Source: Candidatus Poribacteria bacterium (lineage in GTDB: Bacteria > Poribacteria > WGA-4E > WGA-3G). Taken from it: a DNA stretch of 64,000 nucleotides. The position numbers and the translations under genes were made by a program. Within the stretch, counting starts at the first letter, position 1; the number at the start of each line of letters is the position of its first letter. Positions 1-64,000 of this stretch are shown here, piece by piece. Location: NCBI GenBank assembly GCA_965215265.1, contig OZ244048.1, positions 64,001 to 128,000 on the forward strand. The letters are read 5' to 3'. Under the pieces are notes generated by a model. That model was given only the letters and a program-made list of their open reading frames with translations. It was not told the origin of the DNA and made no database searches.

Positions 1-2471
1 GAGATGGCGACGCGCCAGTTGGTGAAGTTCGTGTCTTTTTCGTCTAAGATGCGGAGGCGGATGCGATGCTCACTCCACCGTTTCTGGATGGTGCCGTAGA
101 ATTTGGTGAGATACTTGCGGAGCAGTGTGAGGACGAGTTGCTCTACCCGGGCGAGTTCTGTGAGAGACGTGGGTATGATGTCAGTTTCGTCTCTGATGGC
201 GAGTTGATAGGTGCCAGCGTCTGGGGCGATGATGCGTTTGAGGGTGGGGGTATCGAAGATGAGATTGTGATACTGCTTTTGCTGTTTGTATTCGATGAGT
301 TGGAGGTAGATTGCTTCCCAGTTGAGGAGGTTGAGGCTGTCGTGTGGGATGTGTGCGTGGGTTATGGCGGGTTGTGCGGTGCTGTCTTGTATGCTTTCGG
401 TGTTGCGACTTTGTAGGATTTCAACGGTTTGGGTGCGATGGGTGATATAGATGCCTGGGTTGACGGCTAAGGGCACGCAGGTGTCTTTCGCGTCGTCGCG
501 GTAGGCTGGGACTTCTGGGACAAACAGCGGTGCCTGTAGCCAATCTTTGTTGGGTTTGATGGGGATTTCTATGTGGACAGGTTCTTCTGCAGGGATACCT
601 TCACGGGTGAGGTATTCTCGGAATTGTGCCATGAAGTTTGCCCGGACGGCGAAGATGTTGAGGGTTTCCAATAGCCGGAGATGGGGTGGATGTTCGCCGT
701 CGAGGGCGCTGCTGCGTTTTAGGCTCATCTGTTTGCCGCGCAGGCGCACTCCGCGCCCGAAGAGTTGTATGATTTGTGCGCCTTCTTGCCTGCCGATGTT
801 GAGCAGTCCCATGGCGGTGACACGCCAGCTGTCCCAGCCCTCTATGAACTTTTTGGCGCCGATGAGGAGATTGATGGGGCTCGTGGGCGTGTTGATGTGG
901 GTGAAAAGGCTCTCCGTGATGAGATTATCGGTGTCGAAGACGATGGCGGCATCATCGGTTTCAACGAGTTTTTTGAAGGAAGCGGTATCGCCGATGTAGA
1001 GCAGTCCGAAGTTCTGGCGGCCGTGTGTGGCTTTGAGTGCGATTTCGCCGGGTGCGTTTCGGATGTGAGAGAGATGCAGTGCGCCATGGGTATCGGTATG
1101 GAAGACTTCTGTGAGGATGGCGGTGTATATGTCGGCTGGGGTTTTGTGAAGTTGAGAGAGCAGAGGGAATTGGTTGGCGAAGACATCGGTGCCGTTTTCA
1201 TCGGTGAGCCCGCTCTCTCCATTCAGGATTTTGGCGAGGGTGCGGATGGCCCAGTTGTGCGGGTTTTTTAGGAATCGGTGGAGGAATCGGAGGACGGTGA
1301 GGACATCGGAGCGTTTTGTGTGCTTTTCGGTATAGACGGCGTTGACTTTGCTGCCGACGAACGCCCAGAGGGGTGCGTCTAATCCATAGGTGTGTGCGAT
1401 GTCTCGGTTGTGTGTGAAGTAGTGGTGCTGTTGGTAGAAAGCGAGGAGATTGGCGAGGAGGAGCGTCTCGGTTTGGGTGTGTTCGTCGTGTTTGAGGTTG
1501 AGGATGCGGAAGTCTTTTCCGTAGCCGTCTGCGTAAAAGTGGCGGTATGAATAGTCGAAGACGATGGCTTTGCCGTATTCCTCAACGCGTTCTCGGTTTT
1601 TTGCGGCGGCGAGCGCTTGTCCGAAGGTGGCGCTGTATTCAAAGGTGAAGCCTGTCTGGGCGAGTTGTTGGCGAAGGTGGCGCCAGACATCTCCGCCGGT
1701 GCCTTTGTGTCCCTCATCAACGAAAATAAGGTTGTTGCCCTCAAACGCCTCAACGGGTATGGTGTCGCCTTCTCCTGTTTTTTGGATGACGAGTTTTGTG
1801 ATTTCGAGTATCTGTATGGCGTTGTGTGTGTGTGCGATGCGGTTTCGGTGCATTTGGAAGCGTTCTGCGGGGATGTCAGAGTTTGCGAGTTCGCGCCGGT
1901 GTTGTTCGCTCAAAGCCTCGTTGGGCGTGATGAGCAGAATGTCATCCAACGGGGTTTGGCAGTAGTGTCGGAACTGGTGGTAGTTGATGTGGAGAATGAG
2001 GGTTTTGCCTGCCCCTGTCGCCATCCAGAAGGCGAGTTTATCGAGTTCTGCGTCGGTGAAGCGGGCGTGTTGGGGTTCGCCGGGGGCTTTGTCGGCGTTG
2101 CGTTGTTGGACGAAGGCGTTGAGGTGGTGCAAGAAGGCGGTGCGTTTATTCAATGTCCAATCGAGGCAGATTTCGGTGTAGAGGAGTGCGAGGTATTGGA
2201 AATAGCGGAGGCGGATGGGTTGGATTCGGGTGCGGTTGATGGCATTGAGGTGGCGTTGGATGTTGGCATCGTAGGTTGGGAGTGCGTCTGCGATTGGCGG
2301 TGTGGCGCGTGCGCGGAGCGCTTCAGTGAGGGCGGCGTGTCCGTCTTGGCTGAGGCGTTCCGCTTCGTTTTTCATGGCGTGGAGCAGCTCGCCGGTGGTG
2401 TTGTAGCCGAAGTTGTGATTGAGCCAGGCGTGGCGGAGGAGCTCGGTTTCTAGGCTGCGAGGTTTGGACAT
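1..2471 (-). CDS. res: Type III restriction enzyme Res subunit (DEAD/DEAH-like helicase); 3' end runs off the window
   Basis: Not in the ORF track (no stop in window). Manual translation from ATG 2471 gives MSKPRSLETELLRHAWLNHNFGY..., Walker A LAFWMATGAGKTL (~2000-2040), LIFVDEGHKG (~1700-1730) and FEYSATF. Lies downstream of mod. Confidence 0.9.
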   Translation of the reverse strand, partial: MSKPRSLETELLRHAWLNHNFGYNTTGELLHAMKNEAERLSQDGHAALTEALRARATPPIADALPTYDANIQRHLNAINRTRIQPIRLRYFQYLALLYTEICLDWTLNKRTAFLHHLNAFVQQRNADKAPGEPQHARFTDAELDKLAFWMATGAGKTLILHINYHQFRHYCQTPLDDILLITPNEALSEQHRRELANSDIPAERFQMHRNRIAHTHNAIQILEITKLVIQKTGEGDTIPVEAFEGNNLIFVDEGHKGTGGDVWRHLRQQLAQTGFTFEYSATFGQALAAAKNRERVEEYGKAIVFDYSYRHFYADGYGKDFRILNLKHDEHTQTETLLLANLLAFYQQHHYFTHNRDIAHTYGLDAPLWAFVGSKVNAVYTEKHTKRSDVLTVLRFLHRFLKNPHNWAIRTLAKILNGESGLTDENGTDVFANQFPLLSQLHKTPADIYTAILTEVFHTDTHGALHLSHIRNAPGEIALKATHGRQNFGLLYIGDTASFKKLVETDDAAIVFDTDNLITESLFTHINTPTSPINLLIGAKKFIEGWDSWRVTAMGLLNIGRQEGAQIIQLFGRGVRLRGKQMSLKRSSALDGEHPPHLRLLETLNIFAVRANFMAQFREYLTREGIPAEEPVHIEIPIKPNKDWLQAPLFVPEVPAYRDDAKDTCVPLAVNPGIYITHRTQTVEILQSRNTESIQDSTAQPAITHAHIPHDSLNLLNWEAIYLQLIEYKQQKQYHNLIFDTPTLKRIIAPDAGTYQLAIRDETDIIPTSLTELARVEQLVLTLLRKYLTKFYGTIQKRWSEHRIRLRILDEKDTNFTNWRVAI

Positions 2472-2535
2472 AGTGCGAATTCCTTGAAAAGTAGACATTT
2501 GCTTTAGCGAAAGACAATAGGGGCTGTTCGGACAC

Positions 2536-3273
2536 TCATGACGGTTGTTTCCCGTTTGTTGTTTCTGCGTTCTTCTCTAATTGTTGCGTTAAATGTTTCG
2601 GAGCTCCTATCATGTCTTTTGCGGTTCCGGGGGTGACATCTACGAGGTTTTGCTCTGCGTTGAGTGCTTTGTAGGTAATCAGGGTTTTGAGGAGTTGGTG
2701 TGCGAGGTTCACGTGTTTTATGGCCTTTTCCGGTTCTTCTTCTTGAAAGGCGAGTTGTTTGGTGTAGCCGTAGAGGTTGTTCAATTCCGTAGCGATGTTA
2801 TCTGCGTTTTGCAGGTTGGCATCGTTGTAGCTGGCACAAAAGTCTCTGCGGGTTTCGTAAAACAGTGTCTCGTATTTTTTAGGAAATTGGCGATGGGTAA
2901 TGTCGAACCTGCGAAGTTGCTCTGAGAGTTTTTTGGTGACTGTGATCATAAATTCCTTAGGCAGTCCTGGGTTTCCAAAATAGGATGCCAAGCTGGTGAT
3001 TACGTCGGCGCTGGTGATATCCGACTCTGGGGGGAGATTCCACGACTCCATTCTTTTCTCCGTGGCTTCTATTCGCATGTTTAATGCCTTGAATAAATCG
3101 GCCGCTTTTTCTATAAGCTCCACCGAGGCGTTCTCTTCAAGGCTTTCTTCGAGGTGTGGCTGCAATACATCGTGAAAAAATTCTGACATGAATGCCGCAA
3201 GGACATCAGAGCGTTTCATAAATCGCGCGTAGCATTTGACGGCGAATTGCTTGTGTTTTTCTTTGAATTTCAT
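2536..3273 (-). CDS. Hypothetical protein, DUF2280-like, inserted between mod and res
   Basis: AAGGAGA RBS before ATG 3273 (MKFKEKHKQF...). Segments 'KQFAVKCYARF..SDVLAAF..EF' and 'FDIT...PKKYETLFYETRRDF...N...VNLAHQLLK' resemble the DUF2280 pattern as recalled. Confidence 0.55.
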   Translation of the reverse strand: MKFKEKHKQFAVKCYARFMKRSDVLAAFMSEFFHDVLQPHLEESLEENASVELIEKAADLFKALNMRIEATEKRMESWNLPPESDITSADVITSLASYFGNPGLPKEFMITVTKKLSEQLRRFDITHRQFPKKYETLFYETRRDFCASYNDANLQNADNIATELNNLYGYTKQLAFQEEEPEKAIKHVNLAHQLLKTLITYKALNAEQNLVDVTPGTAKDMIGAPKHLTQQLEKNAETTNGKQPS

Positions 3274-3401
3274 CTTTTTATTTCTCCTTAAAACGTTACC
3301 GTTTGGTAACGTTTTTCTGTTTTTGGTAACATGTTGCATCTAGTTGATAACGCACGCCCTGTATAGGTGCAGAGGCGTTTTCTCTCATATTTCCCCCCCC
3401 C

Positions 3402-3443
3402 AAAAAAAGGCGGAACCGGTAACATTTTCGCGCCCGCCGGTTC
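3402..3443 (-). terminator. Putative intrinsic terminator after mod
   Basis: Minus strand GAACCGGCGG...ACCGGTTCCGCC followed by T7, directly after the mod stop. Confidence 0.5.
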
Positions 3444-6400
3444 ACGGTTCGGTGAACATTAACTGTTTGAAGAGCACGTCCAACGCTTTTGCCTCGGGGA
3501 CGATGCTGTCGGTGTTCACATAGAGCGTGTCTGCGTGTTCCGTGAGTTTATGGTGTTGAATAAAACGAGAGTCTCTTTCCCAATCTTCCGGTTGCCAGCC
3601 GTGCGTCTCTCGCCAGATAATCGTGACGCTCTTCGCCTGGAGAGTGCCACGGTAGACGAGGTAGCGTCTGGCTTTATCGTAGAAGACGCGCCGGGTTTTG
3701 ACGGTGAGCCCAAGCAGGTAGTTGAAGGTTTCCGGAATGTCTATGGTTTGTGTTTGTGTGTTTAGCCCGGTGACGATGTTGAGTTGATAGTGAAATGGGG
3801 TTTGGAGCTTCTCAATGTTGAGCAGCGTTGGGCTCTCATGGGTTTCGTTTCCTAACAGATAGCGTAGCATCGGTTCTTGAAAGAGCGGATTTTGGTGTGT
3901 TTTGAACTGGATGTTGTTGAGTGTATCTTCGTAGGATTCTATGCGTTGGTATTTGAAGAGGTGTGAGAGTTTGCTTTGGCGTGATGTGGGTTTTGCGTGT
4001 TTCCAGTTTTGTGCGTATATGGCTTTGAGGAGCCGGGGTTTGAGAGCGGTGTTGAAGTGGTGTCCCATTTCTACGAGAATATATTTTCGGTTGCCGTTGT
4101 CTTGGCGGTTCAGGTTGATGGTGGCGTGGGCGGTGGTGCCAGAACCTGCGAAGTAGTCTAAGACAGTATCGTTTTTACCCAGCGAAGAGACGCGGAGGCA
4201 ATCCTCTACGAGATAGATGGACTTCGGATATGGAAATGCAAAATTGTCGCTGAACATATCTGTGAGAAAAGTCGTTCCATATCTACCAGCAGCGTATACA
4301 TTTTTATCCCACCATGTTTTTGGCAATATACCCTCCTCTTTTAGGAACCACTTTAAGCGGATTCGGATATTCCCATTTTTATCTTTTCTCGCATACAGTT
4401 CGGATGATGATAACATCGCCTCCACCCGTTCTATCGAGTATTGCCATGTCACTTCATTTCCATTTGGCTGAATCGGTAATACTTCTGTTTCATTCGGGGT
4501 AGGGGATTCTAATAGTTGCCACTGCCTAGCTTCTTCATCCCACTCAATTTTCGGAATGCGTATGTTCTGATCGCTCACGAAAAGCGGGTAGAACATACGC
4601 GGGCTGTTTTCCCGCAGTTTATTAGGGCCTCCGGCATCATTCCTGAGATTTACCCATCTGAAACGGCGGCCTTGATTGTCAATATCTTTATAGTTTTTGA
4701 GTTGTTTTTCCGTCCATTTAACATGTCCGACCTTTACGTCAGGTTTCTTGCCGAAGAACATGGCATATTCGTGACATGCAGCGAGTCTCTTAGGTGTTGT
4801 GACCCCGGATATGTTTGTACAGACCACTGCAACCCCAAGTTCATTTTCTTTGCCAAATAGCTGTTGGAGAAGCTGCCAAAGGTTAGGAGCTTCCACTTCA
4901 TCAATGGCGGCACAGAAGGTACCGTTGTTTGTTAATAACTCCCGGGAAATAGCAATTCGGTCAGCCATGAGAGACATCCATGATGAATCTTTATAGTCAT
5001 TCTTATACAAAATTGGGGAGCCTTTGGTGTTATAGGGCGGATCTATGTAGATGGCTTTCACGGTGTCTCGGTATTTCGCGGTGAGGAGGTTTAACGCTTG
5101 GAAATTCTCTCCATGAATGAGCAGTCCATCGGTTTGGGCATCCAGTTCGTCGAAGTGTGCCAGCAGCCGGTCTTTGAAGTCTGCGTCGAAGTGACAGGTA
5201 TCCAGAACGAGGTTCGGGTTTTGCTGGAGGAATGCCACCGTGAGCGGCTCAGAATAGTCGGTGTTGATGAGGTGGCCTGCGATATCCTCAATGGCGAAGA
5301 GGTGCTGCCACGCCTCGCGTTGTGCGCGGTTGTGAGCGATTTCGGGGTAGAACGCTTCCGGGACCCGGTCGAGCGTGAGGCAGTAGTCGGTAGAGAGGAC
5401 GAATTTCTTTTTGAGCCAGAGGCGTTTCTGAAAGTCTTCTATGTCAGCGAGGAAGTGGATGAGTTGTGTGGCGATGCGGTGAACGAGTTGTGCGGTTTCA
5501 AGCCAAGGTGGCGGCGTGGGGCCGTTTCCATTTGCCCGTACCGCCCCCCCCCTTGATATGTGTTAAGTATAAAGCCAGACAGAGGGATAACCTCGTTTTT
5601 TAGATATACATCTAACTCACGCGTCAGGAATCGCTTCAGCGCCTTGTGGATGAAGAAGTCCGACGTGTTGCGGCGCGTGTAGGTGCGCAGGTGTTTCTTC
5701 AGCGTGCTTAGTTCATCCGTGCGGCGCTCTAGGGCAGACAGCACTTCATAGTGAGCGCTCAGGTTTGCTAGGATTTCAGGTTCAGCGGCATCCAGGATTT
5801 TCTCTTGTTGTTTCTGCTTGCCGTAGCGCTTCTTTTCCGCATCAGTGAGCGGACGATGTTCAAACGGGAGCTCCAGCTGCTTGGTTTCCGGGCGATACTG
5901 CGTTTCGGCAGAGAGCGGAATGAAGAAGCGTTTCGCGCCTTTGACGTTGTCCTTTTCTATGTCTATGGTGCGGAGCGAGAAGGTGACAGTAATCGCTTCG
6001 GCTTTGAACGTGTAACCGGTGAAATGCTCTCCGCTTTTGACGTAGTATTGTTCTCGGTTTGCCCAGTGGAGGTAGACTTCTTCGCCGTTATACGGGATGG
6101 CGTATCGTTGGGTTTGCGTGTAGCGTCTGCGTGGGAGGAAGTCGCCATTTTCGTAGTAGCGTGAGAAAAAGGTGTAGAGGTGATTGAAAACGGCATCGGC
6201 GCGCTCGGTTTGGGTTCTGGGGGTGCCGAGTTGTTGTTTTGCGGTGAGGTATTGCTGGACAAGTGGGGCTTGTCTGAAGTTCTCGTTGAGCAGGTTTCCG
6301 TCTGCGTCTAAGACGGTGTCGCCGAGGGTTTGTTGTATCTGTTTTGCGAGGGTTTCTATCTGTTGGTGTGCATTTTCTGCGTGTGTGTCTGCGTGGAGCG

Positions 6401-6557
6401 CGTCGTTGATGAGGGTGGGGAGCTCGGTATCTATAAAGTTTTGGATTTGGTTGCGGCGGTAGTTAATGATGCGGTAGATGCCGAAGTCGAGTTCGGCGGC
6501 ATCGGTACGGAAGAGTTGTTGGAGAAGCGTTTGGAGTTTCTGTTTTGGTGTTCGCAT
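3442..6557 (-). pseudogene. mod: Type III R-M N6-adenine methyltransferase Mod, split by a frameshift at a G9 tract (5544-5552); ~1038 aa if G10
   Basis: N-terminal part has LDFGIYRI, FFSRYY..GDF, IPYNGEEVYLHWAN and NTSDFFIHK. C-terminal frame is open from the tract onward (HFLADIEDFQKRLWLKKKFV..YCLTLDRV) and carries IYIDPPYNT and LDYFAGSGTT. Confidence 0.9.
5544..5552 (-). repeat. G9 homopolymer at the mod frameshift
   Basis: Plus strand ccg-CCCCCCCCC-ttg; G10 or G7 joins the two frames. Confidence 0.9.
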
Positions 6558-6806
6558 GAGTGTTGTTTTCAGGTTATTGGTTTGTTTTGTTTTAATTATA
6601 CATTATTTTTGAGGTATTGTCAAGGAAAAGTGAGCGGTTTTTGCTTTTTTTAGTCCACAACCTCCGCTGTCAGAAGCGAAAACGAAATCGCCAGAAAAAA
6701 AAGGGTGGCATCTTTACTGCCAAAAGTAGTATAATTTGAGTTAAGTCTTCACCGCTTTTTACCGGCGGGCTGCCCGAATGGCAGGCCCCCGGCACTGAGG
6801 AGAGAA

Positions 6807-7952
6807 ATGACGCAAGAAACCAAAGCCGTGGATACGCAGATGCAGCATATCCGCGCGCTGCTTGATGGACGCGTTGAACACTTCGCCGACAGAAGTGTGC
6901 GGCGCTTGCTACAAAACGGCGAAAACGTCCGGGGTGTGCTAGAAATCGTCGCCGCTGACATCGCAGAACGCATAGATTTTAGCCAACTCGTTCCACTCCC
7001 GAGAAGCCTGCTGCCGGAAGTGCTGCGGGAGCAGGAAGCGGATAGCGTGTTCCGCGTCCCGTTTAGAACCGAGACAGCCACCGAGGCGCTGCTCATCTAT
7101 CTGCTCGTCGAACATCAATCGACGGTGGATGCGACGATGGGGTTTCGGGTGCTGTTTTATATGATGCTGATTTGGGACGCACATCGCAGGCAATGGGAAC
7201 ACGACAAGGTGCCCAAACCGGCGCGGCGGTTGCCCCCGATACTGCCGATTGTGTTTTATACCGGCGAGCAGCAGTGGAAAACCCCGCTGACACTTGAGGC
7301 ACTGATGGACATCCCTGCTGAACTCGCCCGGTTCGTTCCTGCCTTTGAGACGCTGTTTTTGAGCGTGAAGCAAACCGATGTCGCCACACTGACTCAAACG
7401 CATCATCCGTTCGGGTGGCTTTTGACGGTGCTGCAAAAAGAGAGAGCAGACGAGGCGGAGATACGGGATGCGTTACGCACGGCGATAGCGCACCTTGATG
7501 AGTTTGATACGGTTGGTGCCGAACAGCGGCGTGAGGCGATAGTCTATTTCCTGCTACTCATCTTGCATCGTCGGCCGCTATCAGAACAAAGTGGCTTAGT
7601 AACATTAGTGGAACAACTCGCAGAAGATAAGATGGAGGTAAAACAGATGGCAGAAACCATGGCAGAAGTCCTGGTGCAACAAGGACTCAAACAAGGCATT
7701 GAGCAAGGCATTGAACAAGGCATTGAGCAAGGCATTGAGCAAGGCATTGAACAAGGCATTGAACAAGGTGCACGCCGGACGGCGATAGAAAACGTCATCA
7801 CGGTGCTCACCGCACGGTTCCCGCAGAGCGACGTGCAGACGACTCAACCGCACCTTGAAGCGATACCAGACCTGGCGCGGCTCAAGCAGCTACATCTCAT
7901 CGCCGTTGAGACACCCTGTTTTGAAGCGTTCATACAAGCCTTGCACACTTAG
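6807..7952 (+). CDS. Rpn family (YhgA-like, PD-(D/E)XK) nuclease / putative transposase
   Basis: EADSVFRV, LIYLLVEHQST, FRVLFYM, LPPILPIVFYTGE motifs; C-terminal GIEQ repeats. Confidence 0.9.
   Translation: MTQETKAVDTQMQHIRALLDGRVEHFADRSVRRLLQNGENVRGVLEIVAADIAERIDFSQLVPLPRSLLPEVLREQEADSVFRVPFRTETATEALLIYLLVEHQSTVDATMGFRVLFYMMLIWDAHRRQWEHDKVPKPARRLPPILPIVFYTGEQQWKTPLTLEALMDIPAELARFVPAFETLFLSVKQTDVATLTQTHHPFGWLLTVLQKERADEAEIRDALRTAIAHLDEFDTVGAEQRREAIVYFLLLILHRRPLSEQSGLVTLVEQLAEDKMEVKQMAETMAEVLVQQGLKQGIEQGIEQGIEQGIEQGIEQGIEQGARRTAIENVITVLTARFPQSDVQTTQPHLEAIPDLARLKQLHLIAVETPCFEAFIQALHT
7647..7952 (+). CDS. Putative internal in-frame small protein (RpnS-type antitoxin, 101 aa)
   Basis: GGAGGT at 7634-7639, 7 nt before an in-frame ATG at 7647 (MAETMAEVLVQQG...). 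Confidence 0.65.
   Translation: MAETMAEVLVQQGLKQGIEQGIEQGIEQGIEQGIEQGIEQGARRTAIENVITVLTARFPQSDVQTTQPHLEAIPDLARLKQLHLIAVETPCFEAFIQALHT
7692..7768 (+). repeat. 12-bp tandem repeat CAAGGCATTGA(G/A) x6, encoding QGIE
   Basis: Seen directly. Confidence 0.95.
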
Positions 7953-8234
7953 AGAGACATGAGAGTTTTGAGGGGTTCGCCTGTGTTGACATCCCAGAGC
8001 CGAATGGTAGTGAAATTCTTTTTCATCGTTTTTTACCTGCCTGCCGCAAGCTGCATTTTTCGGGTTTGCCACTTGGCTCGCTAAGAAGTATAACACAGCG
8101 TCATAAAAAAGTCACTCTTTTTTTAGATTAGAGTTTTTTGAAATGTGTTATCATCTGCTTCGGAGTTCTCTGTTTTGCATAAAATACCTGCTTATTCGTA
8201 AAAAATGGGGGTAAGTGGGGATGGTACATTTTCC

Positions 8235-8264
8235 TTGTCATAGTGTGCAGCATAATGCTATAAT
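8235..8264 (+). promoter_or_regulatory. Sigma70-type promoter
   Basis: TTGTCA-N18-TATAAT with extended TG. Confidence 0.55.
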
Positions 8265-8361
8265 AGTCTATGTTAGAATTTGACCTTGAGAGTTACACCT
8301 TAAATTAAGCAAGATTTATCCAACTTATATTTTGTGTAAATCGTAGTTATTATAAGGAAGG

Positions 8362-9111
8362 TTGAACATGAAAAAGTCTATTATGCTGATAAGCGGTGTC
8401 CTAATAGTTGGATGGGTTGGGATAATATCCGCTGGTGTCTGGACAGATCCGTTTGATGGTGCCGAACTTGTTGAGGAATGGAAATTTCGTGACTATCGGG
8501 ATAAGGTAACGACGTTTGAGGTGAAGGACGGTTTTTTACAGATGACAAATCCGGACGGCGGTTGGGGCCATACGACACCTGATAAGCCGATGCTGGAGCG
8601 TGAGATCCCCAAAAGTGCGGCGAAAAACCTAACCGTGAGCGGTATTTTTTCGACCGAGCCCGATAAACCGGCTGATTCTTGGATTGGCATTTTTATCTAT
8701 AGCGATGACGATTTGAATTATGCGTGTTTACTCTTTGGCGGTGAGGCAAATCAACCGCAGAAGACGCTCATCGGTAGTATGGTAGAAGCGAATTGGCAAG
8801 ATAAAGGGCATTTCCAAACCGGGTTTGATGTTCCAATTCATTTGAAAATCGTCAAAGAGGATGATCTTTTTTCCGGTTACTATCGTGAAAGTGAGAAAGA
8901 TGAGTGGACGTTGTCAGGTAGTAAAACGTGGAACCATAAGTTTGATGTAGAGCGTGTTGGGCTCGGATTCATGAACAGTTGGGGTGGCCAAACGGTTACA
9001 TTTCTTGTCGATACAGTCTCTATTGAAGGTGAAGGAATTAAACCTTTAGCGGTCGTTCCTCAGGATAAATTAACGACAACGTGGGGGACTTTGAAAGTGG
9101 CACGCGAATGA
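8362..9111 (+). CDS. Secreted concanavalin A-like / DUF1349-like beta-sandwich protein with a C-terminal TTWG tail
   Basis: Signal peptide MKKSIMLISGVLIVG...SA; beta-rich body (HLKIVKEDDLFSGYYR..W); ends LAVVPQDKLTTTWGTLK. Confidence 0.6.
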   Translation: MNMKKSIMLISGVLIVGWVGIISAGVWTDPFDGAELVEEWKFRDYRDKVTTFEVKDGFLQMTNPDGGWGHTTPDKPMLEREIPKSAAKNLTVSGIFSTEPDKPADSWIGIFIYSDDDLNYACLLFGGEANQPQKTLIGSMVEANWQDKGHFQTGFDVPIHLKIVKEDDLFSGYYRESEKDEWTLSGSKTWNHKFDVERVGLGFMNSWGGQTVTFLVDTVSIEGEGIKPLAVVPQDKLTTTWGTLKVARE

Positions 9112-9388
9112 ATATAAATAGCGTGACTTTTCGAGAAAAGAGAGGTTCGCTGTCCCGGCAAATCTCTCTTTTCTGAGTCATCTTAATCTGCAAGGTAAGC
9201 GGAAATGGCAACGGCATCGGGACGGACGCTCCAAGCATTACAAGTAAGTTAGTTCATAAACTAAATGACTCTGGGGATGCCCAGGATGCGTTTTTCTCAT
9301 CTGCAATACTAATCAGGAGTATGAAGACCGATTAATAAAAATTTTGTAATACGAAAAAGATAAAAACATAAAGGAGAATGCTACTGCG

Positions 9389-12300
9389 ATGTCTTTCCCA
9401 AAAATGTCTGTAAACAACCCCGTGCTTGCTAACCTGTTGATGATTCTTATCATTGCTTTCGGAGTGTATGCCTGGGTAACCTTGCCACGGGAATTGACTC
9501 CGGAGATTGCGTTACAGACTGCTACTGTGACAACACTCTACCCTGGTGCCTCGCCTGAGGAGGTTGAAAAGCTTGTAACCGCGCCTATTGAAGACGTAAT
9601 AGAAGAGAATGTCAGCAAAATCAATCTCATGCTATCCACGTCGTCAGAGGGCCGTTCATTTATTTCGGTTGATTTTGAAGAAATGAGCGATCGGGATTTT
9701 GACAAGCAGCTTCAGAATCTCCGTTCTGCTGTGGAACAACTCAACGAATTGCCAGATGAGATTTTAGATGAGCCCAAAGTCCAAGAGCTTGATGTTTCGA
9801 GTGGTTTTCCAATGTTGACGGTTGTTGTCGGGGGTAGCATCGCAGAGTCGCAGATGCGGAGCATCGCAGAAAATCTCAAGGATGAGATTTTAGATATCAA
9901 AAATATCGCTGCAGTTCAACTCGCTGGGTACCGGGAGCGTGAGATTTGGATTGAAGTGGATCCGGATAAGCTCCGGGCCTATCGGTTACCTATTGCCGCT
10001 GTCAGCAATGCTTTGCGTGCGAGCAATTTGAATCTGCCAGCAGGTACGATGGAAATTGGAAACACAGAGTTTCGGGTTAGAACAATGGGCGAGTTTATAA
10101 ACCCGGATACGATTAACGAAACTATTGTGAGTGTCCAACCTACAGGTACACCTTTGCGGCTACGCGATATCGCCACCGTTTCGGACACCTACGAGGAAAT
10201 GCGAACGCTTTCACGCATCAATGGGCAGCCTTCAATCAGTTTAAGTGTTCAAAAAAAGAGTGAGGGCAATACCATCAGATTGGTTGAAAAACTGCGGGAA
10301 TTAGTTGCTAGCCGAAGAGGTGAGCTTCCACAAGGTGCTGAATTGGAAGCTGTCAACGACTATTCGGTTATCCTGAAGGAGCGTCTCGGCATTCTTCAAA
10401 CCAATGCAGGCTTTGGGTTAGTGTTAGTTGTGTTAATGCTGCTGGTTTTCATTGGCTGGAGGAACGCGCTATTTGCTGCTTTGGGCATCCCCGTGGCCTT
10501 CATGGCGACATTCTGGTTTATGTCTATGACAGATTACACGATTAGTAGTGTGTCTTTATTCGGGCTGATTTTAGTTGTTGGCATTGTGGTTGATGATGCG
10601 ATCGTTGTGATAGAAAACATCTACCGCCATATTCAGGCTGGTGAATCCCCGAAGGTGGCAGCTATTCGCGGTGCTGAGGAGGTCAGCTGGCCTGTATTAG
10701 CGGCGAGTTTAACAACCATCGGTGCGTTTGGCCCCTTGATGTTTATGTCGGGCGTTTCGGGGCAGTTCATGCGTGTTGTTCCGATCATGGCAATTCTGGT
10801 TTTGGCGGCTTCCTTATTTGAGGTTTTTGTGATTTTACCTGCCCACGTCTCAGAATGGGGAAAAGCAGAAAGTAGTGCGAAGCGAGGCAGCAAATGGTTT
10901 GCCGGTCTCCGAAGTCGCTATGTCCGCATCCTGAAAATAATACTTCGATGGCGTTACGCGTTCGTCGGGTTGGTGCTCGTTGCCGGTTCCGTTGCTTGTG
11001 TGGGTGCTTTCTTTACTCTTGACAAAGAGCTCTTCCCTGGTGAGGAGTTCCCACAATTCTATATCAAAGCCGAAATGCCCCCGGCTTATGGCATTCAAGA
11101 AACCGCGGCGGTTATCACGCAAATTGAAACCGTTACAAAAACGATTCCGGAGCATGAACGCGCCGCGATTGTAAGCAATATTGGTATTCATACGCCGACC
11201 GGAGGAGCTATTGAGGCAGTCACTTACGGTTCTAATTTCGGAGAAGTGTTAGTGGAATTGACCTCAAAGCGTGAACGGAGCCGTGGTGTGGATGAAATTA
11301 TCGCATCCCTGCGAAGCGACATTTCGAAAATTAGTGGCATTGAAAAACTCACGTTTGACAAGCTGCAAGGCGGTCCACCGCAAGGCGGCGACGTTGAAGT
11401 TAAGATTAAGGGACCACGCTTTGAACAACTCACCGAAATCTCCGGTATTCTCAAAGCAGAGTTGAATCAAATGGCCGGTGTCTACGATGTTCGCGACGAC
11501 TTCCGCGTCGGTAAATCGGAACTCCGAATTTATCTGAAGGAAGAGAAAGCCCATCAATACGGATTAAATACCCTCCAGATTGCCCAAACCGTCAGGACAG
11601 CTATTGAGGGTGCGAAAGCGACAACCTATCGCGAGGCCGATGAGGCGATTGATGTCATCGTCAAGTACCGAGAAGATGCCCTGCAAACCGTTACTGAGCT
11701 CAATAACCTTTTAATTTCAACGCCGACTGGTGCCATCGTACCGTTGAAGGATGTTGCTCGTATTGAAGAGGAAAAGGGATATAGCGATATCCGCCGCTTT
11801 GAAGGCGAACGCGCAATCACTGTTTTTGCCGCGGTTGATTCCGAAAAAAATAACCCTATCAATGTAAATGAGGCCTTAATCGGGGCTTTCGGAGATATTG
11901 AATCCTTGTATCCCGGCTATAGATTGGATTTCCGTGGGGTCTTTGACGAGATTATTGAATCCTTTTCAGAATTGTGGAAACTGTTCATCGTTGCAATTCT
12001 GATGATGTATATGGTATTAGGGGCACAATTTAAATCGTTTATTCAACCGCTTATCATTCTCTGCGCGGTTCCATTTGGCATGATAGGTGCGATGGTGGGA
12101 TTACTGCTGGGTGGTGCAACGCTCAGTATAGTTGCTATGTTCGGCATAGTTGCGTTATCCGGTATCGTTGTCAATGATTCAATTGTACTGATTGATTTTA
12201 TTAACAAGTACCGCGTGCGCGGTTACGACAAATGGCGAGCTATTCTGAAAGGTGGTTACGTCCGTTTACGTCCGATTATTTTAACGTCGATTACAACAAT

Positions 12301-12538
12301 TTTTGGGTTAATTCCGATGGCACTCGGATTAGGGGGAAAATCACCCATCTGGATGCCGATGGCGAATACGATTATATTCGGGCTTTCGGTTGCGACGTTG
12401 ATGACACTGTTTGTCATGCCTGCATTGTATGCGATTACCGTTGACCTGCGTGGCATTTTCATTAAACATGAAGAACGCGTCGCTGCACCTGTTGAGCGTG
12501 AGCAACCCGTGGGTGAGGCGGTTCTTGCCGGCGATTAG
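9389..12538 (+). CDS. RND efflux transporter permease, AcrB/AcrD/AcrF family
   Basis: 1049 aa; YPGASPEEVE, GIVVDDAIVVIENI, GIVVNDSIVLIDF, RLRPIILTSITT. Confidence 0.95.
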   Translation: MSFPKMSVNNPVLANLLMILIIAFGVYAWVTLPRELTPEIALQTATVTTLYPGASPEEVEKLVTAPIEDVIEENVSKINLMLSTSSEGRSFISVDFEEMSDRDFDKQLQNLRSAVEQLNELPDEILDEPKVQELDVSSGFPMLTVVVGGSIAESQMRSIAENLKDEILDIKNIAAVQLAGYREREIWIEVDPDKLRAYRLPIAAVSNALRASNLNLPAGTMEIGNTEFRVRTMGEFINPDTINETIVSVQPTGTPLRLRDIATVSDTYEEMRTLSRINGQPSISLSVQKKSEGNTIRLVEKLRELVASRRGELPQGAELEAVNDYSVILKERLGILQTNAGFGLVLVVLMLLVFIGWRNALFAALGIPVAFMATFWFMSMTDYTISSVSLFGLILVVGIVVDDAIVVIENIYRHIQAGESPKVAAIRGAEEVSWPVLAASLTTIGAFGPLMFMSGVSGQFMRVVPIMAILVLAASLFEVFVILPAHVSEWGKAESSAKRGSKWFAGLRSRYVRILKIILRWRYAFVGLVLVAGSVACVGAFFTLDKELFPGEEFPQFYIKAEMPPAYGIQETAAVITQIETVTKTIPEHERAAIVSNIGIHTPTGGAIEAVTYGSNFGEVLVELTSKRERSRGVDEIIASLRSDISKISGIEKLTFDKLQGGPPQGGDVEVKIKGPRFEQLTEISGILKAELNQMAGVYDVRDDFRVGKSELRIYLKEEKAHQYGLNTLQIAQTVRTAIEGAKATTYREADEAIDVIVKYREDALQTVTELNNLLISTPTGAIVPLKDVARIEEEKGYSDIRRFEGERAITVFAAVDSEKNNPINVNEALIGAFGDIESLYPGYRLDFRGVFDEIIESFSELWKLFIVAILMMYMVLGAQFKSFIQPLIILCAVPFGMIGAMVGLLLGGATLSIVAMFGIVALSGIVVNDSIVLIDFINKYRVRGYDKWRAILKGGYVRLRPIILTSITTIFGLIPMALGLGGKSPIWMPMANTIIFGLSVATLMTLFVMPALYAITVDLRGIFIKHEERVAAPVEREQPVGEAVLAGD

Positions 12539-12831
12539 GCGTTCTGTTTGATGCGTCTAAAACGATATTCATGAATAATGAACCTGCCCTTCTAGCTCTG
12601 CAAGTAGTATGAAATGCCCGAGGATGGCATTCGGTAAATCAAGGTGAATACGTCTATCTGAAGTGGGATTTTTCAGGATAAGAGGGGTGAGGAGCCAACT
12701 TCCTCGCTCTGGTAGCAGAGTAAAGTTGAATAACTCGCCTAATCCCTCTTATCCAAATCGATGGCGGATGCACGGCTAGGATGCAACGGTGGGAGAACGC
12801 CATCCGTTACCCTGCGGCAGGTAGCCCTAAA

Positions 12832-14868
<2,037 letters not shown>

Positions 14869-14877
14869 TCAACTTTC

Positions 14878-14963
14878 CTCAGGGTTTCCTACGCTGGCAT
14901 TACCCAGATCAGGTTCAAAGGGTGTATTCTCAGCTCTAGAATTGTTCCAAGAGCACCCCTGAT
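14878..14963 (-). promoter_or_regulatory. TPP riboswitch
   Basis: Minus strand AGGGGTGC...GCTGAGAATACACCCTTTGAACCTGATCTGGGTAATGCCAGCGTAGGAA, upstream of thiC. Confidence 0.95.
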
Positions 14964-15140
14964 GTTGCATAAATAATATTACCACAGTTTGAAAAAGAAA
15001 GTCAAGGCCTTTTTTCAGCCCATCGAGAAAGGCTTGCAAATGCTATCACCATGTAGTATGATAAAATCATTTAGTCATCCGATGATTTTGCCGGATCGCT
15101 CAGTCTAAATTGGTGTCTTTTCAAATGGAGGAGGAACTAC

Positions 15141-16106
15141 ATGATGAAAATTGGATTTATCGGTGTTGGTGGTATTGCTGGCAATTATCGCCGAAGTCTG
15201 AAAAAACTTCAGCATCCCATAGCGGCAGTCTGTGATATAAACGTGGAACGTGCAGCGGCTGTCGCTGTAGAAGAAAATGCAACCGCATACACCGACCACG
15301 GTGAAATGCTACGTAAAGAGGGTCCGGATGTGGTTTTTACCTGCATCCCCCCCGGGGCCCACACGACGCAAGTTGCGGATGCGGCGGCATCAGGCATAGC
15401 ACTTTTTGTCGCCAAACCGGTAGCGCAGGATTTAGAAACTGCTCAACGCGCCCGTGATGCCATTAACTCCGCTGGTGTTATCAATCAGGTCGGTTATATG
15501 GCGCGTTATAGTGACATCACTGAGAAAGCAAAAGAGTTGATAGGAGATAAGAAACTCGCCATGGGGTTCGGACGGTTTCTAGCCCGGATGGGGAGCAACC
15601 ACCCGTGGTGGGGAAGGTACTCGGTCTCGTGCGGACAGATGGTAGAGCAGTCTACCCATGTTTTTGATTTGCTGCGCTACTTCCTTGGCGATATTGTCAG
15701 TGTTCACGCGTACGGTATTAAGGGCGTTTCCGAGGGCATCGCCGATTTTGAGGAGTGCACGGTGTGTAATCTGCAGTTCGAGAGCGGTGCGGTAGGCAAC
15801 ATCACCAGCACTTGTGTTGCCAGGGCCCACGAAAACTTCGCAACCGAATTGGTAGGCGACAATCTCTATCTTAAACTCATGCACGACTTGCAATTGCGTG
15901 GACAGGTTAGTGATGGAACCGTTGACTATACCGGTGCTGAGGCCGGGTACTACCGACAAGTTGAGCAGTTCATTAATGCAGTTGATGAGAATGAGCAGGG
16001 ATTAGTCCGCTCTTCTTATGCTGATGCTGTAGAGACGTTGGCTGTCACACTTGCGGCGAACAGGTCGCTTGAGACGGGCCAGGTTGAACAAATTGCGGTT
16101 TTTTGA
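15141..16106 (+). CDS. Gfo/Idh/MocA family oxidoreductase
   Basis: KIGFIGVGGIA, LFVAKPVA, QVGYMARY, EQSTHVFDL. Confidence 0.9.
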   Translation: MMKIGFIGVGGIAGNYRRSLKKLQHPIAAVCDINVERAAAVAVEENATAYTDHGEMLRKEGPDVVFTCIPPGAHTTQVADAAASGIALFVAKPVAQDLETAQRARDAINSAGVINQVGYMARYSDITEKAKELIGDKKLAMGFGRFLARMGSNHPWWGRYSVSCGQMVEQSTHVFDLLRYFLGDIVSVHAYGIKGVSEGIADFEECTVCNLQFESGAVGNITSTCVARAHENFATELVGDNLYLKLMHDLQLRGQVSDGTVDYTGAEAGYYRQVEQFINAVDENEQGLVRSSYADAVETLAVTLAANRSLETGQVEQIAVF

Positions 16107-16229
16107 GAAAAAAAGCTAAACTTTTCCCAGCCACTTGTATATATATATAATAGAGAGATGGAAACCATGTGACGAAAGACAGGCAGGTTTGGAAAAACAA
16201 GCACTTTTTGAGAAAAAAAGCTAAACTTT
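16100..16229 (+). repeat. 25-bp direct repeat TTTTTGAGAAAAAAAGCTAAACTTT (16100-16124 and 16205-16229)
   Basis: Exact copies seen directly. Confidence 0.85.
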
Positions 16230-16549
16230 GTGGTTCGAAAAAGTGAGGTTGAGTCCTTCCTTGAACACCTGCCCCGGCGGCTGCCCCGGCTCACCGAGAC
16301 AGAAAACATTGACTTCAATTATCATCGTGCCTTAACGCTTCAGCGAGCCATTGAAAAAGTACAAGGATAGTCTGAAAACTCTTATTCTGACCTGATTTGA
16401 TAAAACTTAGGGAAATCCTTAACTGTTTATCACTAGTTCACCCGCGGCAGTTAGCAAATGCCGTAGAGGCGCATAACCATAACTCTCTGTCTCATATCCT
16501 TTGATGGTATCCTCTTTCTTCACCTTGCTATATTCCGCATATTTTTAAT

Positions 16550-16578
16550 TTGACAAACACTTCTTCTTGAGGTATACT
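16550..16578 (+). promoter_or_regulatory. Sigma70-type promoter for the LRR gene
   Basis: TTGACA-N17-TATACT. Confidence 0.6.
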
Positions 16579-16840
16579 TAAAATTAACCTTTTGCGAAGA
16601 GAGCAAAAGTGTTCTTTAAAAGTGAAAGAATGAGTTGACGTGCCCGTTGAGAGTTTGTGAATGCACTTCATTTTTTGGAAAGTGCCTCACAAACACGATT
16701 TCCTTTTCTTGAGCACCTGTGTGCACGTCTGACGAATTGGCAAAAACGGTTGAAAACGTAGTCTGTTCGGAAACGTAGTCCGAACTATAAAGTCAAGTTT
16801 ATTCCCGAACGGGATAAAGAATAACAAGGAGTTAGATAAG

Positions 16841-18545
16841 ATGAAAAGAAGAATGCACCCCCCCCCTATGTATGTTAAGTGTTTTGGTTTGCGTGTTGAG
16901 TGTCGGATTTATCTCCTCGGTAATTTCGACATCTGCTCACGCTCAAAATAACGCAGCTATATTACAGAACGTTATACTGAATAATCCCTCGCATACTGGT
17001 ACATCTATGTATGCTACGTTTCGCAAAGCAGCCGAAGATGCAGGTTGGGCTGATTTTAGAGGACGAACGGGCTGGGGTTCACAGGATTTAGCAAGAGCTG
17101 GGAACCATCTAGTGACTGAGGGTCTCGTGGATGCGGAGACAGGTTATTCTACTGATAAGGCTCATGCGAGTCCTATAACGGCTGGCTTCTATAACGCCGG
17201 TGATACGATTCAAATTCAGCTCGTTTTCGATGTTGACGTGTTTGTCAATAAGGATCTTCGTCTCCAATTGCGCTTCGATGGTGCAAGTAGATGGGCCTCT
17301 CTTGACTTGGATTCCCTCACAGGGATAGCAGCTGGCACTTTCAGCGATTCCCATTATACAGCGCAACCTAATAATACGTATTACCAGACCACCAGTGGTG
17401 GTGATAAAACCTTAACCTTTGAGTATGAGGTCAGTTCAGCTGATAACGATAACGCTTTCAGTGGGATAGCTACTGCTATTGATAGGCGGGGTTTCTTTGC
17501 TATAGCCGAGGAAGACCTAACGCAGGGCGCAGGATGGTCGAGACAAGCAGGGCCGAATCAGATAAAATCAGAGCAGGAGGCTGCTATTGTTTCTGTCGCC
17601 CTGCTTAACGATAATCCTGTTCCATGGAACGCCAATAGGTGGAAAGATCATCCGACCACTCCATTCTGGAGTACGGAAGCCAGATACCTAGAAAATATTT
17701 ATCAAGTGTATGCTCTCGGTTATTCAGACGGGGCAAATACCTATTCACACGGGGTAGATACCTTCCGTGCAAGGACGTTCGTGTACAAATTTCCGTCGAC
17801 TGAAACCATTGAAACAGGTGACTTTGAGATAGAGATCAAGTTTTCTAATTGGGGAACTGGTTCCGGAGGGACAGATACCATTGCGGAAACCACGAGAGAC
17901 GATAGCTTCACAGCAGAAGATTTCGTGTTTACGGATTCTGAAGGTATGGAACTCAACGGTTGGACCGTTTCCGAGCCGATGTTTCATGCCCTCGATACGT
18001 TAGACCGAGGTGATCTGCCAGGTGCTTCCATCGCTGATAGGGTGAGAGACGCTGCAGGCTTCAAAGTCTACAGAGCGACTATCACGCCGCCGTTGAATTT
18101 TGACGGAGATGTGAAAATAACGGTGCCTGAGTATGCCACAATGGACATAGCGTTCAACCTGAGCCAGGCCTCGAATGTCCTGACGGTGTCTGTAAATACG
18201 GTTCGGGATGCGGCGCTCCTTGCGGGAATCAGGGAGGAACTCAACATCCCCGCGGGGACGGATGTCACCACGGCAGATCTGCTCCGCTTGACAAGCCTCG
18301 ATCTAAGTGGCTCAGACGTTAGCGATCTGACTTTCCTTCAATCCGCAACCAACTTGGAAGAGTTGGATCTCAGTGATACAGAAGTGTCGGAGATCTCAGC
18401 GCTGTCAACCCTCACCAGCTTGGTAGAGCTGTCTCTCTCGGGTACGCCAGTGTCGGATATCTCGCCGCTGTCAAACCTCACCAACTTGAAAAAGCTGGAT
18501 CTCAGTGATACGCCAGTGTCGAATATCTTGCCTCTGTCACAATAA
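16841..18545 (+). CDS. Secreted Ig-like plus internalin-type LRR protein; probable true start 16841 is out of frame because of a C9 tract (in-frame ORF from 16872)
   Basis: AAGGAG RBS before ATG 16841 (MKRRMH..); hydrophobic signal ending AHA-Q; Ig-like 'YRATITPP..DGDVKITVP....D.A.N'; ~4 LRRs (LEELDLSDTEVSEISALSTLTSL). Confidence 0.75.
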
Positions 18546-18550
18546 TTAAC

Positions 18551-18675
18551 AACGGTGGGCGACGCTTAAGGCACAAGAGTCACCTCAGTGAGATGTAAAC
18601 TAACCTAACCTAACCTAACCAGGGGCAGCCACCCTCACAAGTGGTTGCCCCTATTTTTTTTGCTTTGGATAGATG
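18551..18675 (+). repeat. Direct repeat copy 1, with (TAACC)4 and an intrinsic terminator
   Basis: Near-identical to 19865-19979; hairpin AGGGGCAGCCAC..GTGGTTGCCCCT followed by a T tract. Confidence 0.9.
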
Positions 18676-18759
18676 GCTCTGCTTTTGTGCCGGAAAATCC
18701 GATGCCCTAGTACGAGTCAAAACAGGCTCGATTTTCGCACCGGGGCTCCAAAAAAAGGG

Positions 18760-18789
18760 TTGACAACATAAAAGCGAGGCTGCTATACT
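18760..18789 (+). promoter_or_regulatory. Sigma70-type promoter of the Rpn-like gene
   Basis: TTGACA-N18-TATACT with extended TG. Confidence 0.6.
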
Positions 18790-18822
18790 TTATTATGAGA
18801 AGTGGAGCGTCTAAGCAGATAG

Positions 18823-19815
18823 ATGAGGCAAACTACCGCACCAGAGACATCCAAAGAAACACAAAGCAAACGCAAACTCTGGGACCCTTTCTTCAAAGAG
18901 TTCCTCGCGCTGCTATTCTCTGGGCTGGGTGCCTCTATAGAGACAGAGATAGAAGTCAACCGGTTGCCGCAGCGTATAGATGCACTCGCTCTCCTCGAAA
19001 GTGCCGCAGCCCGCGCGAGAGTGCATGCGAATCCGCTGCTCTCTTACTTACGCACGTATAATCTGTTCGAGTTCAAAGGGCAAAACGACCCGTTGAATGA
19101 ATCGGCGTATTACCGGATTTTTATGCGTGCGTGCGGCTATCTCGCAGCGCATAAGGTTCCAGACACGGAAGTTACTTTGACGATAGTGTCGTCTCGGAAG
19201 CCGCGGGCGCTGCTGACACATCCGCCTTTCGGGTTGCCGTGGGAGCCGCTAGCCCGGGGACATTATAGCCAGGCAGGTCTACCGGTGCATCTATTGGTTT
19301 GTAATGAAGTGGAATTGGTTGAGCCGAATTATTGGTTGCTGCTGTTTGCGTCGTCGCAGAAACAGTTTCGTGCGTTCCTGCGGCGGGTGATAACGGAAGA
19401 GAATACGTTATATTTTGACTCCGCGTTGTATTTGCAGCCGGAAGTCACGGAGGAGGTTTGTGAAATGGAAGGACATCAAGATTTCTTTCAGAGTCGTCTT
19501 CGCGAAGTTGCGACGACTTTGGGTCCGAAGCTGCTGTCGGCGCTGACTACGTCGGATAGATTGGCTCTGTTGAATGCGATGCCCGCGGCAGAACGTGCGG
19601 ATATGTTGGCGAGTCTACCCGCGGCAGAACGTGCGGATATGTTGGCGAGTCTACCCGCGGCAGAACGGGCGGATATGTTGGCACGCCTGAGTCCCGATGA
19701 GCGCGTCAAAGGACTCACTCCCGATGAGCGGTTAGCCGGACTTCATTTATCTCCGGCGGTGCGTGCAGAACTCGTGCGGCAGCTGGAGACAGCTGACAAT
19801 GACACCGACATGTAG
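18823..19815 (+). CDS. Rpn-like PD-(D/E)XK nuclease-family protein with C-terminal 'PxER' repeats
   Basis: WDPFFKE, ETEIEV..LPQRIDAL, NLFEFKG; C-terminal PAAERADMLASL x3 and LSPDERVKGLTPDERLAGL. Confidence 0.7.
   Translation: MRQTTAPETSKETQSKRKLWDPFFKEFLALLFSGLGASIETEIEVNRLPQRIDALALLESAAARARVHANPLLSYLRTYNLFEFKGQNDPLNESAYYRIFMRACGYLAAHKVPDTEVTLTIVSSRKPRALLTHPPFGLPWEPLARGHYSQAGLPVHLLVCNEVELVEPNYWLLLFASSQKQFRAFLRRVITEENTLYFDSALYLQPEVTEEVCEMEGHQDFFQSRLREVATTLGPKLLSALTTSDRLALLNAMPAAERADMLASLPAAERADMLASLPAAERADMLARLSPDERVKGLTPDERLAGLHLSPAVRAELVRQLETADNDTDM
19465..19815 (+). CDS. Putative internal in-frame small protein (116 aa)
   Basis: GGAGGAGGT at 19449-19457, 7 nt before an in-frame ATG at 19465. 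Confidence 0.55.
   Translation: MEGHQDFFQSRLREVATTLGPKLLSALTTSDRLALLNAMPAAERADMLASLPAAERADMLASLPAAERADMLARLSPDERVKGLTPDERLAGLHLSPAVRAELVRQLETADNDTDM
19582..19682 (+). repeat. 36-bp tandem repeat, ~2.8 copies (PAAERADMLASL)
   Basis: Seen directly. Confidence 0.9.
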
Positions 19816-19864
19816 CAGACAACCCGCTTGAAAGGGCATCTGAGTGCAGACGGAAAACTTACCG

Positions 19865-19979
19865 AACGGTGGGCGACGCTTAAGGCACAAGAGTCACCTC
19901 AGTGAGATGTAAACTAACCTAACCAGGGGCAGCCACCCTCACAAGTGGTTGCCCCTGGTTTTTTTGTTTTGGATAGATG
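19865..19979 (+). repeat. Direct repeat copy 2, with (TAACC)2 and an intrinsic terminator
   Basis: Near-identical to 18551-18675. Confidence 0.9.
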
Positions 19980-19995
19980 AAAAAATTGCTCTGAC

Positions 19996-21366
19996 TTAGA
20001 AAAACGTCAGGTACGGCTTATCCATTATCTCTCGCCAGAGTAGAACTGCCAGTTCCCGTGCGTGATAATCGCCCCACATTGATGCTTCGCCACACGGAAT
20101 TTTCCGATTTTCAGGCACATAATCCCATCCATTGGGGCGATGATACACCGAGTGCAGCAGTAAGCCTTGGTGTGCATCTGATTGAGAGAGGTACGGTTCA
20201 GAGAACAACGTTTTGGCTACTGTCAGCCCGGCCTGATAGTAGGTGCACCCGGCTTCAGATTCTCTATGCTTTTTGAGATAGTTGCCGAGACGGATTAATC
20301 CTTGTGCGGCGATCGCCGCGGCAGAACTGTCCACTGGTTCAAAGTCGTTAAATGGGTCTGCGGGTGCCGCTAAATAATCTCCTAGTTTGGATAAGCGAGG
20401 TGCCCCGGTATCCCAGTACGGAATTCCATTTTGTGCTGTGTTCTGTATATAAAAATTGGCTGTGGCTTCTGCTGCTTTACGCATATGTGCTGTTGCTTGG
20501 GGATATTCGCCGTAAGGTTGGAGTACCTTTTCTGACAAGGTATCAAAAAATTCAAGCTGCTCTGCGTAGCCGGTGATAATCCAGGCCAATCCACGCGTCC
20601 ACGTGGTAAACGGTGAATAGCCTTGTTGTGTGCTGGGGCATCGGTAGTTTCCATCGTTAGTGTTGAAGATAGATTCGTGTGCAACACGGCCGGGTAAGTC
20701 AAACGCATCGCGTCCGTCGCCGTAGTAGACATTATAGGCTGCTGTGGTTTCGGAATGGTGAAGGAGCCTGGTTAAGAGTGAAATAGGGGTGTCGCCTTCA
20801 CCCATCAGTACTGCCCCCAGCGTATGCCCTACTGCCAAGACACGCAGTGAGCGTATAGTATCTGAAAAGAGCGAATGCGGTCCGTTGAAGGAGTAGATAT
20901 ATCCCTTTCCATCTTTAATTGCTGTCCAGCGGTTTGCTTGGACGGCGGCAGAGGCTTTCAAGGCGAGTTGATAAAAATGCATCTCCGCCTCGTTCCACGG
21001 AATGAGTTTTTCTTGCATCAAGCGGCGGAGATTACCGTACGTGGAGACGTTGTTAAAACCGTGGTCATGTACTCCCACATGTGTGACATGCGGTGCCATC
21101 TTTTGAATTGTATTCTGCCTTCCAATCTCGAGAAACTGTTCGTCACCGGTCGCGTCAAATTGGAGGATGGCAGAGCCGAATTGAAACCCTTGCGTCCATT
21201 CAGTCCAGCCGCGTGTTGTATAGGTTCCTGCAACTGTAAAGACGGGTGTACCTTTGTCAGCGGGCCACGTTTCCTCAATCGCTAAAATCTTTTGACCCGA
21301 AAGTTCGAATAGCCGCTCGATATGAGGCTTGAGTTCATTCACAGTCAATGAATTATTTATTTGCAT
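19996..21366 (-). CDS. Glycoside hydrolase family 88 (unsaturated glucuronyl hydrolase-like)
   Basis: WTEWTQGF..G, HDHGF, QQGYS...TWTRGLAW, IPYWD, DSSAAAIAA, WGDY; likely start ATG 21366. Confidence 0.85.
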   Translation of the reverse strand: MQINNSLTVNELKPHIERLFELSGQKILAIEETWPADKGTPVFTVAGTYTTRGWTEWTQGFQFGSAILQFDATGDEQFLEIGRQNTIQKMAPHVTHVGVHDHGFNNVSTYGNLRRLMQEKLIPWNEAEMHFYQLALKASAAVQANRWTAIKDGKGYIYSFNGPHSLFSDTIRSLRVLAVGHTLGAVLMGEGDTPISLLTRLLHHSETTAAYNVYYGDGRDAFDLPGRVAHESIFNTNDGNYRCPSTQQGYSPFTTWTRGLAWIITGYAEQLEFFDTLSEKVLQPYGEYPQATAHMRKAAEATANFYIQNTAQNGIPYWDTGAPRLSKLGDYLAAPADPFNDFEPVDSSAAAIAAQGLIRLGNYLKKHRESEAGCTYYQAGLTVAKTLFSEPYLSQSDAHQGLLLHSVYHRPNGWDYVPENRKIPCGEASMWGDYHARELAVLLWREIMDKPYLTFF

Positions 21367-21445
21367 TTTTTCTCTGTGGGTGCGATTTCCCAATCGCGAT
21401 AGAGTGGAGTTCTGGAAGCGATTGCTCAATCGCGATAGTATGCTC

Positions 21446-21940
21446 TTAGTTTCCGTCGAAACGATATCGTTCGCATATCACTTCAATTAAGTTAGTTGTG
21501 GATTTGCCAGGGACATTGAGTCCGACGACAACCTTACCGCCATTTGCCTCAACGGTTTCCTTTTCTACGAGTTGCTCTAATTTGTAATCGCCGCCTTTGA
21601 CGTGGATGTTTGGCTTAATCTCGGAGAGCAGTGCAATCGGTGTTAACTCCGGGAAGACGACGACATAATCGACGCATTCCAAGCCGGCGAGCATCTCTGC
21701 ACGTTCTGCCTCCGGCACAAGCGGGCGGGTTTCGCCTTTAAGTTGACGGACCGAACTATCACTGTTCACTGCCACCACGAGCATATCGCCAACCTGGCGG
21801 GCCGCTTGCAAGTATCGGAGGTGCCCCAAGTGAAGTACATCAAAACAACCGTTGGTTGTGACGACTACGTTGCCATCTGCTTTCGCTCGTGCGAGGAGTT
21901 CGGTCAGTTCGTTGCGTTCGTAAATTTTTTTGCGTAACAT
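21446..21940 (-). CDS. rfaE2: D-glycero-beta-D-manno-heptose 1-phosphate adenylyltransferase (RfaE domain II)
   Basis: TNGCFDVLHLGH, NSDSSVRQLKG..RP, VKGGDY, STT. Confidence 0.9.
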   Translation of the reverse strand: MLRKKIYERNELTELLARAKADGNVVVTTNGCFDVLHLGHLRYLQAARQVGDMLVVAVNSDSSVRQLKGETRPLVPEAERAEMLAGLECVDYVVVFPELTPIALLSEIKPNIHVKGGDYKLEQLVEKETVEANGGKVVVGLNVPGKSTTNLIEVICERYRFDGN

Positions 21941-22316
21941 GATGGTATGATACCAACAATCTGTTCTATGGGAGCAATCTGTGCACTTATCGCTTCCATA
22001 GATAGAAAATGTATTCTGGTATTAGTTTAGCATGCTTTGAATTGTTTAGCAAGTTGAAGCGAAAATTGCTTCATAAGGATAGTGCTGCTCTAATCCTAAA
22101 TCTCCAGAATCACCTGATTGCACAAATCCTGTTTTTCTGCTATAATCAACTTGATTAATTGCTAGAAAACCTCAAGTGAGATTGAAAATCCAACACACAC
22201 CAAGCTAAACGGGTTGGCGCATGGAATTGCATCTACGGGAAAATGTTCCCTAAGTCGTTCGGACAAACCCCCTTCACAATCGCTTGCCCGAATTGGAGAA
22301 AATCAAGGAGAAATCA

Positions 22317-23495
22317 ATGAAGAAAAATAGGGCATCTTCGCATCGTGTGCTACCTATTTGCAACCTTGGTGCCCCGGGACACGGTAAAACAACGTTGACT
22401 GCGGCAATTGCGAAAGTGGTTGCACGAATTGGGGCGATTCAGACAGAAATAGATGGCAGCTTTGCGACGCAGCCCCCGGTGCACCAGCCGATTCGTGAAG
22501 GCGTTGGCATAACTTACCGCGCCATCGACTATGAAACGAGTGGTAAATTTTATAAGCAGATTGATTGTGAAAAGCCCCTGGATGTTGTAAAAATGTTAAT
22601 TAGTGGTTCTCCAAGGATCCAGGGTGCGATTTGGGTGGTAAACGCCGTTGATGGAGTCACCCCGGATTCCGCGGCGCATCTTCGCCTTGCAAGTGACATC
22701 CGTCTACCTACAGTGATCCCGTTTCTCAATACTGGTGGCATTCCTCAAGAGGATGAGCTGTTAAACATATGCGAATTGGAGATGTGCGAGCTGCTCAATG
22801 AGTCGGGATGGATAGAATATGCAGCGGGAGCTGAGCAGACAGCAGCCGTGATTATCGGTGATGCACAGAGCGCGTTAACCTATAAAGGTGAGAAGCTTAA
22901 TTCTGTCCAATGGAAACCGATTGTTGACCTGGTCTTTGCGCTGAATCGGTGGATGCCTGAACCTGTGAACGTTACGCAATTGCCCCTGATAATGCCGATT
23001 TATGGGATTATAGAAGAGACGCGCGATAGCGTAACGGTGCACGGTGAAATTGTTCAGGGGCATCTTGCTGTCGGACAAGCGGTTGATATTGTCGGAAAAG
23101 GCGATCGAATCAAGACACGGTGCCTCGGCATAACAGACAACGAAGTCCACGTTGAGGCTGAACCGGGTTGGCTGTCTGTCGGGCAGGTGCTTTGCACGCC
23201 TAAGACTGTCAAATCGCATGCTGCTTTCTCTGCGATTATCTATCTGCTGACCCAAGAAGAGAGCGGCACCCATATTCCATTAATCGATAAGGACAGGCCG
23301 GATATTCATTTGTGGGGTGTTGATATGCCAACCCATCTACAGCTGCCAGCGGACCTCTCAATTATGACACCGGGAACTTATGCAAGCGTCACCATGAGAC
23401 TTGATTTACCTTTAGTGATCGAAGTCGGGACGCGGTTTGAGGTAAAAAAGATGGGGGCTAGAGTCGGTATCGGTATTGTGACGGGGTTGGATTGA
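22317..23495 (+). CDS. Highly divergent EF-Tu paralogue (probable pseudo-GTPase)
   Basis: GAPGHGKTTLTAAI, YET..KFYKQIDC, GAIWVVNAVDG, GQVL, YLLTQEESG.H.P, MTPG, GTRF..VGIGIV align colinearly with EF-Tu domains 1-3; AAGGAG RBS before ATG 22317. Confidence 0.85.
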   Translation: MKKNRASSHRVLPICNLGAPGHGKTTLTAAIAKVVARIGAIQTEIDGSFATQPPVHQPIREGVGITYRAIDYETSGKFYKQIDCEKPLDVVKMLISGSPRIQGAIWVVNAVDGVTPDSAAHLRLASDIRLPTVIPFLNTGGIPQEDELLNICELEMCELLNESGWIEYAAGAEQTAAVIIGDAQSALTYKGEKLNSVQWKPIVDLVFALNRWMPEPVNVTQLPLIMPIYGIIEETRDSVTVHGEIVQGHLAVGQAVDIVGKGDRIKTRCLGITDNEVHVEAEPGWLSVGQVLCTPKTVKSHAAFSAIIYLLTQEESGTHIPLIDKDRPDIHLWGVDMPTHLQLPADLSIMTPGTYASVTMRLDLPLVIEVGTRFEVKKMGARVGIGIVTGLD

Positions 23496-23551
23496 TTTGC
23501 TGCATTTATCTATCAGACTATGCAGACATCTGAAGTAGATGCTAACGGATG

Positions 23552-24259
23552 CTATTTGGCGGTAGCTATAGCATCCTCAAGGAAGAGCGCACCTGTGTAT
23601 AGCGCGCGTCCTATAATTGCTCCACTGGTCCTGATACTCTTGAGTGCGGCTATGTCCTCGATAGTCGTGATACCCCCGGAAGCAATGACATCGGCTGGGA
23701 TAGTGTTAACGATGTCCGCTGTTGCCTCTACATTCGGCCCCTTCAGCATCCCGTCACTCTTAATGTCTGTATAGATAACCGTCTGAACATCTTCCATCTG
23801 TTTTGCGAATTCGACAGCGGATTTTTGAGAGACTTCCAACCAACCGTGTGTTGCAACCATGCCGTCTTTCGCATCAATGCCGACGGCGATGCTTTGGCCG
23901 TAAAGGTCGCAAGCCTGTTTTACCAATTCTGGTTGCTTGAGTGCCGCTGTCCCTAAAATTGTTCGGTGAACGCCGAGTCCTAAAACGGCTTCTACCTGTT
24001 CTAAAGTTCGAATGCCGCCCCCAAGTTGTACGGGTATGTCTAGTACAGAGACAATCTCTCTGACAATATCAAGATTAGCCGATACGCCTCGAAACGCGCC
24101 GTCGAGGTCAACAAGATGGAGATATTCTGCGCCTTCCGACTGCCACTTTTCTGCCATTTCCACAGGTGCGTCTGAGAAGATTGTCTCGTGTTCTGCTATG
24201 CCTTGCACCAAGTTAACACACTTTCCGTCTCGTAGATCGATGGCTGGTAAAATTAACAT
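23552..24259 (-). CDS. hisA: ProFAR isomerase HisA
   Basis: ILPAIDLRDGKCV, LHLVDLDGA, QLGGGIR, YTDIKSDGML.GPN, IASGG. Confidence 0.95.
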   Translation of the reverse strand: MLILPAIDLRDGKCVNLVQGIAEHETIFSDAPVEMAEKWQSEGAEYLHLVDLDGAFRGVSANLDIVREIVSVLDIPVQLGGGIRTLEQVEAVLGLGVHRTILGTAALKQPELVKQACDLYGQSIAVGIDAKDGMVATHGWLEVSQKSAVEFAKQMEDVQTVIYTDIKSDGMLKGPNVEATADIVNTIPADVIASGGITTIEDIAALKSIRTSGAIIGRALYTGALFLEDAIATAK

Positions 24260-24269
24260 TATATTCCCT

Positions 24270-25166
24270 TTATTCGTCCCGAAAGATACCGAGTAGTTTC
24301 AATTGGACAATAGAGATGATGGCAATGATGAAAAACAGTACCCATCCGATTGTCGCGGCGTAGCCGAGACGCATGAATTGGAACCCGTTTTTATAGAGAT
24401 ACATCACGATAGTTGAACCTGCATCGGCAGGTTCGCCGCCGTTTGTTAGAATGTACGGCAAGTCAAAGAGTTGGAGGGAACCTATCATTGACACGACGAA
24501 TACGAAAGCGATAACCGGCCGCAAGGAGGGCAGCGTGATGTGCAGGAATGCCTGCCACCAATTTGCGCCGTCTACTGCTGCCGCTTCATAAAGTTCTTGG
24601 CGAATTCCTTGTAAACCGGCCAAAAAATAGATCATGTTGAATCCTGCCCATTGCCAAACGCCTGTTAGAATAACTGCGGGCATCACGTAGTTTTCCTCGT
24701 TCAGCCAGCCGATCTCACGTCCAAAGAGGATTAATTCCTTGTTCACTAGTCCGGCGCGCTGATCGTAGACAAGGTTGAAGATAATCGCCACGAACACCCC
24801 TGCGACCAGCACTGGTGCGAAAAAGGCTAGGCGTAGGAAATTCTTACCTTTGACGAATTTTGCGTTGAGCAAAATTGCGAGTAAGAGGGCGATCGGCAGC
24901 TGGAGTGTGAGTGTACCGAGTGCGAAATAAGCAGTATTCCTGAGGGATTTCCAGAAAATCGGGTCGCGGAAGAGATCTGTAAAGTTTCCGATTCCGACAA
25001 AGATGCGGCTTTGGAAACCGCGCATCTCATAAAGGCTCATCACAAGTGACGAAATGAGGGGGTAGCCCATAAATAGCAAGAAGAGCAGATAAAATGGGGC
25101 AATAAAAAGATAGGGTGCGATTTTCTGTTGTTGTTGCCAGAACCGGTATGAACGCGTTGTTTTCAT
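24270..25166 (-). CDS. Carbohydrate ABC transporter permease
   Basis: PYLFIAP, EAA loop LYEAAAVDGA, G.AATIG. Confidence 0.92.
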   Translation of the reverse strand: MKTTRSYRFWQQQQKIAPYLFIAPFYLLFLLFMGYPLISSLVMSLYEMRGFQSRIFVGIGNFTDLFRDPIFWKSLRNTAYFALGTLTLQLPIALLLAILLNAKFVKGKNFLRLAFFAPVLVAGVFVAIIFNLVYDQRAGLVNKELILFGREIGWLNEENYVMPAVILTGVWQWAGFNMIYFLAGLQGIRQELYEAAAVDGANWWQAFLHITLPSLRPVIAFVFVVSMIGSLQLFDLPYILTNGGEPADAGSTIVMYLYKNGFQFMRLGYAATIGWVLFFIIAIISIVQLKLLGIFRDE

Positions 25167-25172
25167 GGGCTG

Positions 25173-26534
25173 CTACATCTCCCCCCAACGCCCAAGGTCT
25201 TTAGCGATCAGTTCACGCACCTTGTGGGCGAGTTCTGTCAGTGCTTGGCGTGGTGTCTGTTTTTGGGTAACTGCTGCAAAAATTGCGTCGTTGAGAAAGT
25301 CTGCGCCTTCTGCCCAGTATGGGTTCTGATAGCGCTTGGGTAAATCGGGTGCCAATTGGATAAACAGTTCGCCAAGCGGTTGTCCGCCTAAGTAAGGGTC
25401 TGGTTCCTTGAAAATAGGTGCGTCCCATGCTGCTTTGAGCGGTGGAATAATCCGCGTTGTCTCGTATCGGTTGATTAAGCCGGCCCGGTCAAAATAGGTA
25501 AATTTGAGAAGTTCCCATGCCCGGTCCGGATTTTTGCACTGTGTCGTGATGCCGATCATGGTTCCCCCGCGCGTCGTTGTCCGTCTACTCCCCGGTTCCC
25601 ATGCAGGGATTCCTATTGCTTTCCATTTACCTTCCATTTGTGGAACCTGGCTTTTTAGAATCCCCACGTACCAGTCAGGGGCTAGAATAGAGAGTATCTC
25701 CCCGTCCTGCATTGCGGCGAAGTTGCTCGGATCGCCGTGCCAGGTGCCGTAAACGGATGTAGCGATTTTATGCTCATTAAACAGTGAGACAAAAAATTCT
25801 AGCGTCTCAATTGCTAATTCGCTGTCAATGATGACATTACCTTCTTGATCAAAAAATCCGCCTCCCTGTTGGAGCAAGAGTGAAAAATAGTCACTTTCCG
25901 TGCGTCTATCCAACACAATAGCGTACTGATCGATCGTACCATCGCCATCTAAATCGCGTGTGGCTTTTTTGCCTGCTTCAATAAAGTCAGCCCAGGTTTC
26001 TATTTCAGCCATCTCAACGCCAGCTGCTTTAAAGAGGTCATCACGGTAGAGGAGTACGACAGGATGCAAGTCGTGTGGGATACCGAAGATGCGTCCGCGG
26101 TATGACCAAGGGGTAAACCGAGTGACGACTAATTTTTCCATCCAGTCTTCGTTTTCTAGGCGTGGTCGAAGGTCAACAAATCCGACTTCGTCTATAGCGC
26201 CCTTAAGAAACCTTCCGATAGAGGTAATCTCTACCTCAACGAGATCTGGTGCGCCGAAATTAGACAACATGGCGGTGAGTAGTTTGTCGTGCATAGTGCC
26301 GCCGAAATTGATGAGTTGTACGTTAACCCCGGGGTTCTGTGCCTCAAAAATTGGCACGCGCGCCTGATATTCTTCATAATGGGTATTGGCGAAAATCCAA
26401 AATTCCAGATTTTCGCCTTGCTCTTCGGAACGGGCAAAAATGAAAATCGTAGAGATCAGGAACAGGATTAGCATCACCATCGGTCCTTTACCGAGTGGAA
26501 AACTTTCCCCATCAACACCAAAGATTTGCTTCAC
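25173..26534 (-). CDS. Carbohydrate ABC transporter substrate-binding protein
   Basis: FEAQNPGVNV, GAPDL, GRIFGIP, LLYRDDLFKAAG, TWADF. Confidence 0.88.
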   Translation of the reverse strand: MKQIFGVDGESFPLGKGPMVMLILFLISTIFIFARSEEQGENLEFWIFANTHYEEYQARVPIFEAQNPGVNVQLINFGGTMHDKLLTAMLSNFGAPDLVEVEITSIGRFLKGAIDEVGFVDLRPRLENEDWMEKLVVTRFTPWSYRGRIFGIPHDLHPVVLLYRDDLFKAAGVEMAEIETWADFIEAGKKATRDLDGDGTIDQYAIVLDRRTESDYFSLLLQQGGGFFDQEGNVIIDSELAIETLEFFVSLFNEHKIATSVYGTWHGDPSNFAAMQDGEILSILAPDWYVGILKSQVPQMEGKWKAIGIPAWEPGSRRTTTRGGTMIGITTQCKNPDRAWELLKFTYFDRAGLINRYETTRIIPPLKAAWDAPIFKEPDPYLGGQPLGELFIQLAPDLPKRYQNPYWAEGADFLNDAIFAAVTQKQTPRQALTELAHKVRELIAKDLGRWGEM

Positions 26535-26739
26535 TAGAAACCTCCAGAAATTTGGTGCATTAGCAAAAACTGCTAGGACTAAGCAAACGAAAGAATTGAA
26601 ACACAGCCGCAGCCCAGAGAAAATAGAATTTTACTTGACATTTACTCTTAGAACAGTTACAATTTATCAGAAAGAATCATTTTTAGCAACAAATACTTTG
26701 GCTTTTGCCTAATTTGTTGTAAATGGAGGATGATGCTAT

Positions 26740-27039
26740 ATGCCAACCTATGACTACAAATGTCTGACATGTGATGTCCAATTTGAGCGATTTCAAGGCA
26801 TAACTGAACCCGCAATTGAAGAATGCCCTGAGTGTAGTGGGCAAGTGAAACGCTTAATCGGTGCCGGAGCAGGTCTTATCTTCAAAGGTTCCGGGTTTTA
26901 TATTACTGACTACCGGAGTGAGGGGTATAAAGAATCCGCGAAAAAGGATAAAGATACGTCGAGCGCTAAGCGCAAAACGGACAAAAAAGCCAAGAAAACA
27001 GATAGCAGTAGTACTACAACAAGCAAAGCGGCAGACTAA
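26740..27039 (+). CDS. FmdB-family zinc ribbon protein
   Basis: MPTYDYKCLTC...CPEC...FKGSGFYITDYR. Confidence 0.92.
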   Translation: MPTYDYKCLTCDVQFERFQGITEPAIEECPECSGQVKRLIGAGAGLIFKGSGFYITDYRSEGYKESAKKDKDTSSAKRKTDKKAKKTDSSSTTTSKAAD

Positions 27040-27063
27040 CCGCTTGGAAACCGTGGGGGAGCG

Positions 27064-28005
27064 GTGCACAGCCATAATCACGAACACCATCAGGGCAAAA
27101 CGTACGGACATAGTCACCAAACGCATCTTCAAAAGAAGTTTAAAATTGCGGTGCTTGTTACGTTTTGTGTCTTTATTGGAGAAGTTGTTGGCGGCATCTG
27201 GTCAGGGAGTTTAGCGTTATTAAGTGATGCAGCGCACGTTATGTCAGATGTTGCATCGCTTCTTATCAGTTGGCTAGCAATCTATTTATCAACTCGTCCT
27301 GCGACTCCGTCTAGAACCTACGGTTATCATCGTGCAGAAGTCTTGGCGGCACTTATCAACGGTGTATCGCTCATCGGAATTTCGGGTTGGATTTTTTACG
27401 AGGCATACCAAAGGTACCTATTCCCTGGGACTATTAAAGTTAATGGTATGCTGATTGTTGCATGCCTCGGTTTTGTTGCAAACCTCATTATTTTGTGGCA
27501 ATTGCACGGTGAGAGTCCGGGCAATCTTAATGTCCGGAGTGCTGTGCTTCACGTGATAGGTGATGCGCTTTCTTCTGTTGCGGTTGTCATAGGTGGCGTG
27601 GTTATCTATTGGACAGGGTGGTCCCTGGTTGATGTGATACTCAGCTGCCTGATTGGCGGGATTATTTTGATCAGTGCGGTAAACGTCACGAAAGAAGCAG
27701 TGCATATTTTGCTTGAAAATTCGCCACGGAATGTGGATGCACAGATTGTCGCCGAGCAGATCTGTCGTCTGGAGCCAGTTGAAGCGATTCATGACATCCA
27801 CATCTGGTCTTTGTGTTCTAACTATTGCGCACTGAGTGCTCATGTTGTCGTTGACGAGAACAGTCCGTTATCCTCGCACGAAATTCTTGGACAGATTAAT
27901 TCTGTATTGCAGACGCATTTCGGCATCAACCATACAACCCTTCAGCTGGAGCATGTCGCGTGTAAACAAGGCGGCAATCTGCTTTGCAACGCACAGCATC
28001 ATTGA
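27064..28005 (+). CDS. Cation diffusion facilitator (CzcD/ZitB-like)
   Basis: His-rich N-terminus, SLALLSDAAHVMSD, TYGYHRAEVLAAL, LHVIGD, HDIHIW, HTTLQLE. Confidence 0.93.
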   Translation: MHSHNHEHHQGKTYGHSHQTHLQKKFKIAVLVTFCVFIGEVVGGIWSGSLALLSDAAHVMSDVASLLISWLAIYLSTRPATPSRTYGYHRAEVLAALINGVSLIGISGWIFYEAYQRYLFPGTIKVNGMLIVACLGFVANLIILWQLHGESPGNLNVRSAVLHVIGDALSSVAVVIGGVVIYWTGWSLVDVILSCLIGGIILISAVNVTKEAVHILLENSPRNVDAQIVAEQICRLEPVEAIHDIHIWSLCSNYCALSAHVVVDENSPLSSHEILGQINSVLQTHFGINHTTLQLEHVACKQGGNLLCNAQHH

Positions 28006-28043
28006 GGCTCGGAATTAAAAAGCGTGCTGCCCGCAGAAACGGC

Positions 28044-28586
28044 CTAACTATGATATACTTTCAAGCGGTGCACTTTACGAATTAGATCTGCGTCCTTCGC
28101 GAACCTTTGAGTCGCCTTCACAAGTCCTTCTATGTGCGATGCGATATCCTTTTCAACCTGAACAATGCGTGCCATTAAGTACGGCTGATCGCTCTGCTGA
28201 ATCGCTTTTCGTATTATGGAGAGCAGGTACATATAAAGGGTATCTGCTTCGCTGCCTTCAATCGCAATGGCGATAGCGAATGCATCATCTAGTGAAAGCT
28301 GCCCGCTATTCACTATCTGTTCATGTCTATTCAGTGCATCCGTAATTTGTTGAATTGGGATATCTTGTAATTCTGTTACTTGCGAATTGAGCCCACAGGT
28401 TTGAGCGCATAAAGAACGTCCGAAATCTACGAGCATGTAGTGCTGCCACTCTTCTGTGCTCATCCGTTCCCAAAACCGTGCGATGCGTTCATCAATGTTC
28501 CCTAAAAGTAATGAGAAGGATGCGTATATTTTCGCGTGACGTAGCTCAATGTCTTGGCAAATATTAAAGAGTTCTCCTAATGTCAA
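28044..28586 (-). CDS. Ferritin-like / rubrerythrin-family protein
   Basis: IELRHAKIY, EEWQH, AIAIEGSE, EKDIASH di-iron-type spacing. Confidence 0.6.
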   Translation of the reverse strand: MTLGELFNICQDIELRHAKIYASFSLLLGNIDERIARFWERMSTEEWQHYMLVDFGRSLCAQTCGLNSQVTELQDIPIQQITDALNRHEQIVNSGQLSLDDAFAIAIAIEGSEADTLYMYLLSIIRKAIQQSDQPYLMARIVQVEKDIASHIEGLVKATQRFAKDADLIRKVHRLKVYHS

Positions 28587-28700
28587 TGTTTCACCTTCTA
28601 TTTTTTCTTACTTCTTACATGGTAGCGATAAGGCTTTCTTCTAGTGACCCTCCGCGTATCCAATAAGTGGAATACTTTTTTAATTCTTATATTGTAATGT

Positions 28701-29732
28701 CTATAGTGGCAAGGCAATTGCTCTACCGGCTAGCATGCTGCGTGTCACAGCTTCCGTAAATTCCATATATTTCACGCCGGTCTCAAAATCGGTATGCGTA
28801 ATAATTTCTATGCCGCGGATAGCGTTTACAAATTCCGCTTCTACACGCCACGCCCCTGCCTCTGCGTCGGGAATTTCAATTTCGCAGAGTCTTTCATCGC
28901 CTTTTTGCCCACCGAAGAGCCGATTAGCTGAAAAACGGAGGGTTCCTTCGCTACCGAAGATAAACACCTCGGGTGTGCCGGCTAGTCCTGTAACATTAGA
29001 AACCTGCATGTGGAGTTGCGCGCCGCATGCCAAGTCTCCGACCACATCAATATGTTCTGGAATCCGGACTGCGTGCATAATTCCATCAGCGTCAGGACGC
29101 ATTTTGACAAAGGTTTTGCCGATTGCGCTGATACGCGTGGCTTCGCCTAACCAACGCATGAGTGCCTCGTACCAGATGCCCATGCTCATGATATTCAATC
29201 CGCTCAGGTCAAAATCTTGTCGCCATTGGAGGGGTGCCTCCCTGTCGAGAAAAGCGCCGCCGGCGCGTACGTCAACGACAAGCATCTCGCCGACATAGCC
29301 TTCAGCGATAAGCCGTTTTATCGTATTGTCGACGCGTAACGTCATAGGCGAGGGTACGATCTGTGCGACGAGGTCCGTTTTCTGACGTGCCGCGTTCCGC
29401 ATGGTATGCGCCTCTCTTGCATTCATCGCCATGCGTGCTTCACACATGACGTGCTTATCCGCTGCGAGTGCCGCGACGGTTGCGCGGCAGTGGATGTAGG
29501 GCCATGTTCCGATAACAATTGCATTCGTATCGGTATCGGCGATAGCATTTTGCCAATTGCCGTAGGTTTTAGGAATTCCGAATTCATCTGCGACGCGTCG
29601 TGAGGATTCCTCACTGCGATTGCATACGCCGATAATCTCAACGCCATTGATTGCTTGTAGTCCAGGGATGTGCCGCGAGCGGGTATTATTCCCTGCCCCG
29701 ATAACTCCAACTCGGATTGTTTCTTGTACCAT
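28701..29732 (-). CDS. Gfo/Idh/MocA family oxidoreductase
   Basis: RVGVIGAG, HIPGL, KHVMCEARMA. Confidence 0.9.
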   Translation of the reverse strand: MVQETIRVGVIGAGNNTRSRHIPGLQAINGVEIIGVCNRSEESSRRVADEFGIPKTYGNWQNAIADTDTNAIVIGTWPYIHCRATVAALAADKHVMCEARMAMNAREAHTMRNAARQKTDLVAQIVPSPMTLRVDNTIKRLIAEGYVGEMLVVDVRAGGAFLDREAPLQWRQDFDLSGLNIMSMGIWYEALMRWLGEATRISAIGKTFVKMRPDADGIMHAVRIPEHIDVVGDLACGAQLHMQVSNVTGLAGTPEVFIFGSEGTLRFSANRLFGGQKGDERLCEIEIPDAEAGAWRVEAEFVNAIRGIEIITHTDFETGVKYMEFTEAVTRSMLAGRAIALPL

Positions 29733-29922
29733 ATTCTCTGCTGCCTCCGTTTTTTGTGTATCAATAATCATTTTAACAGAAACGTAGGGAAGGTGTCAAG
29801 GTGTAATTTGATGTGCGAATTTATGGAAGGGCAATTCGTTGCTTGTTCAGCAAATTTGACTGATAATAAACATAATTATATGGTTGAATGATGGAGAAAA
29901 TTTAGTATGTCTACCGGAAAAT

Positions 29923-30753
29923 TTACCACATCACCGTGCCATCGCAATTGATGTCTTGACCGGTCATGTTAGCGGCATCGTCCGATGCAAGAAAGGATGC
30001 GAGGGCAGCAGCATCCTCGCATCCGGCACCTTTATCACTATACCCTTCATCAGTGCACCACCTGCCAGCGAGAACGCGTTTCGGATTTGACTGTGTAAGG
30101 CGTGTCCGAACTACTTCCTCATCAAAAGGCTTGTTCATGTATTCAGCTCTTCCGCGTGCGAGTTCGACGCTTCTCTCTTCATGCCAGCCCGGGCAGATAG
30201 CATTCACGGTAATGTTGTAACGTCCTACGTCGGCAGCAAGTGTTCTTGTGAAACCGATAACTCCCATTTTGGAAGTGGCATAAGGTGCTCTGTGGGAAAG
30301 CGGTTGCTTTCCTGTGCCGGAGCTAAAATTTATGATTCTCCCGTAACGCTTGCGTATCATTTCAGGCAAAACTGCCTTAGAGCAGAGAAAGAGGGAATCG
30401 AGGTTTACCTCAAGGGTACGCCTCCATTCTGACAACGTCATGTCCCAAATGTCTTTAGTCGGTCCGGCGATTCCGACAACGTTGGCAAGTATATCGACAG
30501 TGCCAAAATTTTCGATCGTTGCTGCAACCATTTCGTTGACAGATTCCTCTTGCGAAACATCGGTCTCAAAACAGTGCACATTTCCGCCGGCTGCCCTAAT
30601 TGTGGTTCCGACTTTCGCTTCTAATTCCTGCACGGAGATAATATCACAGAGTGCGACGGCTGCGCCTTCTTTGGCGAATCGTCGTGCCACGGCTTCGGCA
30701 TGTCCTCTACCCGCCCCGGTTATAATTGCGACTTTATGCTCTAACTGTCCCAT
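29923..30753 (-). CDS. SDR family oxidoreductase
   Basis: ITGAGRG, YATSK, NAICPG, TGQDI. Confidence 0.92.
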   Translation of the reverse strand: MGQLEHKVAIITGAGRGHAEAVARRFAKEGAAVALCDIISVQELEAKVGTTIRAAGGNVHCFETDVSQEESVNEMVAATIENFGTVDILANVVGIAGPTKDIWDMTLSEWRRTLEVNLDSLFLCSKAVLPEMIRKRYGRIINFSSGTGKQPLSHRAPYATSKMGVIGFTRTLAADVGRYNITVNAICPGWHEERSVELARGRAEYMNKPFDEEVVRTRLTQSNPKRVLAGRWCTDEGYSDKGAGCEDAAALASFLASDDAANMTGQDINCDGTVMW

Positions 30754-30756
30754 TTT

Positions 30757-32172
30757 CTAGTCCTTTGTTGTCTCGGTTTCTGGTTTGTCTCTGAAATCTT
30801 GGCTCTGGATGCCATATTTTTGCATCCGATGCTGAAGTTTCCGTCGCGAAATTCCTAATAATTGTGCTGCTTTGATTTGCTGCCCACCAGTTTTTGTCAA
30901 GGCACTACAGACGTATTCTTTGATAATTTCCTCTAATGAAACGCCGTCCTCGGGTATATCAAATTCAACGTCTGTTGATGGAAGAGAGGCATCTAAAATT
31001 TCAGGTGGCAATTCTTCTTTGTCAATGACTTCGTTTTCTGAAAGTACGAAGATGCGTCGAAGATAGTTTTCCAACTGACGTATATTGCCGGGCCATTGGT
31101 ATCGTCTGAGAGCTGACATAGCTTGTGATGTCAATTGTTTAGATGGTGCTCCGGCGTACTCGCTAGTGAATTTCTGAATTAGGAAATTCACAAGTTTTGG
31201 GATGTCTTGTGCTCGTTCCCGCAGTGGCGGTACGTGAAGTGGAATGACGTTCAATCGAAAATAGAGATCTTCCCGGAATGTGCCGTTTCGGACGGCTTCA
31301 ATCAAGTTTTTATTTGTAGCGGCAATGACACAGACATCGACTTTAATGTTCTTGGTTCCACCGACTCGACGTATTTCTCGCTCCTCTAGTATATGTAGGA
31401 GTTTGCTCTGTGTCTGTATGGGCAGGTCAGCGATTTCATCTAGGAAGAGTATACCTTGGTTGGCAACTTCAAACATGCCTTGCTTCTGTCGGACTGCATC
31501 TGTAAAGGCCCCGCGTTCGTGTCCAAAGAGTTCGCTTTCAATTAAGGTCTCTGGGATGGCCCCACAGTTAATTGCGACGAACGGTTTGCTTTTTCGAGGT
31601 CCATGTTTGTGGATTTGTCGTGCGATAAGGCTTTTTCCTGCGCCAGTCTCGCCTGTAATGAGAACCTGCATGACGCTGCGGTGGATAATTCGGGTCATGT
31701 TTTTAAAAAGCGCCTGCATTTTCTGACTCTCCCCAACGATGTCGTTAAAAGGAATTGTTGGCGTGGCATCATCGCTGTCGGTTCCGCTTTGTGAAACCAG
31801 TGCTCCGCGGGTTTGCAGGGCGTGCTTTACCTCACGTTTGAGGACATCAATTTGGATCGGTTTTTCAAGGTAGTAGAACGCGCCTTCATGTGCAACCAGA
31901 TTTACGGCATCATTGAGTTCTGCAAACGCTGTCATGATGAGTACCGGCAGTCCGGGGTCGTTGCGTTTGATTTCTCGAAGTAGGTCTCGACCTGCAAAGC
32001 GTGAAGACATCCACATATCGCTGATAACCAGGTCGAACATCTGTTTTTCGAGCGCGGCAAGTGCTGCTGTGCTGTCGCCAACTGTTTGCACGGTATATCC
32101 TTCGCGTTTCAAGATACGTTGTAAAATCGTGAGTTGTCCAGCATCATCGTCTACAATGAGTATTGACGGCAT
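30757..32172 (-). CDS. Sigma54-dependent response regulator, NtrC family
   Basis: Receiver domain, GETGAGKS, ESELFGHERGAFTDA, WPGNIRQL, C-terminal HTH. Confidence 0.95.
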   Translation of the reverse strand: MPSILIVDDDAGQLTILQRILKREGYTVQTVGDSTAALAALEKQMFDLVISDMWMSSRFAGRDLLREIKRNDPGLPVLIMTAFAELNDAVNLVAHEGAFYYLEKPIQIDVLKREVKHALQTRGALVSQSGTDSDDATPTIPFNDIVGESQKMQALFKNMTRIIHRSVMQVLITGETGAGKSLIARQIHKHGPRKSKPFVAINCGAIPETLIESELFGHERGAFTDAVRQKQGMFEVANQGILFLDEIADLPIQTQSKLLHILEEREIRRVGGTKNIKVDVCVIAATNKNLIEAVRNGTFREDLYFRLNVIPLHVPPLRERAQDIPKLVNFLIQKFTSEYAGAPSKQLTSQAMSALRRYQWPGNIRQLENYLRRIFVLSENEVIDKEELPPEILDASLPSTDVEFDIPEDGVSLEEIIKEYVCSALTKTGGQQIKAAQLLGISRRKLQHRMQKYGIQSQDFRDKPETETTKD

Positions 32173-32259
32173 GCTATTTTACCTCCTCTCTTTTAGCTCC
32201 ACAATTGCGAACAATGCCAATAGATTCATGATAAAGGCCGGTGCCTCTCCTAATTGTCC

Positions 32260-33993
32260 TTATAACTTATTATTGATTGGGAGACTAATTTTAAAAGCGG
32301 TTCCCATTCCCATTTTACTTTTCATCTCAATTTTTCCGTTGTGTGCGGTAATAATCTGAAGCGAAATCGCAAGTCCGAGTCCAATACCGCCTGTTGCATC
32401 CTTGGTTGTAAAGTATGCATCGTAGATCTGTTCTTGAATTTCTTCTGGGATGCCGATGCCTGTATCGCGAATTTCAAGGATTATATATGCTTCGTCATTC
32501 TGCTGTTCTTGAGAAGTGGTGATATAGATGCTGCCTCCTTTGGGCATCGCTTGGATGCTGTTTTGTATAAAGTTAAAGACTGTCTGGCGCATTAACCCGG
32601 TGTCTAGTCGGATATCCGGTAAGTTTCGATCGTAATTTTGTATTAGCTGCACGTTTGCATTTTCCGCTATCAGCACGAATTCTGAAAGGACGCGTGCTAC
32701 AAGAGAATTGAGATTGACAGCCTCCACATTAAGTTTACGCGGGCGATTTAGGGAGAGGAACTGCTCTGAAATCTGCTTCAATTCTTCAATCTTTTGGTTA
32801 ACAATGTCTAAGAGCTCTTTTGCTTCCTCAATATCGTCGGGTTCGACTTTGGGTTGTGAGAAAACCGTCTTCAGATATTGTGCTGTCATCCCAATCGAAT
32901 TCAGAGGGTTCCGAATTTCGTGAGCAACGCCGGCGGCGAGCTGCCCGAGTGCAGCAATACGTTTGGAGTGAGATTCACGCAACTGCCATAGCATACGGAC
33001 TAAGCTATAGGTTGCCTTCCCAATTTCATCGGTAGCATAAACCCCTATAGGTGGTGTTTGATTCTTTAATAAGTTTGGGTTCTCTTCTAGTTCCTTACCA
33101 CTTTGTATAATCTGCGTCATGCGTTCTAACGGTTTCATGACGAGATGATTCGTGGTGAAATCAATCAAAATAACGAGTAATGCGCCCACAATCACAATAA
33201 GGACAGCATGCATCAATAGGGAATTGCGGATGGATTTGTCAATATTTGGTACATCGAAAAGCACCTGTATATATCCGGTTTGCACCTTTTGTATCCACAA
33301 CGTTTCTTCTTCCTTCCATAAGGTATAGATATTGCCCTTTTCCTGATCCATAATTTGCCATCGTGTACCTCTTTCTTCAACTGTTATAGTTGCATCCAGT
33401 ACATAGATATTATTGTTGACAAGAACTTTCCACAGTTCAAAATGGATACTTCCTCTGTCTAATGTCATTTCGTATGCTAACTGTAAAGGACTATTTCCGT
33501 TCTTGCTGGAAAATTTTATCTGTCTTGGGGTTCCCAATGACACATGGTATTTAATAACGATGGCGGTAGCGTTCTGTCCTTCTACCGAGTCTATCTGCGC
33601 GCCTTTTGCTTCAATTTGTGCGATAGCTGCTGCATTCAAATTAATATCGGGGGTATTGTCGTGTGCGAGCAGCCGGGAACGAATACGGGTGTTGTCTAAA
33701 GAGACGTGAACGTTTAGTACATCTTGCATATCAGGGTGTTCTCGCTTGAGTTTCTGTAGGAGTTCATCAATTCGCGCTGCCTCATATACCTTTGCTGCTT
33801 TTAGTTCACTGACAATAGGACGGAGTATGGTATTCTCTGCGATTTTTTTTAGTTCTGCGCCACGCTCAGCCCCTAAAGCATGGAGAGCATTCATTTCACG
33901 ACGTACGCGGATACTATCAAAAAAGTAAAAGGCTACCAGTACTACAAGCACCGTGAAGTTAATAACCAAGGAATATTTCCATTGGAGTCGCAT
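32260..33993 (-). CDS. Sensor histidine kinase
   Basis: Two TM segments; H-box AHEIRNPL; N..QNSIQA, DTGIGI, GIGLGL. Confidence 0.95.
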   Translation of the reverse strand: MRLQWKYSLVINFTVLVVLVAFYFFDSIRVRREMNALHALGAERGAELKKIAENTILRPIVSELKAAKVYEAARIDELLQKLKREHPDMQDVLNVHVSLDNTRIRSRLLAHDNTPDINLNAAAIAQIEAKGAQIDSVEGQNATAIVIKYHVSLGTPRQIKFSSKNGNSPLQLAYEMTLDRGSIHFELWKVLVNNNIYVLDATITVEERGTRWQIMDQEKGNIYTLWKEEETLWIQKVQTGYIQVLFDVPNIDKSIRNSLLMHAVLIVIVGALLVILIDFTTNHLVMKPLERMTQIIQSGKELEENPNLLKNQTPPIGVYATDEIGKATYSLVRMLWQLRESHSKRIAALGQLAAGVAHEIRNPLNSIGMTAQYLKTVFSQPKVEPDDIEEAKELLDIVNQKIEELKQISEQFLSLNRPRKLNVEAVNLNSLVARVLSEFVLIAENANVQLIQNYDRNLPDIRLDTGLMRQTVFNFIQNSIQAMPKGGSIYITTSQEQQNDEAYIILEIRDTGIGIPEEIQEQIYDAYFTTKDATGGIGLGLAISLQIITAHNGKIEMKSKMGMGTAFKISLPINNKL

Positions 33994-34079
33994 TTTTCAT
34001 GTTTTGTCTTGCAAGGCCATTCCATTACATCAGACAAGTGCAAAGGAGTTTTGTGTGGGCGTTGTCTGTCAAATGCTTT

Positions 34080-35567
34080 CTAGTGCATAATTCGCTGGAT
34101 GGCATCTTTCCATCCGGCAAGTTTTTCTGCTCGTTGAATTGCATCAAGTTGTGGTAAAAAAATATCATTAATTGTTCGGTACTCCTCAAGTTCTGCAGCC
34201 TCTTGCCACACTCCGGTCGCAATTCCTGCAAGGTAAGCTGCCCCCAAGCCTGTTGTTTCAATTTGAGAAGGACGTTCTACAGGCATCCCCAAAATATCTG
34301 CCTGAAACTGCATCAAAAAATCATTTTCAACAGCACCGCCATCTACACGTAATCGTTCGAGCGTTATCCCGGCATCCGCCAGCATTGCAGTCACTACATC
34401 CGCTGATTGAAAGGCGATAGACTCTAAAGTAGCCCGGATGATGTGCTCGCGTGTTGTACCGCGCGTTAATCCGAAGATTGCGCCCCTTGCTTCACTGTTC
34501 CAGTATGGTGCACCAAGCCCGGTAAAAGCTGGTACTACGAAGACACCATCAGAATCAGCAACGCGGGTCGCAGCATCAGCAGTTTCGGAAGCAGCAGCAA
34601 TAATCTGGATGCCATCCCGGAGCCACTGTACTGCGGCACCTGCAATAAACACACTTCCCTCTAATGCATAAACAGGTTCTTCAGTGAGGCTACAAGCGAG
34701 AGTTGTCAATAGGCCGGTTTCTGACTGGATCCGTTGTGAACCCGTATTGAGCATTAAAAAACAGCCCGTGCCATAGGTATTCTTTGCCATTCCCGGTGTC
34801 AGACACAAGTTCCCGAAGAGTGCAGCTTGTTGGTCTCCGGCAATTCCTGCAATGGGTATTCCCTCAAGAATTTCATCTCGCACCGTGCCAAAGATGCAGG
34901 CTGATGGGCAGACTTCCGGTAAAATAGCTGCCGGTATGCTGAAGATATCCAAGAGGGTTGGATCCCAGCAAAGTGTCTCAATATTAAACAGTAGGGTTCG
35001 AGAAGCGTTTGTGTAATCGGTTCTATGCACTTTTCCGTTTGTCAACTTCCACAGGAGCCATGTATCTATATTACCAAATGCGAGTTCGCCTCGCTCAGCC
35101 TGTGCGCGCGCGCCGCAGACCTGATCCAGAATCCACCCTATTTTTGTGGCTGAAAAGTAAGGATCGAGCACAAGCCCTGTTTTTGCTTTTACGAGTGCCT
35201 CAACTCCTTGTTGCTTGTGCTTGAGTGATGTACATATATCTGAAGTGCGCCGGCACTGCCAGACAATCGCTGGATAGATAGGCTTGCCGGTGTGCCGTTC
35301 CCAAATGACGGTGGTTTCCCGTTGATTAGCGATTCCGATTGCTGCAATGTCTGCTTTACGCTCCACGTGGTGTAGGATGTCCGCTATGACCTGTTTTGTA
35401 ACGTTCCAGATTTCCTCTGCGTCGTGTTCTACCCAGCCAGGCTGTGGATAATGTTGCGTAAATTCCCGGTATCTGCGTGCGGTGACGGTGCCGAGTTCAT
35501 CAACAAGAAGAACCGTTGTTCCCGTTGTTCCTTGGTCAATTGAAAGCGTGTAGGTAGGGCTCTGCAT
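34080..35567 (-). CDS. glpK: Glycerol kinase
   Basis: [43 protein letters not shown]. Confidence 0.97.
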
Positions 35568-35874
35568 TTGCTATTTCTACCAAAGTTAGTTCTTGCAAAC
35601 GTGCACGTTATGTGTTACAATAACAAAAGTTCTTAAACGTGTCAACTGCAAATTCGTTAATCTTCGTAGTTAACCACAGTTTGGGCAACTCGAAACAGAA
35701 ACAGGGTTGAATTATGAACAGAGGCCGGAGAGAGCGAAGGGCTTGAACAATTTAGTGTTGACATTTGACAGATTAATTTGATAACATTTCTCATTAGCAT
35801 ATTTTTGTTGGAATGACTTCGCGAAATCGTTGTGCTACAAGATACGATAACAGATTTGTAATAAGCGAAAAGGA

Positions 35875-37758
35875 GTGAACGTTGTGAAAAAAGTTTGGCT
35901 TTGTGCGGTAGCGCTCTTATGCTTCGGGGCACTTCACAGTTACGCAGAAATTAAATGGGATGCCGAGAAGTTTATGCCGCTGTCCGAGGTGATGCCCGGG
36001 ATGCAAGGAAAGGGCTACACCGTGTTTTCCGGGATAACGGTCGAAGAATTTAATTTTGAAGTCGTGAGTATTGAATATAACTATTTCCCGGGGTGGCATG
36101 TCGTGTGGTGTGAAGGGCTTAGCGACAACTTTAAATGGACAGGTGTCGCCGGTGGCATGAGTGGGAGTCCTATGTATATTGATGGGCGGCTCATGGGTGC
36201 TTTAGCACTGGGGTTCTTCAATCAACGGGAACGTTCCAATATTTTTGGCGTAACCCCTTTTGAATTGATGGTGAAAGTCACTGAACGCGGAATGGAACCT
36301 AACTTAAGTTACGAGGGTGCTCAACTATTTAACCTTGATTCGGCAATAGTGAAAGAAGGGCTTGACATGGGTGCGTCCCTGTTTGGCGATGGAAAAGTCG
36401 CCCAGGTGCATCGTCCGTTTGATTTGAGGCTTTTAGAAAGCGTTTCTAATATCCCCTCTCGGGCGAATTCAGCGCATCTTCCGATGCCGGTCGCGCTCCC
36501 TACCCTGAATTCGGAAATGATGAGCATCGTTAAACCACTGTTTGACAAATTCAACTTTACGCCTATTCAAGCAGCAGGGGGTGGTAGTTCTATAAAGGAA
36601 TCGCCTGTTGAGAAAGCGCAGACCATAGGAACGGAGATGGTCCGGGGCGATGTTTCCTTGTTTGGATACGGTACGATTACTTATGTAGATGGAGATCAGT
36701 TCCTCGCGTATGGGCATCCGAATTTTGCCGAAGGCAACGTGAATCTACCGGTCTCTGGTGGTACTGTGAATTTCATTTTTCCGAGTCGCAGCCGTTCTTT
36801 CAAAGTCGCAGCCCCGACGCAGCCAATCGGTACGTTAGTGCAAGACCGCGAACCTGCGATTGCCGGAATCATAGGGAAACATCCGCCTTACCTCCCTATA
36901 AATGTTGCACTACAAACAAGTGATGGGAAACAGCACCAAAAGTCCTATGAAGTGGTGCGTCACCGCAGTTTTACCCCACTTTTTGCCGGAATTGGTGCTT
37001 GGTTTTTCTTAGACGCGCTTGAATTTTATTCCAACGACCACACGCTTAATCTTGACGCAACCATTACCTTACAGGAACAACCTGGACTCACATCACGAGA
37101 ACTGATTTTCAATAACATTTTTTCTTCAAGTGGTTCTCCGGGAATTCGCGTGATGAATACGCTAATGCTGCCAATGTTACAATTGATTAATAATTCGTAC
37201 ACAAAAGTTGAAGTGGAAGGCATTGCGTTGAATCTTAAAGTAGAGGATAAGCGGAGAACAGCAGTCGTTGAAAACATCAGCATTGATAAGCTGCGCTATC
37301 GTCCGGGGGAAACGGTAGAAGTCGAGTTGAGGTTACGTCCCTATCTTGAAAAGTCGTTTACGCAGAACGGGACGATTACAATTCCCAAGGGTACCCCCGA
37401 TGGTGTTGTAATGCTGATTGCCTCCAATGCAAATTTCCACAAAGTTTGGCAACGCTCCCGGGCACCACTGAATTTTCGTCCGAAGAACATCAACCACCTC
37501 ATTGAACTACTGCAACGTGATGAAAGAAACACGGATGTTATTCTTGAGCTTTTTGTTCCACAACCTGGGCTAACCGTTCAAGGTGAAGAATTCGCCAATC
37601 TACCGACTTCTGTGATGTCCGTGATGAATACTGCAAAACAGGTAGGTCAGAGTGGTTATACGACAGGTACTACGTTACAACTTGACAAAATCTCGACGGA
37701 TTATGTTATCTTCGGCAGCGGGTTAATGCGCTTTGCAATAGACAGGAGTGCTCAATAG
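35875..37758 (+). CDS. Secreted SpoIVB-type peptidase S55 domain protein
   Basis: GMQGKGYTVF.G, GVAGGMSGSPMYIDGRLMGAL, GTITYVDG...AYGHP. Confidence 0.88.
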   Translation: MNVVKKVWLCAVALLCFGALHSYAEIKWDAEKFMPLSEVMPGMQGKGYTVFSGITVEEFNFEVVSIEYNYFPGWHVVWCEGLSDNFKWTGVAGGMSGSPMYIDGRLMGALALGFFNQRERSNIFGVTPFELMVKVTERGMEPNLSYEGAQLFNLDSAIVKEGLDMGASLFGDGKVAQVHRPFDLRLLESVSNIPSRANSAHLPMPVALPTLNSEMMSIVKPLFDKFNFTPIQAAGGGSSIKESPVEKAQTIGTEMVRGDVSLFGYGTITYVDGDQFLAYGHPNFAEGNVNLPVSGGTVNFIFPSRSRSFKVAAPTQPIGTLVQDREPAIAGIIGKHPPYLPINVALQTSDGKQHQKSYEVVRHRSFTPLFAGIGAWFFLDALEFYSNDHTLNLDATITLQEQPGLTSRELIFNNIFSSSGSPGIRVMNTLMLPMLQLINNSYTKVEVEGIALNLKVEDKRRTAVVENISIDKLRYRPGETVEVELRLRPYLEKSFTQNGTITIPKGTPDGVVMLIASNANFHKVWQRSRAPLNFRPKNINHLIELLQRDERNTDVILELFVPQPGLTVQGEEFANLPTSVMSVMNTAKQVGQSGYTTGTTLQLDKISTDYVIFGSGLMRFAIDRSAQ

Positions 37759-37939
37759 ATAACATTTAGTCATACGGAATTAACTTTACTTAAATAAAAT
37801 TCAATTGCCCGTTCATGTCTGAGTCAATTGCAGTTCCAACAACGCGCAGTAACTGCGACTTAGAAGAGCGGAGGTTACTTGCATAGGAGTTTAATTGCAT
37901 GAGAAAAGGCGATAATCACCTATAGGAGGGTATTTTCTA

Positions 37940-40078
37940 ATGCGCCGAAGCATCTCCTTTTGGAGTCTCATTTTAATTGTGCTTATTCATACCAGCGCCG
38001 TGTTTGCTGTTAAAACATCTTTATGGGAACAGGAACAGCAATCCGATTTTGAAGCTGGAACATCGAAAAATCTCTCGCTTACGAGCCAAGGTGCTGTGAT
38101 GTTAGCCCCTAAGATCGAAGGCTTCACGAAACTGAAAGAGACACAGGTCTGGGCTGTTGCAGAGGATTCGGCAGGGAATCTTTACGCTGCGACTGGGAAC
38201 GAAGGCAAAATCTATAAAATTAGCGCTGGGAGTGATACTGCTGAGCTCTTCTACGATTCACCTGAGATCACTATCTATAGTCTTGCTATTGGTTCTGATG
38301 ATACGCTATACGCCGGGACTGGACCGGATGGGTTAATTTACAAAATTACGGATGCAACCACACCGCCAGAAACTATTCTAAGTAAAGGGGACAAATATGT
38401 GTGGGCCCTGCGTTTTGATGAGGCAGGGAATCTGTACGCTGCAACAGGTACGGATGGAAAAATTTATAAAATCACGCCTGAGGGTGAATCTAGTGTGCTA
38501 TTCGATGCAGAAGAAAAAAATATCATGGCATTGCTGCCAACTGAAGACGGATTCTACGCTGGCAGCAGCGACAACGGTATTATCTACCGGATCCTGGCAG
38601 ATGGGACCGCGAGCGTTATCTACCAGGCGAAGGAGAAAGAAGTCCGAACTCTCGTCATGGATAGCAAAGGTAACCTTTATGCAGCCGTTGTGACATCTGC
38701 GCCTGCGGAACCGAGTAGGGGCCGGCGCTCAAACGGCCCGCCGACACCGAGCGGTCCACCACCGCCGGGTGGCGGACCGCCTCAAGAGAATTCATCTAAT
38801 ATTTACCAAATTCGTCCAGACGGAACGGCTATGTCAGTTTGGGCTTCCCCTGAACCACTTATCTTGGCTATTGTGCTGGAAAACGACTTACAACTCTTGG
38901 TTGGGACGGGTGACAAAGGCAAGTTGTACCGGGTCAATCCAATAACTGGAGACTCCACAGAACTTGGTAAGGCTTCCGGGAACCAAGTCTTGGCAATCCA
39001 CCAAAAAGAGGTAGAGGGTAACATTCGTACACTCCTCACGACTGGAAATCCTGGTAAACTCTTTACGTTAACAGCAACTTATGTTGATGAGGGCACGCTT
39101 GAATCTGAAGTCCACAATGCACAAAGTTTATCGCGTTGGGGAAAGCTTTCGTGGGAAGCAGAGGTTGCAGAAGGGAACGCGATCACTTTCTCAACCCGTT
39201 CAGGTAAAACGCGGAAGCCGGATGATACGTGGAGCGACTGGTCTGATGAATTGACAACTGCAGAGGGTTCGCAAATCTCAAGCCCCGATGGGCAGTACAT
39301 ACAGTGGCGTGCAAAACTTACAGCGAGCGAGGACGCGCAAACACCTATCCTGAAAAAGGTTACACTTGCCTCCGTCCAGACAAATATTGAACCGAAATTC
39401 ATCAGCATTGAGGTGAATGATGGCAGCAGTACCAACAGTGGTGACAAAGGCAGGCGCTCCTCAGGCGGCGGATTGCCACCTCCCGGTATGCGCTCTGGCG
39501 GTGATAACGCGCCAAGTAGCAGCGCTGCAGCACCTTCTAAAAATTGGAAAATTAGTTGGAAGGTTGAGGATGCTAATCAGGATACACTGCAGTATACCCT
39601 TTACTATAAAGCCGTTGACGAAGCAAATTGGAAACTGCTGAAAAAAGAATTATCGAAGGCGAACTATGAATGGGACATCGCTTCCGTCGCTGATGGGAGA
39701 TACATCTTGAAAGTTGTTGCAACAGACAAGTTGAGTAATCCGGCAGGATGGGAGAAGTCGGTGGAAAAAATTAGCAAGTCTTTTGATGTGGATAATACTC
39801 AGCCTGTTGTCGGTGCTATTCAAGCGACTGCGAATGGGGATGGAACCTACAAGATTGTCTCTGACGTTATGGATGCTATGAATCTGATTCAGAAAGCCGT
39901 CTATAAGATTGACAGTGACGAACATTGGCAGGTCATCTTTCCTAACGATGGAATCTTTGATTCAAAGCAGGAGCAGCTTCTATTGGAAACCGGCGAACTT
40001 CCTGAGGGGGCTCACACCATCACGATTCAGGTGACAGATAAAGCTGGCAATATGGCATTCGGACGCGTAAGTTTCTAA
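37940..40078 (+). CDS. Secreted beta-propeller plus fibronectin/Ig-like protein
   Basis: Repeated 'GNLYAATG..GKIYKI' blades; C-terminal DGRY.LKVVATD, VDNT.P, EGAHTITIQVTD.AGN. Confidence 0.8.
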   Translation: MRRSISFWSLILIVLIHTSAVFAVKTSLWEQEQQSDFEAGTSKNLSLTSQGAVMLAPKIEGFTKLKETQVWAVAEDSAGNLYAATGNEGKIYKISAGSDTAELFYDSPEITIYSLAIGSDDTLYAGTGPDGLIYKITDATTPPETILSKGDKYVWALRFDEAGNLYAATGTDGKIYKITPEGESSVLFDAEEKNIMALLPTEDGFYAGSSDNGIIYRILADGTASVIYQAKEKEVRTLVMDSKGNLYAAVVTSAPAEPSRGRRSNGPPTPSGPPPPGGGPPQENSSNIYQIRPDGTAMSVWASPEPLILAIVLENDLQLLVGTGDKGKLYRVNPITGDSTELGKASGNQVLAIHQKEVEGNIRTLLTTGNPGKLFTLTATYVDEGTLESEVHNAQSLSRWGKLSWEAEVAEGNAITFSTRSGKTRKPDDTWSDWSDELTTAEGSQISSPDGQYIQWRAKLTASEDAQTPILKKVTLASVQTNIEPKFISIEVNDGSSTNSGDKGRRSSGGGLPPPGMRSGGDNAPSSSAAAPSKNWKISWKVEDANQDTLQYTLYYKAVDEANWKLLKKELSKANYEWDIASVADGRYILKVVATDKLSNPAGWEKSVEKISKSFDVDNTQPVVGAIQATANGDGTYKIVSDVMDAMNLIQKAVYKIDSDEHWQVIFPNDGIFDSKQEQLLLETGELPEGAHTITIQVTDKAGNMAFGRVSF

Positions 40079-40122
40079 GGTTTAGTCTGATGAAACTGCT
40101 AACAAGTGCTGCAACTAACTTT

Positions 40123-41505
40123 CTAGGATAAATTCGTCACTTCTGCAATAGCGCCGTAGGCAATATCCAAAAGGGCATCTAGCTCTTCAAGTGAAATTTG
40201 CAACGGCGGCATCAAAACCAAGGTATTAACAAGCGGTCGAAGGATTGCTCCACGAGCCAGTGCTTCTTTACATACCCGGATACCTACCTTTTCCTCCAGT
40301 GTGTACGGAGTGTGGGTATCCGGTTTTTTTATCAACTCCACCCCGGCTGCCAATCCACATACCCGTACATCACCGACGTGCGGCAGCGTCCAAAATTCCT
40401 GAAGCCGAGTCGTAAAATGTTTAATAGTCGTCTGGAGACGCGTGAGGAGGTCTGCCCTTTGAAAAATGGCGATATTTTCTAACGCCACGGTGCATGCCAA
40501 GGGATTACCTGTGAACGTGTGTCCATGGAAGAAGGTTTTGCGCGCGCTATATTCCCCCAAGAAGGCGTTGTAGATGTTGTCTGTGGTTAATGTCGCCGCG
40601 AGCGGTAAGTAACCTGCAGCTAACCCTTTTGCTGTACAGAGTAAGTCGGGGGTAACGTCCTCATGTTCGCATGCCCACATTTTTCCGGTGCGTCCGAACC
40701 CGGTCATGACTTCATCAACAATGAGAAGCGTTTTATATTGCTGAGCCAACGCGGCTATATCTTTCAAAAACCCTTTCGGAGCGACAATCATTCCGCCTGC
40801 ACCTTGGATCAGGGGCTCCACAATAATGCCTGCAATTTCTTCAAAATGTTGTTCTAAAACTTGTTCCATGGCGCTGAGACAGCGCATTTTGACAGAGTGG
40901 GGGGCAGAGCGCAGTTGCCAGCCCTGCTGACTGCGCGAATCGGAAGCATGATATGTTGTCGGGGCAGGCACGCGAAGGCCTTTAAAGAGGAGAGAATCAA
41001 ACGTCGTGTGGAAACTATCAATGCCACCGACACTCATGGCACCAACTGTATCGCCGTGGTAGGCTTTATCTAAGTGGATAAACTTTTTTCGCTGTGGTTT
41101 TCCTTTGTGTTGCCAGTACTGATACGCCATCTTCAGCGCGACTTCAACGGCGGTTGAACCGTTATCGGAATAAAAAACCTTGTTGAGTCCTACAGGCGTG
41201 AGCTCTACCAACTTTTTTGCGAGTTGAATTGCAGGGATATTGCTGCAGCCGAGCAGTGTAGCGTGTGCTATTTTATCCGCTTGTTTTTTGAGTGCTGCAT
41301 TCAGCTCAGCATGGTTGTGTCCGTGAACGTTGGTCCACATAGAGGCAGTCCCGTCTATATACCGATTGCCGTCTATGTCAATTAGGTAACAACCCTCACC
41401 GCCTGCAATAATGAGAGGCATTTCCTCTAGCCAATCTTTCATTTGTGTGAAGGGGTGCCAGAGGTAGCGTTTATCCCAGGCAACAAGTTCGGTTTTGTCA
41501 AACAT
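40123..41505 (-). CDS. bioA: Adenosylmethionine-8-amino-7-oxononanoate aminotransferase
   Basis: LWHPFTQM, YSDNGSTAVEVALKMA, YHGDT, DEVMTGFGRTG, TAKGL, FFHGHTFTGNPL. Confidence 0.95.
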   Translation of the reverse strand: MFDKTELVAWDKRYLWHPFTQMKDWLEEMPLIIAGGEGCYLIDIDGNRYIDGTASMWTNVHGHNHAELNAALKKQADKIAHATLLGCSNIPAIQLAKKLVELTPVGLNKVFYSDNGSTAVEVALKMAYQYWQHKGKPQRKKFIHLDKAYHGDTVGAMSVGGIDSFHTTFDSLLFKGLRVPAPTTYHASDSRSQQGWQLRSAPHSVKMRCLSAMEQVLEQHFEEIAGIIVEPLIQGAGGMIVAPKGFLKDIAALAQQYKTLLIVDEVMTGFGRTGKMWACEHEDVTPDLLCTAKGLAAGYLPLAATLTTDNIYNAFLGEYSARKTFFHGHTFTGNPLACTVALENIAIFQRADLLTRLQTTIKHFTTRLQEFWTLPHVGDVRVCGLAAGVELIKKPDTHTPYTLEEKVGIRVCKEALARGAILRPLVNTLVLMPPLQISLEELDALLDIAYGAIAEVTNLS

Positions 41506-41678
41506 ATCTATTTGCCAACGTTTACAACCGTTAATGCCTGCCGAGGTATATTGAGGGATAACTTCGCTTATTTGGCACGTTTGTAAAGATAGTTAAAGCA
41601 ATGAAAAATATCATAGTGCTGAGGTTCTCTCACCCCAAGCCGCTAAGCTAAATCTGTAAGGGTAGAGTCGCCTGTGAA

Positions 41679-42944
41679 TTACCCTTTCAACTTTGCGTAA
41701 TGTATTGTCGGTTCAATGCCTAGTGTATCGCATGTTCCAACTTTGGAGACAATAATCGTCAGCACTTTATTTCGGTACGTGGCGTGAAAATCCTCTGGCT
41801 GCCCTGGAATAGGTAGGATAGTTGTGAAGCCCTTGGGGAATGAACTGGTGCGACCAACAACATCCGCGAACCTCGGATCGTCCAGCTGCGACTGAACAGT
41901 CAAGATACTTTCAGATGCGGGGGCATCGTCAGAGAAATATGGCGTGGCGAGGTTGATTTCATAACTGTAGTCGGGCATTCTATCCGGGAGTTCATGCTCT
42001 TTTTTTGCGACAGAATCTGGTACCCACCTTGGGAACTCAATCTCGATCTGATAGTAATCAGTCTTTTCTGTCATGCGATTCACCATGCCGTAGCGTCTGT
42101 AGCGTTCACGCAAATCGTCCGAGTAGATTGTGCCGTCAGTTAGGACTGCTCCGGGCACTGTGGCGCGTGGCCGGTTCGGGACGACGACTAGGGCTGCGCG
42201 CAATACTGATAACATCGGTGTTGCAATGAGTGAGAGTATCCAGCCGTAGAAGGCCGCACCGTAGCGTGGCTGTTCATCTTCGGAACGTGAGACAAATTCA
42301 TCTTTAAAACGGTAAATTCCTTCTCCAATTGCAACGACTATCCCGAGAAATATCATCAGGTTGCCTTCATTGGTAAAGAGACTGATGCCGCGGGACTTTA
42401 CTCCGAAAAGGAAAAGCAGAAGAGGATAGAGTGTGAGATTGATTAAGCTATTGATGCCTGTTGAAACGGCAGCACTAAAGACGCGCGAGTCTCCTGCGAT
42501 TTCTTCAAGTTGTCTTTTAAAATTAGCTGAGAAAGCACCGAGGATGGGTTGTCCAAGCATCGCCAATACACCGAAGGGCGCGCGAAGCGATGACGCGGGT
42601 GTTTCAGGTAATTGTACAAATTCTTCCGGAATACCTTGTTCTTTTTGCTTTTTCGTTGTTCCGGTTTCACCGGCTTCCTCGACAGTTTTTTCCGGTTTAA
42701 CGAATGTCTCAAAAAATTTAGAATTGAGTTCAACGTAGGATTCCCATTCTGCCGGTACTTCGTCGCGCATTTTTATAGCGACAACAGGACAGACAGGTTC
42801 ACATGCGCCGCAGTCAATGCATTCTTCGGGGTTAATATAAAGTTGATTTTCGCCCTCTGTCGTGTGAATGCAATCCACTGGGCATACGTCAACGCACGCC
42901 GTGTCCATGACATCAACGCAGGGTTCACAAATTACGTAAGCCAT
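41679..42944 (-). CDS. Ferredoxin (FdxA-type) fused to a membrane region and an HSP20-like C-terminal domain
   Basis: N-terminal CEPC..ACVDVCPVDC...CIDCGACEPVCP; ~3 hydrophobic segments; C-terminal 'FHATYRNKVLTIIVSK'. Confidence 0.7.
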   Translation of the reverse strand: MAYVICEPCVDVMDTACVDVCPVDCIHTTEGENQLYINPEECIDCGACEPVCPVVAIKMRDEVPAEWESYVELNSKFFETFVKPEKTVEEAGETGTTKKQKEQGIPEEFVQLPETPASSLRAPFGVLAMLGQPILGAFSANFKRQLEEIAGDSRVFSAAVSTGINSLINLTLYPLLLFLFGVKSRGISLFTNEGNLMIFLGIVVAIGEGIYRFKDEFVSRSEDEQPRYGAAFYGWILSLIATPMLSVLRAALVVVPNRPRATVPGAVLTDGTIYSDDLRERYRRYGMVNRMTEKTDYYQIEIEFPRWVPDSVAKKEHELPDRMPDYSYEINLATPYFSDDAPASESILTVQSQLDDPRFADVVGRTSSFPKGFTTILPIPGQPEDFHATYRNKVLTIIVSKVGTCDTLGIEPTIHYAKLKG

Positions 42945-43000
42945 GTTATTCCCTCCTTATTTTTAAGTATACCACAAATGCTTACAAGTTGCAAAGAAAT

Positions 43001-43029
43001 TTGACAAACGAGACAGGAAGCGCTATAAT
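43001..43029 (+). promoter_or_regulatory. Consensus sigma70 promoter of truD
   Basis: TTGACA-N17-TATAAT. Confidence 0.75.
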
Positions 43030-43075
43030 GCCAATGAGTAGTTTGTAAAGGTATCTCCTTTGTCTTTTTTTTGGT

Positions 43076-44212
43076 ATGACAGAAAGAGGATGTATGATAA
43101 AGACAACACCTGAAGATTTCATTGTTGAAGAACTTCCGCTTTATGAACCGTCGGGGATAGGGATACATACGTTCTTTGCTATCCGAAAACGGAATCTGAG
43201 TACATTTGAGGCAATAGACCGGATTGCCAAAGACTTGCGTGTAAACTCCCAGTGCCTTGGTTATGCGGGGTTAAAGGATAAAAGAGCTGTGACAACCCAG
43301 GTATTGTCGGTGGAAGGTGTGTTTCCCAGACAGGTTTTAGCACTTGAGCTCCCTGGGATTGAAATTTTGTGGGCGAAACGGCATGGACACAAATTAAGGG
43401 TTGGGCATCTACGCGGGAATCGGTTTAAGATAACGTTGCGCGAGATATCTCCACGCGGACAGGCGATTGCTCAAGACGTGCTGACACGTTTGACAAAAGA
43501 AGGCGTGCCGAATCGATTTGGCACACAGCGGTTTGGACAAAATAACGATTCGCACCTTATCGGTAAGGCATTAGTGAAAGGGGCATGGGAAGTAGCGTTG
43601 AATTATCTGTTCGTAGATGAAACAATGCAGTTGGGTGAGGTCTGGCAGCGGGTGCAGCGTGAGGTAGAGCGAAACTGTTTAGAGAAAGCGATAAGATGCA
43701 TTCCGTATCGGTTTCGCAAACTGTTTTTATCTGCGTATCAAGCGTATCTCTTCAACTGCTACTTGGAGCAGCGGATGCCCGCCTTAGGACAGTTGATAGA
43801 TGGGGATATAGCAATGAAGCACAGCAACGGTGCCCCGTTTCTCGTTGAAAACGTTGAAGTTGAACAACCTCGTGCAGATGCGTTTGAGATTAGTCCTACG
43901 GGCCCAATTTTCGGGCATAAAATGAAGCAACCGTCCGGGGAAGGACAAGCAATGGAAGCGGCACTTCTGGGAGTGGAAAACCTTGTGCCAGATGGATTTG
44001 GCAAAGTTGCAGGTATTCGCCTACCGGGGACGCGCCGTCCCTTACGAATGCCGATGCAATTGCATCAGGTTCAGGCTTTTGATGTAGGGTTACGTCTCGC
44101 GTTCAGCCTGCCGGCAGGAGGTTACGCGACGGTGGTTTTAGACGAACTAAAAAATTGTTTCGGCAATGAAGGATTTGTGGAATCCAGCGGAACTTGGATT
44201 ATACCGAATTAA
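43076..44212 (+). CDS. truD: tRNA pseudouridine(13) synthase
   Basis: PEDFIVEE, GYAGLKDKRAVTTQ, GNRF, PNRFGTQRFG, LPAGGYAT. Confidence 0.95.
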   Translation: MTERGCMIKTTPEDFIVEELPLYEPSGIGIHTFFAIRKRNLSTFEAIDRIAKDLRVNSQCLGYAGLKDKRAVTTQVLSVEGVFPRQVLALELPGIEILWAKRHGHKLRVGHLRGNRFKITLREISPRGQAIAQDVLTRLTKEGVPNRFGTQRFGQNNDSHLIGKALVKGAWEVALNYLFVDETMQLGEVWQRVQREVERNCLEKAIRCIPYRFRKLFLSAYQAYLFNCYLEQRMPALGQLIDGDIAMKHSNGAPFLVENVEVEQPRADAFEISPTGPIFGHKMKQPSGEGQAMEAALLGVENLVPDGFGKVAGIRLPGTRRPLRMPMQLHQVQAFDVGLRLAFSLPAGGYATVVLDELKNCFGNEGFVESSGTWIIPN

Positions 44213-44359
44213 ACTTCGTAAGGGTGTTCCTGTCAAGGGTGCCATTGAAGGTATTTCCGCCCTCAACCCTTGAGCAATGAGGAAATATACCGTATTGTAG
44301 GGACAAAACCGTCGCCCGCTAGGCATCCCGCCTCCTCGATGCACAAGGGCCACCACACG

Positions 44360-45160
44360 TTACAAGCGAATATCGATCTCAAATAGCTGCCAGTAAACAA
44401 TCTTCCAATCCGATTGTTCACGTCGGAAGTCAAAACGACAATGTGCTTTGATTTCCCTGAGGTCCCGTTGTTCCCCCTTTTCTGCTGTTATGTCCAGTTG
44501 AAGTATTATTGCCCCTTTTCTTGCATGCGTTATGTCTGCCTGCGTATCCTTAATCAGGAATTGGAGTGAAACGTAGTCTTGGAAAAGTTGGGTCATCGCA
44601 GGAATAACGTCGTCATAATTTTCGGGAATAATCCCGGATAAGATACCAAAGAGAGTTGCCTCATCATCCGCTGCGACGTAGGATTCTGAGAAGAGTGCCT
44701 TAATCTGCTCCAAATTTTCTACATCTAGAGATTCTAGGAGGTCTGAAAGGTTATCAAGAAATTCCTGTAATTCTTCAGTTGTGTTTCGCAGCGGTGTGAG
44801 TGCGACATCTAAAACATGGCGTTCTTGGTTGAGTGAGAACAGCTGCTGGTAGGGGTGATAATCGACATCTTCAACAACTAAGGTGTAGTTCTGCCCATAA
44901 AGAATGCCTTGGAATGTGTAAACGCCATCAATTCCTGTTTCAAACGGTTGTTCTAAAAGGGTGACAACAGCACCAGGAATAGGGTTGTGTGTGTTAGCAT
45001 CTGTGATAGTCCCTGATACCGTTCCATATTCGAGGGTAGGAGTGGCAGGTGGCGGTTCCGGGGGTTCTTCGTCTGCTTCTCCACACGCGAAAAAGCAGGC
45101 CAGTAATAGTAGAAGTAAGGGTATTTTTTTTTCTATCATCGGTTTATTTTTTGTTCCCAA
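44360..45160 (-). CDS. Lipoprotein with a carboxypeptidase regulatory-like domain and an NTF2-like C-terminus
   Basis: Lipobox FFAC; GTVSGTITDA.T..PIPGAVV; C-terminal FRRE..DWKIV. Confidence 0.65.
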   Translation of the reverse strand: MGTKNKPMIEKKIPLLLLLLACFFACGEADEEPPEPPPATPTLEYGTVSGTITDANTHNPIPGAVVTLLEQPFETGIDGVYTFQGILYGQNYTLVVEDVDYHPYQQLFSLNQERHVLDVALTPLRNTTEELQEFLDNLSDLLESLDVENLEQIKALFSESYVAADDEATLFGILSGIIPENYDDVIPAMTQLFQDYVSLQFLIKDTQADITHARKGAIILQLDITAEKGEQRDLREIKAHCRFDFRREQSDWKIVYWQLFEIDIRL

Positions 45161-45372
45161 TTTGTGGAGGCAGCGGAATGCTGCTTTTTATTTTTACAGA
45201 AAAAGAAAATTTGCATTTACGCTATCAATTGTGGTATCCTTAATATGTAATGGCCAAAACTTCTGTAACTGAGGTGTGCATCTGAACTGGCCTGAGTGCT
45301 TTTGTATAGAAAAAATAAGTTTAACCAATCTGTCTATTCAATTGAAGAAAAAAGAGAGGAGACATAAATATC

Positions 45373-45585
45373 ATGTCCCGAGTCTGTAGTATCTGTAGCA
45401 AACGTCCGATGACAGGACATCAGATTAGCAAATCGCTTCGCCATACAAAACGGCGGTGGCTTCCAAATCTCCAGCGTGTGCGTGTGCAAACGGAAGCGGG
45501 CCCGCGGCGAATTCGTGTTTGCACCAAGTGTTTACGAAGCGGTAGAGTCGCCAAAGTCGTTTCAAGAATGCCCAATCCGATATAA
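45373..45585 (+). CDS. rpmB: 50S ribosomal protein L28
   Basis: MSRVCSIC..P..G..IS...HTKRRWLPNLQ...VCTKCLR. Confidence 0.96.
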   Translation: MSRVCSICSKRPMTGHQISKSLRHTKRRWLPNLQRVRVQTEAGPRRIRVCTKCLRSGRVAKVVSRMPNPI

Positions 45586-45654
45586 GTTTGCAAGAGACAA
45601 AACAGTATACCTTAAGCACCTAGGTTGTCTCTTATTCTATACCGTTCTATAGCA

Positions 45655-47823
45655 TCAGGGACGCACAGGTTTTGTAACTTCCTTGCGATTGACGCGTTGG
45701 ACTCCTTTTAATTGTCGAATCGCTTTCATCACCTCATCAAGTTGTTCGGCCCCTGTCACTTCTAGCGTCATGACATCATAAGCGCTATTATTCATGTTTT
45801 TAATCTGTGCTGGTTGGAAGGTGCCGCAGCGAATGTTCACTTTATAGTGCCCGATAACAGTCGCGATTTTGCCAAGCATGCCGAACCGGTCGCTGCACTC
45901 AACGCAAATTTCTGCAGGATAAGTATCTCGTGGTTTGCCAGAATCTTCGAGGGTTTTTCTGTCTGGCCATTTGACGGCAAGAAGTCGTTCGGGTTCATCA
46001 AGGATGCGGATACACCCTGTCCTATGAATTGAAATGCCGCGCCCGCGCGTTACGTAGCCAATCACCTTATCCCCCGGAATAGGATTACAGCATTTCATTA
46101 TCTGTGTCATGCCTAAATCAATACCGGTGTCGAGTTGGATAGTAGGCATTGACGGTGTTTTTTCCTGCGGTGGTTCAGGTTCCGGCACTTCCGGTCTTAG
46201 GAGGTTGACAACATGGGTAGCAGATTCTTTTCCATTCCCGATGCGAATCAGAAGCTCTTTTACATTTTTGAGTTGCAGTTGTTTGGCGATGTCAAGTAGT
46301 TTAGGAGAGGTGAGATAATTTCGGATGTTAAGGTAGGAAACAGGCAATTCGGCTTTGAGGAATGCTTTCCCTAATGCAAGGGCACCCTCTTTGTCTTTTT
46401 CACGGAACCATTCATTAATTTTGCTTCGAGCGTTGGATGTTTTGACATGGCGTAACCAACTCCGGCTGGGTTTGCTTTGCGAATTTGTACGAATGTGGAC
46501 CCGGTCTCCGGTTTGGAGTTCCTGTCGGATCGGTGCCATGCTGCCATTTATCTCTGCACCGGAACACGTATGGCCAATATCCGTATGAATTTTATACGCG
46601 AAATCAATCGCAGTGGAACCGACAGGCAGTGCAAATACGTCACCCTCAGGAGAAAAAACGTAGACCTCATCCTCGAAGAGCTCGAGTTTCATTGACTCGA
46701 CGAACTGATGCGCGCCGGCTTGCGTATCCTGTAAATCCTCCAGCATCTGTTTATAGTTGGCAAAAATAGACCTGCCTTGTTTGCTCGTCGGGACTCCCTC
46801 CTTATAACTCCAATGTGCGGCGATTCCATCTTCCGCAACTTTATGCATCTGATAGCTCCGAATCTGTATTTCGATGGGTTTGCCGTTATCTACAATGGTG
46901 GTATGAAGAGACTGGTACCCATTTTTTTTAGGTTGCCCGATCCAGTCCCTGAGACGATTTGGAAGGTATTGCCAATTTTGATGGAGTGCATGCAGTGCCA
47001 CATAACAGTCTATTTCGGTTTTTGCAAGGATGCGGATGCCTATCAAATCACAGATTTCCTTGAACGGTGTTCTTTTCTGTTGCATTTTTTGATAGATGCT
47101 GTAGATATGTTTCGTTCTACCGCGTACATCCACGAAGATGCTCTGTTTTTCCAGTTTCTCGCGGATGCGCGTTACCATTTTTTCGCAGTAGGCCTGACGT
47201 TCTACGAGTTTTTCATCCAACAAGTTGGCAATTTCGCGGTATTCATCTGGGAAGAGATATTTGAATGCTAAGTCTTCAAGGCGGCTCATGATACGCCAAA
47301 TGCCCAATCGGTGTGCGATCGGTGCATAAATCTCGAGCGTCTCTTTAGCAACCCGTTGGCACTTATCAGTCGATAGAAACTTCAACGTCTCCATGTTATG
47401 CATCCGATCGGCGAGTTTTATTAGTATGACGCGCATGTCTTCGGCCGTTGCTAAAAGCAGCTTTCTATAAGTTTCTGCTTGCCGTTGCCGCTGTGCACCG
47501 CGGAATTTGTACTTTCCTATTTTGGTTACGCCTTCCACAAGGTTCGCGATGTTACGCCCGAACCGCACTACCATTTCTTCCGTGGTCACACCTGTATCTT
47601 CAAGTACATCGTGCATAAGTCCTGCACAAATCGTATGTGTATCTAAACGGAGGGCTACAAGCTCCTCTGCGGTTTTAACACAGTGCGTAAAATACGGTTC
47701 CCCAGATTTCCGTTGCTGTCCTTCATGTGCTTGCTCAGCAAAATAGTAGCAACGCTCAAGCAGTTCAACATCTGCGTCTGGATTATAGTTTCGAATTCGG
47801 CTGATTAGCGAGTTGACACTCAT
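45655..47823 (-). CDS. relA: Bifunctional (p)ppGpp synthetase/hydrolase
   Basis: RKSGEPY, HDVLEDT, KLADRMHNM, NGYQSLHT, TGS (DFAYKIHT), CCNPIPGD, ACT domain. Confidence 0.95.
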   Translation of the reverse strand: MSVNSLISRIRNYNPDADVELLERCYYFAEQAHEGQQRKSGEPYFTHCVKTAEELVALRLDTHTICAGLMHDVLEDTGVTTEEMVVRFGRNIANLVEGVTKIGKYKFRGAQRQRQAETYRKLLLATAEDMRVILIKLADRMHNMETLKFLSTDKCQRVAKETLEIYAPIAHRLGIWRIMSRLEDLAFKYLFPDEYREIANLLDEKLVERQAYCEKMVTRIREKLEKQSIFVDVRGRTKHIYSIYQKMQQKRTPFKEICDLIGIRILAKTEIDCYVALHALHQNWQYLPNRLRDWIGQPKKNGYQSLHTTIVDNGKPIEIQIRSYQMHKVAEDGIAAHWSYKEGVPTSKQGRSIFANYKQMLEDLQDTQAGAHQFVESMKLELFEDEVYVFSPEGDVFALPVGSTAIDFAYKIHTDIGHTCSGAEINGSMAPIRQELQTGDRVHIRTNSQSKPSRSWLRHVKTSNARSKINEWFREKDKEGALALGKAFLKAELPVSYLNIRNYLTSPKLLDIAKQLQLKNVKELLIRIGNGKESATHVVNLLRPEVPEPEPPQEKTPSMPTIQLDTGIDLGMTQIMKCCNPIPGDKVIGYVTRGRGISIHRTGCIRILDEPERLLAVKWPDRKTLEDSGKPRDTYPAEICVECSDRFGMLGKIATVIGHYKVNIRCGTFQPAQIKNMNNSAYDVMTLEVTGAEQLDEVMKAIRQLKGVQRVNRKEVTKPVRP

Positions 47824-50362
47824 TTTCGATCCGCTCCCAAATCGGTTTGATGTCCTCTTGTAATTGAAAATCTACGAACGACCGGCTTGTCTGTTTAATC
47901 CATTCTCCTCTCAGATAGGTTTTGGAATTGGCTAACCCACGCTTTTGGGGTGTCAGGAGATATATCCGCGAATCATCTTGTTCTCCGTGGCGTTCAAAGA
48001 ACCCCAATTCCTCAAAAATTGTCAGTGCGGTTTGCACAGAATCCGTTGCGCCGACCTGCCGATTTATCAGTTCAACCTCAGGGCATCCATCTGCTCCATG
48101 GTTCTGGATTAAAGCCCGCAAATTCTTGTACAATTCCCGGAGGTCTGCCTCCTCAGGATATTTTTGAGACATCCAACTGGCAAGCCGCTTCGCATCTGAA
48201 TCATTATAGATAAGATGCAATTCCGAACTTGCGTCAGCGGCAAAAGCAGGCTGGCATCGCTTGAAAAATTCATCTGAACTCGGAGCCAGATGGCAGAATA
48301 CAAAATATTTGACGAAAGTAACTTCATCGGGTTGAGAGAAATTAGCACTAGAGGCAATTGCTTGTAGTTCTCCATGTTTTAGTTTTTTTAACAATTGTTT
48401 CTCTGTGCCTTCAGACACTGTTTCGTCATGCGGGCCGATGCAGTGAGTTTTTTCTGGAATCAAGTGGGTTCGCAGCTGATCAAGCATCTCGCGATTTTGG
48501 ACATATATAATACAAGGTTCCGCGCGTGCAATCAAGTTTAAAAGATAATCCTTTTTATTTTCACCGCGCCCATCAATAACCTGGGTAACTGAGGCATCAC
48601 TGCTTGTCGGAAAAACAGCTCGTTTTACCTCACGGCTGTTTGACCTGATCTGCCAATCTTGAAGGATAAGTTGAACCGAGCGTGTATCCCGCCATTCGTT
48701 GATTTGGGGTGAAAAAGCGATATCGAGTGATAAGTCTTCGCGTTTGAATGTGACAAGGTGTTCACCTTTACCCCACGCAATAGCACAGAGTTTACTTTCA
48801 CCGTCTTGAACAAACATACGCAGATGTTGTTTGCCTTTTCCTATCCGGTAAGGGATGCCGTTAATTTTCACATGGTGCGCGCTAAAACTTGGAGCAGGAT
48901 TTTCGCGACCGAACGGTTCTAATTGCGTTAATTCCTCTAAGCTTTTTAACGTTAATAACGAGAGACTCGTTTCAAAATCAAGTTCCAGTTTCGGCTGCAG
49001 TGCTTCTGCGGATAGTTCTTTGCGTGCATAGTCGTTAAAAGCCTGTTTAAAGCGTGGTATATTTTTTGATTTTAGCGTCAACCCAGCTGCAGCAGCATGC
49101 CCGCCATGTTTAATGAGTAAATTGCTGCAGTTTTTTAAACACGCCGCGAGGTTCATGCCGTCAATGGAACGGCCGGAGCCCGTTGCCTCCTCACCCTTAA
49201 TAGCAATGACGAAAACCGGCTTATGGTAGGTTTCAAGCAAGCGAGATGCAACGATACCGACCACGCCCTGCGCTTTTTCACTCCACAAATTGCTGGCAAC
49301 TACCATGCCAATGGTGTTCTCATCCATTTCCTTCTTAATGATTTCTTCTGCCTTATCGCGGATGTTTATTTCCAATTCTTGCCGTTTCCGGTTTTCTTGG
49401 TTGAGTTCGGCAGCAATCCGTTTTGCCTCGTCATCGGATTCGGTTGTGAATAACTTCACCACCTTATTGGCTGCGTCCATCCGTCCTGCAGCATTGATAC
49501 GTGGCCCCAACCCAAAAGAGAGTGATTGGCCAACAAGCGGTTTTGCAACGTCGTAACCGGCTACGTCGCATAGTGCACGGATACCCGGACGTTCGCGTTT
49601 GTTGAGGACATCTAAACCGAGGCGACTCAAAGCTCTATTTTCCCCGGTCAGCGGTACCATGTCTACAACGGTTCCTAACGCCACCAAATCAAGCAAGGAC
49701 ATCAGAAACATTTCATCATCTATTAATCCGTGTGCCAATTTGTAGGCAAGCCCGACACCTGCTAAATGTGGGTACGGATACTCATTTCCCTGCACCAGAG
49801 GCGAAATCAGAGCGTACGCAGGCGGTATTGCATGCGGATTGGGCTGATGGTGATCTGTGATAATAACATCCATACCGAGTTGATTCGCCAATTCTACTTC
49901 TGCTTTAGACGTAACGCCACAGTCCACAGTAATGAGTAATTGTGCCCCGTTGCTGTGAAGTGTTTCTACAGTCTTTTTACTCAGTCCATAGCCGTCTGTA
50001 AATCGATTAGGAATGTATGCCTCAATGGGCATATCAATGTGGCGGAACGCGTTATACAATACGGCTGTTGCTGTTGTTCCATCGGCATCATAGTCACCGT
50101 AGATATAGATTTTTTCACCTAGTTTAATCGCCCTTTTTATCCGAGTTATTGCTTTATCCATGTTCGCTAATTTAAAAGGCGAGTGCAGTGCATCAAACTG
50201 CGGGTATAGATAGGCATGGGCTTCAGAGACGTTCTTCAGTCCTCGATTAACGAGAAGTTTTGCAACGAACGGAGAAACCCCGAGTTCTGCTGCCAGGGTA
50301 AAACTGTTATTAAGATCCGGATTTTCTAATTTCCAAATTTTGTGGAGTTGGGGTTTCATCAT
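47783..50362 (-). CDS. recJ: Single-stranded-DNA exonuclease RecJ with a C-terminal extension
   Basis: GDYDADG, ITVDCG, TDHH, PRINAAGR, GSGRS, GGHAAAAG; likely start 50362. Confidence 0.95.
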   Translation of the reverse strand: MMKPQLHKIWKLENPDLNNSFTLAAELGVSPFVAKLLVNRGLKNVSEAHAYLYPQFDALHSPFKLANMDKAITRIKRAIKLGEKIYIYGDYDADGTTATAVLYNAFRHIDMPIEAYIPNRFTDGYGLSKKTVETLHSNGAQLLITVDCGVTSKAEVELANQLGMDVIITDHHQPNPHAIPPAYALISPLVQGNEYPYPHLAGVGLAYKLAHGLIDDEMFLMSLLDLVALGTVVDMVPLTGENRALSRLGLDVLNKRERPGIRALCDVAGYDVAKPLVGQSLSFGLGPRINAAGRMDAANKVVKLFTTESDDEAKRIAAELNQENRKRQELEINIRDKAEEIIKKEMDENTIGMVVASNLWSEKAQGVVGIVASRLLETYHKPVFVIAIKGEEATGSGRSIDGMNLAACLKNCSNLLIKHGGHAAAAGLTLKSKNIPRFKQAFNDYARKELSAEALQPKLELDFETSLSLLTLKSLEELTQLEPFGRENPAPSFSAHHVKINGIPYRIGKGKQHLRMFVQDGESKLCAIAWGKGEHLVTFKREDLSLDIAFSPQINEWRDTRSVQLILQDWQIRSNSREVKRAVFPTSSDASVTQVIDGRGENKKDYLLNLIARAEPCIIYVQNREMLDQLRTHLIPEKTHCIGPHDETVSEGTEKQLLKKLKHGELQAIASSANFSQPDEVTFVKYFVFCHLAPSSDEFFKRCQPAFAADASSELHLIYNDSDAKRLASWMSQKYPEEADLRELYKNLRALIQNHGADGCPEVELINRQVGATDSVQTALTIFEELGFFERHGEQDDSRIYLLTPQKRGLANSKTYLRGEWIKQTSRSFVDFQLQEDIKPIWERIENECQLANQPNSKL

Positions 50363-50718
50363 TCGCCTTTCTTCACAAGACTTGCAATTCGTGTTAAGGG
50401 GATGGCACGTCTTGTAAACCGGGATAATAATTGAAGTTTGAGAACAGTCCATTTGCACCGGCTCAAGCATGGTAGTGCTGAGCGATACAAAAATCAGAAG
50501 TAGACACAACGTTTACAATACACTCAAAATGCCTTCTCTAACACCTAACCCCCGGGGGTTATTGGTGCTCAGAAGATACGGACATTCGCAAAAAATACGC
50601 CCCCCTGAAGTGCCCAATATACACAGGGTGTGTCTCGAACATGATGAGATATAACATTCTCCGCATCAGACACCGAACACAACAGCATACCATGAGTTCG
50701 TTAATACCCGCTCCTTTT

Positions 50719-51759
50719 TCACGGGAGTTTGTGCTTTTTCACCTCTCCCCATACCGTAATTAACCGGTGCTGTCGTGGCGATATAGGCAGCGCAGATGTC
50801 GAATCAAAACAATCTGCATTTGTGTTAGATCCGACGCGCGTGAGTTGCTTTGATATACCATCGACTAAGGTGACTGTGAAGAGTTGTCTCTCTTCGCCGA
50901 CGCGTCGTTGGTAAACCAGAGCATCGCCCGATGGAACCCACGTTGGCATCGAAACATCGGCACCATCTGCTTCAACAATCCGCTGAATCCCAATTCCGTC
51001 GCGATTCATAAGATAGATAGCTTTTTCATCAAACAGATTGTGATCCTTTTTCAATAGGCGGGGCACAGGGATTGCCTTCACATCTACGCCAGTGAAGGCA
51101 ATTTTTGTACTATCTGGCGACCACGCCGGATCAAATATCCAAGGGAAACCGGGTAGCATCAGCTTCTTTCCAACATGGGTTTTCGGGTTCACAAATTGAA
51201 TTCGGGTTTCCCCAAGCACTATCCCTTTAAATATATCATTCTGGGGAATGAACAGATCAGAAGAAACAAAAGCAATCTCGGAGTTGTCAGGGGCCCACGC
51301 TGGAGTTATGCCACTTGCAACGCGCGTTTCGACGGTGCCATTCATGGAACCTATGTAAATATCCATCTCACCGCATCGTGGATTAACGCGATAGTAGGCA
51401 ATCTGATTTCCATTGGGGGCCCACGTTGGACGTTGTCTACGCACAGTTTTTATGAAAAGTTTCCGCAGGTTTCCCCCATCGGCATCCATCAGGTAGAGAT
51501 CCGTAGTTTTGTTTCGATCAGAGACGAACAGAATGTGTTCACCTGTCGGGGACCAGACGGGATCGAAATCCGCCGCACGGTGACGGGTCAAGTTGACTTG
51601 TCCTATCCCATCAGGATTCATGACATAGATTTCAGGATTGCCATCCCGAGTGGAGGTGAACAGAATTTTGGGTGTGTTGGGAGCTTTTGCAAAAATAGAA
51701 CAGATATTCCTGCACAATAGTATGAGGTTGAGAAGAAAAAAGCAGCGCGACGGCTTCAT
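50719..51759 (-). CDS. TolB-like PD40 beta-propeller protein with a C-terminal TVWG tail
   Basis: FTSTRDGNPEIYVMN, P.WSP repeats; ends LPISPRQHRLITVWGEVKK. Confidence 0.85.
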   Translation of the reverse strand: MKPSRCFFLLNLILLCRNICSIFAKAPNTPKILFTSTRDGNPEIYVMNPDGIGQVNLTRHRAADFDPVWSPTGEHILFVSDRNKTTDLYLMDADGGNLRKLFIKTVRRQRPTWAPNGNQIAYYRVNPRCGEMDIYIGSMNGTVETRVASGITPAWAPDNSEIAFVSSDLFIPQNDIFKGIVLGETRIQFVNPKTHVGKKLMLPGFPWIFDPAWSPDSTKIAFTGVDVKAIPVPRLLKKDHNLFDEKAIYLMNRDGIGIQRIVEADGADVSMPTWVPSGDALVYQRRVGEERQLFTVTLVDGISKQLTRVGSNTNADCFDSTSALPISPRQHRLITVWGEVKKHKLP

Positions 51760-51774
51760 TATAAATTTCCCCTT

Positions 51775-51962
51775 TTTGTATCTTTTAGCACGTTAACTTC
51801 TGATATTTTTCGTATATCTCCGTACCGTCAACACCTATACTATTGATGGTTCGTGTGTACATCTCGTCGGAGGTTCCTTATGCATAGCATAAGATGGCTC
51901 AGACGAGATTTGTAAAGGCTTTAATATTGCAGCTGCCTTTATGGGGCTGCAGTAGACGAAAA
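51775..51962 (-). repeat. Structured leader repeat, copy A
   Basis: Reverse complement matches 53846-54013 (GTCTACTGCAGCCCC, AAATCTCGTCTGAGCCAT, CTCCGACGAGAT, GTTGACGGTACGGAGATATACGAAA). Confidence 0.85.
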
Positions 51963-52042
51963 GGACTGATGCGGATGCCAAAAGAAATTATTAACCAGAA
52001 CTGCTGGAACGCTACAGTGTCCACTTCGAGTAATGTTTGAAT

Positions 52043-52071
52043 ATAATAACACAAAAAAAGAGTTTTGTCAA
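52043..52071 (-). promoter_or_regulatory. Sigma70-type promoter upstream of repeat copy A and the TolB-like gene
   Basis: Minus strand TTGACA-N17-TATTAT. Confidence 0.55.
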
Positions 52072-52154
52072 ACTTTAGATGATTTACAATTCTGGTTGAC
52101 ATTGAATGCGTGAAGTGTTAAAATTTGCAAATATTAAAATAAGAGAAGGCGATA

Positions 52155-52769
52155 ATGGCACAGCGTGGATTTTTCATTACGGTTGAAGGTATAGAAGGTG
52201 CAGGCAAAACAACGCAGGTAAACCACTTGGAGGCAGTTCTGCGGGGAAATGTTATTGTTACTCGCGAACCCGGCGGCACACTCATTTCGGAACGCATTCG
52301 CGATGTTTTTATGAATTCGGAGGGTATAACTGCAACAACCGAGTTGTTGTTGATTGCCGCTGCACGCGCACAACACGTTGCCGAACTCATACGCCCCGCA
52401 CTTGAAGGAAGCCAGATTGTCATCTGTGACAGGTTCATTGATGCAACTATCGCTTATCAAGGCTATCGGGCGGGTATGGATATCACACTCATCAATCACT
52501 TAAATCAGATTGCCACAGGTGGTATCCTTCCAGACCTTACGTTTATACTCGATCTTGCCCCAGAGATTGGGCTGCAACGGCACTATCAGATGCACGACCG
52601 GTTCCACAAGGAGCCGTTAGAATCCCACCGCAAAGTGCGAGAAGGGTATCTGGCAATCGCGAGAGCAGAACCGCATCGAGTTAAAGTGATAGATGCAGCA
52701 GTTTGTCCGGATGCTGTACACGCCGCGCTCCTCGCTGAGTGTAAGAAACGCGGAATACTCTCTGTTTGA
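52155..52769 (+). CDS. tmk: Thymidylate kinase
   Basis: EGIEGAGKTTQ, TREPGG, DRFIDAT.AYQG. Confidence 0.96.
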   Translation: MAQRGFFITVEGIEGAGKTTQVNHLEAVLRGNVIVTREPGGTLISERIRDVFMNSEGITATTELLLIAAARAQHVAELIRPALEGSQIVICDRFIDATIAYQGYRAGMDITLINHLNQIATGGILPDLTFILDLAPEIGLQRHYQMHDRFHKEPLESHRKVREGYLAIARAEPHRVKVIDAAVCPDAVHAALLAECKKRGILSV

Positions 52770-52811
52770 GGATAGAGGCTCCCTATGTAGGAACACGGAC
52801 GAGGATAGAAA

Positions 52812-53804
52812 ATGAAAGGTACAATCATTGGGCATCAGCAAATTGTTGAACAACTCCGGTGTACCGTTGCATCCGGTAGGATTGCTGGCGCGTATCTCTT
52901 TGTCGGACCGCCGGGCGTTGGAAAAGAGACGGTGGCGACTTATTTCGCACGTTTAATCTTTTGCCACCGAAATAACGAGGCCGATGCCGTTTGCGAATTT
53001 TCCAGTAGCAGTTCGCAGAATTTACAAGATTGCCTCGCTTGTCGAAAGGTGGCATCCGGCAATCACCCAGATCTTCGATTTATTCGGCCAACCGGAAACC
53101 AGTTGAAGATAGCCCAAATTCGGGAATTACAAAAACAGATTATCTATGAGCCCCTTGAGGCTAGTAGGAAGGTTTACATTTTGACAGACGCGGAGCGGAT
53201 GAATATAGAGGCAGAAAACTGCCTACTCAAGACCTTAGAAGAACCGCCTGCCTCATCCGTTTTAATCCTACTCACTTCAAACCTAGAATCCTTGCTGCCG
53301 ACGACCCGCTCACGATGTCAGATTCTCCAATTTCATCCGATGCAGACTGAAGCATTGGCACAAGTGTTGATGAGGAGATTTGCTGTTGAGGGACCACGGG
53401 CCACCTCAATCGCGATTGCAGCGAAGGGAGCTATCGGAAAAGCACTCACACAACTTGAAAAAGGGCAGGTACGCACGCACGAAGTACCGGAGATCCTGAA
53501 GGAAACAGACCTGTTAGCCGCTTTTAGATTCGCTGAACAATTCAAGAATGAACCAGAAAATTTAGCCGAACTGATTACGTGGTATCGCGACCTGTTATTT
53601 TTACATCAGGGTGCGCCGAAGGAGCTCATAACCCACCTGCAGTCGATTGAGGAACTCAGCACGCTTCTGCCCCGATATTCGCGATTGCGCATCCAGCAAG
53701 CTATCCAGACTGTGTTTTACACCAAGGCACTTATTGAGAACACCAACACAAACGCAACATTGGCCTTGGAGGTCATGTGTCTAAAATTATTAAAACAGCC
53801 TTGA
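52812..53804 (+). CDS. holB: DNA polymerase III subunit delta'
   Basis: AYLFVGPPGVGK, HPDL, NCLLKTLEEPP, LLPTTRSRC; follows tmk. Confidence 0.93.
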   Translation: MKGTIIGHQQIVEQLRCTVASGRIAGAYLFVGPPGVGKETVATYFARLIFCHRNNEADAVCEFSSSSSQNLQDCLACRKVASGNHPDLRFIRPTGNQLKIAQIRELQKQIIYEPLEASRKVYILTDAERMNIEAENCLLKTLEEPPASSVLILLTSNLESLLPTTRSRCQILQFHPMQTEALAQVLMRRFAVEGPRATSIAIAAKGAIGKALTQLEKGQVRTHEVPEILKETDLLAAFRFAEQFKNEPENLAELITWYRDLLFLHQGAPKELITHLQSIEELSTLLPRYSRLRIQQAIQTVFYTKALIENTNTNATLALEVMCLKLLKQP

Positions 53805-53817
53805 CACCTTAACTCAC

Positions 53818-53846
53818 TTGACAAATAGCATTTTTTATGTTAAAAT
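53818..53846 (+). promoter_or_regulatory. Sigma70-type promoter ahead of the repeat-rich metG leader
   Basis: TTGACA-N17-TAAAAT with extended TG. Confidence 0.6.
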
Positions 53847-54282
53847 TTTTGTCTACTGCAGCCCCTACAAAGGCAGCTGCAATATTTACCCGTTTGCAAA
53901 TCTCGTCTGAGCCATTTTATACTATGCCGCCTAAACAGAGAGAGACTCCGACGAGATTTACACACGAGTACTCACGACATAAACGTTGACGGTACGGAGA
54001 TATACGAAATACGCTTTTTTGTCTACTGCAGCCCCATGAAAGTTGCTGTAATGTTCAATCCACTATAAATCTCGCCAGAGGGTTCTGATGTTTAGATTTT
54101 TAAAGACATAACCTAAGGAATCTCCGACGAGATTTACACACGAGTACTCACGACATAAACGTTGACGGTACGGAGATATACGAAATACGAGATTTACACA
54201 CGAACTCTCAAAGCAGAGGCGTTGATGGTACCGAGATATACGAAAAAGCAGAGGCGTTGATGGTACCGAGATATACGAAAAA
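53846..54282 (+). repeat. Tandem cluster of the structured leader repeat: two full and two partial units
   Basis: Exact 68-bp duplication (53946-54013 = 54122-54189); GCAGAGGCGTTGATGGTACCGAGATATACGAAAAA twice. Confidence 0.9.
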
Positions 54283-54291
54283 GGAAAACCG

Positions 54292-56196
54292 ATGGACGCA
54301 TTTTACGTCACTACCCCCATCTACTACGTCAACGGCGAACCGCATGCCGGACACGCCTATACTACGATAGCTGCTGATGTCTTAGCCCGTTACCATCGCC
54401 TCAAAGGCAATGCTGTCTGCTTCCTCACAGGTGTTGATGAGCACGGGGCAAATATTCAGAAAGCCGCAGAGCAGGAGGGGCTTGAACCGCAAGCATATTG
54501 CGATAAGATGGCACCCACGTTTGAAAAACTCTGGAAGCAGTTGAATATTTCCAATGACATTTTTATGCGGACAACAAGCCAGATGCACAAACGCGGTGTC
54601 TCTAAATTCATCAACGCTCTCTATGAAACTGGCGATATCTATAAGGATAAATATCAAGGGTACTACTGTCGGCCCTGCGAACAGTTTTTTACTGAGAAGG
54701 AGCTGAATGCTGAGAAAGTCTGTCTGATTCATAAATTGCCGTTAGAATGGGTGGAGGAAGAGAATTATTTTTTCGCACTCTCCAAATATCAAAAGCAATT
54801 AATAGACCATTTCCACGCGAATCCGGATTTTATTTATCCGCCAAGTCGACGCAACGAACTATTGAGTGTTTTGGAATCTGGATTAGAAGATACCTGCATC
54901 TCTCGTGCCTCGGTTTCGTGGGGCATTCCGTTGCCGTTCGCTCCGGAATATATCTCTTATGTCTGGATAGAAGCATTGAGCAACTATATGACTGCCCTCG
55001 GCTATGAAACAGAGAGTGAGCAGTATCGTACTTTTTGGCCTGCTGATGTTCATATGATGGCGAAGGACATCATCCGCTTTCACGCGCTCCTCTGGCCAGC
55101 GATGCTGATGGCTGTGAAACTGCCGCTCCCGAAGCATATCGTCGCTCATGGATGGTTAACAAAAGATGGCGAGGCACTCAGTAAAACGCGAGGCATCGTG
55201 ATTGATATGGAGATGGACATCAAAAAATATGGGTTAGATGCCTTCCGTTACTATCTCTTGCGAGAGTTTAGCTTCGGGAACGATGGTGATTACCGCCCGG
55301 GCCGCTTACACGCCCGTTACAATGCAGATCTTGCTAACGACCTTGGTAATCTGCTCAATAGAGTGCTCGGACTCGTCAATAAAAATTTCCAACACGTTCC
55401 GGAGCCGACTGACCCGGGTGAATTTGACAGTGAAATCAGAGCGATGGCGCACGGAACAGTGGAAAACCTTGACGTTTTAATCCGAGAATTTGCTTTCGAT
55501 AGAGCCTTGGAGACAATCTGGGAGTTTGTCCGACGTATCAACCGATATATTCAACAGACACAAGTTTGGACACTCGCTAAACCTGATACAAAATCGAGAA
55601 TGGGGACTATCCTATACAATAGTCTTGAGGCACTACGTATTATCTCGGTGCTCATTTCGCCATTTATGCCAGATACCGCGCAGCGGATGCGACGACAACT
55701 GGGCTTAGATGCCTCCTTGGAATCTAACACAGACAGCCTTCAATCTTGTCAAGAATGGGGTGGATTACCATCAGGGTTAATTGTCAGTAGAGGCGAACCG
55801 ATTTTTCCGCGCGTTGATACAAAGCAGCCCAAGCAAAAAAAGGTATCGGAACAGAGCACGGGGGTTGTCTCTCAGGACCTTATCACATTTTCCGATTTCC
55901 AAAAACTGGATTTACGCGCCGCCAAGGTGATTGCTGCCGAACGCATTGAAGGTGCCGACAAACTCTTGAAATTACAAGTCGATTTGGGTTCCGTTTCTCG
56001 GCAGATAGTCGCTGGCATCGCCGAACATTATACACCTGAAACTGTAATTGGAAAACAGGTGATTGTAGTGGCGAATTTAGAACCTGCGACGATTCGTAGC
56101 GTTAAATCAGAGGGCATGCTGCTCGCAGCGAGTGGTGATTCAGTCGTTTTGGCAACGCTTGAAACAGAGGTCTCCCCCGGTTCGCAAATTCGTTAA
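54292..56196 (+). CDS. metG: Methionine--tRNA ligase
   Basis: YVTTPIYYVNGEPHAGH, LTGVDEHG, LSKT (KMSKS-like), C-terminal tRNA-binding OB domain. Confidence 0.97.
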   Translation: MDAFYVTTPIYYVNGEPHAGHAYTTIAADVLARYHRLKGNAVCFLTGVDEHGANIQKAAEQEGLEPQAYCDKMAPTFEKLWKQLNISNDIFMRTTSQMHKRGVSKFINALYETGDIYKDKYQGYYCRPCEQFFTEKELNAEKVCLIHKLPLEWVEEENYFFALSKYQKQLIDHFHANPDFIYPPSRRNELLSVLESGLEDTCISRASVSWGIPLPFAPEYISYVWIEALSNYMTALGYETESEQYRTFWPADVHMMAKDIIRFHALLWPAMLMAVKLPLPKHIVAHGWLTKDGEALSKTRGIVIDMEMDIKKYGLDAFRYYLLREFSFGNDGDYRPGRLHARYNADLANDLGNLLNRVLGLVNKNFQHVPEPTDPGEFDSEIRAMAHGTVENLDVLIREFAFDRALETIWEFVRRINRYIQQTQVWTLAKPDTKSRMGTILYNSLEALRIISVLISPFMPDTAQRMRRQLGLDASLESNTDSLQSCQEWGGLPSGLIVSRGEPIFPRVDTKQPKQKKVSEQSTGVVSQDLITFSDFQKLDLRAAKVIAAERIEGADKLLKLQVDLGSVSRQIVAGIAEHYTPETVIGKQVIVVANLEPATIRSVKSEGMLLAASGDSVVLATLETEVSPGSQIR

Positions 56197-56362
56197 TTCT
56201 GTTTCGCAGATGGGAGCGGTAAAGCCAATTGGCCACGGAATTGCACGTGTCCATCGCGTCCAAGATACTGTCATTAAGACTCACTGTTGGAATGCCGGAA
56301 TGGCATTCCACTTCGATTTAAGCACTTTGCAGTATTCCGCTGATGATACATTGAGAAGACAG

Positions 56363-59344
56363 ATGGCAAACATTGAAGACATCCTCAAAACCCGTATTCA
56401 GAACAACAATGCCGAAACCTTCGTTGTACTCGTTCCTACCAATTCCGCACGTCTGAAACGGCAACGTGAGTTGCTCGCATATCATCCGAACAAGGCTGTT
56501 GCGAATTTACATGTGGAGACGCTAGAGAAGTTTGTGCAAAAACTCTACGCGCAACTACGTCCAACTGATAGGCCGAATCGGATTTCACCCGGCATGCAAA
56601 CCTTATGGCTACGAAAGCTTGTCGATAGGCTGCGGCCAGAAACCTTCCAGCCCATGGAGGGAGTTAAGGTACCCGATAGTACACTCTCGCTCATTGTTAG
56701 TACAATTAACTCTCTCAGTGAGCATAGCGCGACTAATGTCGAATGGGCACAATTCAGCACGCCAAATACCCCAATTTTAGAAACGCTCGCTGAGATTTAT
56801 GCTTCGTATCAAAAAGAGATGGGTAACGAATGGGTCGATGATGCCGGAATGCACCATTTTCTTGCATCACAGTTTCAACAAAGACTGATGAGGAAAGCGT
56901 TCCCGCATGTCACTCTTGTTGTTGTTGAGGATTTTGATGTCCTTTCCAAAGCCTCTATCGCTCTTTTAAAACAAATTGCTGAAATGCCAAATATGCAACT
57001 CTGCATCCGTTCGGACTACTCTAACGAAAACCGTGCGCTGTTTGGACATATTCAGAAGCTTTTTGACGAACTCAGCAGTCCCAACATTGCAATTCGTGAG
57101 TTTCCTTCCCAACACTCCGAACGAAACCGGCATTTTGCCGACAACTTATTTCGTACGGGGGAACCGGATGCCGAACGATGGAACGCAGAAGAGCAAATTA
57201 AATTGGTGAAACCCGTCGACCGGAGAGACGAAGTAGAACTGATTGCACAACTGATTCGACAGCGAGTGGCAACGGGAGCGTGTGAACTCAGTGACATCTG
57301 TGTAACGTATCACGATTTACGTTCTTATTTACAACAGATCTCGGAAATCTTTCCCGAGTATGGTATTCCGTATTCTGTGTTAGAGGGAATTCCGCTTGTG
57401 CATTCTCCATTGGTGAAGGCGATTTTTTCTCAGCTTAAAGGAGGTACATCACCAACAGCGTCGCCCTATTTTTCTACTACTTCCTTGGCTAATGAAATAT
57501 CTAGAGAAGAACAGATAGCACCAGAGGCCTTTAAAACCTATTTTGCGGAATTTCTTAGAGAGCGGGAGGTTCTCTGCAACATTTTAAATTTATCCGGAAG
57601 TTCGCATTCGCAAGCGCGGATTGCAACGGATTCGGAAATACACGCGTATAACGAACTCAACGCGCGCGTTTCAGAACTATGCGATTCTCTGGATGAGCAA
57701 CGGTACCGCTATAAAGACTACATAGAGTGGCTTCGGCTGATAGTGATGCATACGACGTATCAAATCCCAGAAACGGACGGCGGTGTTCGAATCCTTCGAT
57801 TATCCCAACTCCGGAGCCTGGAATTTGACACGGTCATCCTGGGTGATTTGATAGACGGAAAATTCCCGGAGAGTTTCCGCCCGGATGCATTGCTGCCTCA
57901 GGCCTATGCACGAAACGAGACAGATTTGCTCTGCCAGAACCGTTTTCTGTTTTATACCGTTCTCAAAACTTTCCGAAAACGGCTTTATCTGATGAGCCCA
58001 CAACGTGAAAATGAAACACTTCTTATCCCCTCCCCATTTCTCGCACAATTGGAGCAGGTTGCTAAAATTGACACGGAAGTGGTTGAAAATATGGGGGAAT
58101 TTAGCCAAAGCAGCTTCCTGCGGAAATATGGCCAATATCTCTGGGATTGCGAGGAACCGGGCACCCTATATAGCCGGGAAGCTGCAGACACCTTAGGAGA
58201 TAATGTGTTTCAAAATTTACAAGAATGTTGTTCACTGATCGACCACGTTGTCACTGTCGAAAAAAGCCGGGAGAAGACTCATAATCGTTTAGCTTACGAA
58301 GGCATATTAACTGCTGGTCCACTTTCTGTCGAAAGTAGCGCGCAATTGAGAAGGCGGTGCGATGAAACCTATTCCATAACCAAACTAGAAAAATACGCAG
58401 CGTGCCCTTTTCAGTTTTTTGCTGACGATGTACTGACTTTCCGCAAAAAAGAAGAGGTACTAGAAGAAGAGGGCTTGTCTGCTCTAGAAAGAGGGGATTT
58501 AGTTCATCAGATTCTCTCTGAATTCCATCGCAACCGCCCGAGCAGTGCACGGTTAGCACAATGCAGCCCGTCTGAAATTCAAGAAGCAAAAGCACAACTA
58601 CGTGAAATTATAGATAAACAACTAAGCAACAGCGAATCGGATAACCTCTTACGCGAGATTGATGAGACACTACTGAGAACTGCTCTCCGCAAGTGGTTTG
58701 AGGCAGAACAGAAGTCAGATGTGAACATGCACCCATCCTACTTTGAAGTTGACATAGATTATCAAAATTCGCTTCAGATCGATGACGTACGGCTGAAGGC
58801 AAAAATTGATAGGATTGATGTCGGAGACACCGTTTTTAATGTGATTGATTATAAAACAGGGAATACAATTCCGAAAATGCCAGATATACTTGAAGGACGT
58901 GCACTTCAACTCCCGCTCTACATTAAGATGGCGCAGCAACAGCAAAATGGAAAGTCCATTCCTGCAGCAGGACTGTATTACAAAATCAGATTTGACGGAT
59001 GCAAAGTTGAACTGGGCATAGGAAAAGAGACTTACAAGAAAGTAGCTTACAAAACATATAACGGTGAAACTTGGAAATCCATAACTAGCAAGCAGATGGT
59101 CTCCGAAGAGGAATTTGACAATGTCATCGAACGCGTGAGCGGGTATGTCCGGCAGTATGTAGACGCAATTGGCCGTGGTAAGTTTCCGCTCATCACACAA
59201 GTTAAGGAGTTTGTCGATTCAGTGGAGGATGGCGATGCTCCGTTGACTCCGCGTAATTTGACTGCACCTTGCAGCTACTGTTCATATAAGAAGATGTGCC
59301 GTGTGGGAGCTATGTCTAAAAGCAGTTCCGTTGAAACTTCGTAG
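56363..59344 (+). CDS. AddB/RexB-like PD-(D/E)XK nuclease with Fe-S staple cysteines
   Basis: SITKLEKYAACPFQFF, RGDLVH, KIDRID, IDYKTG, QLPLY, CSYCSYKKMC; degenerate N-terminal helicase fold. Confidence 0.85.
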   Translation: MANIEDILKTRIQNNNAETFVVLVPTNSARLKRQRELLAYHPNKAVANLHVETLEKFVQKLYAQLRPTDRPNRISPGMQTLWLRKLVDRLRPETFQPMEGVKVPDSTLSLIVSTINSLSEHSATNVEWAQFSTPNTPILETLAEIYASYQKEMGNEWVDDAGMHHFLASQFQQRLMRKAFPHVTLVVVEDFDVLSKASIALLKQIAEMPNMQLCIRSDYSNENRALFGHIQKLFDELSSPNIAIREFPSQHSERNRHFADNLFRTGEPDAERWNAEEQIKLVKPVDRRDEVELIAQLIRQRVATGACELSDICVTYHDLRSYLQQISEIFPEYGIPYSVLEGIPLVHSPLVKAIFSQLKGGTSPTASPYFSTTSLANEISREEQIAPEAFKTYFAEFLREREVLCNILNLSGSSHSQARIATDSEIHAYNELNARVSELCDSLDEQRYRYKDYIEWLRLIVMHTTYQIPETDGGVRILRLSQLRSLEFDTVILGDLIDGKFPESFRPDALLPQAYARNETDLLCQNRFLFYTVLKTFRKRLYLMSPQRENETLLIPSPFLAQLEQVAKIDTEVVENMGEFSQSSFLRKYGQYLWDCEEPGTLYSREAADTLGDNVFQNLQECCSLIDHVVTVEKSREKTHNRLAYEGILTAGPLSVESSAQLRRRCDETYSITKLEKYAACPFQFFADDVLTFRKKEEVLEEEGLSALERGDLVHQILSEFHRNRPSSARLAQCSPSEIQEAKAQLREIIDKQLSNSESDNLLREIDETLLRTALRKWFEAEQKSDVNMHPSYFEVDIDYQNSLQIDDVRLKAKIDRIDVGDTVFNVIDYKTGNTIPKMPDILEGRALQLPLYIKMAQQQQNGKSIPAAGLYYKIRFDGCKVELGIGKETYKKVAYKTYNGETWKSITSKQMVSEEEFDNVIERVSGYVRQYVDAIGRGKFPLITQVKEFVDSVEDGDAPLTPRNLTAPCSYCSYKKMCRVGAMSKSSSVETS

Positions 59345-59390
59345 CGTCGATTCACCCGTGTCTCGCTCCTACGCCTGAAAATGGTTTTCT

Positions 59391-59460
59391 TTTTTTGTCT
59401 ATTTCAGCCCCATCAAGGGTTATGTATTGTTAAATTCGATGTACATCTCGTCGGAGGTTA
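59391..59460 (+). repeat. Partial copy of the structured leader repeat
   Basis: TTTTTTGTCTA..CAGCCCCAT and TGTACATCTCGTCGGAGGTT. Confidence 0.6.
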
Positions 59461-59624
59461 GGTATTCTTTGTCTGTCCATGAGACAAGATAACCTTATAC
59501 CTGCCATCTATAGATCGGAGGTTAACTCGGTATAGTTTTTTTTAATCAAAACCTAATCCAATTAAGACTAAAATTGCTAAATGTACTGAGCTTATGATAG
59601 AATAGTGGTATATAGGAGGACGCG

Positions 59625-60752
59625 ATGAGAATTGATAAAATCGAATCATTTTTTATAGGAAATGGTTATGTAATTCGTATCTATACCGATACCGGTATCA
59701 GTGGCATAGGACAGACGGCTTGCTGGGGGTACCCAGAGGCGGTTGAAAAAATTGTGAATACCTTTGAGCAATATCTCATCGGGCAGAATCCATTACGGAT
59801 AGAACATCATTGGCAGTATCTGTACAGGATGGGCCCGTTTAGAGGCACCGCGCTGAGCGGGGCAATAAGTGCAGTGGACATTGCTTTATGGGATATCAAG
59901 GGCAAACATTTCGGCGTGCCGAGTTGGGAGTTGTTAGGCGGGAACTGCCGGGATAAAATTCGATTGCACCTCCTCGGTGGCGGAAGTACGCCTGAGGCGA
60001 TGTTTCAGGCTGCAAAAGCAGCGGTGGAAGAAGGCTTTACTGCACTGAAGTTTGACCCGTTAGTCGGGGGTTTTCAGGATATGGCAGTTGATAGGCTCGT
60101 CAAAACAGCCCGGGATCTTGTTGCTGCAGCGCGCGAAGGCGGGGGCCCCGACTTAGACCTGATTGTTGAAGTACACCGGAAGCTTACACCGATGAATAGC
60201 ATCGTGTTGGAATCGGCATTGGCCCCCTTCAATCTCTATTTCATTGAAGACCCGATTCAGATTGATACAATTACGACGCAAGCGCAATTAGCAAAGCGGA
60301 TGACTAGCCCCGTCGGGAACGGCGAACGGTTAACGACAATCTGGGAATTCCGTGAACTACTGGAAGCTGGCGGTCCGCAGTACGTACGCCCCGATCTCGG
60401 TTTGGCGGGGGGATTAACGCATTGCAAGAAGATTGCCGCTATTGCTGAAGCCTACCACAGTGCGGTGGTTACGCATAATTTCCTTGGTCCACTTATTACT
60501 GCCGCGTCGCTTCACTTAGATGCGAGCATCCCTAATTTCATCACCCAGGAGTACACCAAGGCGGATGAATCGCAAGACTACGCTGTCTATAAAGTCGCCT
60601 ATCAGCGGCAAGGTGGATACATTCCGATTCCAGAAGCACCAGGGTTAGGTGTCGAACTTGATGATAGTTTAATTCGGCAGACTCCTTACCGCCCTATGAA
60701 CACTGCCACTACGCCGCTAAGAGAAGATGGTTCTGTCGCTTATGCAGTATGA
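59625..60752 (+). CDS. Mandelate racemase / galactonate dehydratase-like enolase
   Basis: SAVDIALWDIKGK, GFTALKFD, FIEDP, GER, PEAPGLGVEL. Confidence 0.92.
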   Translation: MRIDKIESFFIGNGYVIRIYTDTGISGIGQTACWGYPEAVEKIVNTFEQYLIGQNPLRIEHHWQYLYRMGPFRGTALSGAISAVDIALWDIKGKHFGVPSWELLGGNCRDKIRLHLLGGGSTPEAMFQAAKAAVEEGFTALKFDPLVGGFQDMAVDRLVKTARDLVAAAREGGGPDLDLIVEVHRKLTPMNSIVLESALAPFNLYFIEDPIQIDTITTQAQLAKRMTSPVGNGERLTTIWEFRELLEAGGPQYVRPDLGLAGGLTHCKKIAAIAEAYHSAVVTHNFLGPLITAASLHLDASIPNFITQEYTKADESQDYAVYKVAYQRQGGYIPIPEAPGLGVELDDSLIRQTPYRPMNTATTPLREDGSVAYAV

Positions 60753-60822
60753 GGGCTGGATGCATCCCGGAGGACCTGGTAGATTGAGGCAGTGGATTCG
60801 CAAAATATAACGGAGAGGAAAG

Positions 60823-61623
60823 ATGAATGCCGATGAAAAATATCTGTTTGACCTAAACGGTTATCTGGTCATTGAAAATGTCCTAACGCCTGATGAGGTT
60901 GCATTAGCCAATGCAGCTATTGATAAGCATAAGGTTCAAGAGCGGGTACGTCCCCGCGATCAGACGCTTGATGGCGGTTCACCTCAATTGAAAGGCGTAC
61001 AAGGACGTGGTGAATTGGGGGGTATGCTCCATTGGGAAGAGCCGTGGTGCCTGCCTTTCCGGGATATGCTTGCGCATCCCAAGATTATCCCATATCTCAA
61101 CGTCATATTAGGAACGGGTTTCCGCATGGACCATCAAATGTTCCTGATTTCTATGGATAAAGGGGCGGAAGGCTTTATTTTTCATGGTTCGTCGGGCCCC
61201 GGCTTTGATCCGAATCAGTACTACATTTTTCGCGATGGACGGATGCACAACGGATTGACGGTTGTCACATTTCAACTAACCGATGTCCCGCCGGGTGCAG
61301 GCGGATTAATCGTCATCCCCGGCAGCCACAAAAGCAACTATCCTTGTCCGAAAGAGATGCGCTTGTACCAGAAGTACCAAGAGCATATTCGCCACGTGGT
61401 TTGCCAGGCTGGGGATGTGGTGATTTTCACAGAGGCAGTCACTCACGGAACGCTCCCGTGGAGCGTTGAGCATCCGCGTCGCTCGATTTTAACACGCTAC
61501 ACAGCCGGCAATATGGCATACGTCCCTGCTTATCCGGTCCCGGAGTGGGCAAACGAACGTCAGAGAGCTGTCATGGAACCGCCGTATCATTCCCGATTAA
61601 ATCGTCCGGTATTAGAGAAGTAG
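60823..61623 (+). CDS. Phytanoyl-CoA dioxygenase (PhyH) family protein
   Basis: FDLNGYLVIENVL, IPGSHK, AGDVVIF...THG. Confidence 0.9.
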   Translation: MNADEKYLFDLNGYLVIENVLTPDEVALANAAIDKHKVQERVRPRDQTLDGGSPQLKGVQGRGELGGMLHWEEPWCLPFRDMLAHPKIIPYLNVILGTGFRMDHQMFLISMDKGAEGFIFHGSSGPGFDPNQYYIFRDGRMHNGLTVVTFQLTDVPPGAGGLIVIPGSHKSNYPCPKEMRLYQKYQEHIRHVVCQAGDVVIFTEAVTHGTLPWSVEHPRRSILTRYTAGNMAYVPAYPVPEWANERQRAVMEPPYHSRLNRPVLEK

Positions 61624-61652
61624 ATTAAAGTGATACGAAAGGAATATCTGAT

Positions 61653-62690
61653 ATGTCCACTTCAATGAGCACTTTACTCGGAATCGTATTCCTTGTCCTT
61701 GCCAACGTCTCCGTTTTTTTGATGTTTAAATTGTGGGGCTACCCATTTGACAAAGAGACTCGTACGAGCGCGGCTCCACCCCGTCTGATGCTTCTGCATC
61801 GGGTCATCGGTTATGCATATACCGTTCTCTATATATTTATGATGTGGCAGATGGTTCCGCGCTTGTGGAATTACCAAGTCGAATTGCCGCCGCGCACGGT
61901 TGCCCATCTGATGCTCGGCATTACTATCGGTGTCCTGATTCTTGTCAAGCTTGCAATCTTGCGGTTTTTCAGGCATTTTGAGGAATCGATGCCTTACATC
62001 GGCACCCTCCTGCTACTCTGTACTTATCTATTGATAGGCTTGTCGGTGCCTTTCACATTCCGGGAAGCAGCACTCCGTACCCAGACTGGTGCATTTAGTG
62101 AAGCAGGTATTGCTCGTACACACCGTTTGCTTGAAACCGCCGGCTTACCTGCTGATGCCCCGCTAACCCAGATTGCGTCAAAGCGTGGGTTGCGAGCTGG
62201 GCAAAAGGTACTTCAAACGAAGTGCGTTGTCTGTCACGATTTACGAACCATTCTGGCTAGGCCGTATACGCCGCCCAATTGGGTCCGTCTTGTCAACCGC
62301 ATGGCGATGAAACCTATTATTGGGGAGCCCATTCATCGGGAAGAGGAGTGGAACGTCGCCGCCTATCTCATCGCGATTACACCGGATATCCAAACATCAG
62401 TGAGGGAGCAGCGGCAACAACAGATGCAGGCAGATGAAGCAAAGGCGGCACTACAAATCGCCCGCGGTACGCAGGTAACTGATACCTATGACGCTGCTGA
62501 AGCCGAAGAACTCTTCTTGGATAAATGTTCGCAATGTCATCCAATCACAGATGTTGAAGACTATCCACCGCGGTCTGCTGCAGAAACCACCGTGCTGATT
62601 ACGCGGATGATAGAACACGGGCTCTATCTTGAAGAGTCGGAAATCCCTGTGATTACGCGTTATATTAATGAAAATTATCTGGCACCGTAA
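61653..62690 (+). CDS. Membrane-bound diheme cytochrome c
   Basis: Four TM segments with His (LLHR, VAHL); two CXXCH motifs (CVVCH, CSQCH). Confidence 0.8.
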   Translation: MSTSMSTLLGIVFLVLANVSVFLMFKLWGYPFDKETRTSAAPPRLMLLHRVIGYAYTVLYIFMMWQMVPRLWNYQVELPPRTVAHLMLGITIGVLILVKLAILRFFRHFEESMPYIGTLLLLCTYLLIGLSVPFTFREAALRTQTGAFSEAGIARTHRLLETAGLPADAPLTQIASKRGLRAGQKVLQTKCVVCHDLRTILARPYTPPNWVRLVNRMAMKPIIGEPIHREEEWNVAAYLIAITPDIQTSVREQRQQQMQADEAKAALQIARGTQVTDTYDAAEAEELFLDKCSQCHPITDVEDYPPRSAAETTVLITRMIEHGLYLEESEIPVITRYINENYLAP

Positions 62691-62798
62691 AAGAGAGCAT
62701 AGTTCGCGGTTTGAAGGTTACTTATAGGCTTTTGGCTTTAGATGCGCGTTTTGACGTTCGAGTCGCGGGCGGTTTTATCCAAAACGTTGTGTTGCATT

Positions 62799-63551
62799 TT
62801 ACGAAATGCCATCCCAATATTTCCACATATCTGCAGGCGTTTCAAATTTAATCTGGTCCAAGTCTTTCCGACGGTATCTACCGATAAGCGCGATTCTGAC
62901 GTTGTCCGCGCAGTTCGGACCTGCTGTGTGGCTCATCTGATGATGCCAAAAGCAGACATCTCCTGCCTCACCTGTGAATTCATAGCTCGGTCCTAAATCG
63001 AAAGGCGCGACACCGCCGGGGAGACTGTCTAAGTCATGGTACCTGAAATATTCTGCCCAGACGCGATGGCTCTGCGGCCAGACTGTAAATCCACCGCCGT
63101 GTTTCTTGACAGGGCCGAGATAGACGGTCGCTCCGAGTGTAAAAGAGCCTACGGTCCCTTTGGGAACACCGTTCGTCGGTGTATGGTAACCGTCTAAATG
63201 GCCGACGGGTTCTCGCCATTCCCTATCCGGATCCGGAAAATTGATATGTGGCCCTGCCCCGCCGCCGGTATTTAATTTACCTGCCCCAACGAGCTCTTCC
63301 GCCATTTCAAACACTGGGTTGTTGTAGACGGTGCCGCGGATGACATCTTCGCCACCGATCGGTACGGTGCGGTACCCCTTGCGGATCCAAGAATCAGGAG
63401 TCTTTCTCTGCAGTTCGTCTTCTGAAGTTTCAAGTGCTTCCCAGACTCTGTCAAGTGCAGCATCAATTGCCTCAGTCTCCAGCGCACCGCGCACGACGAG
63501 GTAACCTTGCTCTTTAAAAAACGTTTTGTCCTGAGCTGTCAAATACGCCAC
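62799..63551 (-). CDS. Phytanoyl-CoA dioxygenase (PhyH) family protein
   Basis: FFKEQGYLVVRG, HLDG, VWPQSH, AGDVCFWH..MSH; GTG start with AGGAGG RBS. Confidence 0.9.
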   Translation of the reverse strand: MAYLTAQDKTFFKEQGYLVVRGALETEAIDAALDRVWEALETSEDELQRKTPDSWIRKGYRTVPIGGEDVIRGTVYNNPVFEMAEELVGAGKLNTGGGAGPHINFPDPDREWREPVGHLDGYHTPTNGVPKGTVGSFTLGATVYLGPVKKHGGGFTVWPQSHRVWAEYFRYHDLDSLPGGVAPFDLGPSYEFTGEAGDVCFWHHQMSHTAGPNCADNVRIALIGRYRRKDLDQIKFETPADMWKYWDGIS

Positions 63552-63595
63552 TGTTGGTATCCTCCTATTGTTTTGCAGGTTGATCAAACAGATTA

Positions 63596-63686
63596 TTTGT
63601 ATATTTTAGCACGTTACCGTCGATGTTTTGATAAAACATTTACAAAACTCGTCGGAGCCTCTCTCTGTTTTGATTCATAACATAAG
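63596..63686 (-). repeat. Degenerate copy of the structured leader repeat
   Basis: Minus strand AAACAGAGAGAG.CTCCGACGAG (as in 53933-53955) and AACGTGCTAAAA.ATACAAA (as in copy A). Confidence 0.65.
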
Positions 63687-63715
63687 TGCAGGGTACTGAC
63701 CCAGCCTATCCGGGA

Positions 63716-64000
63716 TTATTGTGGCGTACACACCGTAAACCCATTCTCTTCGACTGCTTTTTGGTACGGGGTTTCGTCTAGAGCCAAGCCGAAGCCTGGA
63801 AGTTTCGGTACATTCACGTAGCCATCCGATATTGAGTAAGCTGAATCGTCCAATCCAGGGGTGGTTGCACTATCCCATTCCACGAATTCAAACCGAGCTA
63901 CTTTTGCAGCGAGGTGTGCTGAGACGTAATTTCCATAATGTCCCCCGTAGTGATGTGGGGCTGTACCGACGTTCCAGTCATCTAGCTGCGGTCCTAACTC
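63716..64000 (-). CDS. C-terminal part of a mandelate racemase / enolase superfamily protein (starts outside the window)
   Basis: Manual translation ...TAPHHYGG...HLAA...EFVEWD...DGYVNVPKLPGFGLALD...*. Confidence 0.8.
   Translation of the reverse strand, partial: ELGPQLDDWNVGTAPHHYGGHYGNYVSAHLAAKVARFEFVEWDSATTPGLDDSAYSISDGYVNVPKLPGFGLALDETPYQKAVEENGFTVCTPQ

Follow-up and report, generated by a model that had tools for sequence, protein, structure and literature searches.

A Poribacteria-restricted EF-Tu paralogue under purifying selection, with a degenerate GTPase centre and a missing aminoacyl-pocket segment

We examined a stretch of 64,000 nucleotides from a poribacterial genome (the window) and characterized a paralogue of elongation factor Tu (EF-Tu) that is very probably a selected, non-canonical derivative of EF-Tu acting independently of hydrolysis. 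The three-domain fold is kept, but the role of GTP-driven aminoacyl-tRNA carrier is gone; in our alignments, every copy examined lacks both the glycine of the DxxG motif and the domain-2 segment of the aminoacyl/A76 pocket. Selection has persisted despite the loss of the GTP switch and the aminoacyl-tRNA pocket, so the protein must do a new job. The whole reading that we favour, a nucleotide-independent, EF-Tu-derived adaptor working on the translation apparatus, has about equal chances of proving right or wrong. Few proteins are as conserved or as well studied as EF-Tu, and a class-restricted paralogue under strong selection that lacks both GTP switch and tRNA pocket would amount to a new functional branch of EF-Tu.

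The gene and its genomic setting

The pseudo-EF-Tu coding sequence occupies positions 22317-23495 of the plus strand, with an ATG at 22317, a stop at 23493-23495 and an unbroken frame of 392 aa. The initial annotation had described an uninterrupted ORF of about this length, colinear with EF-Tu and equipped with its own ribosome-binding site, and our analysis bears this out. The ribosome-binding site AAGGAG (22305-22310, plus strand) stands six bases 5' of the ATG, with AGGAG conserved among orthologues, and residues 12-389 align to positions 13-390 of the 394 in TIGR00485, the EF-Tu equivalog model. The score against this model was 196.1 bits, below its cut-off of 522.4. Pfam matched GTP_EFTU and GTP_EFTU_D3 in the paralogue and returned no match to GTP_EFTU_D2 (PF03144), which was also missing from the precomputed domains. 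The AlphaFold2 model reached a pLDDT of 90.3 and a pTM of 0.87, and its best PDB matches in Foldseek were EF-Tu chains (TM 0.82-0.87), several of them titled as GDP complexes. The profile span and the AlphaFold2/Foldseek results thus both place three colinear EF-Tu domains in the protein. Compared with canonical EF-Tu (TIGR00485; GTP_EFTU, _D2, _D3), it shares the three-domain fold, the Walker-A motif of this copy, helix D and core residues, and it is clearly derived from EF-Tu.

A canonical tuf, which the initial annotation had proposed to look for, adjoins fusA in the same genome (G000:C1:3093530-3094726), scores 724.9 bits against TIGR00485 and is 33% identical to the paralogue in alignment. 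The paralogue itself, as had been stated, lies outside any str or tRNA-tuf context; it is monocistronic, flanked by a cytidylyltransferase-like gene and by hisA on the opposite strand. Nor is it SelB. Its score against TIGR00475 was 20.9 bits versus a cut-off of 242, and at 392 aa it has no C-terminal extension, whereas SelB carries C-terminal SECIS-binding domains. The genome has its own SelB-like frame of 656 aa, separate from the paralogue and adjoining tRNA-Sec (G000:C1:2079553-2081614). According to the available portion of PMC4329189, SelB and SelB/EF-Tu/aIF2γ-like proteins such as MM1309 are likewise specialized EF1-family paralogues, but they bind GTP and a specific aminoacyl-tRNA, for which the present protein has no pocket.

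The paralogue has its own conserved promoter. A sigma-70-type element with an extended -10 (TTGCA-N15-TGCTATAAT; 22118-22146, plus strand), scoring 10/12 with a TG, is the sole match to its pattern in the 64-kb window, where shuffles expect 0. Of 80 oriented orthologous loci (L091-L170), 28 have the exact pattern 48-90 nt before the start, and the promoter is also apparent in an alignment of orthologue upstream regions. The leader (22147-22304, plus strand) is about 170 nt long; most orthologues have shorter ones of roughly 50-90 nt in the upstream alignment. An Rfam search over 21800-23700 gave a chance-level match alone (CncR1, at 21.9 bits where the gathering score is 76). No RNA runs containing the stretch were listed; four DNA runs of one study contain it.

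Synteny around the paralogue is stable within family f1. Across 20 loci of about 15 kb each, no neighbour gene was common to all four families f1-f4, so genomic context supplies neither an operon clue nor a functional hint. In f3, the downstream genes on the same strand encode an M20 peptidase, an isochorismatase, a metallophosphoesterase, and CYTH and CHAD proteins, a neighbourhood not common to f1, f2 or f4. The GC3 of the paralogue equals the genome median. Its codon adaptation index lies at the 6th percentile, versus the 97th for tuf, which is weak evidence in keeping with a regulator.

Distribution and purifying selection

A survey of 100 other genomes of the phylum with query P0001 returned paralogue-level matches in each of the four families that make up the order, namely in 64/65 genomes of f1, 7/7 of f2, 18/18 of f3 and 2/3 of f4, the third f4 genome being found by profile. 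Seven genomes lay outside the order; five gave a single match at the level of canonical tuf and two gave none. Two further families of the class, f9 and f10, carry a less derived clade, the P0123 type, which in G111 accompanies a canonical tuf; f5-f8 lack the paralogue. The wider search, over 185,579 species genomes, yielded 188 relatives, and the best 80 of the 188 were all titled Poribacteria or uncultured bacterium. In a library clustered at 50% identity, only two representatives exceeded the generic EF-Tu level. The ESM Atlas returned generic divergent EF1-family clusters alone. In a tree of 63 rows, for which 37 library matches of 385-412 aa among P0124-P0271 served as the outgroup and the remaining matches were left out, the 21 paralogues formed one long-stemmed clade outside all EF-Tus (SH-aLRT 100). 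The paralogue is vertically inherited and restricted to Poribacteria.

Bacterial EF-Tu-like subfamilies beyond SelB and the actinomycete Tuf3 type are said to be lacking in the portion of Atkinson 2015 (PMC4342817) available to us. The same portion presents actEF-Tu as the sole clearly distinct EF-Tu-like subfamily, confined to some Actinomycetales, where it is a condition-specific, antibiotic-resistant translation factor (PMC4342817). As far as that text goes, actEF-Tu/Streptomyces Tuf3 resembles our paralogue in being lineage-restricted and distinct from the housekeeping tuf, but it is a translation factor, whereas the poribacterial family has lost features needed for translation. The literature searched contained no paper on the poribacterial paralogue, the subfamily lists of Atkinson 2015 and the datasets of the Balon paper being outside the scope of that search. 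A proteome preprint (10.64898/2026.10.20.760564), in the part available, names EF-Tu only generically.

Strong purifying selection acts on all three domains. Among 78 orthologues, the median dN/dS (omega) was 0.096 with a range of 0.056-0.191, as estimated from the 626 of 3003 orthologue pairs with 0.1<dS<1.2. Values by part were similarly low (G domain 0.102, domain 2 0.085, domain 3 0.086), and omega over residues 14-70, the P-loop/switch-I segment, was 0.082. Copies without a P-loop gave 0.13-0.18. The frame was intact and free of internal stops in every genome examined. The many degenerate catalytic motifs could have marked a duplicate that is degenerating into a pseudogene, the outcome against which the initial annotation had suggested an orthologue search and dN/dS estimates. 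With orthologues throughout the order, intact frames, an omega of 0.096, a conserved promoter and ribosome-binding site and high AlphaFold2 confidence, that explanation is refuted and its likelihood is negligible.

The pattern of inheritance also bears on an idea raised at the outset, namely that the protein is a decoy or sensor for EF-Tu-targeting toxins, phage proteins or antibiotics. An EF-Tu look-alike that is useless for translation would suit such a purpose, and EF-Tu bound by the toxins Tse6 and CdiA appears among the Foldseek matches, although this shows no more than that such toxins exist. Against a decoy stand its vertical and near-universal presence in the order, where a defence gene would be expected to occur patchily, a GC3 no different from the genome median, housekeeping neighbours with no defence island, and zero PADLOC-DB families matched at E<=1. 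Furthermore, the family as a whole does not conserve the residues that Doc and Lit target in EF-Tu, namely the Thr of REGGRT for Doc and the Gly-Ile of switch I for Lit. We regard a decoy or sensor as very unlikely and have set that part of the initial annotation aside.

The GTPase centre and the aminoacyl pocket

The initial annotation held that the GTPase and tRNA-binding residues had been systematically lost. Alignment with the host's canonical EF-Tu reproduced every motif substitution it listed, and many motifs are indeed gone, but 'systematically' overstates the case, since GxxxxGKT and the Mg-site Asp are still present in this copy. Of the 74 positions with a conservation of 95% or more across 12 canonical EF-Tus, the paralogue keeps 21 and has changed 44. 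The Walker-A loop is retained as GAPGHGKT (aa 18-25; 22368-22391, plus strand) where canonical EF-Tu has GHVDHGKT; it conforms to GxxxxGK[ST], and GxxxHGKTT is found in 78/78 close orthologues. Switch I is remodelled relative to canonical EF-Tu, with its Gly-Ile-Thr retained in this copy.

Further along the G domain, the canonical DCPGHAD of switch II has become DCEKPLD (aa 83-89; 22563-22583, plus strand), in which the Asp of DxxG is kept and the Gly and the catalytic His are gone, such that DxxGH no longer describes it. The Gly is missing in 21/21 paralogues. The DCEKPLD variant occurs in 1/78 close orthologues and most retain DCETH, and as judged from these alignments only this gene and a few relatives have lost the catalytic His. 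The G4 motif reads NTGG (aa 138-141; 22728-22739, plus strand) in place of NKAD in the host tuf, and its last two positions vary among the 78 orthologues (GG, RN, DG, HN and others). G5 has changed from GSAL to GDAQ, leaving this copy with neither the NKxD nor the SAL of guanine recognition.

Comparison across lineages shows that the GTPase centre has eroded stepwise and to different degrees, ending in deletion of the P-loop. NKxD is intact in basal lineages, and the basal P0123 clade retains G1, NKxD and GSA. From there G4 can be followed from NKAD (L044) through NKAE and NQTE to NT with two variable residues, and in four genomes, of genera g12 and g19, the P-loop is deleted and the gene is still intact. 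The relatives would span a series from the P0123 type, probably binding GTP without a switch, to the form with no P-loop, and this natural series makes the path from GTPase to pseudo-GTPase directly testable. Because the gene is under selection even where the P-loop has been deleted (g12, g19), the function shared by the family would need no hydrolysis and probably no nucleotide binding. The paralogue thereby has the attributes of a pseudo-GTPase, a kept fold with lost motifs under purifying selection, the loss of nucleotide binding being a prediction. The earlier proposal of a repurposed pseudo-GTPase is supported by lineage-wide orthologues, the dN/dS of 0.096, the conserved promoter and the retention of the gene in P-loop-less sister lineages.

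The P-loop is nonetheless invariant in this copy and the 78 orthologues, with an omega of 0.082 across its segment, so binding of a nucleotide or of phosphate may still be important in this copy. An alternative is that the f1-f3 copies, including this one, are nucleotide-binding switches with altered base specificity (ATP or any NTP) and that only the g12/g19 forms are nucleotide-free. Retention of GxxxxGKT, of an invariant DxxG Asp and of the switch-I Thr would fit such a switch, as would the low omega of residues 14-70, the G1, NKxD and GSA of the basal P0123 clade, and the intermediate lineages with NKxE or NQxE, NxxE being the G4 form of the ATP-preferring YchF/OLA1. However, within f1 the final pair of G4 residues is free to vary, no paralogue has the DxxG Gly that senses the γ-phosphate, the catalytic His is dispensable, and the four P-loop-less genomes still keep the gene at an omega of 0.13-0.18. 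We consider an altered switch unlikely.

Besides the DxxG Gly, NKxD and the SAL Ser, canonical EF-Tu has an aminoacyl hairpin that the paralogue lacks, and the tRNA surface of its domain III is remodelled. At the site of the hairpin (~aa 271-285; 23127-23171, plus strand), which is followed by a conserved AEPGW motif, a gap of 14 residues takes the place of the host EF-Tu's MFRK..GDNIG segment, and the gap is present in 21/21 paralogues. PIEDIF of the host tuf has become PIYGII and REGGHT has become KKMGAR, the invariant Glu of REGG being swapped for an invariant Lys (E384 to K378, 100%). EF-Tu domain III contacts the tRNA T-stem, and its good conservation here, together with a Lys that would favour phosphate contacts, might suggest a specialized carrier of an unusual tRNA or other RNA, comparable to SelB or to nematode mitochondrial EF-Tu variants. 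The deletion of the A76-pocket hairpin in all 21 paralogues and the loss of PIED argue against this. So does the tRNA set, which is ordinary; aragorn predicted 49 genes in the genome, namely 47 standard tRNAs, tRNA-Sec and tmRNA, and tRNA-Sec already has its adjoining SelB. In addition, a protein without the DxxG Gly is unlikely to reach a closed form that depends on GTP, and the copies with no P-loop could not do so at all. An RNA carrier is accordingly improbable.

Conserved surfaces and candidate partners

Two conserved surfaces would be available to a nucleotide-independent adaptor, namely helix D of the G domain and a remodelled patch of domain III. Helix D (aa 143-162; 22743-22802, plus strand) resembles that of EF-Tu, and its acidic residues are shared by every paralogue; E147, E155, E158 and L160 vary little or not at all across alignments A1, A2 and A4, P-loop-less copies and canonical EF-Tu included. 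The domain-III patch comprises H319, P321, D326 and W333 (23271-23315, plus strand), which are family-specific and invariant in alignments A2 (29 sequences) and A5 (25 sequences, including basal and P-loop-less forms). D326 and W333 stand where EF-Tu has Y and R, and this region would correspond to the part of EF-Tu that binds the tRNA T-stem or Balon. New invariant residues of the family are C15, W199, W285, W333 and H319. In EF-Tu, both EF-Ts and the bL12 stalk dock on helix D. Given the conservation of helix D and of the domain-III patch, the likeliest targets are EF-Ts and the ribosomal factor-binding site, and one or the other is a possible, if less than probable, partner. Such surfaces also offer a probe of the functions that helix D and domain III of EF-Tu may have independently of tRNA delivery.

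The new invariant residues C15, W199, W285, W333 and H319 could instead mark novel surfaces of an EF-Tu fold put to non-translational use, for example as a cytoskeleton- or MreB-associated, a chaperone-like or a metabolic scaffold unconnected with EF-Ts and the ribosome. There is precedent for such a shift, as the moonlighting of EF-Tu is well documented in the portions of PMC6822514 and PMC5593925 available, and the f3 run of same-strand genes from the M20 peptidase to CHAD would agree with such a role. But that neighbourhood is absent from f1, f2 and f4, the acidic face of helix D remains EF-Tu-like in all lineages, and the low codon adaptation speaks against an abundant structural role. A non-translational role appears rather unlikely.

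Returning to a partner in the translation apparatus, a regulator of EF-Ts or the ribosome, or a scaffold, was among the roles initially proposed and remains the best guess; the conserved helix D agrees with it and co-folding adds weak support for EF-Ts. The paralogue and EF-Ts co-folded with a score of 0.45, versus 0.03 for the best of three controls, in a range (passes scoring <=0.60) that held only 7 of 80 solved complexes plus both of the passing mismatched pairs. In total, 58 of the 80 solved complexes passed the mark, as did 2 of 110 mismatched pairs. Runs agreed in at least 50% of contacts, with a partner pLDDT of at least 79. Since EF-Tu:EF-Ts is a solved textbook pair, the pass may reflect memory. 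The suggested AlphaFold modelling with EF-Ts has given a confident model of the paralogue and weak support for the complex.

The protein would sit permanently in an open shape, like EF-Tu·GDP or nucleotide-free EF-Tu, and would act as a low-abundance adaptor or regulator. The available portion of PMC10901736 describes how open EF-Tu(GDP) sits on ribosomes through domain II (at h5), domain III (at Balon and the sarcin-ricin loop) and bL12. On the same source, EF-Tu(GDP) on Balon-bound hibernating ribosomes is in an open form without hydrolysis, and so offers a model for an open-locked mimic (PMC10901736); PDB 8rdw and 8v9l, which show this arrangement, were among the Foldseek matches of the paralogue. 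The factor described there, however, is canonical EF-Tu and needs Balon (PMC10901736), whereas a search of G000, which is 95% complete, for a Balon-like partner found neither PF10116 nor PF03465.

The concept of a pseudo-GTPase adaptor has a eukaryotic parallel in Ski7. This EF1A-family pseudo-GTPase belongs to the Hbs1/eRF3 lineage and has the exosome and the Ski complex as its partners. As in the paralogue, the fold is that of a translational GTPase whose G motifs have degenerated, in the manner of a binding module instead of a switch. The literature searched held no bacterial, EF-Tu-derived counterpart of Ski7. We put forward, as a doubtful extension, that the paralogue is the first bacterial EF-Tu-derived pseudo-GTPase, an open-locked, nucleotide-independent mimic that uses helix D and the new surface of domain III to dock on EF-Ts or the ribosomal factor site and tunes or parks translation. 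Parking would resemble hibernation or a control of growth rate in slow-growing symbionts. Sponge-associated Poribacteria are unculturable and their physiology is known almost only from genomes; the paralogue is possibly a new translation regulator in these bacteria.

With respect to the open shape, the AlphaFold2 models adopt a form like that of EF-Tu·GDP, which may simply be what the program produces for any EF-Tu. The model of a P-loop-less relative (pLDDT 86.6) gave TM values of 0.75-0.83 to GDP forms, versus 0.48 to the GppNHp form 1exm.

An EF-Tu-like gene under purifying selection

The pseudo-EF-Tu ORF (22317-23495, + strand) spans 392 codons without interruption, with a ribosome-binding site, read from the sequence as AAGGAG, six bases 5' of its ATG. 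NCBIfam EF-Tu models aligned to the protein over their full length with scores far under their cut-offs (TIGR00485, 196.1 bits vs a cut-off of 522.4), and a Pfam search matched GTP_EFTU and GTP_EFTU_D3 and found no domain-2 model. Alignment to the canonical EF-Tu (tuf) of the same genome gave 33 % identity and displayed every motif change listed in the initial annotation; of 74 reference positions at least 95 % conserved across 12 canonical EF-Tus, 21 were kept and 44 changed. The proposed loss of nucleotide-site residues held for those listed changes, but GxxxxGKT, the DxxG Asp and the switch-I Gly-Ile-Thr are retained in the window's copy, for which residual nucleotide switching is a rival explanation. 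Similarly, loss of the catalytic His applies to the window's gene and a few relatives: most close orthologues read DCETH, and the DCEKPLD variant was present in just 1 of 78. The source genome, a single 4.83-Mb contig that is 95 % complete, bears out the expectation of a canonical tuf elsewhere, carrying one (724.9 bits) directly downstream of fusA. A separate SelB-like gene adjoins tRNA-Sec, in keeping with the earlier view that the paralogue is not SelB.

Comparison of 78 orthologues yielded a median dN/dS (omega) of 0.096 (0.056-0.191) among the 626 of 3003 pairs with 0.1<dS<1.2, which is not near 1; values for the G domain, domain 2 and domain 3 were 0.102, 0.085 and 0.086, and a smaller first run had given 0.06-0.13. 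A decaying duplicate is excluded by this omega and the intact frame. Pseudo-EF-Tu is a selected EF-Tu derivative, predicted to be incapable of carrying aminoacyl-tRNA in the known mode. An extended -10 promoter, TTGCA-N15-TGCTATAAT, lies at 22118-22146 (+) and is the sole such site in the 64-kb window; it was found in the same place in 28/80 oriented orthologous loci, amid intergenic DNA that is otherwise unalignable. The leader (22147-22304) places the promoter ~170 nt from the start vs ~50-90 nt in most orthologues, and its ~110-nt insertion matched no recognised RNA family. Codon adaptation was low for pseudo-EF-Tu (CAI 0.680, 6th percentile) vs tuf (0.773, 97th percentile), whilst its GC3 equalled the genome median.

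Distribution and stepwise motif change

A word-index search returned 359 relatives; among the 120 listed, identity was 67-99 % and those named were Candidatus Poribacteria, annotated as 'GTP-binding protein', 'hypothetical protein' or 'elongation factor Tu'. In an exhaustive search across 1.84 billion representatives, just two, at 421 and 244 bits, exceeded the generic EF-Tu level of <=174 bits. Scanning 185,579 species genomes brought up 188 relatives; the 80 that scored best all bore the title Poribacteria or 'uncultured bacterium', the single-cell genome WGA-3G among them. We also surveyed 100 other genomes of the phylum. Within the source order, paralogue-level matches were present in 64/65 genomes of family f1 (the missing one is 86 % complete), 7/7 of f2, 18/18 of f3 and 2/3 of f4, where a profile search recovered the third. 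Outside the order, five of seven genomes held a single canonical-level match and two had no match; direct searching of five genomes from outside the order with canonical tuf found no second ~400-aa gene. From the 244-bit representative, P0123, we reached a sister clade of the paralogue that is less derived and small, with 14 proteins (P0123 and P0272-P0284; loci L184 on G111:C64 and L185 on G112:C5), three of them named Poribacteria, found in two further families of the same class (f9 and f10). Genome G111 carries this gene alongside a canonical tuf (714 bits), and in G112 (79 % complete) the paralogue was found and canonical tuf was not. In the tree, 21 paralogues grouped together with full support (SH-aLRT 100) in a single long-stemmed clade, with the internal order f4, f1, then f2 with f3, a topology consistent with vertical descent.

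Motifs differed in steps across these lineages. The DxxG glycine was absent from all paralogues examined, and a 14-residue domain-2 hairpin from 21/21 order-level copies. The basal P0123-type clade retains G1 (Walker-A), NKxD, GSA and M.xEDVF, with DCVNH at G3 (DCPGH in EF-Tu), a switch I without Thr and an acidic low-complexity insert in place of the aminoacyl-pocket segment. Copies from f4 genus g10 carry GGxKHGKTA, DxESH and NKAD or NEVD; G4 reads NKAE or NKSE in f3, NQ(T/S)E in f2, where the P-loop is GGAQ(T/A)GKTS, and NT plus two free positions in f1. In four genomes of f4 genera g12 and g19, a three-residue deletion removes the entire GKT of the P-loop (L177, G080:C6; L176, G103:C8; L178, G102:C90; L171, G101:C41); these copies have also lost DxxG and NKxD, yet each keeps an intact reading frame, at an omega of 0.13-0.18. 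We infer that the function common to the family is independent of GTP hydrolysis and, because P-loop-less lineages exist, probably of any nucleotide. Atkinson (2015) singles out actEF-Tu as the one EF-Tu-like subfamily that is clearly distinct, and our literature search, which did not extend to supplementary files, found no publication on the poribacterial family. We regard it as a bacterial EF-Tu-derived pseudo-GTPase subfamily in which a series of intermediate forms is preserved. Exactly where domain 2 has its deletion, the f3 copies (L039-L042, L046-L048) additionally carry a low-complexity insert, acidic or rich in Ser, whose length varies (~8-25 residues).

Retained surfaces and predicted structure

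Helix D of EF-Tu is the docking site for EF-Ts and bL12. It is retained here, the family consensus D.ELIEIC.mEirEll being near own tuf's DEELIELVELEVRELL, and its acidic residues are invariant, P-loop-less copies included. A family-specific domain-III patch is also retained (H319, P321, D326, W333, with KK in place of RE), in a region that forms the T-stem surface in EF-Tu. An RNA carrier is a rival reading. According to PMC10901736, Balon binds the same domain-III residues of EF-Tu, and contacts with h5, the sarcin-ricin loop, bL12 and Balon keep open EF-Tu(GDP) on ribosomes.

For the window's protein, the AlphaFold2 model (pLDDT 90.3, pTM 0.87) was closest to EF-Tu chains, several from entries titled GDP complexes. 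One model of a P-loop-less copy kept the EF-Tu fold (pLDDT 86.6), with TM 0.75-0.83 to GDP-form EF-Tus vs 0.48 to the GppNHp form 1exm. Co-folding the window's protein with the genome's own EF-Ts (alignments A2 and A3) scored 0.45 vs 0.03 for the best of three controls, past a mark reached by 58/80 solved complexes and 2/110 mismatches; passing scores of <=0.60 comprised 7/80 solved complexes and both passing mismatches. Runs agreed in at least 50 % of contacts, with partner pLDDT at least 79. Because the EF-Tu:EF-Ts complex is already solved, this weak support indicates likeness, not binding. The EF-Ts (G000:C1:1679728-1680318; L049/L061) is a short form of 197 aa and, across the order, is more conserved (62-92 % identity) than pseudo-EF-Tu (44-79 %).

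The most likely role of pseudo-EF-Tu is that of a low-abundance adaptor whose shape would be open, resembling EF-Tu·GDP or a nucleotide-free form, and whose helix D and domain III would bind some part of the translation machinery. An EF-Tu look-alike free of nucleotide should retain EF-Ts, with GTP not releasing it.

Gene neighbourhoods

No neighbour gene common to families f1-f4 was found. In f1, the monocistronic pseudo-EF-Tu gene has a divergent cytidylyltransferase-like gene on one side and a convergent hisA on the other; in f4 it lies upstream of NamZ and DUF3500. In f3 the genes that come after it encode an M20 peptidase, an isochorismatase-like protein, a protein of 457 aa lacking any Pfam match, a metallophosphoesterase, CYTH and CHAD. 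This run (L039, 1088-8239, - strand; likewise L042, L046 and L048) is on the same strand, with a 45-nt gap after the paralogue, and may be a lineage-specific operon. A non-translational scaffold and a decoy are further rivals to the adaptor reading; against the decoy stands a PADLOC search that matched no defence family.

Close to the window's gene, a 477-aa ORF (19996-21429, -) is conserved beside the paralogue in f1 and had no Pfam match at E<=1e-4. A 557-aa protein (16872-18545, +) begins with a signal-like segment and carries leucine-rich repeats (LRR_4) at its C-terminal end; eukaryote-like repeat proteins of this type are often noted among sponge symbionts. Between the two, a 330-aa ORF (18823-19815, +), with a weak MgtE_N match as its sole Pfam match, bears three tandem 11-residue units (LASLPAAERADM-like) near its C-terminus.
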